DNA of 64,000 nucleotides from contig JAFVNW010000018.1 in NCBI GenBank assembly GCA_017506175.1, positions 1,056 to 65,055 on the forward strand, given 5' to 3'. The notes beneath the pieces were generated by a model, which did no database searches, was not told the DNA's origin, and saw nothing but the letters and a program-made list of their open reading frames with translations. Source of the DNA: Bacteroidales bacterium. GTDB lineage: Bacteria; Bacteroidota; Bacteroidia; Bacteroidales; WCHB1-69. Both the position numbers and the translations under genes were made by a program. Shown piece by piece: positions 1 through 64,000 of the stretch; within the stretch, counting starts at the first letter, position 1, and each line of letters begins with the position of its first letter.

Positions 1-309
1 CCAAAGTCCTTTGCCGTTCACGTAAACCACGTGACCTTGTGAGCCATCGGCGCACTGAATCGCATACATCTCGCGCCCTGTTTTTGACTTCTCAGGACGG
101 GTTACTTGGGAGAATAGCGCATTGGCCTCTCCCTTATCAACATCCCCATAGCCAGCAGCCTTCAGAATCTGGCGGGCCTTTTCGCATTGCCGGTTGGCTT
201 CGCGCTGCGGCTTCAATCCAAGCGAAACTGCCGATAGCAACATTGCGATGATGATCACTAATCCAGTGATATACAATAATATATATGTGTTTGAAAAGGT
301 TTTGGACAT
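1..309 (-). CDS. nqrC: Na+-translocating NADH:quinone oxidoreductase subunit C, N-terminal part (gene continues beyond window start)
   Basis: Reverse-strand ATG at 307-309 gives MSKTFSNTYILLYITGLVIIIAMLLSAVSLGLKPQREANRQCEKARQILKAAGY...VVYVNGKGLW. This is one N-terminal TM anchor followed by an NqrC-like KGLW region. It lies directly downstream of nqrA-nqrB in the canonical order. Confidence 0.8.
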   Translation of the reverse strand, partial: MSKTFSNTYILLYITGLVIIIAMLLSAVSLGLKPQREANRQCEKARQILKAAGYGDVDKGEANALFSQVTRPEKSKTGREMYAIQCADGSQGHVVYVNGKGLW

Positions 310-321
310 TGGTTTCAAGTG

Positions 322-1476
322 TTATTTTCCAAAGTGCGATTGAATTTTTTTCCTCAATATTCTTTTTTTACGATGGCGGATGTTGAGTTGAATAACGCAA
401 TAATCGATGAGCGGGGCGAAAATATTCATCAGCAGTATGGCCAGCATCATTCCCTCCGGGTAGCCTTTGTTGAGCACGCGGATGACGATGGCTATCGCGC
501 CAATCAGGAAACCGTAGATGTATTTGCCTGATTGCGTGTGTGTTGCGGTTACGGGATCGGTGGCCATGAAAACGGCACCGAAGAGGAATCCGCCTAAGAG
601 CAGGTGCTGCCAACCGAGGATGGGGCACGCGCCGGTTGCGTGGAAAATCGTTCCTGTGAGGAGACCGCCGATGATCACGGAAATCATGATTTTCCAACTG
701 GCTACTTGGGTGTAAATCAATAGGATGGCACCGAGAAGAATCGCAATTTTGGAGGTTTCTCCGAAGCTGCCGGGAATGGTGCCGATGAACAAGCTCCAAT
801 TGCTTGGCAGGACGCTGGTGCTCCCATTCATTACAAGCGACAGCGGTGTGGCGCCGGAAATGACGTCCGCGCTTTGTGAAATCCAAACGGCATCGCCTGA
901 AATTACCGAAGGATAGGCGAAAAAGACGAAGGCGCGCGCCAAAAGTGCTGGGTTGAGGAAGTTGTAGCCGGTTCCACCGAAGACTTCCTTGCCGAACAGA
1001 ACGGCGAAGATGGTGGCCACCGACACAATCCAAAGCGGCACGTCAGGCGGCATAATCATTGGGATCAGGAAGCCGGTCACGAAGAAGCCTTCCGCGATCT
1101 GATGCCCCCGCACCTGAGCGAAAATGGCTTCAACCAACAACCCGCTACCGTAGGTGACAATGACCAGCGGAAGCCATTTAAGAAATCCGTAACCGAATGA
1201 TTGCCAAATGGTTGTGTCTTCTCCGATGGAGAGGAAATGCTGATGGCCCACATTCCACATTCCAAACAGCAATGCCGGAAAGAGCGCAATCATCACCGTA
1301 ATCATAATGCGCTTCATGTCCACGGCATCGCGGATGTGGCTGCCACTTGTCGTTATGGTTTTTGGGGTTAATAAGAAACTGTCAAGGGCGTCGTAGGTAG
1401 AGTACAAAAAATGAAACGGCCTGCCTTTCTCCAGCTTCTTTCCTATTTTATCGCTTAAATTCGTGAAAAATTCCAT
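322..1476 (-). CDS. nqrB: Na+-translocating NADH:quinone oxidoreductase subunit B
   Basis: 384-aa polytopic membrane ORF with NqrB/RnfD-type blocks (GFLIPMIMPPDVPLW, FMATDPVT). It is flanked by nqrA and nqrC. Confidence 0.9.
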   Translation of the reverse strand: MEFFTNLSDKIGKKLEKGRPFHFLYSTYDALDSFLLTPKTITTSGSHIRDAVDMKRIMITVMIALFPALLFGMWNVGHQHFLSIGEDTTIWQSFGYGFLKWLPLVIVTYGSGLLVEAIFAQVRGHQIAEGFFVTGFLIPMIMPPDVPLWIVSVATIFAVLFGKEVFGGTGYNFLNPALLARAFVFFAYPSVISGDAVWISQSADVISGATPLSLVMNGSTSVLPSNWSLFIGTIPGSFGETSKIAILLGAILLIYTQVASWKIMISVIIGGLLTGTIFHATGACPILGWQHLLLGGFLFGAVFMATDPVTATHTQSGKYIYGFLIGAIAIVIRVLNKGYPEGMMLAILLMNIFAPLIDYCVIQLNIRHRKKRILRKKIQSHFGK

Positions 1477-1488
1477 TATCAGTATTAA

Positions 1489-2898
1489 TTAGGCATTATG
1501 GTAGAGTAAAAACAGTCCATCGCGGATGATTTGTTGGCACTCCATTTTGGAAGGACACACCACCTCGCAAAGTGCAAAATCCTCGTCGTCAACCTCGTAG
1601 ATGCCTAATTCCTCCATCTGTTCGATGTCTTGAGTCAGGCAGGCTTTCAGCAGGGATAATGGAATGATTGAGAAGGGGAAAACCTTGTCGTAAACGTCGG
1701 TCATCATGAACGTGCGACGGCCACCGTTGAGGGATGTGTTGTATATCAGGAAGTTGGAGTTGTTTTCTTTGTTGGTGAATTGGGATGGGTAGAGCCATGA
1801 GAGGTATGTGTGCGAGAAGCTCCACTTCCGTAAGCCGGGCAATAGCCATCCGATGATTTCGCGTTCGCCGCCTTCCGCAATGGCTGTCACTTGCGAATCG
1901 TAGAAATGGGTGGCGTTGAATTCCGTCATCTGCTTGCCAGTCAGCACGTTGCCCGCGATGTAGCGGATGTTTTCGGCTCGGAGGGTCGCGTCGTGACGGC
2001 GATGTCGCCGGCTGAAGTGCGACACAACGTTGTTGTTCTTGAGTATTTCGGACAAATCTGCTCCGTAAATCGTTGATATATAGCCTGGCTGCTCCATCTT
2101 GGGACCTGTCAGTGCGATGGTTTTCTCGAAAGAGAGTTCTTTTCTGAGGAAAAATCTGCCGATGGTGACCACATCCTGAGGATGAATGTACCAAACGGTT
2201 TCCCCCTTGTCTATAGGAGCGATTCTATGAATTTGGGTTCCGACGTTTCCAGCGGGATGCGGACCCTTAAAATACTGTATGTCAACGTTTTCTGTCGATT
2301 CAAAGAACGTGTTGTCATCACCTTTGCGTAGGCAGAGATGGATGGGGGAGGGCCCAATGACTTGTTTGAGGATGCAGATGCCCTTTTCCCACTCATCTTT
2401 TTTGCCCTTTAGTAGAATTTTGTAGTCAGGGGCGAGGGGGGAAGAGTCAAAGCAGGAGATGAAGAGTGCTTTCGGTTGTGAATCGGGAGAGGGGATGACG
2501 GAGAAGGGGCGTTGGCGTAAGAATGGCCATAATCCATTTGCCAACAACATTTGTTTCAATGAGTTAGCATCATTCGTTTCGCTGATGTCAACGGGGCGGG
2601 AGGTCTCGGAATTGTCTTTTCGGTCAATGATGATGGCTTCGATGGCGCGTTTTTCACCACGAACGATGGCGCGGACAGTTCCCTCTACGGGCGCGACAAC
2701 AACGATGCGTTCGTCCTCTTTACGGCAGAACAGCGGGGTCCCGATTTTTACGCTATCGCCTTCATTGACAAGTAGTTTGGGTTTTAGCCAGCGAAAATCG
2801 GGCGGACAAACATAATAGGTGTGGGGCGTATGTTGCTCCAGCATCTGCCGTGCGCTGCCCGTCATTTTTATATCCAGACCTCTTCTTATTCGATACAT
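1489..2898 (-). CDS. nqrA: Na+-translocating NADH:quinone oxidoreductase subunit A
   Basis: 469-aa soluble ORF (MYRIRRGLDIKMTGSA...) with NqrA-like length and sequence. It ends 12 nt upstream of nqrB. Confidence 0.9.
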   Translation of the reverse strand: MYRIRRGLDIKMTGSARQMLEQHTPHTYYVCPPDFRWLKPKLLVNEGDSVKIGTPLFCRKEDERIVVVAPVEGTVRAIVRGEKRAIEAIIIDRKDNSETSRPVDISETNDANSLKQMLLANGLWPFLRQRPFSVIPSPDSQPKALFISCFDSSPLAPDYKILLKGKKDEWEKGICILKQVIGPSPIHLCLRKGDDNTFFESTENVDIQYFKGPHPAGNVGTQIHRIAPIDKGETVWYIHPQDVVTIGRFFLRKELSFEKTIALTGPKMEQPGYISTIYGADLSEILKNNNVVSHFSRRHRRHDATLRAENIRYIAGNVLTGKQMTEFNATHFYDSQVTAIAEGGEREIIGWLLPGLRKWSFSHTYLSWLYPSQFTNKENNSNFLIYNTSLNGGRRTFMMTDVYDKVFPFSIIPLSLLKACLTQDIEQMEELGIYEVDDEDFALCEVVCPSKMECQQIIRDGLFLLYHNA

Positions 2899-2942
2899 GT
2901 CAGTAAATACGTTGAGTTCTTTACAATGGTTATTGGGAGAAT

Positions 2943-3377
2943 CTATTTTCCACTACTTCCGAATCCGCCGGCTCCGCGTTCCGTATCGGAAATTTCTGCA
3001 ACTTCCTGCCATTCAACCCGTTCGCAGCGGGCGAAGACCATCTGCGCGATGCGTTCGCCGTTTTTGATTTCGAAAGGCTCGTCGGAAAGGTTGATGAGTA
3101 TCACCTTGATCTCGCCTCTGTAGTCGGCGTCGATGGTGCCGGGCGAATTGAGGACGGTGATACCGTGTTTGATGGCGAGGCCGCTGCGGGGACGCACTTG
3201 AGCCTCGTAGCCTTCGGGGATTTCCAGAAAATAGCCTGTGGGCACGAGAACGCGCTGCATCGGCTTGACTATCATAGAGTCGGTGAGATTCGCGTACAAA
3301 TCCACTCCTGCGGAAAGACGGGTCGCATATTTCGGGAGCGGATTGGCGGATTGATTGGATATTTTACAAATCATCAT
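2943..3377 (-). CDS. dut: dUTP diphosphatase
   Basis: Contains [27 protein letters not shown] and GERIAQMV...[10 protein letters not shown] motifs. The track ORF was trimmed to the internal Met (MMICKISNQ...), giving the usual ~144 aa. Confidence 0.9.
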
Positions 3378-3398
3378 TCCAATTATTAAAAACGGCTG

Positions 3399-3406
3399 CA
3401 AAGTTA
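3399..3406 (-). promoter_or_regulatory. Bacteroidota -7 promoter box (TAACTTTG on minus strand) upstream of dut
   Basis: Plus strand reads CAAAGTTA, the reverse complement of the TAnnTTTG consensus. It lies about 22 nt upstream of the dut ATG. Confidence 0.5.
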
Positions 3407-3538
3407 CGATATATTTTCGTTTGTATGGCAAAAAGAGGATGGAATGTGTCATTCCCGCGTTAAAAAACCATACTCTTTCCTGCATGTGTCCATGCCAAAG
3501 TCCAACACTTTTTGTACTTTTGCGCACAATTTTTAGCA

Positions 3539-3985
3539 ATGAAAAACAGTAGTCTTGACATCTTCTCCTCCATCACCAACGAGCAGTTGGAACGCGTATT
3601 CATTGAGTCGGGCGTGAAGGCGGGGTTCCCCATCCCTTCCGGAGACGAAATCTCCCAAAGCCTTGATCTGAACAAGGTCCTGGTCAGCCATCCGGCTGCC
3701 ACCTTCTATGCGCGCGTGGTGGGGAACTCTATGATTGACGCAGGCGTGGAGGAGGGCGACATCCTTGTCATTGACCGCGCACTCGAACCCAAAAACGGCA
3801 GTATGGCCGTCTGCTACATCGATGGCGAGTTCACCCTCAAATTCATCAACCTCGATGAAAAGGAGAAAGGCGTCATCTGGCTCTGCCCCGCCAACGAGCA
3901 GTTCCCTCCCATCAGAATAACTCCCGACAACGACTTCACCGTCTGGGGCATCGTCAGCTACACCATTAAATGCCGGTTGAAATAG
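3539..3985 (+). CDS. umuD: UmuD-like S24 peptidase (translesion synthesis accessory protein)
   Basis: Has an Ala-Gly self-cleavage site (VKAG/FP), the Ser motif GNSM and Lys in EFTLKF, all collinear with E. coli UmuD. There is no N-terminal HTH. Start trimmed to MKNSS. Confidence 0.85.
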
Positions 3986-3987
3986 GT

Positions 3988-5250
3988 ATGTATGCCCTCG
4001 TCGATTGCAACAACTTCTTTGTCAGTGCAGAGCGGGTTTTCCGGCCCGATTTGCGCGACAAGCCCGTTTGTGTGCTGAGCAACAACGATGGCTGCATCGT
4101 GGCGTTGTCGAACGAGGCGAAGGCCATCGGTTTGCGGAGGGGGGCGCCGGTTTTCAAAGTGCAGGAGATAATCCGCCGCTACGATGTGACGCTTTTCTCC
4201 TCCAACTTTTCGCTTTATGCAGGGATGTCGTCGAGGGTGATGCGTGTGCTCTCGGATGCCTATCCGGGCATTGAAATCTATTCCATCGATGAGGCTTTCC
4301 TGTCGTTGGATGGGATTCCGGACGAGGAAATCGAGCCCCGGATGCGGATGTTGCGGCAGCAGATTAAGAAGTGGACCGGCATTCCAGTCAGCATCGGGGT
4401 TTCGGCGACCAAGACCTTGGCGAAAGTGGCAGGATATTACGCCAAGAAGTTCGCCGGCTACAAGGGTGTCTGCCTCATCAACACCGAGCGGAAACGCGAG
4501 GTGGCGCTGCAGCGGCTTCCGATTGAGGAGGTGTGGGGTATCGGCCGTAGATATTCTAAGAAGTTGATGGATAGCAATATAGGAAGTGCGTGGGACTTTA
4601 CGCAGATGTCGGAGATGTGGATTCGGAAGAATTTTTCCATCAATGGTGTGAAAACGCGTAAGGAGTTGATGGGGATTCCTTGTATGGAGGCTTCCGAAGT
4701 GGAAGCGAAGCAGAGCATCTGCACCAGCAGCTCGTTCGGGGAGATGGTGGAAAGCAAGGAGGAATTGCTCTCCTCTATCGTGCATTTCACCTCAGCTTGC
4801 GCCCAGAAATTGCGCAAGCAGCATACGGTCGCCAACCTGCTCTCCATTTTTATCACGACCAATCGCTTTAATATCGACCAGCCTCAGTATAAGCAGTTTG
4901 CAACAGCCCAACTCATCACCGCCACCGCTGATACTGCTGAACTGATTCGTTACGCCCGGCAGTTGCTCAACCAGATTTACCGCCCTGGATTCATGTATAA
5001 GAAGGCGGGAGTCATCGTTTCGGGTATCGTTGACGATGTGGCTATACAGCAGAATATTTTTGACACCATCGACAACCGCGACAAACGGCAGCAGCTTTTT
5101 CAGACCATAGATAGAATTAATGCGGTGAATGGTGGTGGCACGGTGCAATTCGCGATTGCCGACAGGGAGAAAAGTCATTGGGCAACCCGCAGGGAGCACC
5201 GCAGCCGGAACTACTTGAGCGACATCAACGAGTTGATGGAAGTGAAGTGA
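3988..5250 (+). CDS. umuC: Y-family DNA polymerase V catalytic subunit (UmuC-like)
   Basis: MYALVDCNNFFVSAERVFRPDLRDKPVCVLSNNDGCIVA... is a typical UmuC N-terminus. The ATG lies 3 nt after the umuD stop. Confidence 0.9.
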   Translation: MYALVDCNNFFVSAERVFRPDLRDKPVCVLSNNDGCIVALSNEAKAIGLRRGAPVFKVQEIIRRYDVTLFSSNFSLYAGMSSRVMRVLSDAYPGIEIYSIDEAFLSLDGIPDEEIEPRMRMLRQQIKKWTGIPVSIGVSATKTLAKVAGYYAKKFAGYKGVCLINTERKREVALQRLPIEEVWGIGRRYSKKLMDSNIGSAWDFTQMSEMWIRKNFSINGVKTRKELMGIPCMEASEVEAKQSICTSSSFGEMVESKEELLSSIVHFTSACAQKLRKQHTVANLLSIFITTNRFNIDQPQYKQFATAQLITATADTAELIRYARQLLNQIYRPGFMYKKAGVIVSGIVDDVAIQQNIFDTIDNRDKRQQLFQTIDRINAVNGGGTVQFAIADREKSHWATRREHRSRNYLSDINELMEVK

Positions 5251-5263
5251 AATGCAGACAAAA

Positions 5264-5295
5264 AAAGAGGCGTCTCGTTTGGGAGATGCCTCTTT
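5264..5295. terminator. Bidirectional hairpin terminator between convergent umuC and the DUF2723-type gene
   Basis: AAAGAGGCGTCTC / GTTTGG loop / GAGATGCCTCTTT forms a 13-bp stem with one G-U pair. It is flanked by an A-run on one side and T-rich sequence on the other. Confidence 0.7.
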
Positions 5296-5314
5296 GTATA
5301 GGATTGAGAATCTG

Positions 5315-8300
5315 TTATTTCCCAGTGAGTATCCTGCTTCTTTCGTTAAAAGTGGCTGAGATTCGCATGGCTCGTTGGGCGAGGGCCTGATCTTTGCCTT
5401 TCGCCAAAACGGCGGCGATACGGTCGAAGCTGGCCAATTCCTGACCGAATTCGTTGTACAGCTTTTGAATATTGTTGTCGAAGTCGGTACGGCGTGCGAT
5501 TTTCTGTTCCTGCGTCAGCTGGGCATCGTTGTTGATCTCGCTTATTGTACTGGAGTAGTTGTTGATCATGCTCTCCAATGAGCCCATATATTGACCGAGT
5601 TTCCTTTCCGCATTGTCGCAGAATGTGGAGGCGGTCTTTTGCATGGGCAGTGATTTCAAATCGCATTTATCGGCCAATGTGGGCAGGAATTGTTCATAGA
5701 TGAGCGTGAGGTTCTCCTCGTGGAATTTGCGGGTCTTCTCATCCGTCTTTTCGTAGAATTCCAGTTCTGCGCGGATATGGCCGACAATGATTTCACGGAC
5801 TTTCTGAGCCTTTTGCTCCAAAGCGGCATCATCCAGCAAATGTTCTGTATCGGCTTCGCGGATTGCATCGTACAAGTCGGCCAACGCGATATTTCGAACC
5901 GTGTAATAGGGATAATGGACGTTCTTGTACGGAATCAGGTTGTCGGGCATCAGCTTCTGTTGGTGGTCAAGAACGGCTTCGGCATGTTGCAGCTTGTAAA
6001 TCCGGTCTTTCGCAGGGAGGGTTGTATCACGTTGATATTCGGCAATCAGCTGTTTCGCCAATGTCTGGTGCATTCCCTGGATGGTCACGCATACGCGGAT
6101 ATTGTCCTCGCAGTTATAGACACGCGGGTCGTTCAGACCGCCCCATTGGTATTCGTAGGGAGTGTCCTTCGCATTCGGGTTCTTCACTTTGTCGGCGCGC
6201 TGATGGTTGTCGAACACATCCATCACGTGATGGTAGAGGATGTCGGTGTCGGCATTTTTCTTGCGGATCATCGGAACCAGACGATAGGCGAAGCCCTCGT
6301 CTTGCAGGTAGTCGTCCAGTCCGAAGAACTCGTCGGTGGTCTTGGCAAAGTAAATCGGGCGGTTCCAGTCGTTGGTGGCGAGAATGTCCATCATGATGAG
6401 GAAGGCGCGGGAGATTTGGGTGCCTTTGGAAATCCAGACAAGGCTATCCACGATTGCGCGGGAGTTCTCTGGGGTCACTGTGCCGTTTTTCAGCACCTTC
6501 TCCTTATCTACGGTAAGATAAAAGCGGTTGGTGATGTCTTGTGCAATGGCGCCAACGTTGTAACCGTTGGCTTGTAGGCCGGCATTGATCGACTGGGTGG
6601 AGGCGATGATTTTCTTGCTATTGAGGCTTGGGTCTTTAATCAGTTCCATGACCTGTTTGATGTCAGTGGGGGTGGAGCTGGCGTTCGCCTGTTGGAAGAT
6701 GATCATGTCGCGCACACCGTCGTGGTATTGGTCCCAAGTCATGGAGATTGGAAGCGGTTCCGACTCGTAGGCTTTCCGCTTCATCTGATCTACGTACCAG
6801 CCGGCGTTGAGCAGTGAGAGGTTGCAGACGCGCACGTCGGTGCGGTAGCCCTCCACCTCTTGGGCGTACCAGAGTGGGAAGGTGTCGTTGTCGCCCATGG
6901 TAAAGATGATGGCGTTCGGGGCGCAGGAGTCGAGGTAGGCTTTCGCAGTTGCCAGAGCGGTATAGCGGTTGGAACGGTCGTGGTCATCCCAGTTTTGGCT
7001 GGCCATCAGGCAGGGGACTAGCCCGGTGCAAATGAGGGTGATGAGGACAGGAGCCAGAATCTGCACGCCTTTGTTCTTGACTTTTTCAAACAATGAATAG
7101 ATGGCATAGACGCCGAAGCCCACCCAGATGGAGAAGGCGTAGAACGAGGCGGCGAAGGCGTAGTCCCTTTCGCGCGGCTGAAATGCGTACATATTTAAAT
7201 AGAACGAAATGGCGAGGCCGGTCATCAGGAACAGCAGGAACACGATGAAGGAGTTTTTCGTGTCGCGCATCGTGTAGAAGATGGCGCCAATCAAGCCGAG
7301 CAGCAGAGGCAGCATGTAGTATTTGTTCGTGCCTTTGCTTGCCATGGAGGCGATGCCCTCGGGTTGTTCGCCGAGGAAGGCTTTGTCAATGAACGGGATA
7401 CCAGTTATCCAGTTGCCGTCCAGTTCGCCGCCCATACCCTGGGTGTCGTTCTGACGGCCGGAGAAGTTCCACATAAAGTAGCGGAGGTACATGTAACCGA
7501 ATTGGTAGCGGTGCATGAATCGGATGTTTTCCTGATAGTTCGGGTGGCGGCGCAGCATTTTTTCGCCGGCCTTTTCATCGCCTGGATACGTCCATTCCGC
7601 GTAAGTCTTGGTGTGTTTCTCGTCGCCGTCATACATTCGAGGCATGAAACGCATATCGCCTGGGTGGTATTTCGGTTCCTCTTTGTCCGCAATCGGAATG
7701 TATTTCCCCATCTTTTCGTCTTTTACGAAAACCTTGCCCTTGTTTTCCATTTTAGTAATACGGGAGTGATAGGTCGGTCCGTACAGGAAGGGGGTCTTGC
7801 CGTATTGGTCGCGGTTGAGGTAGGCAAGGAGGGATACGGCGTCTTCGGGGTTGTTCTCGTCGATGGTCGGGTTGGCATTGGAGCGGATGACGAGGATGAA
7901 GAAGGTAGAGTAGCCGATGAGCAGGAAGAGGAGGCAGTAAGTGCCGGCCAGCAGGAGTTGTTTTCTTCTTTTATAGCCGAACCACAAGCCTGTGAAAATG
8001 AGGGCGGCGACCAGTGCGAAGAAGATGAATGTGCCGCTGTTGAACGGCAAGCCGAATGTGTTGACGAAGAACTGTTCGAAGTGGCCGGCGAGGCTGACAA
8101 TCATCGGGATGATGCCCCAGAGGACGAGGCCGACGATGACGAAGGCGCCGCCGAGTGCGAGCAGCACGCCCCATTCGGCGCCGGAGCGGAAGGTGTCGTG
8201 CTTGTAGCAGACCACCGCCAGCGGTATAGTAATGAACGCCCAGATGGCCAGCATTGCCAGAACCGGAAAGAAGAAGGCGGCGAAGAACGAGAGGATGCAT

Positions 8301-8980
8301 ACCGTGAGCGCAACGCCATAAACAGAGGCCTTTTTCGACAGTTTGAAATAAACGATGAGGACGACGGCCGGAATGGTCAGCAGGTTCAGCAGGTGAACTC
8401 CGATGGATAGGCCGATGAGGTAGGCGATAAGGACAATCCAGCGGTTGGGGTTGGTGTCCGGCTTGGGATTGTCGTATTCGAAGTCCCATTTCAGGATGCA
8501 CCAGAAGACGAGGGCGGTGAAGAACGATGACATGGCATATACTTCGCCTTCGACGGCTGAGAACCAGAACGTGTCGGAGAATGTGTATGTCAGGCCGCCC
8601 ACCAAAGCGGAGCCGAAGATGGCGAGGGCTTTGCCGGTGGTGAGTTCACCACTCTTGGCGACGAGCTTTCTGCCCAGCATGGTGATGGTCCAGAAGAGGA
8701 ACATAATGGTCAGACCGCTGCAGATGGCTGACATGCAGTTCACGCAGAAGGCGACTTTGGTCACGTCGCCGCCGGCGAACATGGAGAAGATTCGGGCGAT
8801 GAGCTGGAATGTGGGTGCTCCGGGCGGATGCCCCACCAAAAGTTTGAAACCGGTGGAAACGTACTCCCCGCAATCCCACCAAGAACCGGTCGGCTCGGCC
8901 GTCATGATGTACACCGCTGACGCAAAAATGCCGATGAGCCATCCTAAAATGTTGTTGATTAGCTTGTAATTTTTAGTCAT
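5315..8980 (-). CDS. Large polytopic membrane protein, DUF2723/glycosyltransferase-C-like N-terminus with a long soluble C-terminal region
   Basis: 1221-aa ORF. The N-terminal ~650 aa have many TM segments and start MTKNYKLINNILGWLIGIFASAVYIMTAEPTGSWWDCGEYV, as in Bacteroidota DUF2723 proteins. The C-terminal ~550 aa are hydrophilic. Confidence 0.7.
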   Translation of the reverse strand: MTKNYKLINNILGWLIGIFASAVYIMTAEPTGSWWDCGEYVSTGFKLLVGHPPGAPTFQLIARIFSMFAGGDVTKVAFCVNCMSAICSGLTIMFLFWTITMLGRKLVAKSGELTTGKALAIFGSALVGGLTYTFSDTFWFSAVEGEVYAMSSFFTALVFWCILKWDFEYDNPKPDTNPNRWIVLIAYLIGLSIGVHLLNLLTIPAVVLIVYFKLSKKASVYGVALTVCILSFFAAFFFPVLAMLAIWAFITIPLAVVCYKHDTFRSGAEWGVLLALGGAFVIVGLVLWGIIPMIVSLAGHFEQFFVNTFGLPFNSGTFIFFALVAALIFTGLWFGYKRRKQLLLAGTYCLLFLLIGYSTFFILVIRSNANPTIDENNPEDAVSLLAYLNRDQYGKTPFLYGPTYHSRITKMENKGKVFVKDEKMGKYIPIADKEEPKYHPGDMRFMPRMYDGDEKHTKTYAEWTYPGDEKAGEKMLRRHPNYQENIRFMHRYQFGYMYLRYFMWNFSGRQNDTQGMGGELDGNWITGIPFIDKAFLGEQPEGIASMASKGTNKYYMLPLLLGLIGAIFYTMRDTKNSFIVFLLFLMTGLAISFYLNMYAFQPRERDYAFAASFYAFSIWVGFGVYAIYSLFEKVKNKGVQILAPVLITLICTGLVPCLMASQNWDDHDRSNRYTALATAKAYLDSCAPNAIIFTMGDNDTFPLWYAQEVEGYRTDVRVCNLSLLNAGWYVDQMKRKAYESEPLPISMTWDQYHDGVRDMIIFQQANASSTPTDIKQVMELIKDPSLNSKKIIASTQSINAGLQANGYNVGAIAQDITNRFYLTVDKEKVLKNGTVTPENSRAIVDSLVWISKGTQISRAFLIMMDILATNDWNRPIYFAKTTDEFFGLDDYLQDEGFAYRLVPMIRKKNADTDILYHHVMDVFDNHQRADKVKNPNAKDTPYEYQWGGLNDPRVYNCEDNIRVCVTIQGMHQTLAKQLIAEYQRDTTLPAKDRIYKLQHAEAVLDHQQKLMPDNLIPYKNVHYPYYTVRNIALADLYDAIREADTEHLLDDAALEQKAQKVREIIVGHIRAELEFYEKTDEKTRKFHEENLTLIYEQFLPTLADKCDLKSLPMQKTASTFCDNAERKLGQYMGSLESMINNYSSTISEINNDAQLTQEQKIARRTDFDNNIQKLYNEFGQELASFDRIAAVLAKGKDQALAQRAMRISATFNERSRILTGK

Positions 8981-9175
8981 TACGCTTGATTTTAATTGTT
9001 TTTGGAGATATTATAATTGCCTTTTTCGATATAATATATTGATAAACAATAAAATAAATTTGAATATTCTATTGCAAAATCCAACTGCAAATTTATAATA
9101 AAAAATCAGAATTTGGAATTTTTGTCTTATTTTTGCAGCCGTTTTTTTTGAGATTAATATTGAGAAAAATAATAG

Positions 9176-10195
9176 ATGAATAAATATCTTTTGGGAATCC
9201 TTCCCATCCTCCTCGCGACCCTTCTGCTGCCCTCGTGCAGCAAGGATTTTGACTCCAATGCGCCCTACGCGGACGTCACTATCGTTTATGGAGTCTTAGA
9301 CGCTGATCAATCAACCAATTATATCAAAATCTATCGTGGATTCTTGACGGAGGACGATGCCTATCAGGCCGCCACCATCTACGATTCGCTCTATTATTTC
9401 GATAAAATAAAAGTGGAGTTGGAGGAGTATGTGGCTAATCGATTGACCCATTCTTGGGAACTGGACACCACCACGCAAATCCCGCGCGAAGATGGCGATT
9501 TTACAACAAAACAACTGCTTTATGTTGTGCCGCAACCCCTTAGTGAATCTGCCACCTACAAACTGGTCATCACCAACAAGGAGACTGGTCGCGTGGTGCG
9601 GGCCACTACGAGCATCGTGGGACATTTCGAAGTGGACCAGCACATGGCTCACCTGTTGAACATGAAAATCCCCTCTCGTACCGCGTTCAAATTTACACTT
9701 CCCGACAACGGCGCTTCCTACCAGGTCTATCAGGTGTTCCACTATATTGAGCGGAGCAAGTCCACTGGAATCGAAGTCAGGAAAAGCTTCCGTCGCCAAT
9801 TGGTTTCCGGCAATCTTACGTCCAATGAGAATGTGCAGTATGTCCCCGCTACGCTTTATAACGCCATTGCCAGCAACGTGGAGGAAGATCCGTCAGTGGA
9901 CCGCTACATCACGGTTGATTCCTGCATTCAGTTTGAAGTATGGGCGGTGAACGAGCCGATGAGGAACTATGTGATTGCCAATTCCACTACCGGCAGCGTG
10001 GTGACCGACCGCCTGAACTATACGAATGTGGAATGCGAAGACGGCCACACCGCCGGTATATTCGCCTCCCGCCGCTACGCCACCTCGTGGCACGGGATGA
10101 ATACCGAATCTCAGGAGGAATTGAAGAGCGGCAGCACCACCGGCCACCTCGGGTTCCATACCGCTGCCGAATACCTGCAATTACACGGATATTGA
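9176..10195 (+). CDS. Lipoprotein of unknown function (possibly DUF4249-like)
   Basis: Signal peptide plus lipobox (LLLPSC). 339 aa. The stop overlaps the next ATG (ATGA). Confidence 0.6.
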   Translation: MNKYLLGILPILLATLLLPSCSKDFDSNAPYADVTIVYGVLDADQSTNYIKIYRGFLTEDDAYQAATIYDSLYYFDKIKVELEEYVANRLTHSWELDTTTQIPREDGDFTTKQLLYVVPQPLSESATYKLVITNKETGRVVRATTSIVGHFEVDQHMAHLLNMKIPSRTAFKFTLPDNGASYQVYQVFHYIERSKSTGIEVRKSFRRQLVSGNLTSNENVQYVPATLYNAIASNVEEDPSVDRYITVDSCIQFEVWAVNEPMRNYVIANSTTGSVVTDRLNYTNVECEDGHTAGIFASRRYATSWHGMNTESQEELKSGSTTGHLGFHTAAEYLQLHGY

Positions 10196-10704
10196 TGCTA
10201 AATATTGTTCCCTCACAGCTTGCCGACCTTCCGGCTTTGATGCCCATCATTGCGCAAGGGCAGCGGCGTTTGCATGCGCGTGGTGTGGAGCAGTGGCAGG
10301 ATGGCTACCCGACGGAGGAGATCATCCGTTCCGATATTGAGCAAAATCACTGTTACACCATGCACTACGATGATGCGATTATGGGGGTGATGGTCATCTC
10401 CTTTGATGGAGAGCCCACTTATCAGCGCATTTATGAAGGTCAATGGATTACCGATGGCGATTCATTCGGTGTGGTGCATCGCATGGCGATTTCCGACGAG
10501 TTTGTCGGGCGAGGACTGGCAAAGGAGGCGTTTGCTTTTGCCGAAAATCTGGCGAAGGAGAAAGCCGTTGCCAGCGTCCGCGTCGATACTCACCGCGACA
10601 ACGTGGTGATGAACCAGCTGTTAAGGAAAATCGGATACACTTATTGCGGCATCATTTACCTGCTGAACGGGAAGGAGCGGCTGGCGTACGAGAAGCGGGT
10701 ATGA
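10195..10704 (+). CDS. GNAT family N-acetyltransferase
   Basis: 169 aa with the acetyl-CoA binding block HRMAISDEFVGRGLAKEAF. The start was taken at the ATG inside track ORF 9940-10704. Confidence 0.8.
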   Translation: MLNIVPSQLADLPALMPIIAQGQRRLHARGVEQWQDGYPTEEIIRSDIEQNHCYTMHYDDAIMGVMVISFDGEPTYQRIYEGQWITDGDSFGVVHRMAISDEFVGRGLAKEAFAFAENLAKEKAVASVRVDTHRDNVVMNQLLRKIGYTYCGIIYLLNGKERLAYEKRV

Positions 10705-10707
10705 ACT

Positions 10708-10757
10708 GTGGCCAGTGAACTGAAACGGGGAATCCTAAGTTCCAGTTCACTGGCCAC
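10708..10757. terminator. Bidirectional hairpin between convergent GNAT and acyl-CoA synthetase genes
   Basis: Perfect 15-bp inverted repeat GTGGCCAGTGAACTG ... CAGTTCACTGGCCAC with a 20-nt loop. Confidence 0.7.
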
Positions 10758-10781
10758 AAATTTCTGTTTACGTTTGATTTG

Positions 10782-12860
10782 TTATTTCGTCTTTTGGAGT
10801 CGGATTCTCGCGTCAACAGCGGTAACGTAGCGCGGATTGCCGAGCAGCGGGTTGAGGTCCATCTCCGCGATTTCGGGAGCGGCCTGCACCAGCGCGCTCA
10901 CGCGGGCAATCTGGTCGGCATACAGGTCGATGTTGACGGGTTCCTGCCCACGTACACCCTGCAGAATCTTGTAGCCGCGCAGTTTCGTCAGCATCTCCTT
11001 GGCCTCGTCAGCCGTGATGGGTGCCAATGCACTCTGCACGTCCTTCAGCACCTCGATGAAGATGCCGCCCAAGCCGAAGAACACCTGATGTCCGAACTTG
11101 TCGTCACGGATGGCGCCGATATACACGTCGGTACCGTCCAACATCGGGTACATCTCCACTGCGTAGGTGTCTTGGATAGCCATCAGGCGGTCGAACTCCT
11201 TGCTCACGGTGTCCAAATCCTTCACATTCAGCGTCACACCGCCCACATCGGATTTATGCAGCGGACCCACCACCTTCATTACGAGCGGCACATCCTTGCT
11301 ACAACCCACCTCCTTGGCGAAGGCGAGAGCATCCTCCTTCTTGGAGACTTCCACGGATTTCTTGCGGCTGATGCCGGCAGCATCCAGAAGCTCGTTATAA
11401 TCAGCAATTTCCATATAACCATCCTGACATCTGTCGATGGTGCGGCGGATGCGGGCCACGTCAATTTCGGGCTGCTCCACCACCTCGGGCTGTGGCTTCG
11501 GAGTATTGTAAACTTTGCACAATGCCTGACCGAACACGCACTCTTCGGGGAAGTTGATGCGGTGCTTGTTGGTGATGAAGTCGGCGATTTCGTCCTTCAC
11601 GTTGATGATGGAGGGCAGAATCGGGAAGATGGGTTTCTTGCAGGTCTTCATCTTCTGGTCGAGCACTTCATACACCTCCCAGTTGGCGAAAAGTCCGGGC
11701 GAGCCGAAGATGACGCACATGCAGTCGATGTTGTCGAAGTCGTTCTCGCAGGCATCGATGATGTAGCCGAGCTGTTCAGCAGTGCCGGTGGCGAGGACGT
11801 CGATGGGGTTGCCCACGGAGGAGCCACCAAAGAGCTTGCTGAGCAGTTCGTCGGCCTTCGGACCTTCGATGTGGGGAACGTCCATGCCGTTGTCCGACAG
11901 TACGTCGGTGAGCATCACGGCGGGGCCGCCGGCGTGGGTGATGACGGCCATGTTCTTGCCTTTCACCTCGGGGTGCATAAAGATGGCGCACACGGTGGTG
12001 AGTTCCTGACGGTTGTGGCAACGCACGATACCGGCCTTGCGGAAGAGGGCATCCACGGCGGCGTCGTTGGTGGCGAGGGCACCCGTGTGCGACGAGGCGG
12101 CGCGGCTGCCGGCGGCGGAACCGCCCGACTTGATGGCCGCAATCTTGCATCCCTTGTTGATGAGCGAGCGCGAGTGCTTCAGCATCTTCTGCGGGTCACT
12201 GATTTTTTCCATGTAAAGCATGATGACGCGGGAGGATTTCTCCGGGTCGAAGGTGGTGTCGAGGTGTTCGAGAACGTCCTCAATGCCCATCTGGGCGGAG
12301 TTGCCGACAGCCCACACGCTATTGAAAGTGAGGCCGTTGGAGATGCCGTACTCCTTGATGAAGACGGCGGTGGCACCCGAGCCTGTCACGAAATCCACGC
12401 CGTGCGGGTCGAGGGTAGGGATGGGGGTGTCGAACGCACCGCAGTAGTTGGTGTTGAGGAAGCCGGTGCAGTTGGGGCCGATGAGGCTGCCGCCCACACT
12501 GTTGATGGTGTCGGTGATGTGCTTCTCGTACTCGGCTCCCTGCTGGCTCTCTTCGCCGAAACCAGCGGAAACGATGATGAAACCGCGGGTGTTTTTCTCT
12601 TTCGCCAGAATGTCAACGGTGGCGGGGCAGTATTTGGCGGCGATGGCCAGAATGGCGCAATCCACCTCCGGCAGATCTTCCACCTTGGCATAGCAGTGAA
12701 TGCCCTGCACTTCCGACTCTTTTGGGTTCACGGCATAAATTTTGCCTTTGAAAGGACTATCCAATAGGTTTTTTACGAGTTTCCCACCAGGTTTGTGGAC
12801 ATCATTGGAAGCACCGACGATGACGATGCTCTGCGGATTTAACAATTTAGGATTGATCAT
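10782..12860 (-). CDS. Acetate--CoA ligase family protein (ADP-forming acyl-CoA synthetase, fused alpha/beta domains)
   Basis: 692 aa with an N-terminal CoA-binding block (IVIVGASNDVHKPGG), succinyl-CoA-synthetase-like middle domains and a C-terminal ATP-grasp. Confidence 0.85.
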   Translation of the reverse strand: MINPKLLNPQSIVIVGASNDVHKPGGKLVKNLLDSPFKGKIYAVNPKESEVQGIHCYAKVEDLPEVDCAILAIAAKYCPATVDILAKEKNTRGFIIVSAGFGEESQQGAEYEKHITDTINSVGGSLIGPNCTGFLNTNYCGAFDTPIPTLDPHGVDFVTGSGATAVFIKEYGISNGLTFNSVWAVGNSAQMGIEDVLEHLDTTFDPEKSSRVIMLYMEKISDPQKMLKHSRSLINKGCKIAAIKSGGSAAGSRAASSHTGALATNDAAVDALFRKAGIVRCHNRQELTTVCAIFMHPEVKGKNMAVITHAGGPAVMLTDVLSDNGMDVPHIEGPKADELLSKLFGGSSVGNPIDVLATGTAEQLGYIIDACENDFDNIDCMCVIFGSPGLFANWEVYEVLDQKMKTCKKPIFPILPSIINVKDEIADFITNKHRINFPEECVFGQALCKVYNTPKPQPEVVEQPEIDVARIRRTIDRCQDGYMEIADYNELLDAAGISRKKSVEVSKKEDALAFAKEVGCSKDVPLVMKVVGPLHKSDVGGVTLNVKDLDTVSKEFDRLMAIQDTYAVEMYPMLDGTDVYIGAIRDDKFGHQVFFGLGGIFIEVLKDVQSALAPITADEAKEMLTKLRGYKILQGVRGQEPVNIDLYADQIARVSALVQAAPEIAEMDLNPLLGNPRYVTAVDARIRLQKTK

Positions 12861-12894
12861 ATTATGAAGTATTTATAAATTTTCAAACAGGCGG

Positions 12895-12902
12895 CAAAGT
12901 TA
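12895..12902 (-). promoter_or_regulatory. -7 promoter box (TAACTTTG, minus strand) for the acyl-CoA synthetase gene
   Basis: CAAAGTTA on the plus strand, 35 nt upstream of the ATG at 12860. Confidence 0.5.
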
Positions 12903-12949
12903 CGATTAAAATTGGAATTAGTCCTTGTGGAAAAGAAAATAACTTTTTG

Positions 12950-12957
12950 TATCTTTG
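12950..12957 (+). promoter_or_regulatory. -7 promoter box (TATCTTTG) driving the long structured leader ahead of the HTH gene
   Basis: Exact TAnnTTTG match on the plus strand. No coding sequence follows for about 250 nt. Confidence 0.45.
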
Positions 12958-13039
12958 CGCCGTTTTTAAACACCGAATAAAAATCATTTTACAAACCTAA
13001 AAACATAACGAGCAGAATCTAAACAACAATATACATAAT

Positions 13040-13213
13040 AGATAGCGTTTGTGGCTATCCTTGACTCTCATTTTCCACAACGTCCTCTTTTTGAGGACAA
13101 ACCAATCAAGGATAAGTTGCCGATGCCGTAAATGTTACGGCGTGGAATACTTGTTAGATTGGTGGGCGTGGAAACCCGAGAGTCAGGCAAGGAACAAATT
13201 CCACGCTTTTTTT
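13040..13213 (+). promoter_or_regulatory. Candidate structured leader / attenuator RNA ending in a T7 tract
   Basis: Nested hairpins: GATAGC/GCTATC at 13041-13059, ATCCTTGA/TCAAGGAT at 13057-13113 enclosing GTCCTC/GAGGAC at 13082-13098, and GCCGTAA/TTACGGC at 13125-13141. Two copies of GCGTGGAA (13140-13147 and 13166-13173) can each pair with TTCCACGC (13199-13206), which is followed by TTTTTTT (13207-13213). Confidence 0.35.
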
Positions 13214-13555
13214 ATGGCATTGGAGCAACGCAAGGATATGGAGCACAGCGAGGTACATATCGGCAAATTGGTGAAGGCGGTTTTCGACGGCAGCGGCCTG
13301 ACCGTGGCGGAGCTGGCGCGGCGGCTGCACTGCGAGCGCACCAATGTCTATACCATCTTCCGCCGCCGCTCCATCGACGTGGAACTGTTGGCCCGCCTTT
13401 CCAACATACTGGGCCACAACTTCCTCGATGACGCCATGCGGTTGTATGGCCTTTCCGCTCCCTCATTAAATCTCACCCTCCGCCTTGACCATCTTTCCGC
13501 CGAGAAGCTCTCCCGCCTGTCGGCACTGCTTGCTGAATTACAGACAGAAACGTGA
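13214..13555 (+). CDS. Small helix-turn-helix protein (putative transcriptional regulator)
   Basis: LTVAELARRLHCERTNVYTIFRRRSID is a classic HTH. The ATG at 13214 immediately follows the T-tract; an alternative ATG is at 13238. The 168-aa track version would read through the structured leader. Confidence 0.55.
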   Translation: MALEQRKDMEHSEVHIGKLVKAVFDGSGLTVAELARRLHCERTNVYTIFRRRSIDVELLARLSNILGHNFLDDAMRLYGLSAPSLNLTLRLDHLSAEKLSRLSALLAELQTET

Positions 13556-13621
13556 TTTTATTTCTACAAAAGCGTGAGAATTAATCACGGATAAGGTAAC
13601 GGTGGCAAGAGGCGGGTGGAG

Positions 13622-13629
13622 TATTTTTG
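13622..13629 (+). promoter_or_regulatory. -7 promoter box (TATTTTTG) upstream of the radical SAM gene
   Basis: Exact TAnnTTTG match about 65 nt upstream of the ATG at 13694. The coordinate is anchored on the track frame and may be off by 1 nt. Confidence 0.45.
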
Positions 13630-13693
13630 CAAGTTGAATTGTGTTTTGTTGATTGTTTTTAATAATCAGCAATATAGCAATTGTAATTGGTAT

Positions 13694-15028
13694 ATGAAAG
13701 TCGAAAAGCGATATTTGTCACTCCCCTTGACGGCGCAGTTGGAAATCACCGATTTCTGCAACCATCGGTGCATTCATTGCTATAACCTTGACTCGGCAGT
13801 GGAAAACCGTCCGATGCGCAAGGTGAGTGACGAAACCGTGTTGACCTGTGCGCAAAAACTGATTGAAAGCCAGATTTTCAGTGTTATTGTTACGGGTGGA
13901 GAACCGCTGATAAAGAAAGAACTCACGCAAAAGGTCATCCGCCTGCTGAAAGAGAACAGGGTGCGCGTGTCGCTCAACTCCAACCTCACCCTTGCGGACG
14001 ATGACTTTATCCAATTCCTGAAAGAGCAGCAGGTCGGTGTGCTGACATCTTGTCCTTCCGGCGAGAGTTGTTCGTTTTCAAGGCTCACGGGTACAGACAA
14101 TTACCCGCTTTTTGAGACCAATATCCGAAAATTGGTTTCGGCTGGGGTACGTTTCACCGTAAACATGGTGGTGACCAAAGAGAACCTGCACGAAGTGCGG
14201 ACGACTGCCGAAAGGATGAAGGCGTTGGGTTGCAAGTCGTTTGCAGCTACCCCGATGGGGCTGAACGTGGAATATCCCCGCCTTGACCTTCTGCTCAGTG
14301 TGGAGGAGGTGCGTGGGGTGATTGCCGACCTGCTATGGATTGAAGAACATTTGAAGATGAAGGTGGACATTCTGGAGGCACTGCCCAAGTGCGTGTTCCC
14401 GGAAAGCGTTTTGAAAGGGAAGCACGCTTTTCTGAACAGGAAGTGCCAGGCTGGGCGGACGGTGATTGCCGTATCGTGTAGCGGCGATGTGCGCCCCTGC
14501 GCCCACAATCCCTACTCGTATGGAAATCTTTTGAAAGAGGAGTTACGCGACATTTGGCAGAAGATGAGCGACTGGCGTTCCCTGCAATACATTCCCGAAG
14601 AGTGCATGGACTGCGCCTGGCTCAACCGCTGCAACGGCGGCTGCCGCACCAGTGCCAAAGTATATAGCGGCGATTGGAACAGGAAAGACATGTGGTGTAC
14701 AGAAAAATTGACGCCCCCGCTGCCGGATAACACCCCAAAAAACATTGAATTGAAACCTGAAACGAGACTGCAATTTTCATCGGAAATCAGGGTGCGGGAA
14801 GAAGACGACGAGGCGTATGTGGTTTACAATGTGGAAGATGATTTCTTCTTTATGGTTAATTATGCTTATTACGACTTTATCATGGATTTGAAGAAACAAG
14901 GCAGTTTCTCTTTTGGTGAGTTATGCCAAACGAACCATTTTTCGCCCGACATCCCACAAATTCAGGATGCCATCGCATTTTTGATAAAAAAGAAAGTGCT
15001 CAAAATAATAGACAAAAACTTAAACTGA
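13694..15028 (+). CDS. Radical SAM / SPASM-domain enzyme, candidate peptide maturase with a C-terminal PqqD-like (RRE-like) extension
   Basis: CX3CX2C motif at residues 22-29 (FCNHRCIHC). Full SPASM cysteine pattern: CQAGRTVIAVSCSGDVRPC (C-X12-G-X4-C), CMDCAWLNRCNGGC (CX2CX5CX3C), then a later C in DMWC. About 100 further aa follow. The stop overlaps the ATG of a Cys-rich mini-ORF. Confidence 0.85.
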   Translation: MKVEKRYLSLPLTAQLEITDFCNHRCIHCYNLDSAVENRPMRKVSDETVLTCAQKLIESQIFSVIVTGGEPLIKKELTQKVIRLLKENRVRVSLNSNLTLADDDFIQFLKEQQVGVLTSCPSGESCSFSRLTGTDNYPLFETNIRKLVSAGVRFTVNMVVTKENLHEVRTTAERMKALGCKSFAATPMGLNVEYPRLDLLLSVEEVRGVIADLLWIEEHLKMKVDILEALPKCVFPESVLKGKHAFLNRKCQAGRTVIAVSCSGDVRPCAHNPYSYGNLLKEELRDIWQKMSDWRSLQYIPEECMDCAWLNRCNGGCRTSAKVYSGDWNRKDMWCTEKLTPPLPDNTPKNIELKPETRLQFSSEIRVREEDDEAYVVYNVEDDFFFMVNYAYYDFIMDLKKQGSFSFGELCQTNHFSPDIPQIQDAIAFLIKKKVLKIIDKNLN

Positions 15029-15204
15029 TGAATATGAATAAGAAAACAGAAAAACAGGAAATGGTTGCATACGATTTCAGCAACCTTGAACTACAAGAAA
15101 ATAGCAGAGGGAATTGCTTCGGAACCTGTGATTCTTGTGATGAAAACACAGGTGGCTGTAATTGTGACTGCGATTCTAATGACTGTGATTGTAATGAATA
15201 CTGA
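15028..15204 (+). CDS. Candidate RiPP precursor peptide A (58 aa, Cys/Asp-rich C-terminus)
   Basis: MNMNKKTEKQEMVAYDFSNLELQENSRGNCFGTCDSCDENTGGCNCDCDSNDCDCNEY. The start overlaps the rSAM stop (TGATG). It is paralogous to the next mini-ORF, with synonymous codon differences in the conserved blocks. Confidence 0.75.
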   Translation: MNMNKKTEKQEMVAYDFSNLELQENSRGNCFGTCDSCDENTGGCNCDCDSNDCDCNEY

Positions 15205-15225
15205 CATAATTAAAAAACTTATTTT

Positions 15226-15387
15226 ATGAATACAATTTTGAATTTGGAAGAATCAGTCGTTTATGACTTTAGTGATTTGAACTATCAAGTGAGCAGCACG
15301 GGGAACTGTTTCGGGTGTGATTCGTGCGATTCAGGAGACTGTGACAGTTGTGACAGTTGCGATTGCGACTGTGACAGTAATTGGTAA
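15226..15387 (+). CDS. Candidate RiPP precursor peptide B (53 aa, Cys/Asp-rich C-terminus)
   Basis: MNTILNLEESVVYDFSDLNYQVSSTGNCFGCDSCDSGDCDSCDSCDCDCDSNW. It is below the ORF-track length cut-off. It shares YDFS-L--Q--S-GNCFG-CDSCD...CDCDSN with peptide A. Confidence 0.75.
   Translation: MNTILNLEESVVYDFSDLNYQVSSTGNCFGCDSCDSGDCDSCDSCDCDCDSNW
15340..15378 (+). repeat. In-frame 9-nt tandem repeat TGTGACAGT (x2 adjacent, third copy 12 nt later) encoding Cys-Asp-Ser units
   Basis: TGTGACAGT at 15340-15348, 15349-15357 and 15370-15378, separated by TGCGATTGCGAC. Confidence 0.8.
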
Positions 15388-15405
15388 AATAAAAATACGT
15401 GAAAG

Positions 15406-16128
15406 ATGAAAAAAGAGAAATTTAAACTATACACAATCATAGCTATGGTTGTGGTCTTTATGTTGTGGCTGTTATTTTTGCTAATACCCGGTTCCCAACT
15501 TATTGCGGGCAAGGTAGTTTGTGACAGTGTTAATGCCGCCTACGTTATGGCGGGTGCTCTTTTTACAGGCCTGGCATTTGCTGCCACCTATATTTCATTG
15601 CTTATGCAAAACAAAAGACTAAAGGAACAGTTGGAGATGGACACCTTATCCAATAGTATCAGTTTGATTCTTAATTCCGATAGGTTCCGTGAAAGTCGTA
15701 AATATGTATTGTCCAAGACTTTCATTAAACATATTGAGATTTTAAAGAGAATGAAAGGGGATGCACCGATCTGTATTGAAGATTGGAAAGATTTGGACAA
15801 TGAAGGAAATGACAGCAGTAGTAGGGACAAGGATACCAATAGCTATGGGAATTATGAAAAACTGATATTCTTCTGTAGCAGAATGGAATATATGGGCATT
15901 ATTTTGAAAAATAAGGGAATTGACAACACCTTCTTGGATTATTTTGGGAACACAATTATTTTGTCATACCAAAGATTGGAGCCGTATATAAAAAATTCCC
16001 GGGAACAAATCGGCATTACCTCCTATTTCCATTATACATATCTGTATTATTTGGCAAAACAAAGAGAACCTATTTTGGAGCAAGAATGTAAGGATTTGCT
16101 CAATAAAGTAGTAGAAAGTAAGATATAA
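15406..16128 (+). CDS. Two-TM membrane protein of unknown function
   Basis: 240 aa. There are two N-terminal hydrophobic helices (IIAMVVVFMLWLLFLLI, AGALFTGLAFAATYISLLM) followed by a hydrophilic ~170-aa domain. The gene is markedly AT-rich. It is 18 nt downstream of peptide B with no intervening terminator. Confidence 0.65.
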   Translation: MKKEKFKLYTIIAMVVVFMLWLLFLLIPGSQLIAGKVVCDSVNAAYVMAGALFTGLAFAATYISLLMQNKRLKEQLEMDTLSNSISLILNSDRFRESRKYVLSKTFIKHIEILKRMKGDAPICIEDWKDLDNEGNDSSSRDKDTNSYGNYEKLIFFCSRMEYMGIILKNKGIDNTFLDYFGNTIILSYQRLEPYIKNSREQIGITSYFHYTYLYYLAKQREPILEQECKDLLNKVVESKI

Positions 16129-16171
16129 GAATTTTATAATCAACAAATTAAATAATAAATTTTATCACACA

Positions 16172-17065
16172 ATGAAAAAAGCAAAAGGAATCTTATTGGC
16201 AATTATTATGTTGTTGTTATCGCCGGCAATGAATGCACAGCGTTGTGCGGTGCTGGAGTTTAAAGCGGGAGTGGGAATCTCCCAAAACGATGTGGATGGA
16301 ATTTCCGCCATCTTTATCACCTATTTCCGTCCAAACGGCTATACTATGGTGGAAAGGACGCAGATAGACAAGGTTATTGATGAACAGGGCTTTCAGCGTT
16401 CCAAGATGACGCAGTCGCAAATGGTGCGTGTGGGGCAGATTTTAAATGTCTCGAAAATCGTGGTGGGCGACATCAATGTGGTAATGGGGCAATACAATGT
16501 GGATGTGCGGGTCATCAATGTTGAGACAGGCACAATATCTGCCACCGAAGGAGCCACGTTTGCTACATCGTCCTACCGTTCCAGCATGCAAAGTGTGGCG
16601 CAGAAATTGGCGGCCAAGATTGCCATCACGCCAGGCAGCACGGTACAGGCGCAGCAGCCAAGTGCACAGCAGTGGATAGATTTGGGGTTGCCCAGTGGTA
16701 CACTTTGGAAGTCTGCCAATGAAAAAGGGGGATTCTATACATACGAGGAAGCAGTAAGCAAATTCGGGAACAAGTTGCCAACCAGAGAACAATTGGAAGA
16801 ATTGAAAGGTATGTGTACTTGGACGTGGACAGGAAGAGGTTATAAAGTGACAGGGGGTAATGGCAACTCCATCGTTCTGCCCGCTGCGGGCTACCGCGGT
16901 TGCAATGGCAGTGTGAACTACGTGGGGTCCTACGGCACCTATTGGTCGTCCACGCCCAAAGACTCGGACTACGCTTGGTACCTCGGCATTAATTCGTCGG
17001 GAGTGGGCATGCTCGACAGCAACCGTTGCGACGGTCAATCCGTGCGCCTCGTCCAAGGTCAATGA
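16172..17065 (+). CDS. Secreted protein: CsgG/LpoB-like N-terminal domain fused to a Fibrobacter-succinogenes-major-paralogous (FISUMP)-like C-terminal domain
   Basis: Signal peptide (LLLSPAMNAQ). The N-terminal block AVLEFKAG...MVERTQIDKVIDEQGFQ...KIVVGDI...YNVDVRVINVETG resembles CsgG-like modules. The C-terminal WIDLGLPSGTLW...YWSSTP...YAWYLG...GQSVRLVQ resembles FISUMP/DUF1566-type domains. Confidence 0.6.
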   Translation: MKKAKGILLAIIMLLLSPAMNAQRCAVLEFKAGVGISQNDVDGISAIFITYFRPNGYTMVERTQIDKVIDEQGFQRSKMTQSQMVRVGQILNVSKIVVGDINVVMGQYNVDVRVINVETGTISATEGATFATSSYRSSMQSVAQKLAAKIAITPGSTVQAQQPSAQQWIDLGLPSGTLWKSANEKGGFYTYEEAVSKFGNKLPTREQLEELKGMCTWTWTGRGYKVTGGNGNSIVLPAAGYRGCNGSVNYVGSYGTYWSSTPKDSDYAWYLGINSSGVGMLDSNRCDGQSVRLVQGQ

Positions 17066-17103
17066 TTGCGCGCGCCAGAGCGCAATCGCAAGGCATTAAA
17101 ATA

Positions 17104-17151
17104 TTGTTGGGTTGTCAAGGATGTGCATTGCAGCCCAACAATGTTTTTTTT
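17104..17151 (+). terminator. Rho-independent terminator closing the rSAM-peptide-membrane-lipoprotein run
   Basis: TTGTTGGGTTG ... CAGCCCAACAA forms an 11-bp stem with one G-U pair, followed by a T8 tract (17144-17151). Confidence 0.75.
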
Positions 17152-17339
17152 ACAGATAATGATATGGCTGAATTCGTGGCTGTTTCGTCTTCCGCGGCAT
17201 CACCTGCGGTGCTCTCCGTACCTGCCGCCCGTACCGCGGGCTGACACACGGGGCTATAATGCGGCCTTCACCCTCCACGAATCATTATTCTGGCGCTTTT
17301 CGGAATCGTTGATTTCATAATTCGCAATGCAGAATGCTA

Positions 17340-18308
17340 TCAGTGATTATACACCCAATGGATTTCGTTGTGGTTGATTTCCAACGTTTTGTCTGCATTT
17401 TGGGAAATGATGGGTGCGGGAGTTCCTTCACTCCATTTCTGGTTTCCGACCAAGATGCGTGCTTCGTCCCAGAGACCTGATTGAATAAACAGGTCCAATG
17501 TTTTCCGGCCGCCCTCCACGATCACCGACTGGATCTTGTCTTCGTAGAGTGCATGCAAGGCTTCTTCCAAATCGTTGGAAATTAGGTTGAAATCGGGAGG
17601 AGTGGGGAGATTATTCAAGCGGTTTTTATCCAGCATCAGATATTTTCTCGGATTGTTTCCTGGATAATAGCGTGTGGTGAGTTGCGGGTGGTCGTTAGCA
17701 TAAGTGTTGTAGCCGATGAGGATGGCCTGTTCTTCGCTGCGCCATTTGTGTGCTATCACGCGCAGTTCTTGGTTCGTTATCCAATAACTGTCTGAGGGTG
17801 AATGTCTTACGATGTCCATATAGCCATCAGCCGTTTGGGCCCATTTGAGGATGATATAGGGGCGATGTTTTTTGTGGTAGGTGAAGAAGCGGCAGTTTAG
17901 CTTCTCGCACTCTTTAGCTAACACGTTGGTAATCACATCAATTCCGGCATTACGAAGTTTGGATACTCCTTTCCCGTTCACCTTGTCGTGGGGGTCGCAG
18001 GTCCCGATGACCACGCGCGGGATGCCCGTTTCGATGAGTTTGTCGGCGCAGGGTGGTGTTTTCCCGTAATGCGAGCAGGGTTCCAGATTGACGTAGATGG
18101 TGGATTCCTTGAGCAGTTCCGGCTCTTTCACGGAGCGGAGTGCGTTGATTTCAGCGTGCGCTTCGCCGTATTTCCGATGGTAGCCTTCGCCGATGATGCG
18201 GTTGTTGTGTACAATCACCGCGCCCACCATCGGGTTGGGTTGCACGTTGCCCAGTCCCAATCGGGCGAGTTGTAGGCAGCGGTGCATGTATGTTTCGTGT
18301 GAGGGCAT
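17340..18308 (-). CDS. ribD: Bifunctional riboflavin biosynthesis deaminase/reductase
   Basis: Deaminase zinc motifs (HAEINAL, PCSHYGKTPPC) plus a C-terminal reductase domain. The start was taken at MPSHETY (18308), adjacent to the upstream stop; the track start 18332 is an alternative. Confidence 0.9.
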   Translation of the reverse strand: MPSHETYMHRCLQLARLGLGNVQPNPMVGAVIVHNNRIIGEGYHRKYGEAHAEINALRSVKEPELLKESTIYVNLEPCSHYGKTPPCADKLIETGIPRVVIGTCDPHDKVNGKGVSKLRNAGIDVITNVLAKECEKLNCRFFTYHKKHRPYIILKWAQTADGYMDIVRHSPSDSYWITNQELRVIAHKWRSEEQAILIGYNTYANDHPQLTTRYYPGNNPRKYLMLDKNRLNNLPTPPDFNLISNDLEEALHALYEDKIQSVIVEGGRKTLDLFIQSGLWDEARILVGNQKWSEGTPAPIISQNADKTLEINHNEIHWVYNH

Positions 18309-18309
18309 C

Positions 18310-20256
18310 TTACATTGTCTTCTCATTGTCAATCACCCATTTCATGTAGAGGAGGGCGGCGACGCTCCATGCTTGCGATATGCAGCCGTTGGGGCGGTGC
18401 GGGGGTGCCCCGTCGTAAATCTCGCCGATGGTTGAAATACCGTAGTCTTTGATGTCGCGTTCGAAATCGTAGAATAGTTTTTCGATGACGGGGAGAGCTT
18501 TTTTCTGGTGTACGGAAACCAGCGTGTCGGTGAGGGGAATGAGCAGCCAAGGCCAGCAGGTGCCTTGATGGTAAGCGGCGTCGCGCTCTTCCTGGTTGCC
18601 GTGGTAGTAGCCTTTGTAGTCGGGGTCGTTGGGTGAGAGAGTGCGCAGGCCTCGGGTGGTGAGCAGCTCTTCGGTGCATTTCTTGAGTATCAGCTGGCGG
18701 ATTTTCTCGCTGATGGCGGAATAGGGGAGTGCGGCGGCAATCAGCATGTTGGGGCGCACTTGGAAATTCTGGAAGTCGCCATCCACAAAGTCGGCGAGCC
18801 AGCCCTTTTCCTTCGACCAGAAAGTTGCTTTGAAGACGGTGGGAAGTGCCTTGACAATCTCTTTCCACTCTTCCACGAATTCTTTGTCCCTGGCCAGTTT
18901 TGCCATTTCGCTTGCGAAGCACAAAGCGTTGTACCACAAAGCGTTGATTTCAACTTGGCAGCCGGTTCTCGGGGTGACGGGTTGCCCGTTCACGATGGCG
19001 TCCATCCATGTGAGGGCTTTGCCTTCGCAGCCGGCGTAAATCAGCCCGTTGTCCAACATCCTGATATTGAAGAGGGTTCCGTTTTTGTAGGCGGAAATAA
19101 TGGATTTCATGGCAGGGCCATACTCCTTCCAGATTTTTCTTTCGGTGTGGGTGTAATGGGCGTATGCCTGAAGTGTGCGGATGAACCAGAGGGGCGCGTC
19201 CACGGAGTTGTAGGCGTGTTGGTTTCCGCAGCCGATATTGGGGAAGAGACCGTCTTTCAGGTCGTTGAGCATGTTGTCCATGATCTCCTTGCAGAGGTCG
19301 GTTTTGCCGAGTGCGAGGGTGAGGCCGGGCAGGGCGATGAAGGTGTCGCGCCCCCAACTGCCGAACCACGGGTAACCGGCGATGACTTCGGTTTTGCCGT
19401 TGCGTTTCACGATGAACTGTTCGGCGGCGTTGCGAAGGCAGTTGAAGTAGGTGCTGCGGCCGGTGTGCGACTGGATTTCGTCGTCGTATAGCTTTTCGAT
19501 GGATGCGGTATTGATTGCCTCGGTGCCGATGGTGATGTAGAGAACCTGGTTTTTCAGTTTCACGGTCAGTTTCCCCGGGTTGAGCAAATCCTCATGTCCT
19601 TCGTAGCCCCGTTTGATTTCCTCTTCGTATTCGAAATTCTCGTACCACACGGGCTGATGCTCGTAGTAGATCTCTTCGGAACATTGGATATAGACTGGAG
19701 TGTAATTTTCGTACAGACAATACTTTACGCCGTTTTCGCACCAATCGAAGCCGGTGTTCGCGGCATCGTTTTTGTGGGTGAGGCGGTGGATTTGGCGGAA
19801 GGCGAGCAGGGGGTGAAACTGGAAAGAGACAGACTCGACATCATCGAGGATGGTGTATTTGATGATCATGCGATCGGCGTTGTTGAGGAAGAGTATTTCG
19901 CTTTTGAAGTTGAATTTCCCGACGCGGAAGTAGTAGGTGGGTACGGGGTCGGCCTCGAAGCGCTGCATGTACTTGTTGCCTTTGGGGTCGATGACGCCGC
20001 CCTTGTACTGGTTTACGCCGAGGCGGAACTCCATGTCGTTCATGATGACGCTCTCGTTGAGGTTGGAGACGAGCACGTGGCGTTCGTGGTCGATATGGTC
20101 TTGCGGCACGATGAACAGGCCGTGGTACTTGCGTGTGTTGAGGCGCAGCAGCGACCTGTTGGCAAAAGAACCGGTGCGGCTGCAGCGGAGGAGTTCGCGT
20201 TCTTTGGCGAACTCAATGTTGGATAGTTTCTCCTTGTCAAAAACGATGTAATTCAT
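18310..20256 (-). CDS. Glycogen debranching enzyme family protein (amylo-alpha-1,6-glucosidase type)
   Basis: 648 aa. Its N-terminal domain (RTGSFANRSLLRLNTRKYHGLF) and C-terminal (alpha/alpha)6 GDE_C-like region (GYPWFGSWGRDTFI, CWPWL) match this family. Confidence 0.85.
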   Translation of the reverse strand: MNYIVFDKEKLSNIEFAKERELLRCSRTGSFANRSLLRLNTRKYHGLFIVPQDHIDHERHVLVSNLNESVIMNDMEFRLGVNQYKGGVIDPKGNKYMQRFEADPVPTYYFRVGKFNFKSEILFLNNADRMIIKYTILDDVESVSFQFHPLLAFRQIHRLTHKNDAANTGFDWCENGVKYCLYENYTPVYIQCSEEIYYEHQPVWYENFEYEEEIKRGYEGHEDLLNPGKLTVKLKNQVLYITIGTEAINTASIEKLYDDEIQSHTGRSTYFNCLRNAAEQFIVKRNGKTEVIAGYPWFGSWGRDTFIALPGLTLALGKTDLCKEIMDNMLNDLKDGLFPNIGCGNQHAYNSVDAPLWFIRTLQAYAHYTHTERKIWKEYGPAMKSIISAYKNGTLFNIRMLDNGLIYAGCEGKALTWMDAIVNGQPVTPRTGCQVEINALWYNALCFASEMAKLARDKEFVEEWKEIVKALPTVFKATFWSKEKGWLADFVDGDFQNFQVRPNMLIAAALPYSAISEKIRQLILKKCTEELLTTRGLRTLSPNDPDYKGYYHGNQEERDAAYHQGTCWPWLLIPLTDTLVSVHQKKALPVIEKLFYDFERDIKDYGISTIGEIYDGAPPHRPNGCISQAWSVAALLYMKWVIDNEKTM

Positions 20257-20283
20257 TTGCGGACTTGAAATTTAATCAGGCGG

Positions 20284-20291
20284 CAAAGATA
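20284..20291 (-). promoter_or_regulatory. -7 promoter box (TATCTTTG, minus strand) for the debranching-enzyme/ribD unit
   Basis: CAAAGATA on the plus strand, about 28 nt upstream of the ATG at 20256. Confidence 0.5.
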
Positions 20292-20460
20292 ACATTTTTT
20301 TTTGAGTGGGGGGATGCAATCAAGGTTGTAGAAATTTTAAAATCTGGTATGTGTCATCTGCTCCTCGGCTTCATCGATTAATTTTGTATTTTTGCCGCCT
20401 AGAAAACGCTCAGGCAGATGAAGCGTTTCCTGTTTAATTAATCTATCTTAATCTACCGTT

Positions 20461-22260
20461 ATGAAAATGAGAAAAATTCAATTTGTACTGGGATTTCTCC
20501 TCTCTTTGGCTCTGGTGGGGAGAGCGCAAGTGGTTACGCCCGGCACGGGGCATGCTTACACATTCGCAGAGTTGGCGGAACTCTATCCCGCTGCCGTCAC
20601 TGCCGACAGCATGGGAAATGTGCACCTGCTGCAAGACCTCACCCTCTCCGTAGGCGACACACTGCTGATAGAGGCTGGCCTTCAGCGACTGGAACTCCAT
20701 AATACGTTGACAATCACTATTTCTGGTGCCATCGTCTGTGCAGACCGAACCGACACGCTCGTTGTTGCCGCCCTCCTCGACAACGCCAGCACCGAGCCGT
20801 ACGAACTCCGTTTCGAAGACGCTCCCGCCAGCACCTTGCAGCAGATCCGGTTCGAGAACGGCAAGGACATCTTCCTGGCGCATAGCGATGTGGCGTTCGT
20901 TCGCTGCGAGTTCACGGGATTTGTGGAGGCGGCGGTTCGGATGATGAACTGCAACCCGCGGATCGTCGCCTGTGACTTCCACGACAACCGCGCCGCCGCC
21001 GTCAACTCGCCCGCCAACGCAAGTGCGTCGCCGCAGATTCTCAACAGCCGATTCTACAACAATGTGCTCGATAATGCCAACACACCGCAGCTCAACCTCG
21101 GCACTGGCGGCGCCGACACCATCCTCATCCAGGGCAACACCATCGAAGGCGTGGCCAGCGATATGAGCGGCGGCATCGCCATCTCCAACCTGATGGGCAG
21201 CAGCGAGCTCACTTGTGCTGTGCTGCGCGGCAATCGCATCCTCCACAACCGCTATGGATTCACCCAGAACGGCACCAACATCCGAGTGCTCATTGAAGAG
21301 AACGACATCATTGATAACAACTTGGAAACCAACCCGATGAACGGCGGCAGCGGCATCTCCATCTACGGCAACGACACCACCTGCTACGCCCGTATCCGCA
21401 ACAACACCATCGCCGGAAACCTCTGGGGCGTGACCGCCATTTACCGCTACCATATCGACATGGGTACAGCCGATGACTGGGGACGTAACGTGCTGTACGA
21501 CAATGGAAACGGCGGCACCACCTATGCCTTTTCCATGAGCCAGTACTCCACCCTCGATGTCACGGCCGTTGGCAACTATTGGGGCGCCAACGACACTGCT
21601 TTCGCTGAAAGCGTCATCCTGCACCAGGCCGACAACCCTTCGCTGGGGCGCGTGGAGTTCCTTCCCATCATGCCGTTAGAGCCGACTTTCCTGGGCTTTA
21701 TGGACATCTATGAAGGCGACACACTCTATTTGTCGGATGCGGATTATGTGCCGGGAATCTATTATGAGGAGTCTGATCCTGATGTCTATTTGTATTTTTA
21801 TCCTTCGCTCTTTGGATTTTATGCTTTTGAACACGCAGAGAATTGTGAGATTATACCCATCGTGCCGCGAGGTGTGGCCTATGAAGTCGTATCAGATGGG
21901 AGCGAATGGGGCGAGTCTTGGTATGGACGCACCATCAACTTCCGTTTTTCTGTACCTCATGGAGATACATTATTGACATCTGTTCATCTATATGTCCAAG
22001 ATGACGGTGTGGAGGAAGAAGCACTTCCATCTTTGCGCATCTATCCCAATCCCGTGAAAGGAAACCACTTCACGGTGGATGGATGGGGCGATGGAACGGC
22101 CGTTGTTACGGTCTATGATGTCAACGGGCGGATGGTCTGCCGTCGCGGGAATGTGCTGCCGGGCAGCACGGTCGCTGTTGGCGGCTGGCGTCCCGGCATC
22201 TACTTCGTACAGATCCGGCAAGGAAATGCCCAATGGACAGCGAAGGTGGTACGGTATTAG
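20461..22260 (+). CDS. Secreted right-handed beta-helix repeat protein with T9SS C-terminal sorting domain
   Basis: Signal peptide (LALVGRAQ). Repeated N-x-I/L-x-x-N beta-helix turns. The C-terminus LRIYPNPVKGNHFTV...VTVYDVNGRMV...PGIYFVQIRQGN...KVVRY is typical of Por/T9SS type A CTDs. Confidence 0.8.
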   Translation: MKMRKIQFVLGFLLSLALVGRAQVVTPGTGHAYTFAELAELYPAAVTADSMGNVHLLQDLTLSVGDTLLIEAGLQRLELHNTLTITISGAIVCADRTDTLVVAALLDNASTEPYELRFEDAPASTLQQIRFENGKDIFLAHSDVAFVRCEFTGFVEAAVRMMNCNPRIVACDFHDNRAAAVNSPANASASPQILNSRFYNNVLDNANTPQLNLGTGGADTILIQGNTIEGVASDMSGGIAISNLMGSSELTCAVLRGNRILHNRYGFTQNGTNIRVLIEENDIIDNNLETNPMNGGSGISIYGNDTTCYARIRNNTIAGNLWGVTAIYRYHIDMGTADDWGRNVLYDNGNGGTTYAFSMSQYSTLDVTAVGNYWGANDTAFAESVILHQADNPSLGRVEFLPIMPLEPTFLGFMDIYEGDTLYLSDADYVPGIYYEESDPDVYLYFYPSLFGFYAFEHAENCEIIPIVPRGVAYEVVSDGSEWGESWYGRTINFRFSVPHGDTLLTSVHLYVQDDGVEEEALPSLRIYPNPVKGNHFTVDGWGDGTAVVTVYDVNGRMVCRRGNVLPGSTVAVGGWRPGIYFVQIRQGNAQWTAKVVRY

Positions 22261-22263
22261 CAA

Positions 22264-24390
22264 TCAGTTGTTAACGATCTCAAAGTCCATCTGGCGTTTG
22301 TTCAAATCCACGGCGATGACTTTCACCTTGATGGTGTCGCCGAAGCGGTAGTTGTGGCCTTTGTGCAAGCCGACGAGCGTGTAGTTCTCCTCGTCAATGT
22401 AGTAGAAGTCGTCGGTGAATTTGCGCAGCGGAATCAATCCTTCGCATTTCGATTCCTTGAGTTCGGCGAAAACGCCCCACTTGCCGATGCCACTGACCGT
22501 CGCCTCGAATACCTGTCCAATTTTGTCTTCCAGGAACTCCGCCTGTTTGTACTTGATGGAGGTTCGTTCAGCTTCCGTCGCCTTCTGCTCCATCTGTGAG
22601 CAGTGCTTGCAGTACTCTTCGTACTCGTTGGCATCCACCGACGGCTGTTTCTGCATGTAAGCGTCCAACAGCCGGTGCACCATCAGGTCGGGATAGCGGC
22701 GGATAGGGGAGGTGAAGTGGGTGTAAAACGGAAACGCCAGTCCGTAGTGGCCGATGTTTTCGGTAGAATAGACAGCGCGTGCCATTGTGCGGATCGACAG
22801 TTTGCAGAGCATCTCGTATTCGGGCTTGTCTTTTGCCTGCGCAAACATTGTATTGAAGGAGCTTGCCAGCATCTTCGGCGTGCCCGTCTTGAAATCGTAT
22901 CCGATTTTCTTTACGAAATTCTTGAAAGTCAGCAATTTGTCATCCAACGGCTTGTCGTGGATACGATATACGAAGGTCTTGGGCTCTTTGTTGTTGGGGG
23001 TGCGTCTCCCGATTTTTTCCGCCACTTTCTTGTTGGCTAAAAGCATGAACTCCTCGATCATGAAGTTGGCTTCGGTGGATATTTTGAGTTCCACGCTGAT
23101 GGGTTTGGCATTCTCGTCCAACTTGAATCGCACCTCCTCTGTTTCGAAGTTGATGGCGTTGTTTTCAAAGCGCTTCTTTCTCAGGATTCGTGCCAAAGCG
23201 TTGATTGTCAGTATTTCGTTGGCGAGTTTGCCCTCGCCGCTGTCGATGGTTTTCTGTACCTCTTCGTAGCAGAAGCGTTCGTTGGAGTTGATGACGGTGT
23301 GCCCGATCCACTCCTTGACCACCTTGGCGTTGTCGTCCATATCGAAAACGGCGCTGAAGCAGAGCTTGTCCTCGTGCGGGCGCAGGGAACAGAGGTTGTT
23401 GGAGAGTGCCTCCGGCAACATCGGGATGGTGCGGTCAACGAGATAGACGCTTGTACCGCGTTCGTAGGCCTCTTTGTCGATGAGCGATCCGGGCTTGACG
23501 TAGTGCGATACATCGGCGATGTGTACGCCGATGCGGTGGTTGCCGTTGGGCAGTTTTTCATACGAAAGCGCATCGTCGAAGTCCTTGGCATCACTCGGGT
23601 CGATGGTGAAAGTGGTGATTTTACGGAAGTCTTTCCTGCCTTTTATTTCTTCAGCAGAAATCTGATTGCCAAGACTTTGCGCTTCAAATTCCACCTCTTT
23701 GGGGAAGGTGAGCGGGAAGTCGTTTTCCGCCAAAATGGATTGCATCTCCACGTTGTTGTCGCCGGGTTTGCCCAGTACGTTAATCACTTCGCCGATGGGA
23801 TTCTTGCTCCCTTGTGTCCAATCCACGATTTTGACGACTACTTTGTTGCCGTTTTTGGCTTTTCTGAGAAGCCGTGTGGGGATGAGGATGTCGCGGCGAT
23901 AGGAGGAGCTGTCGGGGATGAAGAAGGCGATGCCCTTTTCAATGTGGATGATGCCGACGACTTGTTTCTGGCTGCGTTCAAGGATTTCTACGATTTGGCC
24001 TTCCGGTTTGCGGTCTTCGCGGGGCGGAAACACAAGCACCTTCACAAGGTCGTTGGGTAAGGCGTTGCTCATGTTGCGTTCGGCAATGTAGATGTCTTCT
24101 TTTTCGCCCTCTTGCAGCACGAATGCCGCGCCGCTGTATTTCACCTCAAGCCGCCCTGTCACGTAGTTGCGGCCCGTGGTGGTCTTGTCAAGGTATTTGC
24201 CGTTGATGCGGTATTTGCCGCGACTGGTCTGGATGAGGATTTTGGCACGGACGAACTTCTCGATGATTTTGCGTACTTCCTCGCGTCCTTTCTTGTCGAA
24301 GATGTGGATTTTGGCGGCAATCTGTTTGTAATTGAGTTTGTCGTTGGTGCCCGTTAAGGCTTCGATTATTTTGTTTTCAAGGTTTTGCAT
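22264..24390 (-). CDS. rnr: Ribonuclease R
   Basis: 708 aa with cold-shock-like N-terminal domains, an RNB catalytic domain (TIDPSDAKDFDDALS) and a C-terminal S1 domain. Confidence 0.9.
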   Translation of the reverse strand: MQNLENKIIEALTGTNDKLNYKQIAAKIHIFDKKGREEVRKIIEKFVRAKILIQTSRGKYRINGKYLDKTTTGRNYVTGRLEVKYSGAAFVLQEGEKEDIYIAERNMSNALPNDLVKVLVFPPREDRKPEGQIVEILERSQKQVVGIIHIEKGIAFFIPDSSSYRRDILIPTRLLRKAKNGNKVVVKIVDWTQGSKNPIGEVINVLGKPGDNNVEMQSILAENDFPLTFPKEVEFEAQSLGNQISAEEIKGRKDFRKITTFTIDPSDAKDFDDALSYEKLPNGNHRIGVHIADVSHYVKPGSLIDKEAYERGTSVYLVDRTIPMLPEALSNNLCSLRPHEDKLCFSAVFDMDDNAKVVKEWIGHTVINSNERFCYEEVQKTIDSGEGKLANEILTINALARILRKKRFENNAINFETEEVRFKLDENAKPISVELKISTEANFMIEEFMLLANKKVAEKIGRRTPNNKEPKTFVYRIHDKPLDDKLLTFKNFVKKIGYDFKTGTPKMLASSFNTMFAQAKDKPEYEMLCKLSIRTMARAVYSTENIGHYGLAFPFYTHFTSPIRRYPDLMVHRLLDAYMQKQPSVDANEYEEYCKHCSQMEQKATEAERTSIKYKQAEFLEDKIGQVFEATVSGIGKWGVFAELKESKCEGLIPLRKFTDDFYYIDEENYTLVGLHKGHNYRFGDTIKVKVIAVDLNKRQMDFEIVNN

Positions 24391-24540
24391 TTTTTTTGAT
24401 AGTAGTTAAGTGATTAATAATTAGTGAGTTTGTAGAAATCTAAGTTTTACATTATTTCTGACATGCAATGATTTTTGGCAATAATCCCTCTGTGTTAGGA
24501 GTTGTTTTGATCCTATGGAAACTATTGCTGATAGCGGTTG

Positions 24541-25215
24541 TCATGCCAAAATTTTCTCCATTTCGCCGGAGAGCGGGGCTTCCACTTCAATCATCTTGTG
24601 GTTGACGGGATGTTCGAAGATGACTTTGGAGGCGTGGAGGGAGATGGAGCCATCGCGGTTGGAGCGGTGTGCGCCGTATTTCAAATCCCCTTTGATGATG
24701 GTGCCGTTGGCGGCCAGTTGTGCGCGTATCTGATGGTGCCGCCCGGTTACCAATGTGACTTCCAACAAAGTGTAATGGTCTAATTGTCTGAGGGTTCTGT
24801 ATGAAAGTTCAGCTTTTTGCCACCCCTCTTTTTCGGTGTGTGTGACGTATGTTTTGTTGTTTTTCTCGTTTTTCTGCACCCAGTCAATGAGGGTCCGTTC
24901 GGGGATGAGCGGGGCTTTTTCGGTCAGGGCGAGGTAGATTTTGGTGATTTTGCGGGCTTTCACCAGTTCGTTCATTCGGGCAAGTGCTTTGGAGGTTTTG
25001 GTGAAGATGACCACGCCGCTTACGGGGCGGTCGATGCGGTGGACAAGTCCGCAGAAGACGTTGCCTTCTTTGTGATAACGTGCTTTGAGGTAGGATTTTA
25101 CGTCGTCAATGAGCGGTTTGTCGCCGGTTTTGTCGCCCTGCACGATTTCACCGGCCATTTTGTTGATGATGATGAGGTGGTTGTCCTCGTAGAGAATTCG
25201 GGTGGCGAGATCCAT
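24541..25215 (-). CDS. RluA family pseudouridine synthase
   Basis: Catalytic Asp motif HRIDRPVSGVVIF and C-terminal HQIRAQL block. 224 aa, no S4 domain. Confidence 0.85.
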   Translation of the reverse strand: MDLATRILYEDNHLIIINKMAGEIVQGDKTGDKPLIDDVKSYLKARYHKEGNVFCGLVHRIDRPVSGVVIFTKTSKALARMNELVKARKITKIYLALTEKAPLIPERTLIDWVQKNEKNNKTYVTHTEKEGWQKAELSYRTLRQLDHYTLLEVTLVTGRHHQIRAQLAANGTIIKGDLKYGAHRSNRDGSISLHASKVIFEHPVNHKMIEVEAPLSGEMEKILA

Positions 25216-26033
25216 TAATACTGTTCTTTGTCGTTGGGAAATTGCATGGTTTTCACATCTTCAATGTAATTGCCGACGGCGCGGATGATTTCCTCGCTCA
25301 GGTTGTGGTATCTGCGAAGGAATCTGGGGGAGAACTGCTGGGTGATGCCGAGCATGTCGTGAAGTACGAGCACTTGTCCGTTGGTATCATGACCGGCGCC
25401 GATGCCGATGACGGGGATGTGAACGCTTTCCGTCACCTGTTTGGCTACTTCAGCGGGGATCTTCTCAAGTACAATGGAGAAGCAGCCGAGTTTTTCCAGC
25501 AGTTGCGCATCGCTGAGCAGTTTTTCCACTTCGGCATCTTCGGTGGCGCGTACGGCGTAAGTCCCGAACTTGTTGATTGACTGGGGGGTAAGTCCGAGAT
25601 GGCCCATCACTGGTATGCCGGCGCAGAGGATTCTCTCTATGGACTCGTGAATCTCCTCGCCGCCCTCCAGTTTCACTGCATCGGCTCCCGATTCTTTCAT
25701 AATGCGGATGGCAGAGTGGAGTGCGTCTTTCGAGTTCCCCTGATAGGTCCCGAATGGCATATCCACTACCACCAGAGCCCTTTCCACAGCGCGCACTACC
25801 GATGAAGCATGGTAAATCATCTCGTCGAGGGTGATGGGAAGTGTGGTCTTGTAACCTGCCATCACGTTTGCTGCGGAGTCGCCTACAAGGACGACATCGA
25901 TTCTCGCAATGTCCAATAGTTTTGCGAGAGAGTAGTCGTATGCAGTCAGCATCGCGATTTTCTCGTTCTCATCGCGCATCCGCTGCAAAATCTTCGTTGT
26001 GACTTTATTTACGTCGCTTGATAGATAGGCCAT
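25215..26033 (-). CDS. panB: 3-methyl-2-oxobutanoate hydroxymethyltransferase
   Basis: [31 protein letters not shown] and VKLEGG blocks. 272 aa. Confidence 0.9.
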
Positions 26034-26059
26034 TTTTTATGAATGATGGGTGATGTTGA

Positions 26060-27016
26060 TTAGCAATCAATTTTCTTTTCAATTTGGTACTTGTTTCGGT
26101 TGGTGTCGGCACCGGAAATCAGTTCGCCGATGAAGCCTGCGAGAAAGAGCTGGCAGCCGATAATGATCGCAATCAGCGACAGGTAGAACAAGGGCTGATC
26201 CGTTACCTGACGGAATATCTCGCCGTTGGATTGCAGCACTAATTTCTTGATGATGAGAATGATAGCGAGAATGATTCCGATGACGAAGGTCACGCTGCCC
26301 CACAAGCCGAAGAAGTGCATCGGTTGTTTTTTGAATCGGTTGGTGAAGGTCAGCGTCATCAAATCCAGGTAGCCGTTCACGAAGCGGTTCCATCCGAATT
26401 TGGAGGTTCCGTATTTTCGTTTTTGATGGTGAACCACCTTCTCTCCGATTTTCGTGAAGCCTGCCCATTTTGCAATTACGGGAATGTAACGGTGCATCTC
26501 GCTGTAAATATCGATGTTTTTCACCACCTCGTTGCGGTAGGCTTTCAGCCCGCAATTGAAGTCGTGAAGTTTGATGCCGGAGATGCGGCGCGTTGTCCAA
26601 TTGAACAGCTTGGAGGGGATGTTTTTGAGCAGTACATTGTCGTAACGCTTTTGTTTCCAGCCGGATACGACATCGTAGCCTTCGTTGATAATCATCCTGT
26701 ACAGTTCTGGAATCTCGTCGGGGCTGTCTTGCAGGTCGGCATCCATCGTGATGACCACATCCCCTTGGCATACGGCGAAAGCGGTGTTCAGGGCGGCGGA
26801 TTTGCCGTAATTTCTGCGGAATTTGATGCCCTTGATATTCGGGTTCTTGCTATGAAGCTCTTCAATCACCTTCCATGAACGGTCGGTGGAGCCGTCGTCC
26901 ACCATCACGATTTCGTAACTCAATGTCTGTTCCGCCGTAACGCGTTCAATCCATGCCGTCAATTCGGGAAGGGATTCTTCTTCGTTGTATAATGGGATAA
27001 TAACAGATAAATCCAT
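26060..27016 (-). CDS. Family 2 glycosyltransferase (polyprenol-phosphate sugar transferase, GtrB/DPM1-like) with two C-terminal TM helices
   Basis: LSVIIPLYNEEESL, VMVDDGSTD and DADLQD motifs, with 2 TM segments at the C-terminus. Confidence 0.8.
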   Translation of the reverse strand: MDLSVIIPLYNEEESLPELTAWIERVTAEQTLSYEIVMVDDGSTDRSWKVIEELHSKNPNIKGIKFRRNYGKSAALNTAFAVCQGDVVITMDADLQDSPDEIPELYRMIINEGYDVVSGWKQKRYDNVLLKNIPSKLFNWTTRRISGIKLHDFNCGLKAYRNEVVKNIDIYSEMHRYIPVIAKWAGFTKIGEKVVHHQKRKYGTSKFGWNRFVNGYLDLMTLTFTNRFKKQPMHFFGLWGSVTFVIGIILAIILIIKKLVLQSNGEIFRQVTDQPLFYLSLIAIIIGCQLFLAGFIGELISGADTNRNKYQIEKKIDC

Positions 27017-27043
27017 CTTTTAATCTTTTAATCTCTTAATCTC

Positions 27044-27928
27044 TTAATCTTTGCTCTCGCCTTCTTCCTCCTCGTTGTCCGCGCTGCACACTCTTTTTTC
27101 TTTTCTGTAAAGGAAAAGCGCGACAAAGATGTTCAGGAAAATCCCGTAGATGAGAATGCTAAGCATATTGGATACCGCAAGGGCCGTGGCATCCCTGTAA
27201 AAGGGAATCGTGCCTTTTCCTCTTTCGTTTTCAATTCTGTTGGCAAAAACATCTATCGCATGAATGCTGTCGTAGGAGGCTGCAACGATTTCCAGGCTGG
27301 TCGTGTCAATTTTAATGTTGTTGGGAAGCGATTTTGTCAGTGCATGGAGGGTGGACTCCGCTTCAAAGTTGAAGGAGTCGAGGCGGTAGGTGCGGCTGCG
27401 TTGAATAAGTTGCTTTTCAAAAGCGTCCATAATGACCTGGAGACCGCTATCCACCTTCTGATACTCGGCCGTGTCGATTTCGGTTATCGCCTCCTGCTTG
27501 ATGACGGCCTTCCGAACCTCGGTGCAGTAATGACGGATTTCCTTCGTAGAGACCGTGTCTTTTCCGATGGCTGCTTTCCTCAGTTCGAAATTCTTGTCGT
27601 TGACTTTGTCAATCCCCTTCGGGTCAATGTAGTTATAATGAATCAGATAGTAGCCGAAAGCAACGATGGCGGCCACGAACACGATGCCGATGCCGACGAC
27701 AAATGCTTTGGGAAAGGAGATGACCCCGTCTTGCAGCTTGTCGCGCACCTCCTTGATGCCGAGGTATAGCAGGAACACGATGCACGCCACCACTGCAAAT
27801 TCCACCACAGGCCCGAACTCATAGTCGATGCTTTCCCCGAAATAGGTGAGCAGTTTAATGAGAGAAAGCCCTGCTCCAAGCAAGGCTCCCCATTTTAATG
27901 TCGTAATGATTTTCGAATGATTTTTCAT
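27044..27928 (-). CDS. Membrane protein, DUF4199-like
   Basis: MKNHSKIITTLKWGALLGAGLSLIKLLTYF start with four hydrophobic segments. Start trimmed to the second Met. Confidence 0.5.
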   Translation of the reverse strand: MKNHSKIITTLKWGALLGAGLSLIKLLTYFGESIDYEFGPVVEFAVVACIVFLLYLGIKEVRDKLQDGVISFPKAFVVGIGIVFVAAIVAFGYYLIHYNYIDPKGIDKVNDKNFELRKAAIGKDTVSTKEIRHYCTEVRKAVIKQEAITEIDTAEYQKVDSGLQVIMDAFEKQLIQRSRTYRLDSFNFEAESTLHALTKSLPNNIKIDTTSLEIVAASYDSIHAIDVFANRIENERGKGTIPFYRDATALAVSNMLSILIYGIFLNIFVALFLYRKEKRVCSADNEEEEGESKD

Positions 27929-27958
27929 AAGGATAATCCCAGGTATCAAACGTATGGG

Positions 27959-30382
27959 TTAGTTTGATTTGTAGAAGACGTGTCTGCGGTCAACGATTTT
28001 GGCATCGTGTTGTAAATCGTTGTAAACCAATGATTTAACGATAGTGATGAGGTTGTCGCCTTGTTGCAGTCTTTGTTTGAGAGTGGTCATGAAAGCGGTG
28101 TTCATCATTGCGTTTTCATTCATCGGCTGGGTGTTCTTTTCCACTTTTTGAACGGCTGCGAGGAACACTCTGTTTTTGCCGCTGACGATGTTGGCTTTGC
28201 CGTCGGCGGGGAGGGCGGCGATTTTGCCTACCACTGCGGTTTCAAGCATTTGGTTGAATTCGGAGAAGTTGATGTTCATGGAGTCAACTCTTGCTTGATA
28301 TTTGGCTGCGAGGGCTGCCATATTGCTACCGGCGAGTTCTTTCTTCAGTTGTTCTTCCACTGCGGCGGCTCTCTTTTCAGCCTTCACTTCAGCAATGACG
28401 CGTTCTTTCACGTCTTCGAATTTGGGGTCTTGCGCTTTGACGATGGATTTGATACCTGCGATGATGTACGCGTCGTTATCCACGATGCGTTCGCCGGTCA
28501 TCTGGTTGAAGTGGTAAATCTGACCTTTGAATACGGTGGTTGAAACCTGATTTGTTTTGTTTTGGATTTTCTTGTCTTCGTCGAATGCCCAGCTGATGGC
28601 GGGACGGCACATCAACATAAAGTTGTAGTTGTCGAGTGAAACGGAACTTTGCATATTGGTGACATCGGTTCCGTGAACGAGGATGGCGCTTTCTTTTTGT
28701 GCGATTTCGTTCATCTTGGCTACGTCTGGGCTGTTTTTGGAGATGTTGTTGGCTTTGGCGCGGGCGAGTTTGTCAGTTTCGTTGGAGATGCGAACAGGTA
28801 CAGGATAGAGCACGTATTGGCGTTTTTCCATGAATGCTCTTTTGTCCATCACTTGGAATACAATGTAAACGCCATTTTGTTCTTGTGCGAATACGTAGGT
28901 TTGGCCGTTTGCGGTGGCCATCAAGTTGTTGTACAAGTTGTGGCTGGTGGTATCGGTGGCCACATCGGTAAACCAGAACGTGGTGTCGTTGCCGAAAGCG
29001 TTCGGATATTTGCTCATCAGGGCGGCAGCTGCGCTCATCGGTTGTCCGTTGATGGCGTTTGCGATACTGTCGGCCAATGATTTGGCGTCCTCTTTTGTGC
29101 GGGTGGACTTGCTGTTGGCGTTTCCTTCCACTTTGAAGTCAACGGCGAGACCGATTACTTGGATGGAGTCGGGGCGGACGGACACGGCATTGATTTTACC
29201 GAAGTAGTACATGCCGTTTTCATACATAGCGGGAGAGATGAAAGTGCCTGCGCCATGAGTGTAGATGAAGGAGTCAAGGAGGGCTGGCATTTTCGGGGGA
29301 TTCTGTTCGTTGGTGTAGAACTTGGCGTAAGCGGTTTTGCCGCGTTCCAAATAGAGGGCTGTGTCAATTTGGGCGAAGCTGGCTTTTTTGTAATCGTAGT
29401 TGAATACGTTGTGGAGGTTTTGTTGCGCGGCGTTGTAGTTGAATACGCGTTTGCGGTCGATTTTGACTTCGTTTTGTGCGAAGTCGTTGAGGCTCGCGCT
29501 TTGTTGGAAACGGCTGTAAATGGCTGACACAGTGTCTTTGACTGCTTTGGCATCTGCTTCGCTTGCTGCAATCGGAACCACTGCGAAATCGATGTCCCTT
29601 ACGGTTGTATGGGTGATGAAATGATCTTTGTAGGCTTTGAAGTACTCTTGGGCTTCGCTGTCGCTGACTTCGATTTTCAGTTTGTCGAATGCCGGATTGT
29701 TGATGTCAATGCTGGCGAGGTTGACGGAAATCTTGTCGTTGTCCTTGTTCATCTGTTCCATCAGGCTTTTTGAAAAATAGAGCGAGTTGGCGGCCAATCC
29801 GAAGTAGGTGTTCTCCTTGGCATCCATCACGGCGATTCTTTCGATGGCTTTATAAATATTGTAAATGTCGCCCTGGCCGCGATAGTCGTTGATGTTCTCG
29901 AAAGCTTGAATGATTTGTTCGCCGCTGGCACCCTGTTGGACGAATTTTTGCGCTACGCTGAACAGATAGTATTCTGCGTTGTTGGTCGGCTGGCTTTTCA
30001 AACTACTGGTGAGTTTTTCATTGATGCCTTCAATCATTTCGTCTGAAAAACCCATGCCGAGTTTGTTGAGTTGTTCGTCAAGAAGGGTTTCGTGTTTGAA
30101 TTGTTCCCAAGTGTATTCGTGGATTTGGGCGTCGAAATCCTCGTCGCCTGAAATGTTGTCCTGAAGGAAGGAGAATAACAGTCTGTTTTGTTCGTAATAG
30201 GTCTGGTATGTGTTGTCGCGGTCGTATCTCACCTTGTTGTCATTCACCTGTACCACGAGATATCTATTGGTGATGGAAGGGATGACGTGGGTAAGGTCAC
30301 CCACGATGAATGCGAGCAGTGCAATACCGATGATGATCATTAATGCTACTCCATGCTTGCGAATTTTGCCAATTGCTGCCAT
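27959..30382 (-). CDS. PpiD/SurA-like periplasmic chaperone (membrane-anchored)
   Basis: The N-terminus MAAIGKIRKHGVALMIIIGIALLAFIVGDL is the conserved PpiD-type anchor. It is followed by a long soluble domain. 807 aa. Confidence 0.65.
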   Translation of the reverse strand: MAAIGKIRKHGVALMIIIGIALLAFIVGDLTHVIPSITNRYLVVQVNDNKVRYDRDNTYQTYYEQNRLLFSFLQDNISGDEDFDAQIHEYTWEQFKHETLLDEQLNKLGMGFSDEMIEGINEKLTSSLKSQPTNNAEYYLFSVAQKFVQQGASGEQIIQAFENINDYRGQGDIYNIYKAIERIAVMDAKENTYFGLAANSLYFSKSLMEQMNKDNDKISVNLASIDINNPAFDKLKIEVSDSEAQEYFKAYKDHFITHTTVRDIDFAVVPIAASEADAKAVKDTVSAIYSRFQQSASLNDFAQNEVKIDRKRVFNYNAAQQNLHNVFNYDYKKASFAQIDTALYLERGKTAYAKFYTNEQNPPKMPALLDSFIYTHGAGTFISPAMYENGMYYFGKINAVSVRPDSIQVIGLAVDFKVEGNANSKSTRTKEDAKSLADSIANAINGQPMSAAAALMSKYPNAFGNDTTFWFTDVATDTTSHNLYNNLMATANGQTYVFAQEQNGVYIVFQVMDKRAFMEKRQYVLYPVPVRISNETDKLARAKANNISKNSPDVAKMNEIAQKESAILVHGTDVTNMQSSVSLDNYNFMLMCRPAISWAFDEDKKIQNKTNQVSTTVFKGQIYHFNQMTGERIVDNDAYIIAGIKSIVKAQDPKFEDVKERVIAEVKAEKRAAAVEEQLKKELAGSNMAALAAKYQARVDSMNINFSEFNQMLETAVVGKIAALPADGKANIVSGKNRVFLAAVQKVEKNTQPMNENAMMNTAFMTTLKQRLQQGDNLITIVKSLVYNDLQHDAKIVDRRHVFYKSN

Positions 30383-30438
30383 AATCTTTCTTAAATGTTA
30401 TTAGTTTACTTATATTCTATATTACAAAATTTAGGGCG

Positions 30439-30446
30439 CAAAATTA
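30439..30446 (-). promoter_or_regulatory. -7 promoter box (TAATTTTG, minus strand) upstream of the PpiD-like gene
   Basis: CAAAATTA on the plus strand, about 57 nt upstream of the ATG at 30382. Confidence 0.45.
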
Positions 30447-30476
30447 CGATTTTTTTTTCAGTTTTGGATGGACTGC

Positions 30477-31046
30477 CTATTTTTTTTTCCAAGGGTGTCC
30501 TAACAAGGCTTCTGCTTTCGTAATATCTTTGTTTACAATGTATTCTCTGATTTTAGACGAACGGACTTTGTTGTCTGACAATATAAATTCAGGGATGAGG
30601 ATGATTTCAATTCCCTTTTTTGCGCATATTCCCTGCATCGTTTTACAATTTCCCTCCCGATTGTGACCTACGTTGTGGTTGGGGCCCATGACCAGCGCCT
30701 TCACACCGATTTTTTCAGTTAAAAAATCCAAAAAATGTGCGAATGAGAGTTTGGAAAAAGCAATCGTGAATGGAATGACGATTAGATTGTCAATCTCTTC
30801 CGCCGCAATCAGTTCGATGTTTTCTTCTAAGGTGTTGATGAGGAAAAAATCCTGCTCCGGATGCAGAACCTGCTGAGGATGAGGATGAAACGTGATGACG
30901 ATGCTTTCCCCTTCGTATTTTTTTGCACCCGCTTTCACATATTCCAGAATCTGCTGGTGGCCGAGGTGCACCCCGTCGAACGAGCCGACCGTGACGACCG
31001 GATTAACAAATTTGGGCAGATTCTCTAAACTTCTGAAAATACGCAT
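30477..31046 (-). CDS. FMN adenylyltransferase (FAD synthetase) domain protein lacking the riboflavin kinase half
   Basis: VVTVGSFDGVHLGHQQIL nucleotidyltransferase motif. The ORF ends at ...EALLGHPWKKK*, exactly where bifunctional RibF proteins continue into the kinase domain. Confidence 0.7.
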   Translation of the reverse strand: MRIFRSLENLPKFVNPVVTVGSFDGVHLGHQQILEYVKAGAKKYEGESIVITFHPHPQQVLHPEQDFFLINTLEENIELIAAEEIDNLIVIPFTIAFSKLSFAHFLDFLTEKIGVKALVMGPNHNVGHNREGNCKTMQGICAKKGIEIILIPEFILSDNKVRSSKIREYIVNKDITKAEALLGHPWKKK

Positions 31047-31052
31047 CTCTTT

Positions 31053-32156
31053 CTAATTTCTAACACTTAATGCATTGCGTAATGCATTGCCTATCAGCAT
31101 GAACGAAAGCACCAACAGCATAATAGCGATGCCTGGGATGATGGCCAAGTAGGCATTGTCCAAGACGATGTAGGCGTAGTTCTCCTTCATCATCATGCCC
31201 CACGACGGGGTAGGGGGCTGCACGCCGATACCAAGGAAGCTCAAACCGGCCTCCATCAGAATGGCGGACGAGAAGTTGGAGGCGGCAATCACAATCACTG
31301 TGCCCGACACATTGGGCAGAATGTGTTTCCAAATAATGTGCAAACTGTTGTAGCCCAGTGCTTTGCCGGCCTCTACGAACTCTTTTTCGCGCAGACTGAT
31401 GATCTGTCCGCGCACCACCCTCGCCACATCCACCCACATGGTGAGCCCGATGGCCATGAAAATCTGCCAGAAGCCTTTGCCTAATGCGAAGCTGATGGCG
31501 ATGACCAGCAGCAGTGTGGGGATGGACCAAACCACGTTGATGAACCACATCAGCACATCGTCCACCCAGCCGCGGAAATAGCCCGCAATGGATCCGATGA
31601 GGATGCCGATGACCAGCGCGATGAACACCGAGATGCCGCCCACCGCCAGACTGATTCGCGTGCCGATGAGCAGTTGGCTGAGCACGTCGCGCCCGTAGCG
31701 GTCGGTTCCTAAGATGAATTTCTTTGTTATAACCGGCTGGTCGTCACATATTTCGCTGCGCTTATACCCGATTTCAGCTTCCTTGCCGGCATCCAACAGG
31801 TGTACGTAAACCGAGTCGCCAACTTCGCGGTAACGCTCAATCGGAATGGTCTGGTAGCGGTCGGGTTGTCCGAAGAGCATTTTGTGGAATACGTTGCATT
31901 CAGGAACCTTTTGTGGCTGTTTCACTTGCAGCATCTTCACTGTGAATCCTGGATTGCGGATGGCGATTTCCAGTTGCTGGTGGTTACAGTAAGGGGAGTG
32001 GTCGGGCGTAATCAAGTAGCCGAGGACTGCCACTACGATCATCAGTAGGATGTATCCCAGGGAAATAAGCCCCTGTTTCTCCTTCCGAAAACGTTTCCAT
32101 GTCAGTTCGGAAAGAGAAACAGCCTTGTATTCCTTCTTTTTTCTAAAGTGTTTGAT
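31053..32156 (-). CDS. ABC transporter permease, DppC/OppC family; the conserved N-terminus extends upstream of the first ATG
   Basis: Peptide-permease EAA-loop region (EFVEAGKALGYNSLHIIWKHILPN). The frame stays open 38 codons upstream of the ATG at 32042 and encodes SLSELTWKRFRKEKQGLISLGYILL, the usual OppC N-terminus. No ATG/GTG/TTG is present there. The first codon after the in-frame TAG region that could plausibly start is ATC at 32154-32156. Confidence 0.7.
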   Translation of the reverse strand: MKHFRKKKEYKAVSLSELTWKRFRKEKQGLISLGYILLMIVVAVLGYLITPDHSPYCNHQQLEIAIRNPGFTVKMLQVKQPQKVPECNVFHKMLFGQPDRYQTIPIERYREVGDSVYVHLLDAGKEAEIGYKRSEICDDQPVITKKFILGTDRYGRDVLSQLLIGTRISLAVGGISVFIALVIGILIGSIAGYFRGWVDDVLMWFINVVWSIPTLLLVIAISFALGKGFWQIFMAIGLTMWVDVARVVRGQIISLREKEFVEAGKALGYNSLHIIWKHILPNVSGTVIVIAASNFSSAILMEAGLSFLGIGVQPPTPSWGMMMKENYAYIVLDNAYLAIIPGIAIMLLVLSFMLIGNALRNALSVRN

Positions 32157-32186
32157 GGTTTTCTACTTTCGTAAATGCAAATTCCC

Positions 32187-33740
32187 CTATTTTTTCAGCA
32201 TGATTTCGATGAACGGGTTGAAGTAGTTCTCGCCTTTGCCTACGACGCCGGCGAGTCCTTTTCCGCCGGTTTTGCTACGTTTCACATCGCCGAAGATGCC
32301 TTTTTCAAGGGCACTGAAGAGTCCTTCCTTAACGATTTGCTGTAACAATTCAATGGTGTTGTCGAGCACGGTCTTGGCACGTTGGCGGCAGATGCCACCT
32401 TCGCGGAATTCCATCTCCTCGCCGATGCTGCGCATGTCGTTGAAGATATAGCGGGCGTTCTCGATGGAGAGATAGCGGTCGGACATGAAGGGGGTGTGGA
32501 TGGCCTCTGTGGGCATACCGAGAAGCTGGATGCCCTGGTGGGTCCAGATGCCTATGATGTTGAAGAGGGCGTCTTGGATGTGCCCGCGGAAGATGTTGCC
32601 GGTCATGAATTTTGTCGGAGGCATGTACTTGAGCGTGGCCTTGGGGAAGATCTCTCGGGTCATCTGCGCCTGCGCGAGTTCCAGTAGGAAGCCGTTCTCC
32701 AAACCGGGATCCATCTCAAAGGCGTGGCCGAGGCCCATCTGCTCTTCGGGGAGGCCGGCTAAGAGGGCGAGTTGCTCGTTGATGAGGTCGGAGGCGAGTA
32801 CGGTGTGGGCGGCTTCCACTGCATCGGCGGTGGTGAGGTAGTTGTCCTCGCCTGTGTTGATGATGACGCCGGCGAAGCCGTTGATTACGCGGGAGAAGAA
32901 CTGGTCGATGAGTGTGCGCTGCGGGTTGATGTCTCGGAAGAGGATGCCGTAGAGTGCATCGTTGAGCATCACGTCAAGTCGTTCAAGTGCGCCCATTGCG
33001 GCGATTTCCGGCATGCAGAGTCCTGAGCAGTAGTTGCAAAGGCGGATGTAGCGTCCTACTTCCTCGCCCACTTCGTCGAGGGCCTTGCGCATGATGCGGA
33101 AGTTCTCCTGCGTGGCGAAAGTACCGCCGAACCCTTCGGTGGTTGCACCGTAGGGCACGTAATCAAGCAGGCTTTGTCCGGTGGTGCGGATTACGGCGAT
33201 GACGTCGGCACCCTGCCGCGCACCTGCTTGCGCTTGCACCACATCCTCGTAAATGTTGCCTGTGGCTACGATGATGTAGAGGTACGGCTTGGGCCCTTCG
33301 CCGATGGTGCTCAGATATTCGTTGCGCTTGGCTACATTGCCGCGGATGCGCTTGATGCAGGCGTCAATGTGGGGCTGAACCGCCGCTTTGATTTTGTCTG
33401 TCGGGTTGATTTTCAGTTTGGTGATGTCCAAATTGCCGGTGGAGATGGCTTCTGCAATCTCTTGTGGGGTCTTGCCTGTTTCAAGGATGGCGTTGCCCAA
33501 ATAGAAAAGTACGCCTTCTTTCAGAACGCCCTTTTCCTGTAGTTCGTTCACCACCACATTCGGCAGCGGAACGTCGTTGTTGTCGGTGCCGTCAATGCCA
33601 ATCAGTCGGCACAATGTGCGTTCCACGGTCACTGTGGTGTATTGGTCCACGAAATTCTGTACGTCGGTGGCAATTGTCCCAGCCAACTTCTTTGCATACT
33701 TGACTTTCTCAAAATCAAGGCCTAATTTGCTTTTCTCCAT
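32187..33740 (-). CDS. kamD: Lysine 5,6-aminomutase alpha subunit (KamD family)
   Basis: 517 aa, collinear by my recollection with clostridial KamD (TTVTVER..CRLIGIDG, YIIVATGNIYEDV, IAVIRTTGQSLLDYVPYGATTEGFGGT, RLCNYCSGLCMPEIAAMGA, GFAGVIINTGEDNYLTTADA). Confidence 0.8.
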   Translation of the reverse strand: MEKSKLGLDFEKVKYAKKLAGTIATDVQNFVDQYTTVTVERTLCRLIGIDGTDNNDVPLPNVVVNELQEKGVLKEGVLFYLGNAILETGKTPQEIAEAISTGNLDITKLKINPTDKIKAAVQPHIDACIKRIRGNVAKRNEYLSTIGEGPKPYLYIIVATGNIYEDVVQAQAGARQGADVIAVIRTTGQSLLDYVPYGATTEGFGGTFATQENFRIMRKALDEVGEEVGRYIRLCNYCSGLCMPEIAAMGALERLDVMLNDALYGILFRDINPQRTLIDQFFSRVINGFAGVIINTGEDNYLTTADAVEAAHTVLASDLINEQLALLAGLPEEQMGLGHAFEMDPGLENGFLLELAQAQMTREIFPKATLKYMPPTKFMTGNIFRGHIQDALFNIIGIWTHQGIQLLGMPTEAIHTPFMSDRYLSIENARYIFNDMRSIGEEMEFREGGICRQRAKTVLDNTIELLQQIVKEGLFSALEKGIFGDVKRSKTGGKGLAGVVGKGENYFNPFIEIMLKK

Positions 33741-33799
33741 TATTCTTTAATTGTATTTATTTAATTCAAATATAATTCATTAGTTCACAGTTTCTACCT

Positions 33800-34210
33800 T
33801 TATTTCACGCCGAATTCCAGAATGGCGAACAGAATGGCTACGAGGAAAGTGACGAGTAGGATGCCGCGTCCGGTGCGGTCGTATTTCAGTTTCAGCAGAT
33901 AGTGGCGCATGGTGAAGACGCTGGGGATTAAGCTCAGCAGGATGAATTTCTGTACCATGTCGATGCCGATGATTTCTGTTGGCTGCTTGCCGGTGAGGGA
34001 AAGCACGAGTGCGACTACGCCGTAAATGACGCCGAAGGTGGCTGCGGGGACGATGAATCCGATAAGGATGCCCATGCCGATGGAATCCTTGCGGAGCCAA
34101 TTGACGAGACCGCCTCTGCGGTCGTTGTTGATGATTGTCTCTCCCGTCGGTTGTGAAGTGTTTTCAGAGGTCGCTTCTGTTGTGTATTTGGGGTCGAATT
34201 CTTCGCTCAT
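33800..34210 (-). CDS. Small membrane protein of unknown function
   Basis: 136 aa with an acidic N-terminus and then 3-4 TM helices. Its start overlaps the surE stop. Confidence 0.55.
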   Translation of the reverse strand: MSEEFDPKYTTEATSENTSQPTGETIINNDRRGGLVNWLRKDSIGMGILIGFIVPAATFGVIYGVVALVLSLTGKQPTEIIGIDMVQKFILLSLIPSVFTMRHYLLKLKYDRTGRGILLVTFLVAILFAILEFGVK

Positions 34211-34980
34211 TCTTCTAAAAATTTGATTTTCTTAATATGTTGGTGGGCGGTCAGGTCGTGATGGACGGGCTGTACGGAGACATAGTTGTGTTGTAGTGCC
34301 CACTCGCAGGTGTCTTCGGCGAGATCGTTGTTTTCGAGCCAGCCGGATAGCCAGTAGTATTTACCGCCGTAGGGGTCGGTGCGTTCAATCAGTTCTTCGT
34401 GCCAATAGCCGAGTGCTTGCCGAGTGATGCGTACGCCCTTGATTTCCTCCAATGGAGCTTTGGGGATGTTGACGTTCAGCGCGGTGAAATCGGGTATTTT
34501 GTTGGCCAGCACCTTGCCGATGATTTTCCTGACATAAACCTGGGCGGCTGAGAAGTCGGCGTTGGGGGCGTAGTCGAGTAGTGAGAAGCCGATGGCGGGG
34601 TGGTTTTCCACGCTGCCTTCCATGGCGGCGCCCATTGTGCCGGAGTATAGTACACTGGCAGAAGAGTTGGAGCCGTGGTTGATGCCTGTGGCTATCAGGT
34701 CTGGCTTCCGGTCTTTGAGGATTACCTTGAGCCCCAGCTTCACGCAGTCGGAAGGCATCCCGTTGCTGCGATAGTAGCGGGTTCCGTCCTCGTCGGTGCG
34801 GTAGAGTTTGAGTCGGAGCGGGGTGTTCATGGTGATGGCATGGCTTGATGCGGAGCGGGGGCCGTCGGGAACCACCACCACCACTTCGCCAAATTCCTTT
34901 GCCACGTCAACCAATGCCTGCAAGCCTTTGGCCTCGTGGCCGTCGTCGTTGGAGATTAATATCAGAGGGCGTTGATTCAT
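34207..34980 (-). CDS. surE: 5'/3'-nucleotidase SurE
   Basis: ILISNDDGHEAKGL, GINHGSN and YSGTMGAAMEG motifs. 257 aa. Confidence 0.9.
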   Translation of the reverse strand: MNQRPLILISNDDGHEAKGLQALVDVAKEFGEVVVVVPDGPRSASSHAITMNTPLRLKLYRTDEDGTRYYRSNGMPSDCVKLGLKVILKDRKPDLIATGINHGSNSSASVLYSGTMGAAMEGSVENHPAIGFSLLDYAPNADFSAAQVYVRKIIGKVLANKIPDFTALNVNIPKAPLEEIKGVRITRQALGYWHEELIERTDPYGGKYYWLSGWLENNDLAEDTCEWALQHNYVSVQPVHHDLTAHQHIKKIKFLEE

Positions 34981-34982
34981 GT

Positions 34983-36578
34983 TTAATTGTTGGTTTTGTT
35001 CGGTTTCGGCTGATTGTCCCAGATAACGATTTCTTCCATGTCTTTATTGTAGAATTTGTAATGGAGGAGATGTACGTCGTTGTTCTGTTTCAATCGAATC
35101 CATTTTTTGTATTTCATAAACCACTTTACCTGTTTGCTTATCAGACCTTTGGTGAGATATGCGTATAAAATGGGGTGTACTTCGATGGTGATTTGGGTCT
35201 CAACTTGTTTTTGGAGCAGGAAGTCAATCATGTTGTCGAGATTCTCTTCGAACAAGATGGCGGGTTTGATTTTGCCAGTGCCGTAGCATACGGGGCACTG
35301 TTCGAGGATGTCGATGTTGGTAACGGGGCGGATGCGCTGGCGGGTGATTTGCATTAGGCCGAACTTGCTGAGTGGCAGCACGGTATGTCGGGCACGGTCG
35401 GATGCCATCAGTTCCTGCATCTGTTTATAGAGGGTAGTGCGGTTGGCGGCGAGGCCCATGTCGATGAAGTCGATGACGATGATGCCGCCGATATCGCGGA
35501 GGCGCATCTGTCGGGCGATTTCCGCGGCGGAGGCCATGTTCACCTGCAAAGCGTTCTCTTCCTGCGAGTTGGAGGACTTGACGCGGTTGCCGCTGTTGAC
35601 GTCAATTACGCACATCGCCTCGGTCTGTTCAATCACGAGGTAGATGCCGTTTTTGATGGTGACGATTTTCCCGAACGATGATTTGATTTGTTTGGCGACG
35701 TTGAAATGTTCGAAAATCGGTGTTTTTTCCTTGTAGAACTTGACGATATCGGAGTCGTTGCCGTGGTTGACGAAGGACTTGATGTAGTTCTTTGCTTCAT
35801 TGTACAAGTCTTTGTCGTCCACATAGATGGCGTGGAAAGAGTCGTTGAGGAGGTCGCGGATGAGGGCGGAGGTGCGGTCGAGTTCGCTGGCGACTTTGCT
35901 GGGTGCTTGTGCGGTGGCGAGGCGATCGGTCAGGGCGCGCCAGTTGTTGGTGAGTTGCTCGATGTCTATTTGGAGTTCTTCGGCGGAGCAGCCTTGAGCG
36001 AAGGTGCGCACGATGATGCCGAAGTTCTTGGGTTTCAGTCCAGTGGCGATTTGGCGGAGCCGTTTGCGTTCAGCGCTCCCTTTGATTTTCTGGGAGAGGA
36101 GCACTTTGTCGCCGTAGGGGACGAGCACGCAGTAGCGGCCGGCGAAGGAGACACCCGTAGTGACGCGTGGCCCTTTGGTGGAAATGCTCTCTTTGGCAAT
36201 TTGTACGAGGATGGTCTGCCCTGTAGTGAGCACATTCGTAATATTGCCGACTTTTTCAATGGCGGGTTGGCGGGTGACCGCGGAGAGGCTTCGTTTGCCT
36301 CCAGAAGTCACATTCTTGACGAATTCGTTGAGAGTGAGTGTGTCGGGGCAGATGTCCAGATAGTGTAAAAAGGCGTCTTTGTCGCTGCCGATATTGACGA
36401 AAGCGGCATTGAGCCCAGGCATGATTTTGCGGACTTTCCCGAGGTAAACGTTGCCGACACAAAACTGCTCGGACAGTTTTTCCTGATGGAGTTCCACCAG
36501 TTTCTTGTCCTCCAACAGCGCAATTTGCACTTCGGTCGGCTTCGCGGTGATGATTAATTCTTTCGTAACTTCAGCCAT
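34983..36578 (-). CDS. rng: Ribonuclease G/E family endoribonuclease
   Basis: N-terminal S1 domain (GNVYLGKVRKIMPGLNAAFVNIG) and catalytic core (VIDVNSG, GGIIVIDFIDM). 531 aa. Confidence 0.9.
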   Translation of the reverse strand: MAEVTKELIITAKPTEVQIALLEDKKLVELHQEKLSEQFCVGNVYLGKVRKIMPGLNAAFVNIGSDKDAFLHYLDICPDTLTLNEFVKNVTSGGKRSLSAVTRQPAIEKVGNITNVLTTGQTILVQIAKESISTKGPRVTTGVSFAGRYCVLVPYGDKVLLSQKIKGSAERKRLRQIATGLKPKNFGIIVRTFAQGCSAEELQIDIEQLTNNWRALTDRLATAQAPSKVASELDRTSALIRDLLNDSFHAIYVDDKDLYNEAKNYIKSFVNHGNDSDIVKFYKEKTPIFEHFNVAKQIKSSFGKIVTIKNGIYLVIEQTEAMCVIDVNSGNRVKSSNSQEENALQVNMASAAEIARQMRLRDIGGIIVIDFIDMGLAANRTTLYKQMQELMASDRARHTVLPLSKFGLMQITRQRIRPVTNIDILEQCPVCYGTGKIKPAILFEENLDNMIDFLLQKQVETQITIEVHPILYAYLTKGLISKQVKWFMKYKKWIRLKQNNDVHLLHYKFYNKDMEEIVIWDNQPKPNKTNN

Positions 36579-36596
36579 AATATAGATTTAGGAGAT

Positions 36597-36640
36597 AAAA
36601 AAGAAAAAAAACTAAATTGCAATATGAAATTGCAACTTAG
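36597..36640 (-). terminator. Rho-independent terminator after the hup/mini-ORF unit
   Basis: Hairpin CTAAATTGCAAT / ATGAA / ATTGCAACTTAG at 36612-36640. An A-run at 36594-36611 on the plus strand is a T-tract on the minus-strand transcript. Confidence 0.65.
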
Positions 36641-36667
36641 TTTTATCAATGACATAAGAAACGAACA

Positions 36668-44756: not shown

Positions 44757-45248
44757 ATGAACGGAGATCCTCGTCTGTATGGAATTTTAAAAGAACTCAG
44801 CATCCATTTCGAATATATTGAACATCCGGCCGCGCCCACGATTGAAATCGCCAAGCAGTATTGGGCGGGACACGATGCCAAGCATTGCAAAAACCTCTTT
44901 TTCAGAAACCACAAGGGGAACCAGCATTATCTGGTTCTGCTCGACTGCGATCAAAACATGGACATTCACGCCATCGAGAAGCAGCTGCATCAGGGGAAGT
45001 TGAGTTTCGCCTCGGAGCAGCGACTGATGAAGTACTTGGGCGTCATGCCAGGCTCGGTTACACCTTTCGGTTTGATTAATGATGTGGAACACCATGTCAA
45101 GGTCTTTATTGATAAACACTTGCAGACGGCGGAGAAGGTAAGCTTCCATCCCTGTGTCAACACTGCCTCCCTCATCATCGCCCGAGAGGATCTCGTGAAG
45201 TTTCTCGATGCAATGGGCAATGCCTACGAGTGGGTGGAGTTGTATTGA
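44757..45248 (+). CDS. YbaK/prolyl-tRNA synthetase-associated editing domain protein
   Basis: 163 aa: HCKNLFFRNHKGNQHYLVLL, GVMPGSVTPFGL and VSFHPCVNTASL blocks. Start trimmed to MNGDPRLY. Confidence 0.75.
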   Translation: MNGDPRLYGILKELSIHFEYIEHPAAPTIEIAKQYWAGHDAKHCKNLFFRNHKGNQHYLVLLDCDQNMDIHAIEKQLHQGKLSFASEQRLMKYLGVMPGSVTPFGLINDVEHHVKVFIDKHLQTAEKVSFHPCVNTASLIIAREDLVKFLDAMGNAYEWVELY

Positions 45249-45405
45249 CAGGGCCCCCAAAGGCAGTTAATCTTTTCTTGTTACCCGTTTCCCCTTTTTC
45301 ATTATTTTGAGGTATTTCAGCCTCATGATTTTCATCGCACTTTTGCACGCTGAATGTGAGCAAAACCTATTTTTTTTATTGTCAATATCTAAAACATTAA
45401 AAATC

Positions 45406-46263
45406 ATGAAGTTGAAAAAATCATTGCTACTATTAGCCGTTATGGGCATGTTCTTCACCTCTTGCCATCGTGAAGAAAATTTTTCTGAAAAAATTGCGGG
45501 TACGTACAGAGGCTGGTCTGATGCCTCTTGCGCCTATTTCTCCAGCTATGCAGCCTCTCATGGCACCACCACCGAGACGTTGAGCTTGACTGCCGAGGCT
45601 GTTGAGAACCAAGTTTCTTTGAGCTATGCTTCCGCCGCATGGGGTACATTCACCATCGCGGGGGCCACAGTCGTCAAAACCGAAGGTATCTACAAAATTG
45701 CTGGTTCCGGCACCTGCGCAATGGCACACCAGGGAACCACGAAGGAATACAGCTGCACTCTCGTTGCCAATGTCACCGATGCGAGCAACGCCGTCTTTAC
45801 CTTTTCCATACCCGACGTCATGGGAGGTCTGACCATTACCTTTACGGCGGGCGATGCCGGTGCTTATCAATTGGTCGGCTCGTATATCGGCTGGATGAAT
45901 GCCAGCTGTGCATACTTTGAAAATTATGCCGAAACACACGGCACCACTGCCGATACGTTGACTCTCTCAGCCGGCAATACCTCGAATCTTTCCATGAACT
46001 TCGCTTCTGCCGCGTGGGGTACGTATGTATTCAACAACCTCTCCGTTTCCGGCAAGACTTTCTCTGGTTCGGGCATCTGTTCAATGAGTATGGGAGGGCA
46101 GGCCAATGACTATGATTGCACGGTCAGTGGCTCCTTCAATGGCGATGGCAAACTGGTCGTCACCTTTGCCATCCCCTCCGTCATGGGCGGTTTGACCACC
46201 ACCTTTACCGAAGGCGAAATCCCAGACGAATACCAACAAACCACCAAGTTCGCGTGGAAATAG
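45406..46263 (+). CDS. Lipoprotein made of two tandem ~115-aa repeats, upstream of the haem-uptake locus
   Basis: Lipobox (MFFTSC). The repeats are G-Y-GW-ASCAYF-YA-HGTT-TL-L...SAAWGT...IPSVMGGLT-TFT-G. Start trimmed to MKLKKSLLLLAV. Confidence 0.6.
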   Translation: MKLKKSLLLLAVMGMFFTSCHREENFSEKIAGTYRGWSDASCAYFSSYAASHGTTTETLSLTAEAVENQVSLSYASAAWGTFTIAGATVVKTEGIYKIAGSGTCAMAHQGTTKEYSCTLVANVTDASNAVFTFSIPDVMGGLTITFTAGDAGAYQLVGSYIGWMNASCAYFENYAETHGTTADTLTLSAGNTSNLSMNFASAAWGTYVFNNLSVSGKTFSGSGICSMSMGGQANDYDCTVSGSFNGDGKLVVTFAIPSVMGGLTTTFTEGEIPDEYQQTTKFAWK

Positions 46264-46282
46264 CGGCTTGTGATGAGTGATT

Positions 46283-46334
46283 GTGAACCGAGAAAGCTTT
46301 TTTTTGCCATAATTGTTTTGCGGACTCGGTTCAC
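46283..46334. promoter_or_regulatory. 10-bp perfect inverted repeat upstream of hmuY (possible operator or stem)
   Basis: GTGAACCGAG (46283-46292) and CTCGGTTCAC (46325-46334), followed by a GTTCACA direct repeat. Confidence 0.3.
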
Positions 46335-46396
46335 ATTCGCGTTCACAAGAAATCATGCCATCCATCCTTGAATGTTAAGCAATACGATCTTCGATC

Positions 46397-47140
46397 ATGA
46401 AGCATAATTGTCGTTTTACTTTGTTTCTTGTCATCCTGTGTGCATCCGTTGGTTTGCTCACAGGGTGTCATGGTATTTGCGATTGGATATACGACGATCC
46501 GGAAGAAGATTTGCTGGATCCCTCCCTTCCGGATGGTTGGAAGGAGTTGTCGGATGACGGTCTTTCGGGCACGCTTTATCTTGATGCCTCCAGCTATACG
46601 CGCTGGAACTATGTTGACTGGCTCAACACGCGGTACACGCCGCTTGATTTCGGTACGGACATCACCCCCGACTCTCTTGCGGCCATCGAACCCGTTGCGT
46701 GGGACTTTGCCGTGCATCGCTACGATGTCAAGACGCATGGCGGCAGGGCTGCCGAAACACGGTACACCTCCATTGACGAACTGCTCAGCGACTGCCGTTC
46801 GGCGAACACTGTCGGCGAGTGGTTGTCCACACAGGGCATCCAGCTTGAGTCGGATGTTTGGTGCGATTCAGTCGTGACCATTGATATGAGTCACATGTTG
46901 GACGGCTACCTTGTCTATCTTCCCTCTTTTTACAATCGTCAAATTTCGCATTGGTTGGATGTCAATACCTCGCAGATGCCTCCCATCTATACCAAGAGCG
47001 ATAGGATTTATGTGCTTGTTACTGGCGATGGGCGTGCCTATGCCCTCTGGTTGAAGAATTACATCAGTTCGGGTGGCGTGAAGGGCTTTATGACCATTGG
47101 TTATCGTTATTTAGGATTCCTTGTTGAACCTCTCCGTTAA
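46397..47140 (+). CDS. hmuY: HmuY family haem-binding lipoprotein
   Basis: Lipobox (GLLTGC), a WDFAVHRYDVKTHGG block typical of the HmuY fold, and a position immediately 5' of a TonB-dependent receptor and a CobN-like gene. Confidence 0.75.
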   Translation: MKHNCRFTLFLVILCASVGLLTGCHGICDWIYDDPEEDLLDPSLPDGWKELSDDGLSGTLYLDASSYTRWNYVDWLNTRYTPLDFGTDITPDSLAAIEPVAWDFAVHRYDVKTHGGRAAETRYTSIDELLSDCRSANTVGEWLSTQGIQLESDVWCDSVVTIDMSHMLDGYLVYLPSFYNRQISHWLDVNTSQMPPIYTKSDRIYVLVTGDGRAYALWLKNYISSGGVKGFMTIGYRYLGFLVEPLR

Positions 47141-47141
47141 T

Positions 47142-49343
47142 ATGAATTTCCGTTTGTCCAAAATTTTATTCTTCGTTGTCGTCCTCATCTTCTGCGGAGT
47201 GGAGAAAGCAGCTTCGCAGGTGGTGGTGACGGGTTCTGTCGAGGACGTGTCAGGCAACCCCATAGAGGGCGCTTTCCTTCATTGGGAAGAGGGCGGTACG
47301 GTGGTGGGCATTACCGATACGGCGGGGCGGTTTCGTGCGGAACTGCCTGCGGCGAGGGTGGGGGAGAAGCGTACGCTCGTTGCACGCTGTCCTGGCTATC
47401 TGAGTTTGAGCTTGCCTATCAAGGACGACACGCGCACGCTCCGATTCCAGTTGGAGACCGACGCGTTGAATCTTGAAGGTGTTGTCATCACGGGTACGCG
47501 TACCCCCAAGTCGCTGAAGGATGCACCCATCATCACGCGGGTGATTTCTGCGCAGGACATCGCTAAGGTGGATGCCACCGATGTGGGTGAGTTGCTCCAG
47601 CAGGAACTGCCCGGCATTGAGTTCACTTATTCCATGAACCAACAGACATCGCTCAACATGTGCGGTTTTGGCGGCACCAACGTGCTCTTCCTCGTGGATG
47701 GGGAGCGGATGGCTGGCGAAACCCTCGACAACATCGACTACAGCCGTCTGAACCTCGACAATGTGCAGTCCATTGAAATCGTGAAGGGGGCGGCTTCTTC
47801 GTTGTATGGCTCCAATGCGGTGGGGGGTGTGGTGAACCTCATCAGCCGCGAGGCCGCGAAGCCATGGTCGGTGAATGTCAATGCGCGCTACGGTTCCCAT
47901 AACAACCAACGCTATGGGGCAAGTGTCGGCTTCAGGACAAAGAGGTGGAACAGCCTCACCAGTTTCCAATATAATTCTTGCGGCGATGTCATGTTCCCCG
48001 ACCCCAAGGTGGAGGGTGAACAGAACGCCTACGAGAAAATCTACGCTTTCCGCACATTGAATTTCAAGGAACGCCTTTCATACGAACCGATTCAGCGTTT
48101 GAAATTCACTGCTCGCGCTGGCTATTTCTTTCGTGAACGCTTTTCATCGGAAACCGCCAACGACCGCTATCGTGATTTCAGCGGCGGGCTCAAGGCCAAT
48201 TATCGCTTTATTCGCAATGCCGACATCGAGCTTGCCTATTCCTTCGACCAGTACGACAAGAGCGATTTCCTGCATGCATTCCGCAGTGACGTTCGCGACT
48301 ACAGCAACGTGCAGAACTCGATCAGAGTACTCTATAATCAGCGTTTTTTCCGCAAGTTCACCTTTACTATCGGAGCAGACTACCTCTACGACTATCTCCT
48401 CTCGTATATGTTCGTCGATGGCGGCTCTGAGTCGCAGCACAACATCGACGGCTTTCTCCAGCTCGACTACGAACCCTCGCAAGCGTGGGAAATCATAGGA
48501 GCCGTCCGTTACGACTACTTCTCCGAGTTCAAGGCCTCCCTTGACGGGCTCACAGGCAAGCTGTCGGGAATTTACAAGAAGAAGTTCCCCAATGGGCAGC
48601 TTTCGCTTCGGGGGTCCTATTCCGGCGGCTTTCGCGCCCCAACCCTCAAGGAACTCTATATGGTGTTCGACATGGCGAGCATCTTCACCATTTATGGGAA
48701 CCAGAACCTGAAGCCGCAGACCTCGCACAATTTCCAACTTTCACTTGAATACAGTCGTGCCAAGTTCAATGTCGCCGTCAGCGGTTTTTACAATATTGTT
48801 GACAACAGCATCACCACCACTTGGAACAAGGAGTTGAACGGTATGCAGTACGTCAACATCCAGAAGATGGATGTTGTGGGAGCGGAGTTGAGCTTGAACG
48901 CGCGATTTGACTATGGCTTCGGCGCGTCGGCCTCGTATGCCTACACCTATGAACATTTCCCGAAGGGTGTCCCGCTCACCACCTCCACCCGCCCGCATGC
49001 CCTCACCGCCAAAGTGACCTACGACCATGCATGGAAGAAAGTCGCACTCAACGTGGTGCTCAGCGGCCGCTACATGTCGGGGCTCACCTCCGATGAGTAC
49101 ACCAGTCTCACCGACCTCACCCAGACCACCCGCGTCCACTATCCTGGCTACACCATTTGGCGCTTCAACACATCCGTGACGTTTTGGCAGGCTCTGCGCC
49201 TCCATTTCACCATCGATAACTTGTTCAACTACATTCCGAAGGTTTATTACAGCAATTCGCCCCAAACCGTTGGCATTTCATTCTCAGGCGGTTTCTCATT
49301 GGATATCGACCAGTTTAACTTCAAGAAAAACAAAAAACGATAA
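47142..49343 (+). CDS. hmuR: TonB-dependent haem receptor
   Basis: Signal peptide, carboxypeptidase-regulatory-like N-domain, plug (VVITGTRTPKSLKDAPI), beta-barrel and a C-terminal aromatic residue region. Start trimmed to MNFRLSK, just after the hmuY stop. Confidence 0.8.
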   Translation: MNFRLSKILFFVVVLIFCGVEKAASQVVVTGSVEDVSGNPIEGAFLHWEEGGTVVGITDTAGRFRAELPAARVGEKRTLVARCPGYLSLSLPIKDDTRTLRFQLETDALNLEGVVITGTRTPKSLKDAPIITRVISAQDIAKVDATDVGELLQQELPGIEFTYSMNQQTSLNMCGFGGTNVLFLVDGERMAGETLDNIDYSRLNLDNVQSIEIVKGAASSLYGSNAVGGVVNLISREAAKPWSVNVNARYGSHNNQRYGASVGFRTKRWNSLTSFQYNSCGDVMFPDPKVEGEQNAYEKIYAFRTLNFKERLSYEPIQRLKFTARAGYFFRERFSSETANDRYRDFSGGLKANYRFIRNADIELAYSFDQYDKSDFLHAFRSDVRDYSNVQNSIRVLYNQRFFRKFTFTIGADYLYDYLLSYMFVDGGSESQHNIDGFLQLDYEPSQAWEIIGAVRYDYFSEFKASLDGLTGKLSGIYKKKFPNGQLSLRGSYSGGFRAPTLKELYMVFDMASIFTIYGNQNLKPQTSHNFQLSLEYSRAKFNVAVSGFYNIVDNSITTTWNKELNGMQYVNIQKMDVVGAELSLNARFDYGFGASASYAYTYEHFPKGVPLTTSTRPHALTAKVTYDHAWKKVALNVVLSGRYMSGLTSDEYTSLTDLTQTTRVHYPGYTIWRFNTSVTFWQALRLHFTIDNLFNYIPKVYYSNSPQTVGISFSGGFSLDIDQFNFKKNKKR

Positions 49344-49349
49344 ATAGAG

Positions 49350-52300
49350 ATGAATAAAATGAAGAGAAAGATGGGCCGAACGAAGAAAGTCGTTGTTTTC
49401 TCCGTTCTTTCCGCAGTCATCGTTGCCTTGCTTGCTTTGATATGGTTCGGCTGGATGCGGCCGACGCGCATTGGCTTCATTAACTACCAGTCCATCACCT
49501 TGGGAGAAATATCCCGCGCCAACCAAAACACATTCATCAAGCTCAAGGAAATCCCTGTGGATGAAATAGATAAGGCATCTGACCTCAAGCATTTTGACAT
49601 TATTTTTGTCAATGCGATGGGATTGCGCATCACTGCTGAACAGCGCGAGCTCATCAAGGCGGTTGGCGAGAAGAATGTCCCCATTGTCACCACCATGGCA
49701 ACCAATCCGGCCAACAATGTCAACACCCTTGATTCCCTCTACGCTAAGGAACTGAAGGAGTACATCTCCGCTGGTGGCCGCGCGAATTTCCACAACATGC
49801 TGGAGTATGTGCGCAAGTATGTTGACAAGAAGAGGTTCTTCACCAGTGTGCCTGCTGCGCCAGTGCCATTCGAGGGCGGTATGATTTACCATGCCGATCC
49901 ACAGCATCCCGAAAATGAGAATCTCTACTTCAATTCGGTCAAGGATTATGCTGTCTTTCTCAGCAAGAACCATATTCCCAACGCCAAAGCCGCGCATCCA
50001 GCCTACAGAGACCTGTCGAAGCAAGACATCATCGTCACCGGCCAGATGGGCGATGCCACCGACCTGATTTCAATGCTTGAGAAGATGGGCTATCGCGTGT
50101 TCCCCGTCGCCCGTCTGCGAGAGTTCATCGCCGAGCATGTCGATTCCATCCAGCCTGGAGCGGTCATCAACATGGCGCATGGACGCTTGGGCGATGAGAT
50201 TACTCAATTCTTGCAGGAAAGAAACATCCCGCTGTTTTCCCCGTTGAATGTCAATTGCCCTGTCGAGGAGTGGGAGGCCGACAAGATGGGAATGCAAGGG
50301 GGATTCATGTCGCAGAGCATTGTCACGCCCGAAATAGATGGTGCGGTGCTGCCCTATACGCTATTCGCGCACCGCAAGAGCAAGGACGGCTTTCAGGAGC
50401 TATATGCCATTCCCGAACGTCTTGCGACCTTTGTCAAGACCATCGACAATTATCTGAATTTGCAACAGAAGCCCAATGCCGACAAGCGGGTGGTTGTTTT
50501 CTATTACAAAGGGGCTGGGCAGAACTCGCTCACAGCCGCTGGCATGTCGGTGGTTCCCTCCCTGTTCAACGTACTTGTTGACCTGAAGGAGCGCGGTTAC
50601 AACCTAGAGGGGATGCCCTCTTCAGCAGAAGCGTTGGAGAAGCTGATCATGCAGCGTGGCGCTGTGTTCGGCGCATACGCGGAAGGCGCGATAAGTGATT
50701 TCATCGCTTCTCAAAATCCGTTGCTAATCAATAAGAAAGACTACGATGCGTGGGTTAAGGCCTCCCTTCGCCCAGAACAATATGCGGAGGTGGTGTCGCA
50801 GTATGGCGATTTCCCCGGCGACTATATGGCGACCTCTGACGGACATCTTGCCTTGGCCTGCCTCCGATTTGGGAATGTGGTGCTGATGCCGCAAACCGCT
50901 GCGGGTCGTGGTGACAACCAGTTCGAGGTGGTTCATGGCACCGACATCGCCCCTCCGCACAGCTACATTGCCTCCTACTTGTGGGCGCAGTATGCATTCA
51001 AGGCCGACGCGATGCTCCACTTTGGCACGCACGGAAGTCTTGAGTTCACGCCGCGAAAGCAGGTCGCCCTCTCCAATAGCGATTGGAGCGACCGTCTGGT
51101 GGGTGCAATCCCGCACTTCTACTTATATACCGTGGATAATGTCGGCGAAGCGATGATCGCCAAACGCCGCTCCTACGCTTGCATCATCTCCTATCTGACC
51201 CCGCCTTATATGGAGAGCAATGTGCGCCCTATCTATATGAAACTCAATGAGGCCATTGAGTCGTACAACAAGCAGCCGTCGGCAGAGGGGGCGAAAGCCG
51301 TGAAGAAATTGACACTCCAACTCGGCATCCAGCGCTCGCTCGGTCTCGACAGTCTGCCCTCCACCCGCTATTCCTCTGACGACATCGCCAGAATCGAGCG
51401 TTTTGTGGAAGAATTGGCGAACGAGAAGATGACGGGGCAACTTTATACGATGGGCGTCCCTTACGAGGAGGCGCGCATCCATTCCACCGTTTATGCCCTC
51501 AGTACGGATCCGATTGCCTATAGTTTGTACGCCTTGGATCGCCAAAGGGGACGCGCCGGCGCCGACGTGGCCAAGCACGCTTCCCTCTTCGCACAGAAGT
51601 ATCTCAGCCCTGCCAAGCAATTGGTGGGGAAGTTGTTGCATACCGAGGCCAACGATGCAATGCTGCGTTCCATTGCCGGTCTCTCGCAGCACGATTTGGA
51701 TTCTGCACGCAGGATATACGACGACATGCAGCCCCGTGACCTGCTCTCAATGATGATGAGCATGGGTGAATCGATGAGGGGAAGTGCTCCTACGGGCGGC
51801 GGCTCCAAGATGACCGAGGCCCAGAAGGTCGCAATGAGGGAACGCGCCAAGGGTATGAGCCCCGACCTTGCCCTGAAAATGGCGAAGAAGATGGGGGCAC
51901 CGGAGGAAGCCCTGAAGAAGATGGAGGCCGCCATGAAGGGTTCGCCCGCCCAAGAGAAGAATCCTGATAACGCTTCTGCCCCCGCGAAGGGTTCAGGTAG
52001 TGAGACCGTTTCGAAGATGGAACAGGTCATGGAAGCGATGACCGCGCCGAAGAACTTCACCAAGGCCCAGCGCGAGTGGGCAACGGCTGTACACGAGTTG
52101 GAACGCACTGTCGGCAATGTAGCCAAGTACAGGGAGATGCTCCGGCAATGTCCGCGCAGGGAGTTGGACGCGCTGGCCAACGCGCTCAACGGCGGCTATG
52201 TCTGTCCGTCGCCTGGCGGTGACCCGATTGCCAACCCGCAATCCCTCCCGACAGGACGCAACCTCTACGCCATCAATGCGGAAAACACCCCCACTGAGGC

Positions 52301-53774
52301 CGCGTGGGACAAGGGCAAGGAACTTGCCGAACAGACCATCGCGCTTTATCGCCAAAACCATCACGACAGTTTGCCGCGCAAGGTGAGTTACACCCTATGG
52401 AGCAGCGAGTTCATACAGACTGAAGGCGCGACCATCGCTCAGGTCTTATACATGCTTGGGGTTGAGCCGGTCAGGGATGCCTTTGGGCGCGTCACCGACC
52501 TGCGCTTGATTTCCTCCAAAGAGTTAGGACGCCCGCGCATCGATGTGGTGGTGCAGACCTCAGGCCAGTTGCGCGACCTTGCCGCCTCGCGTCTTTTCCT
52601 CATCAGCAGGGCGGTTGAGATGGCGGCTGAAGCCAAGGACAAAGAGTTCGCCAATGAGGTGGCGGCGGGTGTGCATGAGAGCGAGAAGACCCTGATAGAA
52701 AAGGGAATCCCGCCCAAGGAAGCCCGCGAGATGGCATCTCGACGCGTCTTCGGCGGAGTGAACGGAGGTTACGGTACTGGCATACAAGGTATGGTGATGA
52801 GCGGTGACCGCTGGGAGGAATCCTCTGAAATCGCCTCCACCTATCTGAGCAACATGAGTTCCTTCTATGGGAATGAAAGGGATTGGGAGGCCTCTTCCAA
52901 GTCGGCGCTGGAAGCGGCACTCACCCGTACCGACATGGTGGTGCAACCCCGCCAAAGCAATAGCTGGGGCGCTCTCAGCCTCGACCACGTATATGAGTTC
53001 ATGGGAGGCATGGATCTTGCTGTCAGAAACGTCACTGGCAAGGAGCCCGATGCCTACCTCGCCGATTATCGCAACCGCTCCAACTTCAGAATGCAGGAGG
53101 TCAAGGAGGCTATCGGCGTGGAGAGCCGAACCACACTCTTCAATCCGACCTACATTAAGGAAAAGATGAAGGGCGGCAGCAGCGATGCCAATGCCTTCGC
53201 GGAGCTGGTGCAGAATACCTACGGATGGAATGTGATGAAACCCGATGCCATTGACAATGAGATTTGGGACGAAATCTACGAGACTTACGTCAAGGACCAA
53301 TACGACTTGGGCACCAAGCAGTACTTCGAGGACAAGAATCCCGCCGCCATTGAGGAAATCACCGCCGTGATGATGGAGAGCGCACGCAAGGGAATGTGGA
53401 AGGCCACCGACCAGCAACTCAAGGATGTGGCTCAACTACACACTGAAATCGTCAATAAGTATAAGCCTTCTTGCAGTGGGTTCGTCTGCGACAATGCCAA
53501 GTTGCGCCAATACATCGAGCAACAGGTGGACGAGGCTTCCGCTCAAGAGTACCGCAAAAATATCAACGATATCCGTACCGCTTCCGACAAGCAAGGAACC
53601 GTGATGAAAAAGGAGACGATACAAGATGAATCCACTTCGCACAGGGCTGTCGTCAGCAACACGCTGATTGTCGTCGGCGCACTTCTGCTGCTCGTGGGGA
53701 GCGTGCTTTTCATCAGAAAACGCCGGAAACAGTCGGCGGGCAGTAACGATAAACCAAATACCGAGGAGTTCTGA
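49350..53774 (+). CDS. hmuS: CobN/Mg-chelatase-like protein (HmuS-type)
   Basis: 1474 aa with an N-terminal TM anchor, CobN-family blocks throughout and a C-terminal TM helix. Its position after hmuY-hmuR matches the Porphyromonas/Bacteroides hmu operon. Confidence 0.8.
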   Translation: MNKMKRKMGRTKKVVVFSVLSAVIVALLALIWFGWMRPTRIGFINYQSITLGEISRANQNTFIKLKEIPVDEIDKASDLKHFDIIFVNAMGLRITAEQRELIKAVGEKNVPIVTTMATNPANNVNTLDSLYAKELKEYISAGGRANFHNMLEYVRKYVDKKRFFTSVPAAPVPFEGGMIYHADPQHPENENLYFNSVKDYAVFLSKNHIPNAKAAHPAYRDLSKQDIIVTGQMGDATDLISMLEKMGYRVFPVARLREFIAEHVDSIQPGAVINMAHGRLGDEITQFLQERNIPLFSPLNVNCPVEEWEADKMGMQGGFMSQSIVTPEIDGAVLPYTLFAHRKSKDGFQELYAIPERLATFVKTIDNYLNLQQKPNADKRVVVFYYKGAGQNSLTAAGMSVVPSLFNVLVDLKERGYNLEGMPSSAEALEKLIMQRGAVFGAYAEGAISDFIASQNPLLINKKDYDAWVKASLRPEQYAEVVSQYGDFPGDYMATSDGHLALACLRFGNVVLMPQTAAGRGDNQFEVVHGTDIAPPHSYIASYLWAQYAFKADAMLHFGTHGSLEFTPRKQVALSNSDWSDRLVGAIPHFYLYTVDNVGEAMIAKRRSYACIISYLTPPYMESNVRPIYMKLNEAIESYNKQPSAEGAKAVKKLTLQLGIQRSLGLDSLPSTRYSSDDIARIERFVEELANEKMTGQLYTMGVPYEEARIHSTVYALSTDPIAYSLYALDRQRGRAGADVAKHASLFAQKYLSPAKQLVGKLLHTEANDAMLRSIAGLSQHDLDSARRIYDDMQPRDLLSMMMSMGESMRGSAPTGGGSKMTEAQKVAMRERAKGMSPDLALKMAKKMGAPEEALKKMEAAMKGSPAQEKNPDNASAPAKGSGSETVSKMEQVMEAMTAPKNFTKAQREWATAVHELERTVGNVAKYREMLRQCPRRELDALANALNGGYVCPSPGGDPIANPQSLPTGRNLYAINAENTPTEAAWDKGKELAEQTIALYRQNHHDSLPRKVSYTLWSSEFIQTEGATIAQVLYMLGVEPVRDAFGRVTDLRLISSKELGRPRIDVVVQTSGQLRDLAASRLFLISRAVEMAAEAKDKEFANEVAAGVHESEKTLIEKGIPPKEAREMASRRVFGGVNGGYGTGIQGMVMSGDRWEESSEIASTYLSNMSSFYGNERDWEASSKSALEAALTRTDMVVQPRQSNSWGALSLDHVYEFMGGMDLAVRNVTGKEPDAYLADYRNRSNFRMQEVKEAIGVESRTTLFNPTYIKEKMKGGSSDANAFAELVQNTYGWNVMKPDAIDNEIWDEIYETYVKDQYDLGTKQYFEDKNPAAIEEITAVMMESARKGMWKATDQQLKDVAQLHTEIVNKYKPSCSGFVCDNAKLRQYIEQQVDEASAQEYRKNINDIRTASDKQGTVMKKETIQDESTSHRAVVSNTLIVVGALLLLVGSVLFIRKRRKQSAGSNDKPNTEEF

Positions 53775-54472
53775 TGGAAGCGGTCGTAGTGGTGCTTATG
53801 ATTGTTGCTGTGGTGAATTTCTGGCTGAAACTCACCTTCGTGAAACCCTGGCAGGTTTGGGCGTTTGCTGCGCTTGCTGCGGGTTTCGTTTATGCCATGC
53901 AGCCCCTTGCTATTATGCAGTCGAAAACACAGCTGATAGATGCACTCCGCAACCCCGCGTTGATGCAGGACATCGCCTTGATTATCAGCTTGGAAGTCGT
54001 CTTGGAAATGGCCTTCTGCCTTTGGGCGACACGTTATTATACACATGACGAACTGCGTCCCCGCACCCGTTGGATTTTCCATCTGCTGAGGCTTTTCCCC
54101 GGCATTCTGGTCTTTCCTGTACTTTTTGTTGTGCTCACAAACGTCATCTTTGTGTTGCCTGGTTGGAATTTCCATCTCATTGCCCTCTTGGTGGCGGTTG
54201 CAGTGATCCTTGTGACGATTACCGGTGAGCTTGTTCTCAGGCATCTTCTGCCGGAGAAGTCGTTGCGACTGGAGCTCCTCTTCATCGGCAATGTCGTGGT
54301 TGCCTTGTTGGGAATTGTCGCTACGGTGAACGGACGCACGGCGGTTGAGGGCACCGACAAGGTGAATTGGCTGGCTTTGGTTGGCATTCTTGCCATCATC
54401 CTTGTATTCACGCTGATTGGTATGGCATATTATAAAATCATGTTGAAAAGAAAGAGAGATAATAATCAATAA
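53774..54472 (+). CDS. Polytopic membrane protein (positional equivalent of hmuT)
   Basis: 232 aa with about 6 TM helices. Its start overlaps the hmuS stop (TGATG). Confidence 0.55.
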   Translation: MEAVVVVLMIVAVVNFWLKLTFVKPWQVWAFAALAAGFVYAMQPLAIMQSKTQLIDALRNPALMQDIALIISLEVVLEMAFCLWATRYYTHDELRPRTRWIFHLLRLFPGILVFPVLFVVLTNVIFVLPGWNFHLIALLVAVAVILVTITGELVLRHLLPEKSLRLELLFIGNVVVALLGIVATVNGRTAVEGTDKVNWLALVGILAIILVFTLIGMAYYKIMLKRKRDNNQ

Positions 54473-54480
54473 TTAAAGAA

Positions 54481-64000: not shown

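Follow-up and report, generated by a model that had tools for sequence, protein, structure and literature searches.

Organization of the locus

A gene encoding a radical SAM/SPASM enzyme, followed by two very short ORFs rich in Cys and Asp, is located in a 64,000-nt stretch of Bacteroidales DNA (the whole of which is termed the window here), which raises the question of whether these genes form a RiPP precursor/maturase system and, if so, whether the system belongs to a characterised family. The cassette consists of the enzyme, the two mini-ORFs, a DUF4760 protein, a secreted CsgG-N-like/lectin-like protein, and a hairpin terminator, in this order (Table 1).

Table 1. Positions of the cassette features in the window and the evidence for each.
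Feature	Position	Strand	Evidence or remark
Small XRE-type HTH protein, 105 aa	13238-13555	+	Pfam HTH_31/HTH_26/HTH_3, all below cut-offs, best E=1.1e-4
Promoter-like box TATTTTTG	13622-13629	+	Matches Bacteroidota -7 box TAnnTTTG; 65 nt 5' of enzyme ATG; consensus match only
Radical SAM/SPASM/C-terminal RRE peptide maturase, 444 aa	13694-15028	+	Pfam Radical_SAM 1.4e-19, SPASM 2.3e-8
Precursor peptide A (pepA), 58 aa	15028-15204	+	ATG overlaps enzyme stop; homologs found; called by gene callers in public contigs
Precursor peptide B (pepB), 53 aa	15226-15387	+	pepA paralog; 21-nt gap after pepA
DUF4760 protein, 240 aa, two N-terminal TM helices	15406-16128	+	Pfam PF15956 E=2.6e-7
Secreted protein, 297 aa, CsgG/FlgO-like N-terminus, Lcl_C/FISUMP-like (C-type-lectin-like) C-terminus	16172-17065	+	CsgG 3.8e-6
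Intrinsic-terminator-like hairpin, then T8	17098-17151	+	17-nt arms, 88% complementary (inverted repeat I1)

The window contains 45 boxes of the TAnnTTTG type, where 32 +/- 4.9 would be expected. The enzyme ORF runs from the ATG at 13694 to the TGA at 15026-15028, which shares the sequence TGATG with the start codon of pepA at 15028. The genes are tightly spaced, and the sole strong terminator-like hairpin (arms at 17098-17114 and 17131-17147, T8 at 17144-17151) lies 3' of the last gene; the weaker terminator-like sites within genes occur at chance frequency (8 versus 5.1 +/- 2.5 expected). A sequence-only reading of this locus had proposed the box, the stop/start overlap, and a terminator after the last gene alone, and all three were located accordingly, as was the 53-aa paralog 21 nt after the 58-aa ORF. 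The same reading had claimed the absence of a protease and an ABC exporter, which held for the window cassette and for four annotated loci, and how a mature product would leave the cell and be freed from its leader thus has no explanation.

Radical SAM/SPASM maturase

The enzyme contains a radical SAM core (about residues 17-245), a SPASM region (residues 251-335; 14444-14698), and a RiPP recognition element (RRE; about residues 350-441; 14741-15016). As had been read from the sequence, the radical SAM motif CX3CX2C (C22, C26, and C29) is present in the 444-aa protein, together with the full SPASM signature, C251-X12-G-X4-C269, C304-X2-C307-X5-C313-X3-C317, and the distal C335. More than 120 orthologs were found at 73-95% identity; every Cys of the radical SAM and seven-Cys SPASM motifs is invariant among 35 orthologs, and C233 and C262 are further invariant Cys. 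Because of these two extra residues, AuxI of the enzyme may be fully Cys-ligated, which would differ from CteB, for which an open-site AuxI model was proposed.

The whole-enzyme model matches anSME, SkfB, SuiB, and PqqE in Foldseek, with the SPASM region of the AF2 model being of low confidence. When the C-terminal domain was modelled with AF2 (pLDDT 85.5), the last ~95 residues adopted an RRE fold, and the best matches to this model in the PDB are almost exclusively RREs (TbiB1, TigE, TruD/LynD, ThcOx, lasso B1, CteB, and PbtF). According to this model, the enzyme is predicted to carry a built-in RRE-fold peptide-docking domain at its C-terminus. Both this domain and the conserved upstream HTH gene had been overlooked in the earlier reading.

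Neither the enzyme subtype nor the peptides are covered by any family in NCBIfam, Pfam, PADLOC, or PHROG. The best NCBIfam match of the enzyme is GeoRSP (TIGR04303; 99.7 bits, cut-off 400), which aligns residues 9-335, while the AhbD, NirJ2, DynA, and MftC models score roughly equally and the PqqE model also matches. The PapB model (NF047865) reaches 75 bits (cut-off 340), the anSME model 61.5 bits (cut-off 349; lower than several other models), and the SCIFF maturase family is not among the best 25 families. The peptides match no family model, including that of SCIFF, and their motifs were not found in the literature searched. With the GeoRSP and PapB scores so far below their cut-offs and the peptides matching nothing, membership of a characterised RiPP family was rejected, in keeping with the earlier remark that the pattern was not recognisable.

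Precursor peptides

The two peptides share 58% identity over 36 aa. In pepA, a leader of about residues 1-29 containing VAYDFSNLELQENSRGN is followed by the core CFGTCDSCDENTGGCNCDCDSNDCDCNEY, and in pepB the leader carries VVYDFSDLNYQVSSTGN and the core is CFGCDSCDSGDCDSCDSCDCDCDSNW. Across the family the leader reads xYDFSNLxLQE..NCF/Y, also written (V/A)(Y/F)DFSNL..QE..NC(F/Y), and the core is hypervariable, with 2-13 Cys; the conserved N-terminal block and Cys/Asp-rich C-terminus noticed in the two window peptides therefore recur across homologs. The position after a core Cys is D in 71%, N in 22%, and E in 3% of cases (together 96%), whereas D/N at i+4 is found in 38%, which equals background. 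Judged from these frequencies, the repeat unit is the dipeptide C-[D/N], not CX3D, so that of the earlier proposal of C-D units with CX3D spacings, the direct pairing stands and the spacing does not.

Mini-ORFs (1-3 per locus) lie directly 3' of the enzyme, no more than a few nt from its stop, in 10 of 10 orthologous genome loci, counted as those containing the enzyme 3' end. When the search started from the peptides, each of the 14 metagenome loci that could be assessed had the enzyme immediately 5' of them. The suggested check of whether orthologous enzymes always precede Cys/Asp-rich mini-ORFs was thus answered in both directions. The mini-ORFs are short, low-complexity, AT-rich, and unannotated or 'hypothetical' wherever found, all of which could also describe chance ORFs or a non-coding spacer beside an enzyme acting on some other substrate. 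However, this explanation is scarcely credible, because 25 other loci have mini-ORFs with the conserved leader in the equivalent place, and leader codons turn over synonymously (Ser as AGC, AGT, and TCC). In addition, 69 peptide clusters (50% identity) with the leader and C-[D/N] core design were retrieved when 1.84 billion proteins were searched with a profile, and across the six reading frames of the whole 64 kb, pepA and pepB are alone in combining the leader motif with a Cys-rich core. Diversity within leader codons is about twice as high at the third position (0.53) as at positions 1 and 2 (0.29 and 0.25), and the leader is under protein-level selection. The two mini-ORFs are precursor peptides.

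Neighboring genes

The HTH protein also matches a PHROG 'transcriptional regulator' (E=3.5e-4), and its homologs lie directly 5' of the enzyme in loci L001-L005, L021, and L022; it likely regulates the cassette. The 2-TM protein of the earlier reading indeed has two predicted N-terminal TM helices and belongs to DUF4760. According to the positive-inside rule applied to its sequence, it is predicted to be membrane-anchored with a cytoplasmic helical domain. All 10 genome loci, as well as 11 metagenome loci, have it 3' of the peptides, with identities mostly of 21-37% and of 56-66% in L021 and L022, which are the closest. It is a conserved third component of the cassette, evolving as fast as the peptide cores.

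The last gene had been described as a CsgG-like/FISUMP lipoprotein. Its CsgG N-terminal match passes the Pfam cut-off (26.8 versus 20.8 bits), while the FISUMP and Lcl_C matches fall below theirs; a signal peptide is present in the product, whereas a canonical lipobox is not (...AMNAQRC), and the label 'lipoprotein' is doubtful. Relatives adjoin the cassette in L001, L002, L005, L007, L008, L012, L017, L019, L021, and L030, often with an FGE-sulfatase domain instead.

Comparison with known systems

In the PapB/PapA (freyrasin) system of Paenibacillus polymyxa, too, the maturase is a radical SAM/SPASM enzyme and the precursor contains many Cys-Asp pairs. PapB joins Cys sulfur to the Asp beta carbon, giving the six thioethers of freyrasin, and tolerates CX0D to CX6D (PMC9413430, PMC8326336). 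Unlike PapA, whose repeat is CX3D, the present peptides have up to 13 C-[D/N] units, often with Asn for Asp, and the system differs further in its Bacteroidales host, C-terminal RRE, and DUF4760 partner. In the streptococcal RaS-RiPP system NxxcB/NxxcA, Cys is joined to the beta carbon of a nearby Asn (PMC8326336), so Asn can serve as an acceptor. NxxcA differs in having one bridge in an N-x-x-C motif, an unrelated leader, and a streptococcal host. SCIFF/CteB-type ranthipeptides also have a small Cys-rich precursor beside a SPASM maturase, usually without a dedicated protease or exporter, whereas their core is conserved with six Cys and the RRE of CteB is N-terminal.

Among solved structures, anSME, a SPASM enzyme acting on peptide Cys, is closest in both sequence (E=1.9e-8) and fold (E=1e-10), but it lacks an RRE and its substrates are sulfatases with C-x-P/A-x-R rather than leader-bearing peptides. 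In the GeoRSP system, the PqqD-family chaperone is a separate protein, and another SPASM protein is also used. Proteusin epimerases (PoyD type) are radical SAM peptide modifiers with a C-terminal RRE (PMC8326336), but they lack SPASM, and their precursors have a nitrile-hydratase-like leader.

Proposed modification and alternative explanations

By analogy with PapB and NxxcB, the modification is tentatively, at a little short of an even chance, a thioether from Cys to Asp/Asn. The leader would dock as a strand on the C-terminal RRE; the 5'-deoxyadenosyl radical from the radical SAM site would abstract H from the Asp/Asn after each core Cys, and a Cys thiolate, brought into place by the auxiliary clusters of SPASM, would capture the carbon radical. 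Repeated cycles would yield a ladder of ~4-13 ranthionine-type bridges, comparable to those made by PapB (Asp) and NxxcB (Asn). The DUF4760 protein would then probably handle or tolerate the product (immunity, retention, or hand-over), and the HTH protein probably controls the operon. Since D and N interchange in the cores, a shared beta-methylene acceptor seems to fit better than carboxylate metal ligation. Against this proposal, the enzyme is not near PapB, and the core CxC/CxxC spacing also matches metal-binding peptides.

The same RiPP cassette might instead perform other radical chemistry, such as sactionine formation (Cys S to alpha-carbon), epimerisation of core residues, Cys oxidation to formylglycine, or a new crosslink type, which we consider unlikely. 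That the nearest solved relative is anSME, which attacks the Cys beta-hydrogen, points in this direction, as does the position of the enzyme outside all curated thioether-forming families. AuxI of anSME is fully ligated, and the extra invariant Cys could produce the same state here. However, the low anSME model score and the lack of sulfatase-type motifs in the peptide sequences argue against such alternatives. Proteusin epimerases are the other enzymes reported to carry a C-terminal RRE, which speaks for this kind of chemistry, but they are without SPASM (PMC8326336), and the simplest reading of the strict Cys-then-D/N pairing is a donor with its acceptor. The peptides might also mainly bind metal or Fe-S (metallothionein- or metallophore-like), with the enzyme adding a minor modification, or be intracellular cofactor precursors comparable to mycofactocin or PQQ; this is quite improbable. 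Such roles would suit the core composition (Cys 27%, Asp 23%, and CxC or CxxC spacing in 68% of Cys-Cys gaps), the absence of a signal peptide, protease, and exporter, the predicted cytoplasmic DUF4760 domain, and the MftC and PqqE models among the enzyme matches. However, Asn, which often replaces Asp after Cys, is a poor metal ligand, hypervariable cores and several paralogs per locus typify antagonism or signalling peptides more than cofactors, and a dedicated RRE and leader imply extensive enzyme processing.

The reading as a RiPP cassette is supported by the RRE-fold domain, the leader/core mini-ORFs, and the reciprocal co-occurrence of enzyme and peptides, and this rumen Bacteroidales cassette is very probably a RiPP precursor/maturase system. 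With modest confidence, we propose that it is the operon for a previously undescribed RiPP family outside any curated family, most likely with multiple Cys-Asp/Asn thioethers.

Gene Organization and Surroundings of the Cassette

The cassette is a compact gene row on the plus strand between two housekeeping genes, and the ORF coordinates confirm the arrangement described in the sequence-only reading, including an enzyme gene, an overlapping mini-ORF, its paralog, and a hairpin.

Features of the cassette and its flanking genes, with positions in the window
Feature	Position	Strand	Remark
ADP-forming acyl-CoA synthetase, 692 aa	10782-12860	-	housekeeping flank, one side of cassette
Helix-turn-helix protein, 105 aa	13238-13555	+	
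TATTTTTG box, match to TAnnTTTG	13622-13629	+	
Radical SAM/SPASM protein, 444 aa	13694-15028	+	
pepA ORF, 58 aa	15028-15204	+	start codon overlaps the enzyme's TGA by its A
pepB ORF, 53 aa, paralog of pepA	15226-15387	+	21-nt gap before
DUF4760 protein, 240 aa, two N-terminal hydrophobic helices	15406-16128	+	
Signal-peptide protein, 297 aa	16172-17065	+	
Hairpin, 17-nt arms, then T8	17098-17151	+	
ribD	17340-18332	-	housekeeping flank, other side of cassette

The TAnnTTTG box occurs 45 times in the whole window, compared with 32 +/- 4.9 copies expected from shuffles. Many copies are intergenic and ahead of genes (e.g., 12950, 13622, 20379/20387, and 40869), a distribution consistent with Bacteroidota-type promoter usage. 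No riboswitch or leader RNA was found in 12700-17400 (Rfam, E <= 1), no direct or inverted repeats that would indicate a mobile element flank the cassette, and no relatives of the cassette were found in IMG/VR. A 662-aa ORF on the plus strand (10779-12767) lies wholly over the acyl-CoA synthetase gene and is a shadow ORF of this GC-rich gene, not a second gene. A 72-aa ORF (17026-17244) spanning the terminator hairpin is probably spurious; a 60-aa version of it has been called as a gene in the public contig L013.

GC3 also breaks inside the operon. The catalytic core of the enzyme gene tracks the host genome (0.66 in the window), while the RRE-coding 3' end, the peptides, and the DUF4760 gene are always AT-richer (0.47 and 0.42 in the window), as is likewise the case in 10/10 other genome loci. 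Judging by base composition, the module of RRE, peptides, and DUF4760 may be exchanged or evolving apart from the catalytic core.

The Radical SAM/SPASM Enzyme and Its C-Terminal Domain

The CX3CX2C motif and the seven-Cys SPASM signature, both named in the sequence-only reading, are exact at residues 22-29 (C22-X3-C26-X2-C29), 251-269 (C251-X12-G-X4-C269), 304-317 (C304-X2-C307-X5-C313-X3-C317), and 335 (C335). All of these motif Cys are invariant in 35 orthologs, and so are C120, C180, C233, and C262, the last of which lies inside the first SPASM segment. Both Pfam domains scored above their cut-offs (Radical_SAM 1.4e-19, SPASM 2.3e-8), and the nearest solved structures, by sequence and again by fold, are anSME, PqqE, SkfB, and SuiB. 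In the databases, relatives of the enzyme at 73-95% identity fall into more than 120 clusters, which are named only "radical SAM protein" or left unnamed; those with an organism name all come from Bacteroidales MAGs.

The full-length AlphaFold model (AF2) is poor in the SPASM region (pLDDT 29-41, residues 250-349) and confident at residues 350-441 (pLDDT 81-89); residues 345-444 modelled alone by AF2 reached a pLDDT of 85.5. The modelled C-terminal domain starts with four strands and one helix, continues with a short strand and a pair of helices, and closes with a last strand. When compared with the PDB by Foldseek, its top matches were almost only RiPP recognition elements (RREs), led by TbiB1 bound to its leader (probability 1.0, TM 0.53-0.59) and followed by TigE (TMq 0.65), with further matches to the TruD/LynD heterocyclases, ThcOx, lasso B1, CteB, the PbtF RRE, and McbB. 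The E-values are modest (7e-3 and up), and it is the agreement among the matches that is telling. The RRE is detectable by fold comparison only: a Pfam search of residues 341-444 found no family, and PDB sequences searched with a profile made from 17 C-terminal domains yielded nothing above noise (the top match was an Smc coiled coil at E = 0.085).

According to the model, the enzyme carries an RRE fold at its C-terminus, and the fold matches of its last ~100 residues point to the architecture radical SAM, SPASM, C-terminal RRE. In the SPASM maturases among the structure matches, the RRE is N-terminal or a separate protein. Identity among relatives is 40-71% in the RRE, compared with 73-95% over the full enzyme. 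A review describes C-terminal RREs in proteusin epimerases, which are without SPASM (PMC8326336). The sequence-only reading of the locus as a RiPP system was supported wherever it was testable and is corrected in two respects: it had missed the RRE in the enzyme, and the core unit is C-[D/N] in place of CX3D.

A Conserved Family of Precursor Peptides

The enzyme was found in 12 species-representative genomes, indicated as yak, buffalo, and cattle rumen MAGs. Whether orthologous enzymes are always followed by mini-ORFs had been raised from the sequence, and the answer is yes for the genome loci: in all ten that contain the 3' end of the enzyme gene, one to three mini-ORFs start within a few nucleotides of its stop codon. 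Scanning of metagenome contigs with the leader pattern gave 15 loci, 14 of which have the enzyme directly upstream, and the contig of the 15th begins at the peptide, so that its upstream side is absent from the data. The SPASM radical SAM enzyme, together with its modelled RRE, is genetically locked to these leader-plus-core peptides.

When 1.84 billion representative proteins were searched with a profile built from 28 peptides, 69 clusters were identified (E <= 1e-3), all of the same design. Among 99 sequences, a leader of ~29 residues containing (V/A)(Y/F)DFSNLxLQE ends in an almost invariant N-C-(F/Y) junction. D16, F17, S18, and N19 of the leader motif are conserved at >=90%, and N29 and C30 were invariant. 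The hypervariable core that follows is ~29 residues long and carries 2-13 Cys (7.9 on average); Cys makes up 27% of it, Asp 23%, and Asn 10.6%. In a 10-codon leader block, nucleotide diversity is 0.29 and 0.25 at the first two codon positions and 0.53 at the third, and loci differ in which of the synonymous Ser and Leu codon families they use, which indicates that the mini-ORFs are under selection as protein. No other such ORF occurs in any frame of the window. Chance ORFs were rejected as an explanation.

Several variants were observed within the family. Nine members (P0156, P0157, P0169, P0182, P0189, P0191, P0197, P0199, and P0205) continue for 30-220 residues after the Cys/Asp core in Lys/Glu-rich, probably helical tails, and their modified region would lie mid-protein. 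The C-terminal residue is Trp in 26/99 peptides, typically in ...CD(H/S/R)GW or ...S(N/D/R)W, and Asp in 27/99; the recurrent aromatic end was noted at the pepB C-terminus (15382-15384) as well as across the family. One locus with typical peptides and a 74% identical enzyme, L006 (DAIOUZ010000132.1, a 9-kb contig), is filed under "Candidatus Limiplasma sp.", which we take to be a Firmicutes lineage; this placement reflects either a binning error or horizontal transfer.

The Repeat Rule of the Core

With the junction Cys left out, the residue after a core Cys is Asp in 71%, Asn in 22%, and Glu in 3% of cases (96% together, n = 597). Asp and Asn at i+4 amount to 38%, compared with 32-35% at offsets -2 to -4, and no other offset stands out. 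The repeat is therefore a C-[D/N] dipeptide with 0-1 further residues between units, the commonest inter-Cys units being CD, CN, CDS, and CDN, and Cys is spread through the whole core at a spacing of 2-3 residues. The CX3D spacing stressed in the sequence-only reading did not hold as the repeat unit, because its i+4 frequency is that of background and the enrichment is confined to i+1.

Accessory Genes

A DUF4760 protein follows the peptides in 10/10 genome loci and likewise in 11 loci from metagenomes. Its N-terminus carries one or two transmembrane helices, and its helical domain is predicted to be cytoplasmic by the positive-inside rule. The conserved motifs are VFS.S, Y.KI.YFC..MEY.G, LDYYG.T, and Y.HYT.LY; the alignment revealed no recognisable catalytic signature, and neither named homologs nor literature were found for the protein. 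It is only 25-35% identical in genome loci where the enzyme is 67-83% identical, and this fast divergence, in step with the cores and the RRE, suggests that DUF4760 contacts the product directly and could act in immunity, retention, or hand-over.

The HTH protein is found again upstream of the cassette in seven loci. In the 297-aa protein, the N-terminal domain is CsgG/FlgO-like and the C-terminal one Lcl_C/FISUMP-like, and in ~10/25 other loci the cassette is flanked by proteins that share this N-terminal domain and have a C-type-lectin-like C-terminus. The C-terminal domain of many of these neighbours matches FGE-sulfatase strongly (1e-46 to 1e-51). Some loci carry three to five CsgG-N-type genes in a row, and such arrays of paralogous signal-peptide proteins, with a CsgG/FlgO/LpoB-like N-terminal and an FGE-sulfatase C-terminal domain, were observed around the cassette in L007 (2395-8639), L008 (3788-10788), and L019 (4641-14515). 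The FGE fold is known from sulfatase maturation, where it binds Cys-containing peptides, and by analogy a link between these neighbours and the Cys-rich peptides is conceivable. Secreted lectin-like proteins near the cassette were judged commoner than chance among loci that are non-independent, and the link is suggestive. As the sequence-only reading had stated, there is no leader protease, C39-ABC exporter, or GG motif: neither a protease nor an ABC exporter was found in the cassette of the window and in four annotated loci, and the peptide leaders do not end in GG.

Comparison with Known Families

In its workings the system is like a ranthipeptide or SCIFF-type system, but by the tests made it belongs to none of the PapB, SCIFF, CXXX-repeat, GG-Bacteroidales, sactisynthase, anSME, and GeoRSP families. 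In NCBIfam, 93 radical SAM families match the enzyme, and the best 25 all score far below their curated cut-offs. The GeoRSP model (TIGR04303) gave 99.7 bits against 400, AhbD 90.8 against 500, DynA 84 against 450, the PapB-type maturase (NF047865) 75.0 against 340, MftC 72 against 265, StsB 62.8 against 625, the anaerobic sulfatase maturase anSME (TIGR03942) 61.5 against 349, and AlbA 58.9 against 850. Since no score comes near its cut-off, the enzyme is a SPASM protein outside the named subfamilies, and the subfamily profile search proposed from the sequence thus ended with no curated RiPP family claiming it.

Assignment to the GeoRSP and PapB-type maturases was rejected on these scores. The peptides are not freyrasin-like precursors either, as the freyrasin repeat is CX3D and the repeat here is C-[D/N]. 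SCIFF was rejected because the peptides match none of the NCBIfam families at E <= 1 (TIGR03973 being the SCIFF peptide model) and the SCIFF maturase model (TIGR03974) is not among the enzyme's best 25 matches. CXXX-repeat and GG-Bacteroidales targets gave no peptide match in NCBIfam or Pfam searches, and the latter type is further excluded by the leader end without Gly-Gly and by the peptidase and ABC exporter missing from the window cassette and four annotated loci. In sactipeptide hairpins the N-terminal half supplies the donor Cys and the C-terminal half the acceptors, in contrast to the Cys found throughout the core here, and the scores of the sactisynthases AlbA and StsB agree. For sulfatase maturation, C-x-P/A-x-R was not seen on reading the peptides. 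An anti-phage defence or phage-borne system was also rejected: in PADLOC the enzyme resembled viperin models only as a generic radical SAM protein, and PHROGs gave nothing for the peptide or DUF4760. The radical SAM enzyme of Porphyromonas "BGC8" is not of the same family, because its RRE-like extension is N-terminal and its precursor differs (PMC10352776).

Literature searches on the peptide motifs, DUF4760, ranthipeptides, and Bacteroidales RiPP mining found no description, many subscription-journal papers lying outside their scope, and the family is not reported in the Bacteroidales and rumen RiPP surveys among the searched literature. The novelty suspected from the sequence therefore stands to the extent that no curated family and no searched paper contains the peptide motifs; "undescribed" here means not found in that literature and is no proof of absence. 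The logic of a radical SAM/SPASM enzyme with a Cys-rich precursor is familiar, and what is new is the precursor family with its repeat rule, the order of the domains in the enzyme, and the partner protein.

Proposed Mechanism and Product

Short precursor genes adjoin the enzyme, the leader is conserved, the core is variable, and the enzyme has a modelled RRE, as in the general definition of a RiPP; we consider it highly probable that the locus encodes a RiPP precursor and its maturase. In the proposed mechanism, the YDFSNL segment of the leader would pair with the RRE sheet, and the enzyme would then work along the C-[D/N] units. The Asp or Asn after each Cys would serve as the hydrogen-abstraction site and acceptor carbon, giving a thioether from Cys to the beta carbon. 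According to previous studies, PapB links Cys to the Asp beta carbon six times in freyrasin and accepts CX0D to CX6D in vitro (PMC9413430), and NxxcB links Cys to the Asn beta carbon (PMC8326336). Because Asp and Asn exchange freely in the cores and both acceptors have such precedent, a multiply thioether-bridged peptide is the preferred product, tentatively and by analogy, at a little under an even chance.

The same peptides might instead undergo other radical chemistry, such as sactionine formation, epimerisation, formylglycine formation, or a new reaction. A metal-binding or cofactor-like product kept inside the cell would suit the CxC/CxxC spacing of the cores and the missing exporter in the window cassette and the four annotated loci; however, free exchange of Asp and Asn fits an acceptor role better than that of a carboxylate metal ligand. 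An extension of the thioether-bridged reading would be a new structural "ladder" class of RiPP. A SPASM enzyme, unusual in its C-terminal RRE, would link almost all Cys to the Asp/Asn directly after them, so that each peptide would hold up to 13 vicinal thioether rings of seven members. The function of the peptide would be tied to the fast-evolving, membrane-anchored DUF4760 and to the secreted CsgG-N/FGE-like lectin families, the whole being a peptide-plus-receptor or an immunity system peculiar to rumen Bacteroidales. Taken jointly, these features seem unlikely to hold.

Significance

Radical SAM/SPASM enzymes have been a repeated source of new peptide chemistry, and an uncharacterised RiPP family of the radical SAM type is in itself no rarity. 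Bacteroidales dominate the rumen. The present family, from an under-explored phylum, is well delimited and widespread, with more than 120 enzyme clusters, 69 peptide clusters, the C-[D/N] rule, the leader motif, and the built-in RRE, and is ready for a simple co-expression experiment. In the Hungate1000 survey, ranthipeptide-type clusters were largely absent from rumen Bacteroidota (2/254), and the detection rule keys on the SCIFF peptide model (PMC13289728), which the cassette peptides do not match. If the product is a dense thioether ladder, it would extend the known crosslink topology and place a new peptide-stapling enzyme beside PapB. It would also raise the question of the peptide's role in the rumen and give DUF4760 its first functional context.

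Follow-up and report, generated by a model that had tools for sequence, protein, structure and literature searches.

A gene cassette in the window (the whole stretch analysed, 64,000 nucleotides from a Bacteroidales bacterium) is best read as belonging to an undescribed radical-SAM RiPP family, probably thioether-linked, that combines a constant enzyme and leader with a polymorphic core and partner; we put the probability of this reading as a whole at roughly 0.6. The constant part comprises the HTH regulator, the enzyme, and the leader, and the replaceable part the core or cores, the DUF4760 protein, and accessory secreted proteins. The features, in window coordinates, are:

13214..13555, + strand: small helix-turn-helix (XRE/HigA-like) protein, 113 aa, putative regulator
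13694..15028, + strand: radical SAM/SPASM/C-terminal RRE peptide maturase, 444 aa from the ATG at 13694
14765..15007, + strand: predicted C-terminal RRE (winged helix, beta3-alpha3), enzyme residues about 358-438, by fold match
15028..15204, + strand: pepA precursor, 58 aa; its start ATG and the enzyme gene's TGA stop overlap (cTGATGaat)
15028-15123, + strand: pepA leader, M1-G32, ..EMVAYDFSNLELQENSRGNCFG
15124-15201, + strand: pepA core, TCDSCDENTGGCNCDCDSNDCDCNEY
15226..15387, + strand: pepB precursor, 53 aa
15226-15315, + strand: pepB leader, ..ESVVYDFSDLNYQVSSTGNCFG
15316-15384, + strand: pepB core, CDSCDSGDCDSCDSCDCDCDSNW
15123..17170, unstranded: replaceable (polymorphic) module with the pepA core, pepB, DUF4760, and the 297-aa gene, from blastn against the related loci L053 and L049
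15406..16128, + strand: DUF4760 membrane protein, 240 aa (Pfam DUF4760, 2.6e-07)
16172..17065, + strand: 297-aa protein of secreted or lipoprotein-like type (signal-like N-terminus, read as a signal peptide)
17098..17155, + strand: intrinsic terminator, long hairpin then U8 (fold -23.9 kcal/mol, z = -4.64)
17171..17241, unstranded: ~70-nt patch of conserved sequence (identity 82-83%) bordering the replaceable module on the right

Two paralogous precursor-like peptides with a common leader had been proposed in an earlier note on this DNA, and leader identity together with homologous mini-ORFs supports the proposal. As the note stated, the ORF track shows pepA only at the end of a 93-aa ORF (14923..15204), and pepB was missed there, being shorter than 60 aa. 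Its counts are exact: each peptide contains 8 Cys, followed by Asp in 5 of 8 cases in pepA and 7 of 8 in pepB. The conserved blocks it gave (YDFS-L--Q--S-GNCFG, CDSCD, and CDCDSN), the lack of basic or aliphatic residues after GNCFG in both peptides, and the aromatic C-terminus (Y in pepA, W in pepB) agree with the sequence, as do the codons quoted for YDFS (TAC GAT TTC AGC in pepA and TAT GAC TTT AGT in pepB) and GNCFG (GGG AAT TGC TTC GGA and GGG AAC TGT TTC GGG, respectively). The family HMM scores pepA at 66.9 bits and pepB at 88.2 bits. Orthologous cores of the pepA type are found in L019, L022, and P0238; P0121 is 98% identical to pepB and called as a protein on 4 other contigs. Neither peptide has a signal sequence, and no Pfam or NCBIfam model matches either one (Pfam even at E=10; NCBIfam at E<=0.01).

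Judged from the sequence, both mini-ORFs are translated, and purifying selection acts on them, as had been claimed; third-position bias, pN<pS, and intact homologues support this. Their alignment covers 52 residues, 30 of them identical, and 18 of these 30 are encoded by different codons. In spite of 28 nucleotide differences in the 66 nt of the 22-codon leader block (5, 6, and 17 at codon positions 1, 2, and 3, respectively), 14 of its 22 residues are identical. Random placement of the same substitutions leaves 6.7 identical residues on average, and at least 14 in 3 of 100,000 trials (P≈3e-5). The bias to synonymous sites that the note expected is also present over the homologues: for 56 distinct leader sequences taken family-wide, nucleotide diversity at codon positions 1/2/3 equals 0.30/0.24/0.53, and pS exceeds pN in all but one of 1540 pairs (1539). 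Position-wise diversity and the randomisation test were used instead of the absolute Nei-Gojobori dN/dS ratio, which was set aside; Nei-Gojobori pS exceeds 1 because two-fold-degenerate codons dominate the leader block.

The probability that the mini-ORFs are non-genes, either a low-complexity TGYGAY repeat or a recent duplication staying open by chance, is negligible, and this explanation is effectively refuted. The core DNA is repetitive (TGT/TGC GAT/GAC) and yields spurious other-frame ORFs in gene calls, such as the N-terminal extensions of P0123, P0215, and P0240. However, the third-position bias and the randomisation test oppose a non-gene origin, the best-conserved part is the leader, which is non-repetitive, and the ORFs are intact in all 44 related loci, down to 59% enzyme identity. 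A duplication between pepA and pepB would not be recent, as had also been argued, because their leader blocks match at only 38 of 66 nt.

The comparison set consists of 44 related loci with readable sequence downstream of the enzyme. According to the HMM, 43 of them contain 1-3 intact peptide copies; in the 44th, a single diverged copy was recognised by eye. Loss or frameshifting of the mini-ORFs in relatives that keep the enzyme, named in the earlier note as the outcome that would speak against it, was not seen (0 frameshifted among the 44 loci). The homologous mini-ORFs are strictly linked to the enzyme, lying directly downstream of it and on the same strand, with a gap of -4 to +55 nt between enzyme stop and first peptide start, and are short co-oriented precursors with a conserved leader and a variable core. 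In L053, the closest named relative (enzyme 95% identical), the peptide looked absent because an over-extended DUF4760 start covered it; this is a gene-calling artefact, and the peptide is present. Only 68 cluster representatives of the family occur among 1.84 billion proteins, and its range in the databases searched is limited to uncultured rumen and gut Bacteroidales. A full-text literature search with the motif strings YDFSNL, NCFGCD, CDSCDSCD, and CDCDCDS found no paper.

The enzyme, for which the program-called ORF begins at GTG 13616, 5' of the ATG at 13694, matches Pfam Radical_SAM (1.6e-19, 71 bits vs a cutoff of 29.5) and SPASM (2.3e-08, 34.6 bits vs 21.5). Both the radical SAM cluster motif C22x3C26x2C29 and the seven-Cys SPASM motif C251-x12-G264-x4-C269 ... 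C304x2C307x5C313x3C317 ... C335 are invariant across 17 homologues, and homologues are 436-445 aa long. Its best Foldseek matches are SuiB, anSME, SkfB, and CteB, and the nearest peptide maturases by fold and sequence are SuiB, anSME, SkfB, PqqE, and CteB. As for NCBIfam, the enzyme is below all curated cutoffs, with GeoRSP (99 bits), AhbD (90), NirJ2 (87), and DynA (84) all far under theirs. It scores 74.7 bits vs a cutoff of 340 for the PapB family (NF047865), 48.5 vs 453 for the QhpD equivalog, 59 vs 850 and 63 vs 625 for the sactipeptide maturases AlbA and StsB, respectively, and 61 vs 349 for anaerobic sulfatase maturases. The genes next to it are unrelated to those of QhpD, none being an amine dehydrogenase, and its predicted RRE is C-terminal, not N-terminal as in sactipeptide maturases. 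The SCIFF maturase is not in the best 25 of its 78 weak NCBIfam matches.

The enzyme is predicted to carry an RRE-fold domain, recognised by fold alone. A domain-only AlphaFold2 model of the C-terminal domain has a pLDDT of 86.7, and all 17 of its best Foldseek PDB matches are RREs, among them TbiB1 with leader, TigE, ThcOx, LynD/TruD, lasso B1, and PbtF. The E-values are modest, the best being that of TbiB1 with leader (E 1.3e-3, TM 0.53-0.58), and the CteB RRE follows further down the list at ranks 32 and 41. By sequence, no Pfam match to PqqD/RRE is found in the C-terminal 98 aa. The whole-enzyme AlphaFold2 model is poor in the SPASM region (pLDDT <50 for residues 249-349) because the alignment is shallow (17 sequences). 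The C-terminal position of the RRE is atypical.

The leader has the near-invariant consensus φφ[YF]DFSNL..Q....NC[FY], with D, F, N, and C kept in 54, 54, 55, and 56 of the 56 distinct sequences, respectively. It is more conserved than the core, and YDFS-L--Q is the most conserved part of the family; given this conservation and the RRE-fold domain predicted in the enzyme, a role of YDFS-L--Q as the recognition sequence would fit. Under this leader the cores fall into several unrelated classes, and L012 and L014, for example, retain the leader with quite different cores. The 53 distinct cores contain 27% Cys, 26% Asp, and 36% Asp+Asn; their net charge is about -8, and hydrophobic and basic residues are nearly absent. 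Cys is followed by D (73%), N (17%), or E (6%), together 96%. Among 344 Cys-Cys intervals, 126 have spacing 2 (CxC) and 120 spacing 3 (CxxC). Aromatic residues are scarce (W 1.7%, Y 2.3%); Trp ends 20 of the 53 cores, and many others end in D, E, or N.

That pepA and pepB are true precursors on which the neighbouring enzyme acts is very probable. The radical SAM/SPASM enzyme would bind the conserved leader via its C-terminal RRE and then modify the Cys/Asp-rich core. The likeliest chemistry would be the radical formation of thioethers that join Cys sulfur to a side-chain carbon (beta or gamma) of Asp, Asn, or Glu, i.e., the ranthipeptide type as with PapB, NxxcB, and QhpD, and the product would be a small, densely cross-linked, strongly acidic peptide. 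Cys-Asp/Asn/Glu non-alpha thioethers in particular are given a little under even odds. The non-alpha thioether enzymes PapB, NxxcB, and QhpD have been documented to use Asp, Asn, and Glu as acceptors (PMC8326336), and PapB is able to cross-link adjacent Cys and Asp (PMC10739248). The cores place Cys donors beside candidate acceptors (Asp, Asn, or Glu). NCBIfam scores place the enzyme sequence no closer to thioether-forming enzymes than to the rest of the SPASM enzymes. Cys occurs every 2-3 residues, which is far denser than the CX3D of freyrasin and resembles metal-binding peptides too. By the precedent of SCIFF peptides, where a cross-link was seen at only 1 of 6 Cys (PMC8326336), many Cys in the present cores may remain free. 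That the cassette encodes neither a protease nor an exporter and that the peptides lack a signal sequence also weighs against the reading, since cleavage and export are not accounted for.

It is rather unlikely that the peptides are substrates of the enzyme for some other chemistry, such as alpha-carbon thioethers, cross-links to conserved aromatics (in NC[FY] or as C-terminal Trp/Tyr), epimerisation, or anSME-type Cys oxidation. By sequence and fold, among relatives of solved structure, anSME (Cys/Ser to formylglycine) and SuiB (Lys-Trp C-C bond) outrank CteB, the NCBIfam scores favour no single chemistry, and both the invariant NC[FY] and the frequent terminal Trp would suit aromatic cross-links. 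However, the Cys-[D/N/E] dyad, the most pronounced feature of the cores, agrees with the acceptors known for non-alpha thioethers; the scarcity of aromatics and the many cores ending in D, E, or N speak against aromatic cross-links, and the sulfatase-type C/S-x-P-x-R motif is absent from every family peptide.

Less probable still is a mainly metal-binding product, a ribosomally made counterpart of metallothionein or phytochelatin whose thiols and carboxylates alternate. In this case Cys would be mostly free and the enzyme would make few or no cross-links or need the peptide for another purpose. The cores have the dense CxC/CxxC spacing of metallothionein-like peptides, which accounts for almost all Cys-Cys intervals, and their composition and charge as well as the SCIFF precedent point the same way. 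The cassette contains no protease or exporter gene and the soluble domain of the DUF4760 protein is predicted to be cytoplasmic, which fits an intracellular role. In contrast, a metal buffer would not be expected to have a leader under stricter conservation than its core, a radical SAM enzyme with an RRE in every locus, or cassette-like core replacement between near-identical strains, and neither peptide matches Pfam metallothionein or any other Pfam family, even at E=10.

In comparison with known systems, the thioether reading finds its closest parallels among ranthipeptides. Freyrasin-type systems (PapA/PapB, Paenibacillus polymyxa) likewise combine a radical SAM/SPASM enzyme and an RRE with a leader-bearing peptide whose core repeats a Cys donor with an Asp acceptor; PapB installs six thioethers from Cys to the C-beta of Asp, also tolerates Glu as acceptor, and is able to link a Cys to an Asp next to it (PMC8326336, PMC10739248). 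The RRE of PapB, however, is N-terminal, whereas that predicted here is C-terminal, and the leaders are unrelated. Here, moreover, the acceptor would directly follow a Cys recurring every 2-3 residues instead of forming CX3D units, the host is a Gram-negative Bacteroidales, and the core is polymorphic and DUF4760-linked. SCIFF systems (CteA/CteB, Tte1186a/Tte1186; Clostridia) are similarly minimal, with one short Cys-rich peptide and an rSAM/SPASM maturase but no dedicated protease or exporter; their chemistry is a non-alpha thioether, and CteB is a detectable structural relative of the enzyme. In contrast to the hypervariable cores and 1-3 copies seen here, SCIFF peptides are highly conserved and single-copy. 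Also, pepA and pepB do not match the SCIFF model, the enzyme gene here precedes the peptide, and the acceptors would be Asp, Asn, or Glu, while that of SCIFF is Thr. NxxcA/NxxcB (Streptococcus) and QhpC/QhpD provide thioether precedents at C-beta of Asn (NxxcB) and at C-beta of Asp and C-gamma of Glu (QhpD), the same three residues that follow Cys here. NxxcA, however, has a single bridge and a different peptide architecture, and unlike QhpC/QhpD (quinohemoprotein amine dehydrogenase), the locus has no amine dehydrogenase genes nearby. Proteusin radical SAM epimerases are also radical SAM RiPP enzymes reported with a C-terminal RRE, but they lack a SPASM domain and auxiliary clusters and act on long nitrile-hydratase-like leaders; no sequence relationship to them was detected.

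Recombination at the leader/core junction swaps the core and the DUF4760 gene together. According to blastn, the window matches L053 at 93-94% identity up to 15122 and not again before 17172, and matches L049 up to 15203 and not again before 17171; the enzymes of the near-identical strains compared are 93-95% identical. Nucleotide 15122, where L053 homology ends, lies in pepA codon 32, at the end of NCFG, i.e., at the leader/core junction. Past this constant/variable junction, the variable peptide end is replaced jointly with the gene that follows it. The ~70-nt patch on the right may act as an anchor for recombination; neither it nor the cassette gave a match in Rfam and tRNA scans. The peptides and DUF4760 have a GC content of about 36-37% (DUF4760 gene 35.7%), compared with 49% for the enzyme. 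DUF4760 identity tracks the last core, not the enzyme (partial Mantel r=0.44, P=0.0002): identity between L053 and the window is 95% for the enzyme and 32% for DUF4760, and for L009 it is 77% and 65%, respectively. The D/N/E-after-Cys rule, the C-terminal RRE, and this swapping between strains go beyond the earlier note.

The constant/replaceable layout suggests that product and DUF4760 form a cognate pair, e.g., a bacteriocin-like or recognition peptide with an immunity, receptor, or handling protein; physical linkage alone accounts equally well for the co-variation of DUF4760 and core. Polymorphic toxin/immunity and bacteriocin/immunity cassettes share with this locus a sharp homology break at a constant/variable junction and the exchange, among near-identical strains, of the variable end along with the gene that follows it, but the variable unit here is a RiPP core and not a toxin domain. 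A role in antagonism and immunity is doubtful, and a predicted cytoplasmic soluble domain is untypical for a bacteriocin immunity protein. Equally tentative is the boldest version, a new RiPP class in which a leader-guided radical SAM enzyme with a C-terminal RRE would turn runs of Cys-Asp/Asn/Glu dyads into a small-ring thioether ladder or leave a phytochelatin-like chelator, and in which the polymorphic core, exchanged with its cognate DUF4760 at the leader/core junction, would serve strain recognition or antagonism among rumen Bacteroidales. Rings in such a ladder would be very small, vicinal or near-vicinal.

Radical-SAM RiPPs are a source of new chemistry and antibiotics, and Bacteroidales are reported to be underexplored for RiPPs (PMC10352776). 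The family has no curated model and no literature trace, and its simple core rule (Cys followed by Asp/Asn/Glu) points to a dense thioether scaffold or a thiol/carboxylate chelator unseen before. The leader/core recombination junction amounts to natural core swapping under one enzyme, which RiPP engineers try to imitate, and the rSAM-SPASM-RRE domain order is of enzymological interest. If DUF4760 were the cognate partner, this would be its first function and would offer a molecular handle on strain-level competition or signalling in the rumen.

As for the remaining genes, a DUF4760 homologue directly follows the peptides in most loci. The DUF4760 protein has two N-terminal TM helices (hydropathy) and, by the positive-inside rule, a soluble domain predicted to be cytoplasmic; it has no match in PDB (sequence), PHROGs, or PADLOC, is mentioned only incidentally in the literature, and has no known function. 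The program-called ORF of the HTH protein begins at TTG 13049, and in L049 it is called as 113 aa. It has weak Pfam HTH_31/HTH_26 matches and a PHROG transcriptional regulator match, is 93-99% identical in L049-L053, and recurs at 42-54% identity directly upstream of the enzyme in several other loci. The 297-aa protein combines a weak CsgG/FlgO-like N-terminal domain with a weak FISUMP/Lcl_C-like C-terminal domain, its Pfam matches being weak and under cutoff save CsgG (26.8 bits); its gene is present in some loci only, with other genes instead in L049, L053, and L054. In PADLOC, the enzyme resembles viperin-like radical SAM proteins in a generic way only, and the HTH and 297-aa proteins have no match; a defence-system reading was dropped.

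A sigma-70 promoter scan, uninformative for Bacteroidota, found no more sites than in shuffled sequence. No terminator is found inside the cassette, and a strong one after the last gene (17098..17155) is the likely end of the transcription unit as predicted from sequence; none of 200 shuffles fold as well as its hairpin.

Re-reading the sequence bears out the earlier note on the two mini-ORFs, pepA and pepB, in coordinates, composition and codons. Each peptide has 8 Cys, with Asp following 5 of them in pepA and 7 in pepB, no basic or aliphatic residue lies C-terminal to GNCFG, the last residue is Tyr (pepA) or Trp (pepB), and the codons quoted for YDFS and GNCFG are exact. In the mechanical ORF list pepA indeed shows up only at the end of a 93-aa ORF (14923..15204), and pepB falls below 60 aa. 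A point absent from that note is that the pepA start codon overlaps the stop codon of the enzyme gene before it (ATG and TGA in TGATG).

Features of the cassette
13694..15028, + strand: radical SAM/SPASM enzyme, 444 aa, from ATG 13694
15028..15204, + strand: pepA, 58 aa
15226..15387, + strand: pepB, 53 aa
15406..16128: DUF4760 protein
16172-17065: signal-peptide protein, 297 aa, after DUF4760 and inside the replaceable module (15123..17170)

Both mini-ORFs are coding and under selection. They share 30 of 52 aligned residues, and 18 of these 30 use different codons. Over the ungapped 22-codon leader block 28 of 66 nucleotides differ (5 at first, 6 at second, and 17 at third codon positions), but the encoded residue is still the same at 14 of 22 sites; when the same transitions and transversions were placed at random in the block, the mean was 6.7 identical residues, and only 3 of 100,000 trials gave 14 or more. 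The pair is therefore an old duplication maintained at the protein level, and the claim that the protein is conserved while the DNA has diverged stands against a recent DNA repeat. The bias towards synonymous sites across homologues, a check that the earlier note had named, is also present: among leader blocks with 56 distinct DNA sequences, diversity is 0.30, 0.24, and 0.53 at first, second, and third codon positions, and pN<pS in 1539 of 1540 pairs, the absolute Nei-Gojobori ratio being unreliable for this block because two-fold-degenerate codons dominate. The reading of pepA and pepB as non-coding repeat DNA is effectively refuted and keeps almost no probability.

The mini-ORFs are strictly linked to a radical SAM/SPASM enzyme carrying a RiPP recognition element (RRE) fold, and they are probably translationally coupled to it. 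The comparison covered 56 loci from species-representative genomes, metagenomes, and contigs of the closest relatives, sampled mainly from the rumen and gut of ruminants (yak, water buffalo, roe deer), with a peptide HMM applied to every six-frame stop-to-stop segment. Of 44 loci in which the enzyme is full-length (59-95% identity) and 150 nt or more of downstream sequence is available, the HMM reports intact peptide ORFs in 43, on the enzyme's strand and starting -4 to +55 nt from its stop, with one copy in 19 loci, two in 22, and three in 2. In L013, the 44th locus, a diverged copy was spotted by eye. The only apparent exception among close relatives, the seeming absence of a peptide in L053 (enzyme 95% identical, chromosomal flanks as in the window), proved to be an annotation artefact, since an over-extended DUF4760 start (L053 7372-8226) masks the peptide gene in the NCBI MAG. 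Given the intact homologues and the synonymous-site bias, neither of the outcomes named as speaking against translated, selected mini-ORFs, namely their loss or frameshift in enzyme-bearing relatives and the lack of such bias, is found. Further gene-calling artefacts around the family concern P0123, P0132, P0205, P0215, and P0240, where TGYGAY repeats read off-frame give hydrophobic 'VIAIV' N-terminal extensions. Three loci come from MAGs labelled Candidatus Limiplasma (L006), Lachnospiraceae (L013), and Christensenellaceae (L014), all Firmicutes; they hold an enzyme 59-74% identical and a leader-bearing peptide, with a DUF4760 gene in L006 and L013, which suggests binning errors or horizontal transfer.

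Across the family a conserved leader precedes a variable core that obeys a Cys-[D/N/E] rule. The leader consensus is E-M-V-A-[YF]-D-F-S-N-L-[ND]-L-Q-E-N-[SG]-K-[DG]-N-C-[FY]-[GS], with near-invariant Asp (54/56), Phe (54/56), Asn (55/56), and Cys (56/56). The 53 distinct cores vary, with a few recurring classes, and consist of 27% Cys, 26% Asp, 10% Asn, and 2.4% K/R/H, at a mean net charge of -8. The clearest regularity lies in what follows Cys: Asp in 73% of cases, Asn in 17%, and Glu in 6% (96% in total); Cys-Cys spacing is almost always 2 or 3.

Examples of core classes
CDSCD..CDSCDSCDCDCDSxW
TCDSCDENTGGCNCDCDSxDCDCNEY
CDNCNTCNHNPDGSGCNDCNNCDTC...
..CEAEPCVCDCDCD../..CDYYEE
..GCDSCD[YFM]CDHGW

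The two most divergent loci, L012 and L014, keep the leader and have very different cores with few Cys; there a second radical SAM/SPASM enzyme (L012 7608-8978, L014 1826-2923) takes the place of DUF4760 behind the peptide. Only 68 family members came out of an exhaustive profile search over 1.84 billion cluster representatives, 24 peptide homologues were already predicted by gene callers elsewhere, none of them named, and neither Pfam nor NCBIfam models match the peptides even at E=10. Six members (P0216, P0223, P0229, P0235, P0236, and P0239) have the usual leader, a short Cys-Asp stretch, and then a long hydrophilic C-terminal tail of up to 278 aa (P0235); they may be genuine fusions, or their ORFs may simply run on.

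As for the enzyme, it has more than 420 homologues; those with a name are all annotated 'radical SAM protein' and come from Bacteroidales MAGs. Its radical SAM motif (C22x3C26x2C29) and its SPASM motif, with all seven Cys present, are invariant across 17 homologues. The best NCBIfam scores (GeoRSP 99, AhbD 90, NirJ2 87, DynA 84, PapB 75, MftC 72, and QhpD 48 bits) are all far under the curated cutoffs, which places the enzyme outside every curated family, its chemistry not being readable from sequence. The PDB relatives are SuiB, anSME, SkfB, and CteB by both sequence and fold, with PqqE added by sequence. C-terminal to SPASM lies a β3-α3 domain of ~85 residues (pLDDT 86.7 when modelled alone), whose best 17 PDB matches are all RREs, including TbiB1 and another lasso-peptide B1 protein (both leader-bound), TigE, ThcOx, LynD/TruD, and PbtF, at modest E-values (best 1.3e-3) and Foldseek probabilities of 0.75-1.00; the CteB RRE ranks 32 and 41. 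The RRE is N-terminal in the characterised maturases CteB, SkfB, and SuiB, and a C-terminal one is reported for proteusin epimerases, which have no SPASM domain (PMC8326336), so the rSAM-SPASM-RRE order is unusual.

By analogy with other RRE-leader complexes, the RRE would bind the YDFSNL leader as a β-strand. The enzyme would then make thioethers that link Cys to a side-chain carbon of the Asp, Asn, or Glu beside it, a step given a probability of roughly 45% and resting on precedents: PapB makes the six Cys-Asp Cβ bridges of freyrasin, NxxcB Cys-Asn Cβ bridges, and QhpD Cys-Asp Cβ and Cys-Glu Cγ bridges (PMC8326336), and PapB can also use a Cys and an Asp that are adjacent (PMC10739248). Other radical chemistry, such as sactionine formation, cross-linking to an aromatic residue, or oxidation of Cys, is unlikely. 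It is more improbable still that the product is mainly a metal-binding thiol/carboxylate peptide, which would suit the CxC/CxxC spacing and the charge but not the strict leader, the RRE enzyme, and core swapping. The thioether-forming system would work like ranthipeptide or SCIFF-type systems and differs from them in RRE position, core design, and polymorphic architecture; judged by the curated models, it belongs to none of the families PapB, SCIFF, sactisynthase, QhpD, and anSME. Many rSAM-RiPP families are uncharacterised. Surveys of BGCs from the rumen and from Bacteroidales give generic classes only and do not describe these peptides, and a full-text search found their motif strings in none of the papers covered. 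The genes appear to represent a family of rSAM-RiPPs that is so far undescribed and has some unusual features, a reading that is well supported and directly testable.

Core and DUF4760 are exchanged as one unit. According to blastn, the window and L053 are 93-94% identical across the left flank, HTH gene, enzyme, and pepA leader; the identity stops at nt 15122, in codon 32 of pepA, where NCFG ends, and no sequence is shared from there to a 70-nt patch at 17172-17241; against L049 homology breaks at the pepA end (15203) and resumes from 17171. Near-identical enzymes are therefore found with different cores and DUF4760 proteins: three strains with enzymes 92-95% identical have three different core complements, and their DUF4760 proteins are only 32-34% identical. 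Vice versa, L009 and L019, with enzymes only 77% identical, share the pepB-type core and have DUF4760 65-66% identical to that of the window. With enzyme identity controlled, DUF4760 identity correlates with last-core identity (partial Mantel 0.44, P=0.0002, 22 loci), and no such correlation is seen for the first core in these loci; the co-variation could be linkage alone. A chimeric precursor in L054 (3769-3948; same peptide in L055), MSMNKKTEKQEMVAYDF|EKMQVFEFSNLN..., joins a pepA-type N-terminus at YDF to a pepB-type leader, which is direct evidence of recombination within leaders and looks like deletion or recombination between two tandem peptide genes. The GC-rich patch (17171-17241, ~70 nt, 82-83% identity) is the only sequence common with L049-L053 right of the module, has no Rfam or tRNA match, and may be a recombination anchor or small element; the gene beyond it in L049 is an M16 peptidase, versus RibD. 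The closest relatives also carry a ~1.25-kb insertion between the acetate-CoA ligase and HTH genes (L053 4000-5252; L049 1211-2470), with genes for an AbiEii-like toxin of 205-254 aa and, upstream of it, a small partner of 92-129 aa; in the window, which lacks it, the two flanks meet within ~30 nt (12919-12948).

In many loci a small HTH protein lies 5' of the enzyme, and in most the peptides are followed by a DUF4760 protein, which has two N-terminal TM helices. Tentatively, the product and DUF4760 might act as cognate partners in antagonism, recognition, or signalling at strain level. The predicted cytoplasmic location of the DUF4760 soluble domain is a problem for the mechanism, as is the lack of a protease, exporter, or precursor signal peptide in the cassette. 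The 297-aa protein shows weak similarity to a CsgG/FlgO-like N-terminal and a FISUMP/Lcl_C-like C-terminal domain; since CsgG-family proteins are outer-membrane peptide channels, an export role is conceivable on this weak match. A strong intrinsic terminator follows its gene (-23.9 kcal/mol, z = -4.6, U8), and no convincing one was found inside the cassette. Housekeeping genes (acetate-CoA ligase family, RibD, glycogen debranching enzyme) flank the cassette, and GC content is 36-37% in the peptides and DUF4760, 49% in the enzyme, and 53% in the flanks. A second low-GC stretch, at 38500-42000 (36-39% versus ~50% for the window), holds a DUF5640 gene and four ORFs (201-305 aa) that match nothing in Pfam; this stretch may be a further island of acquired DNA.
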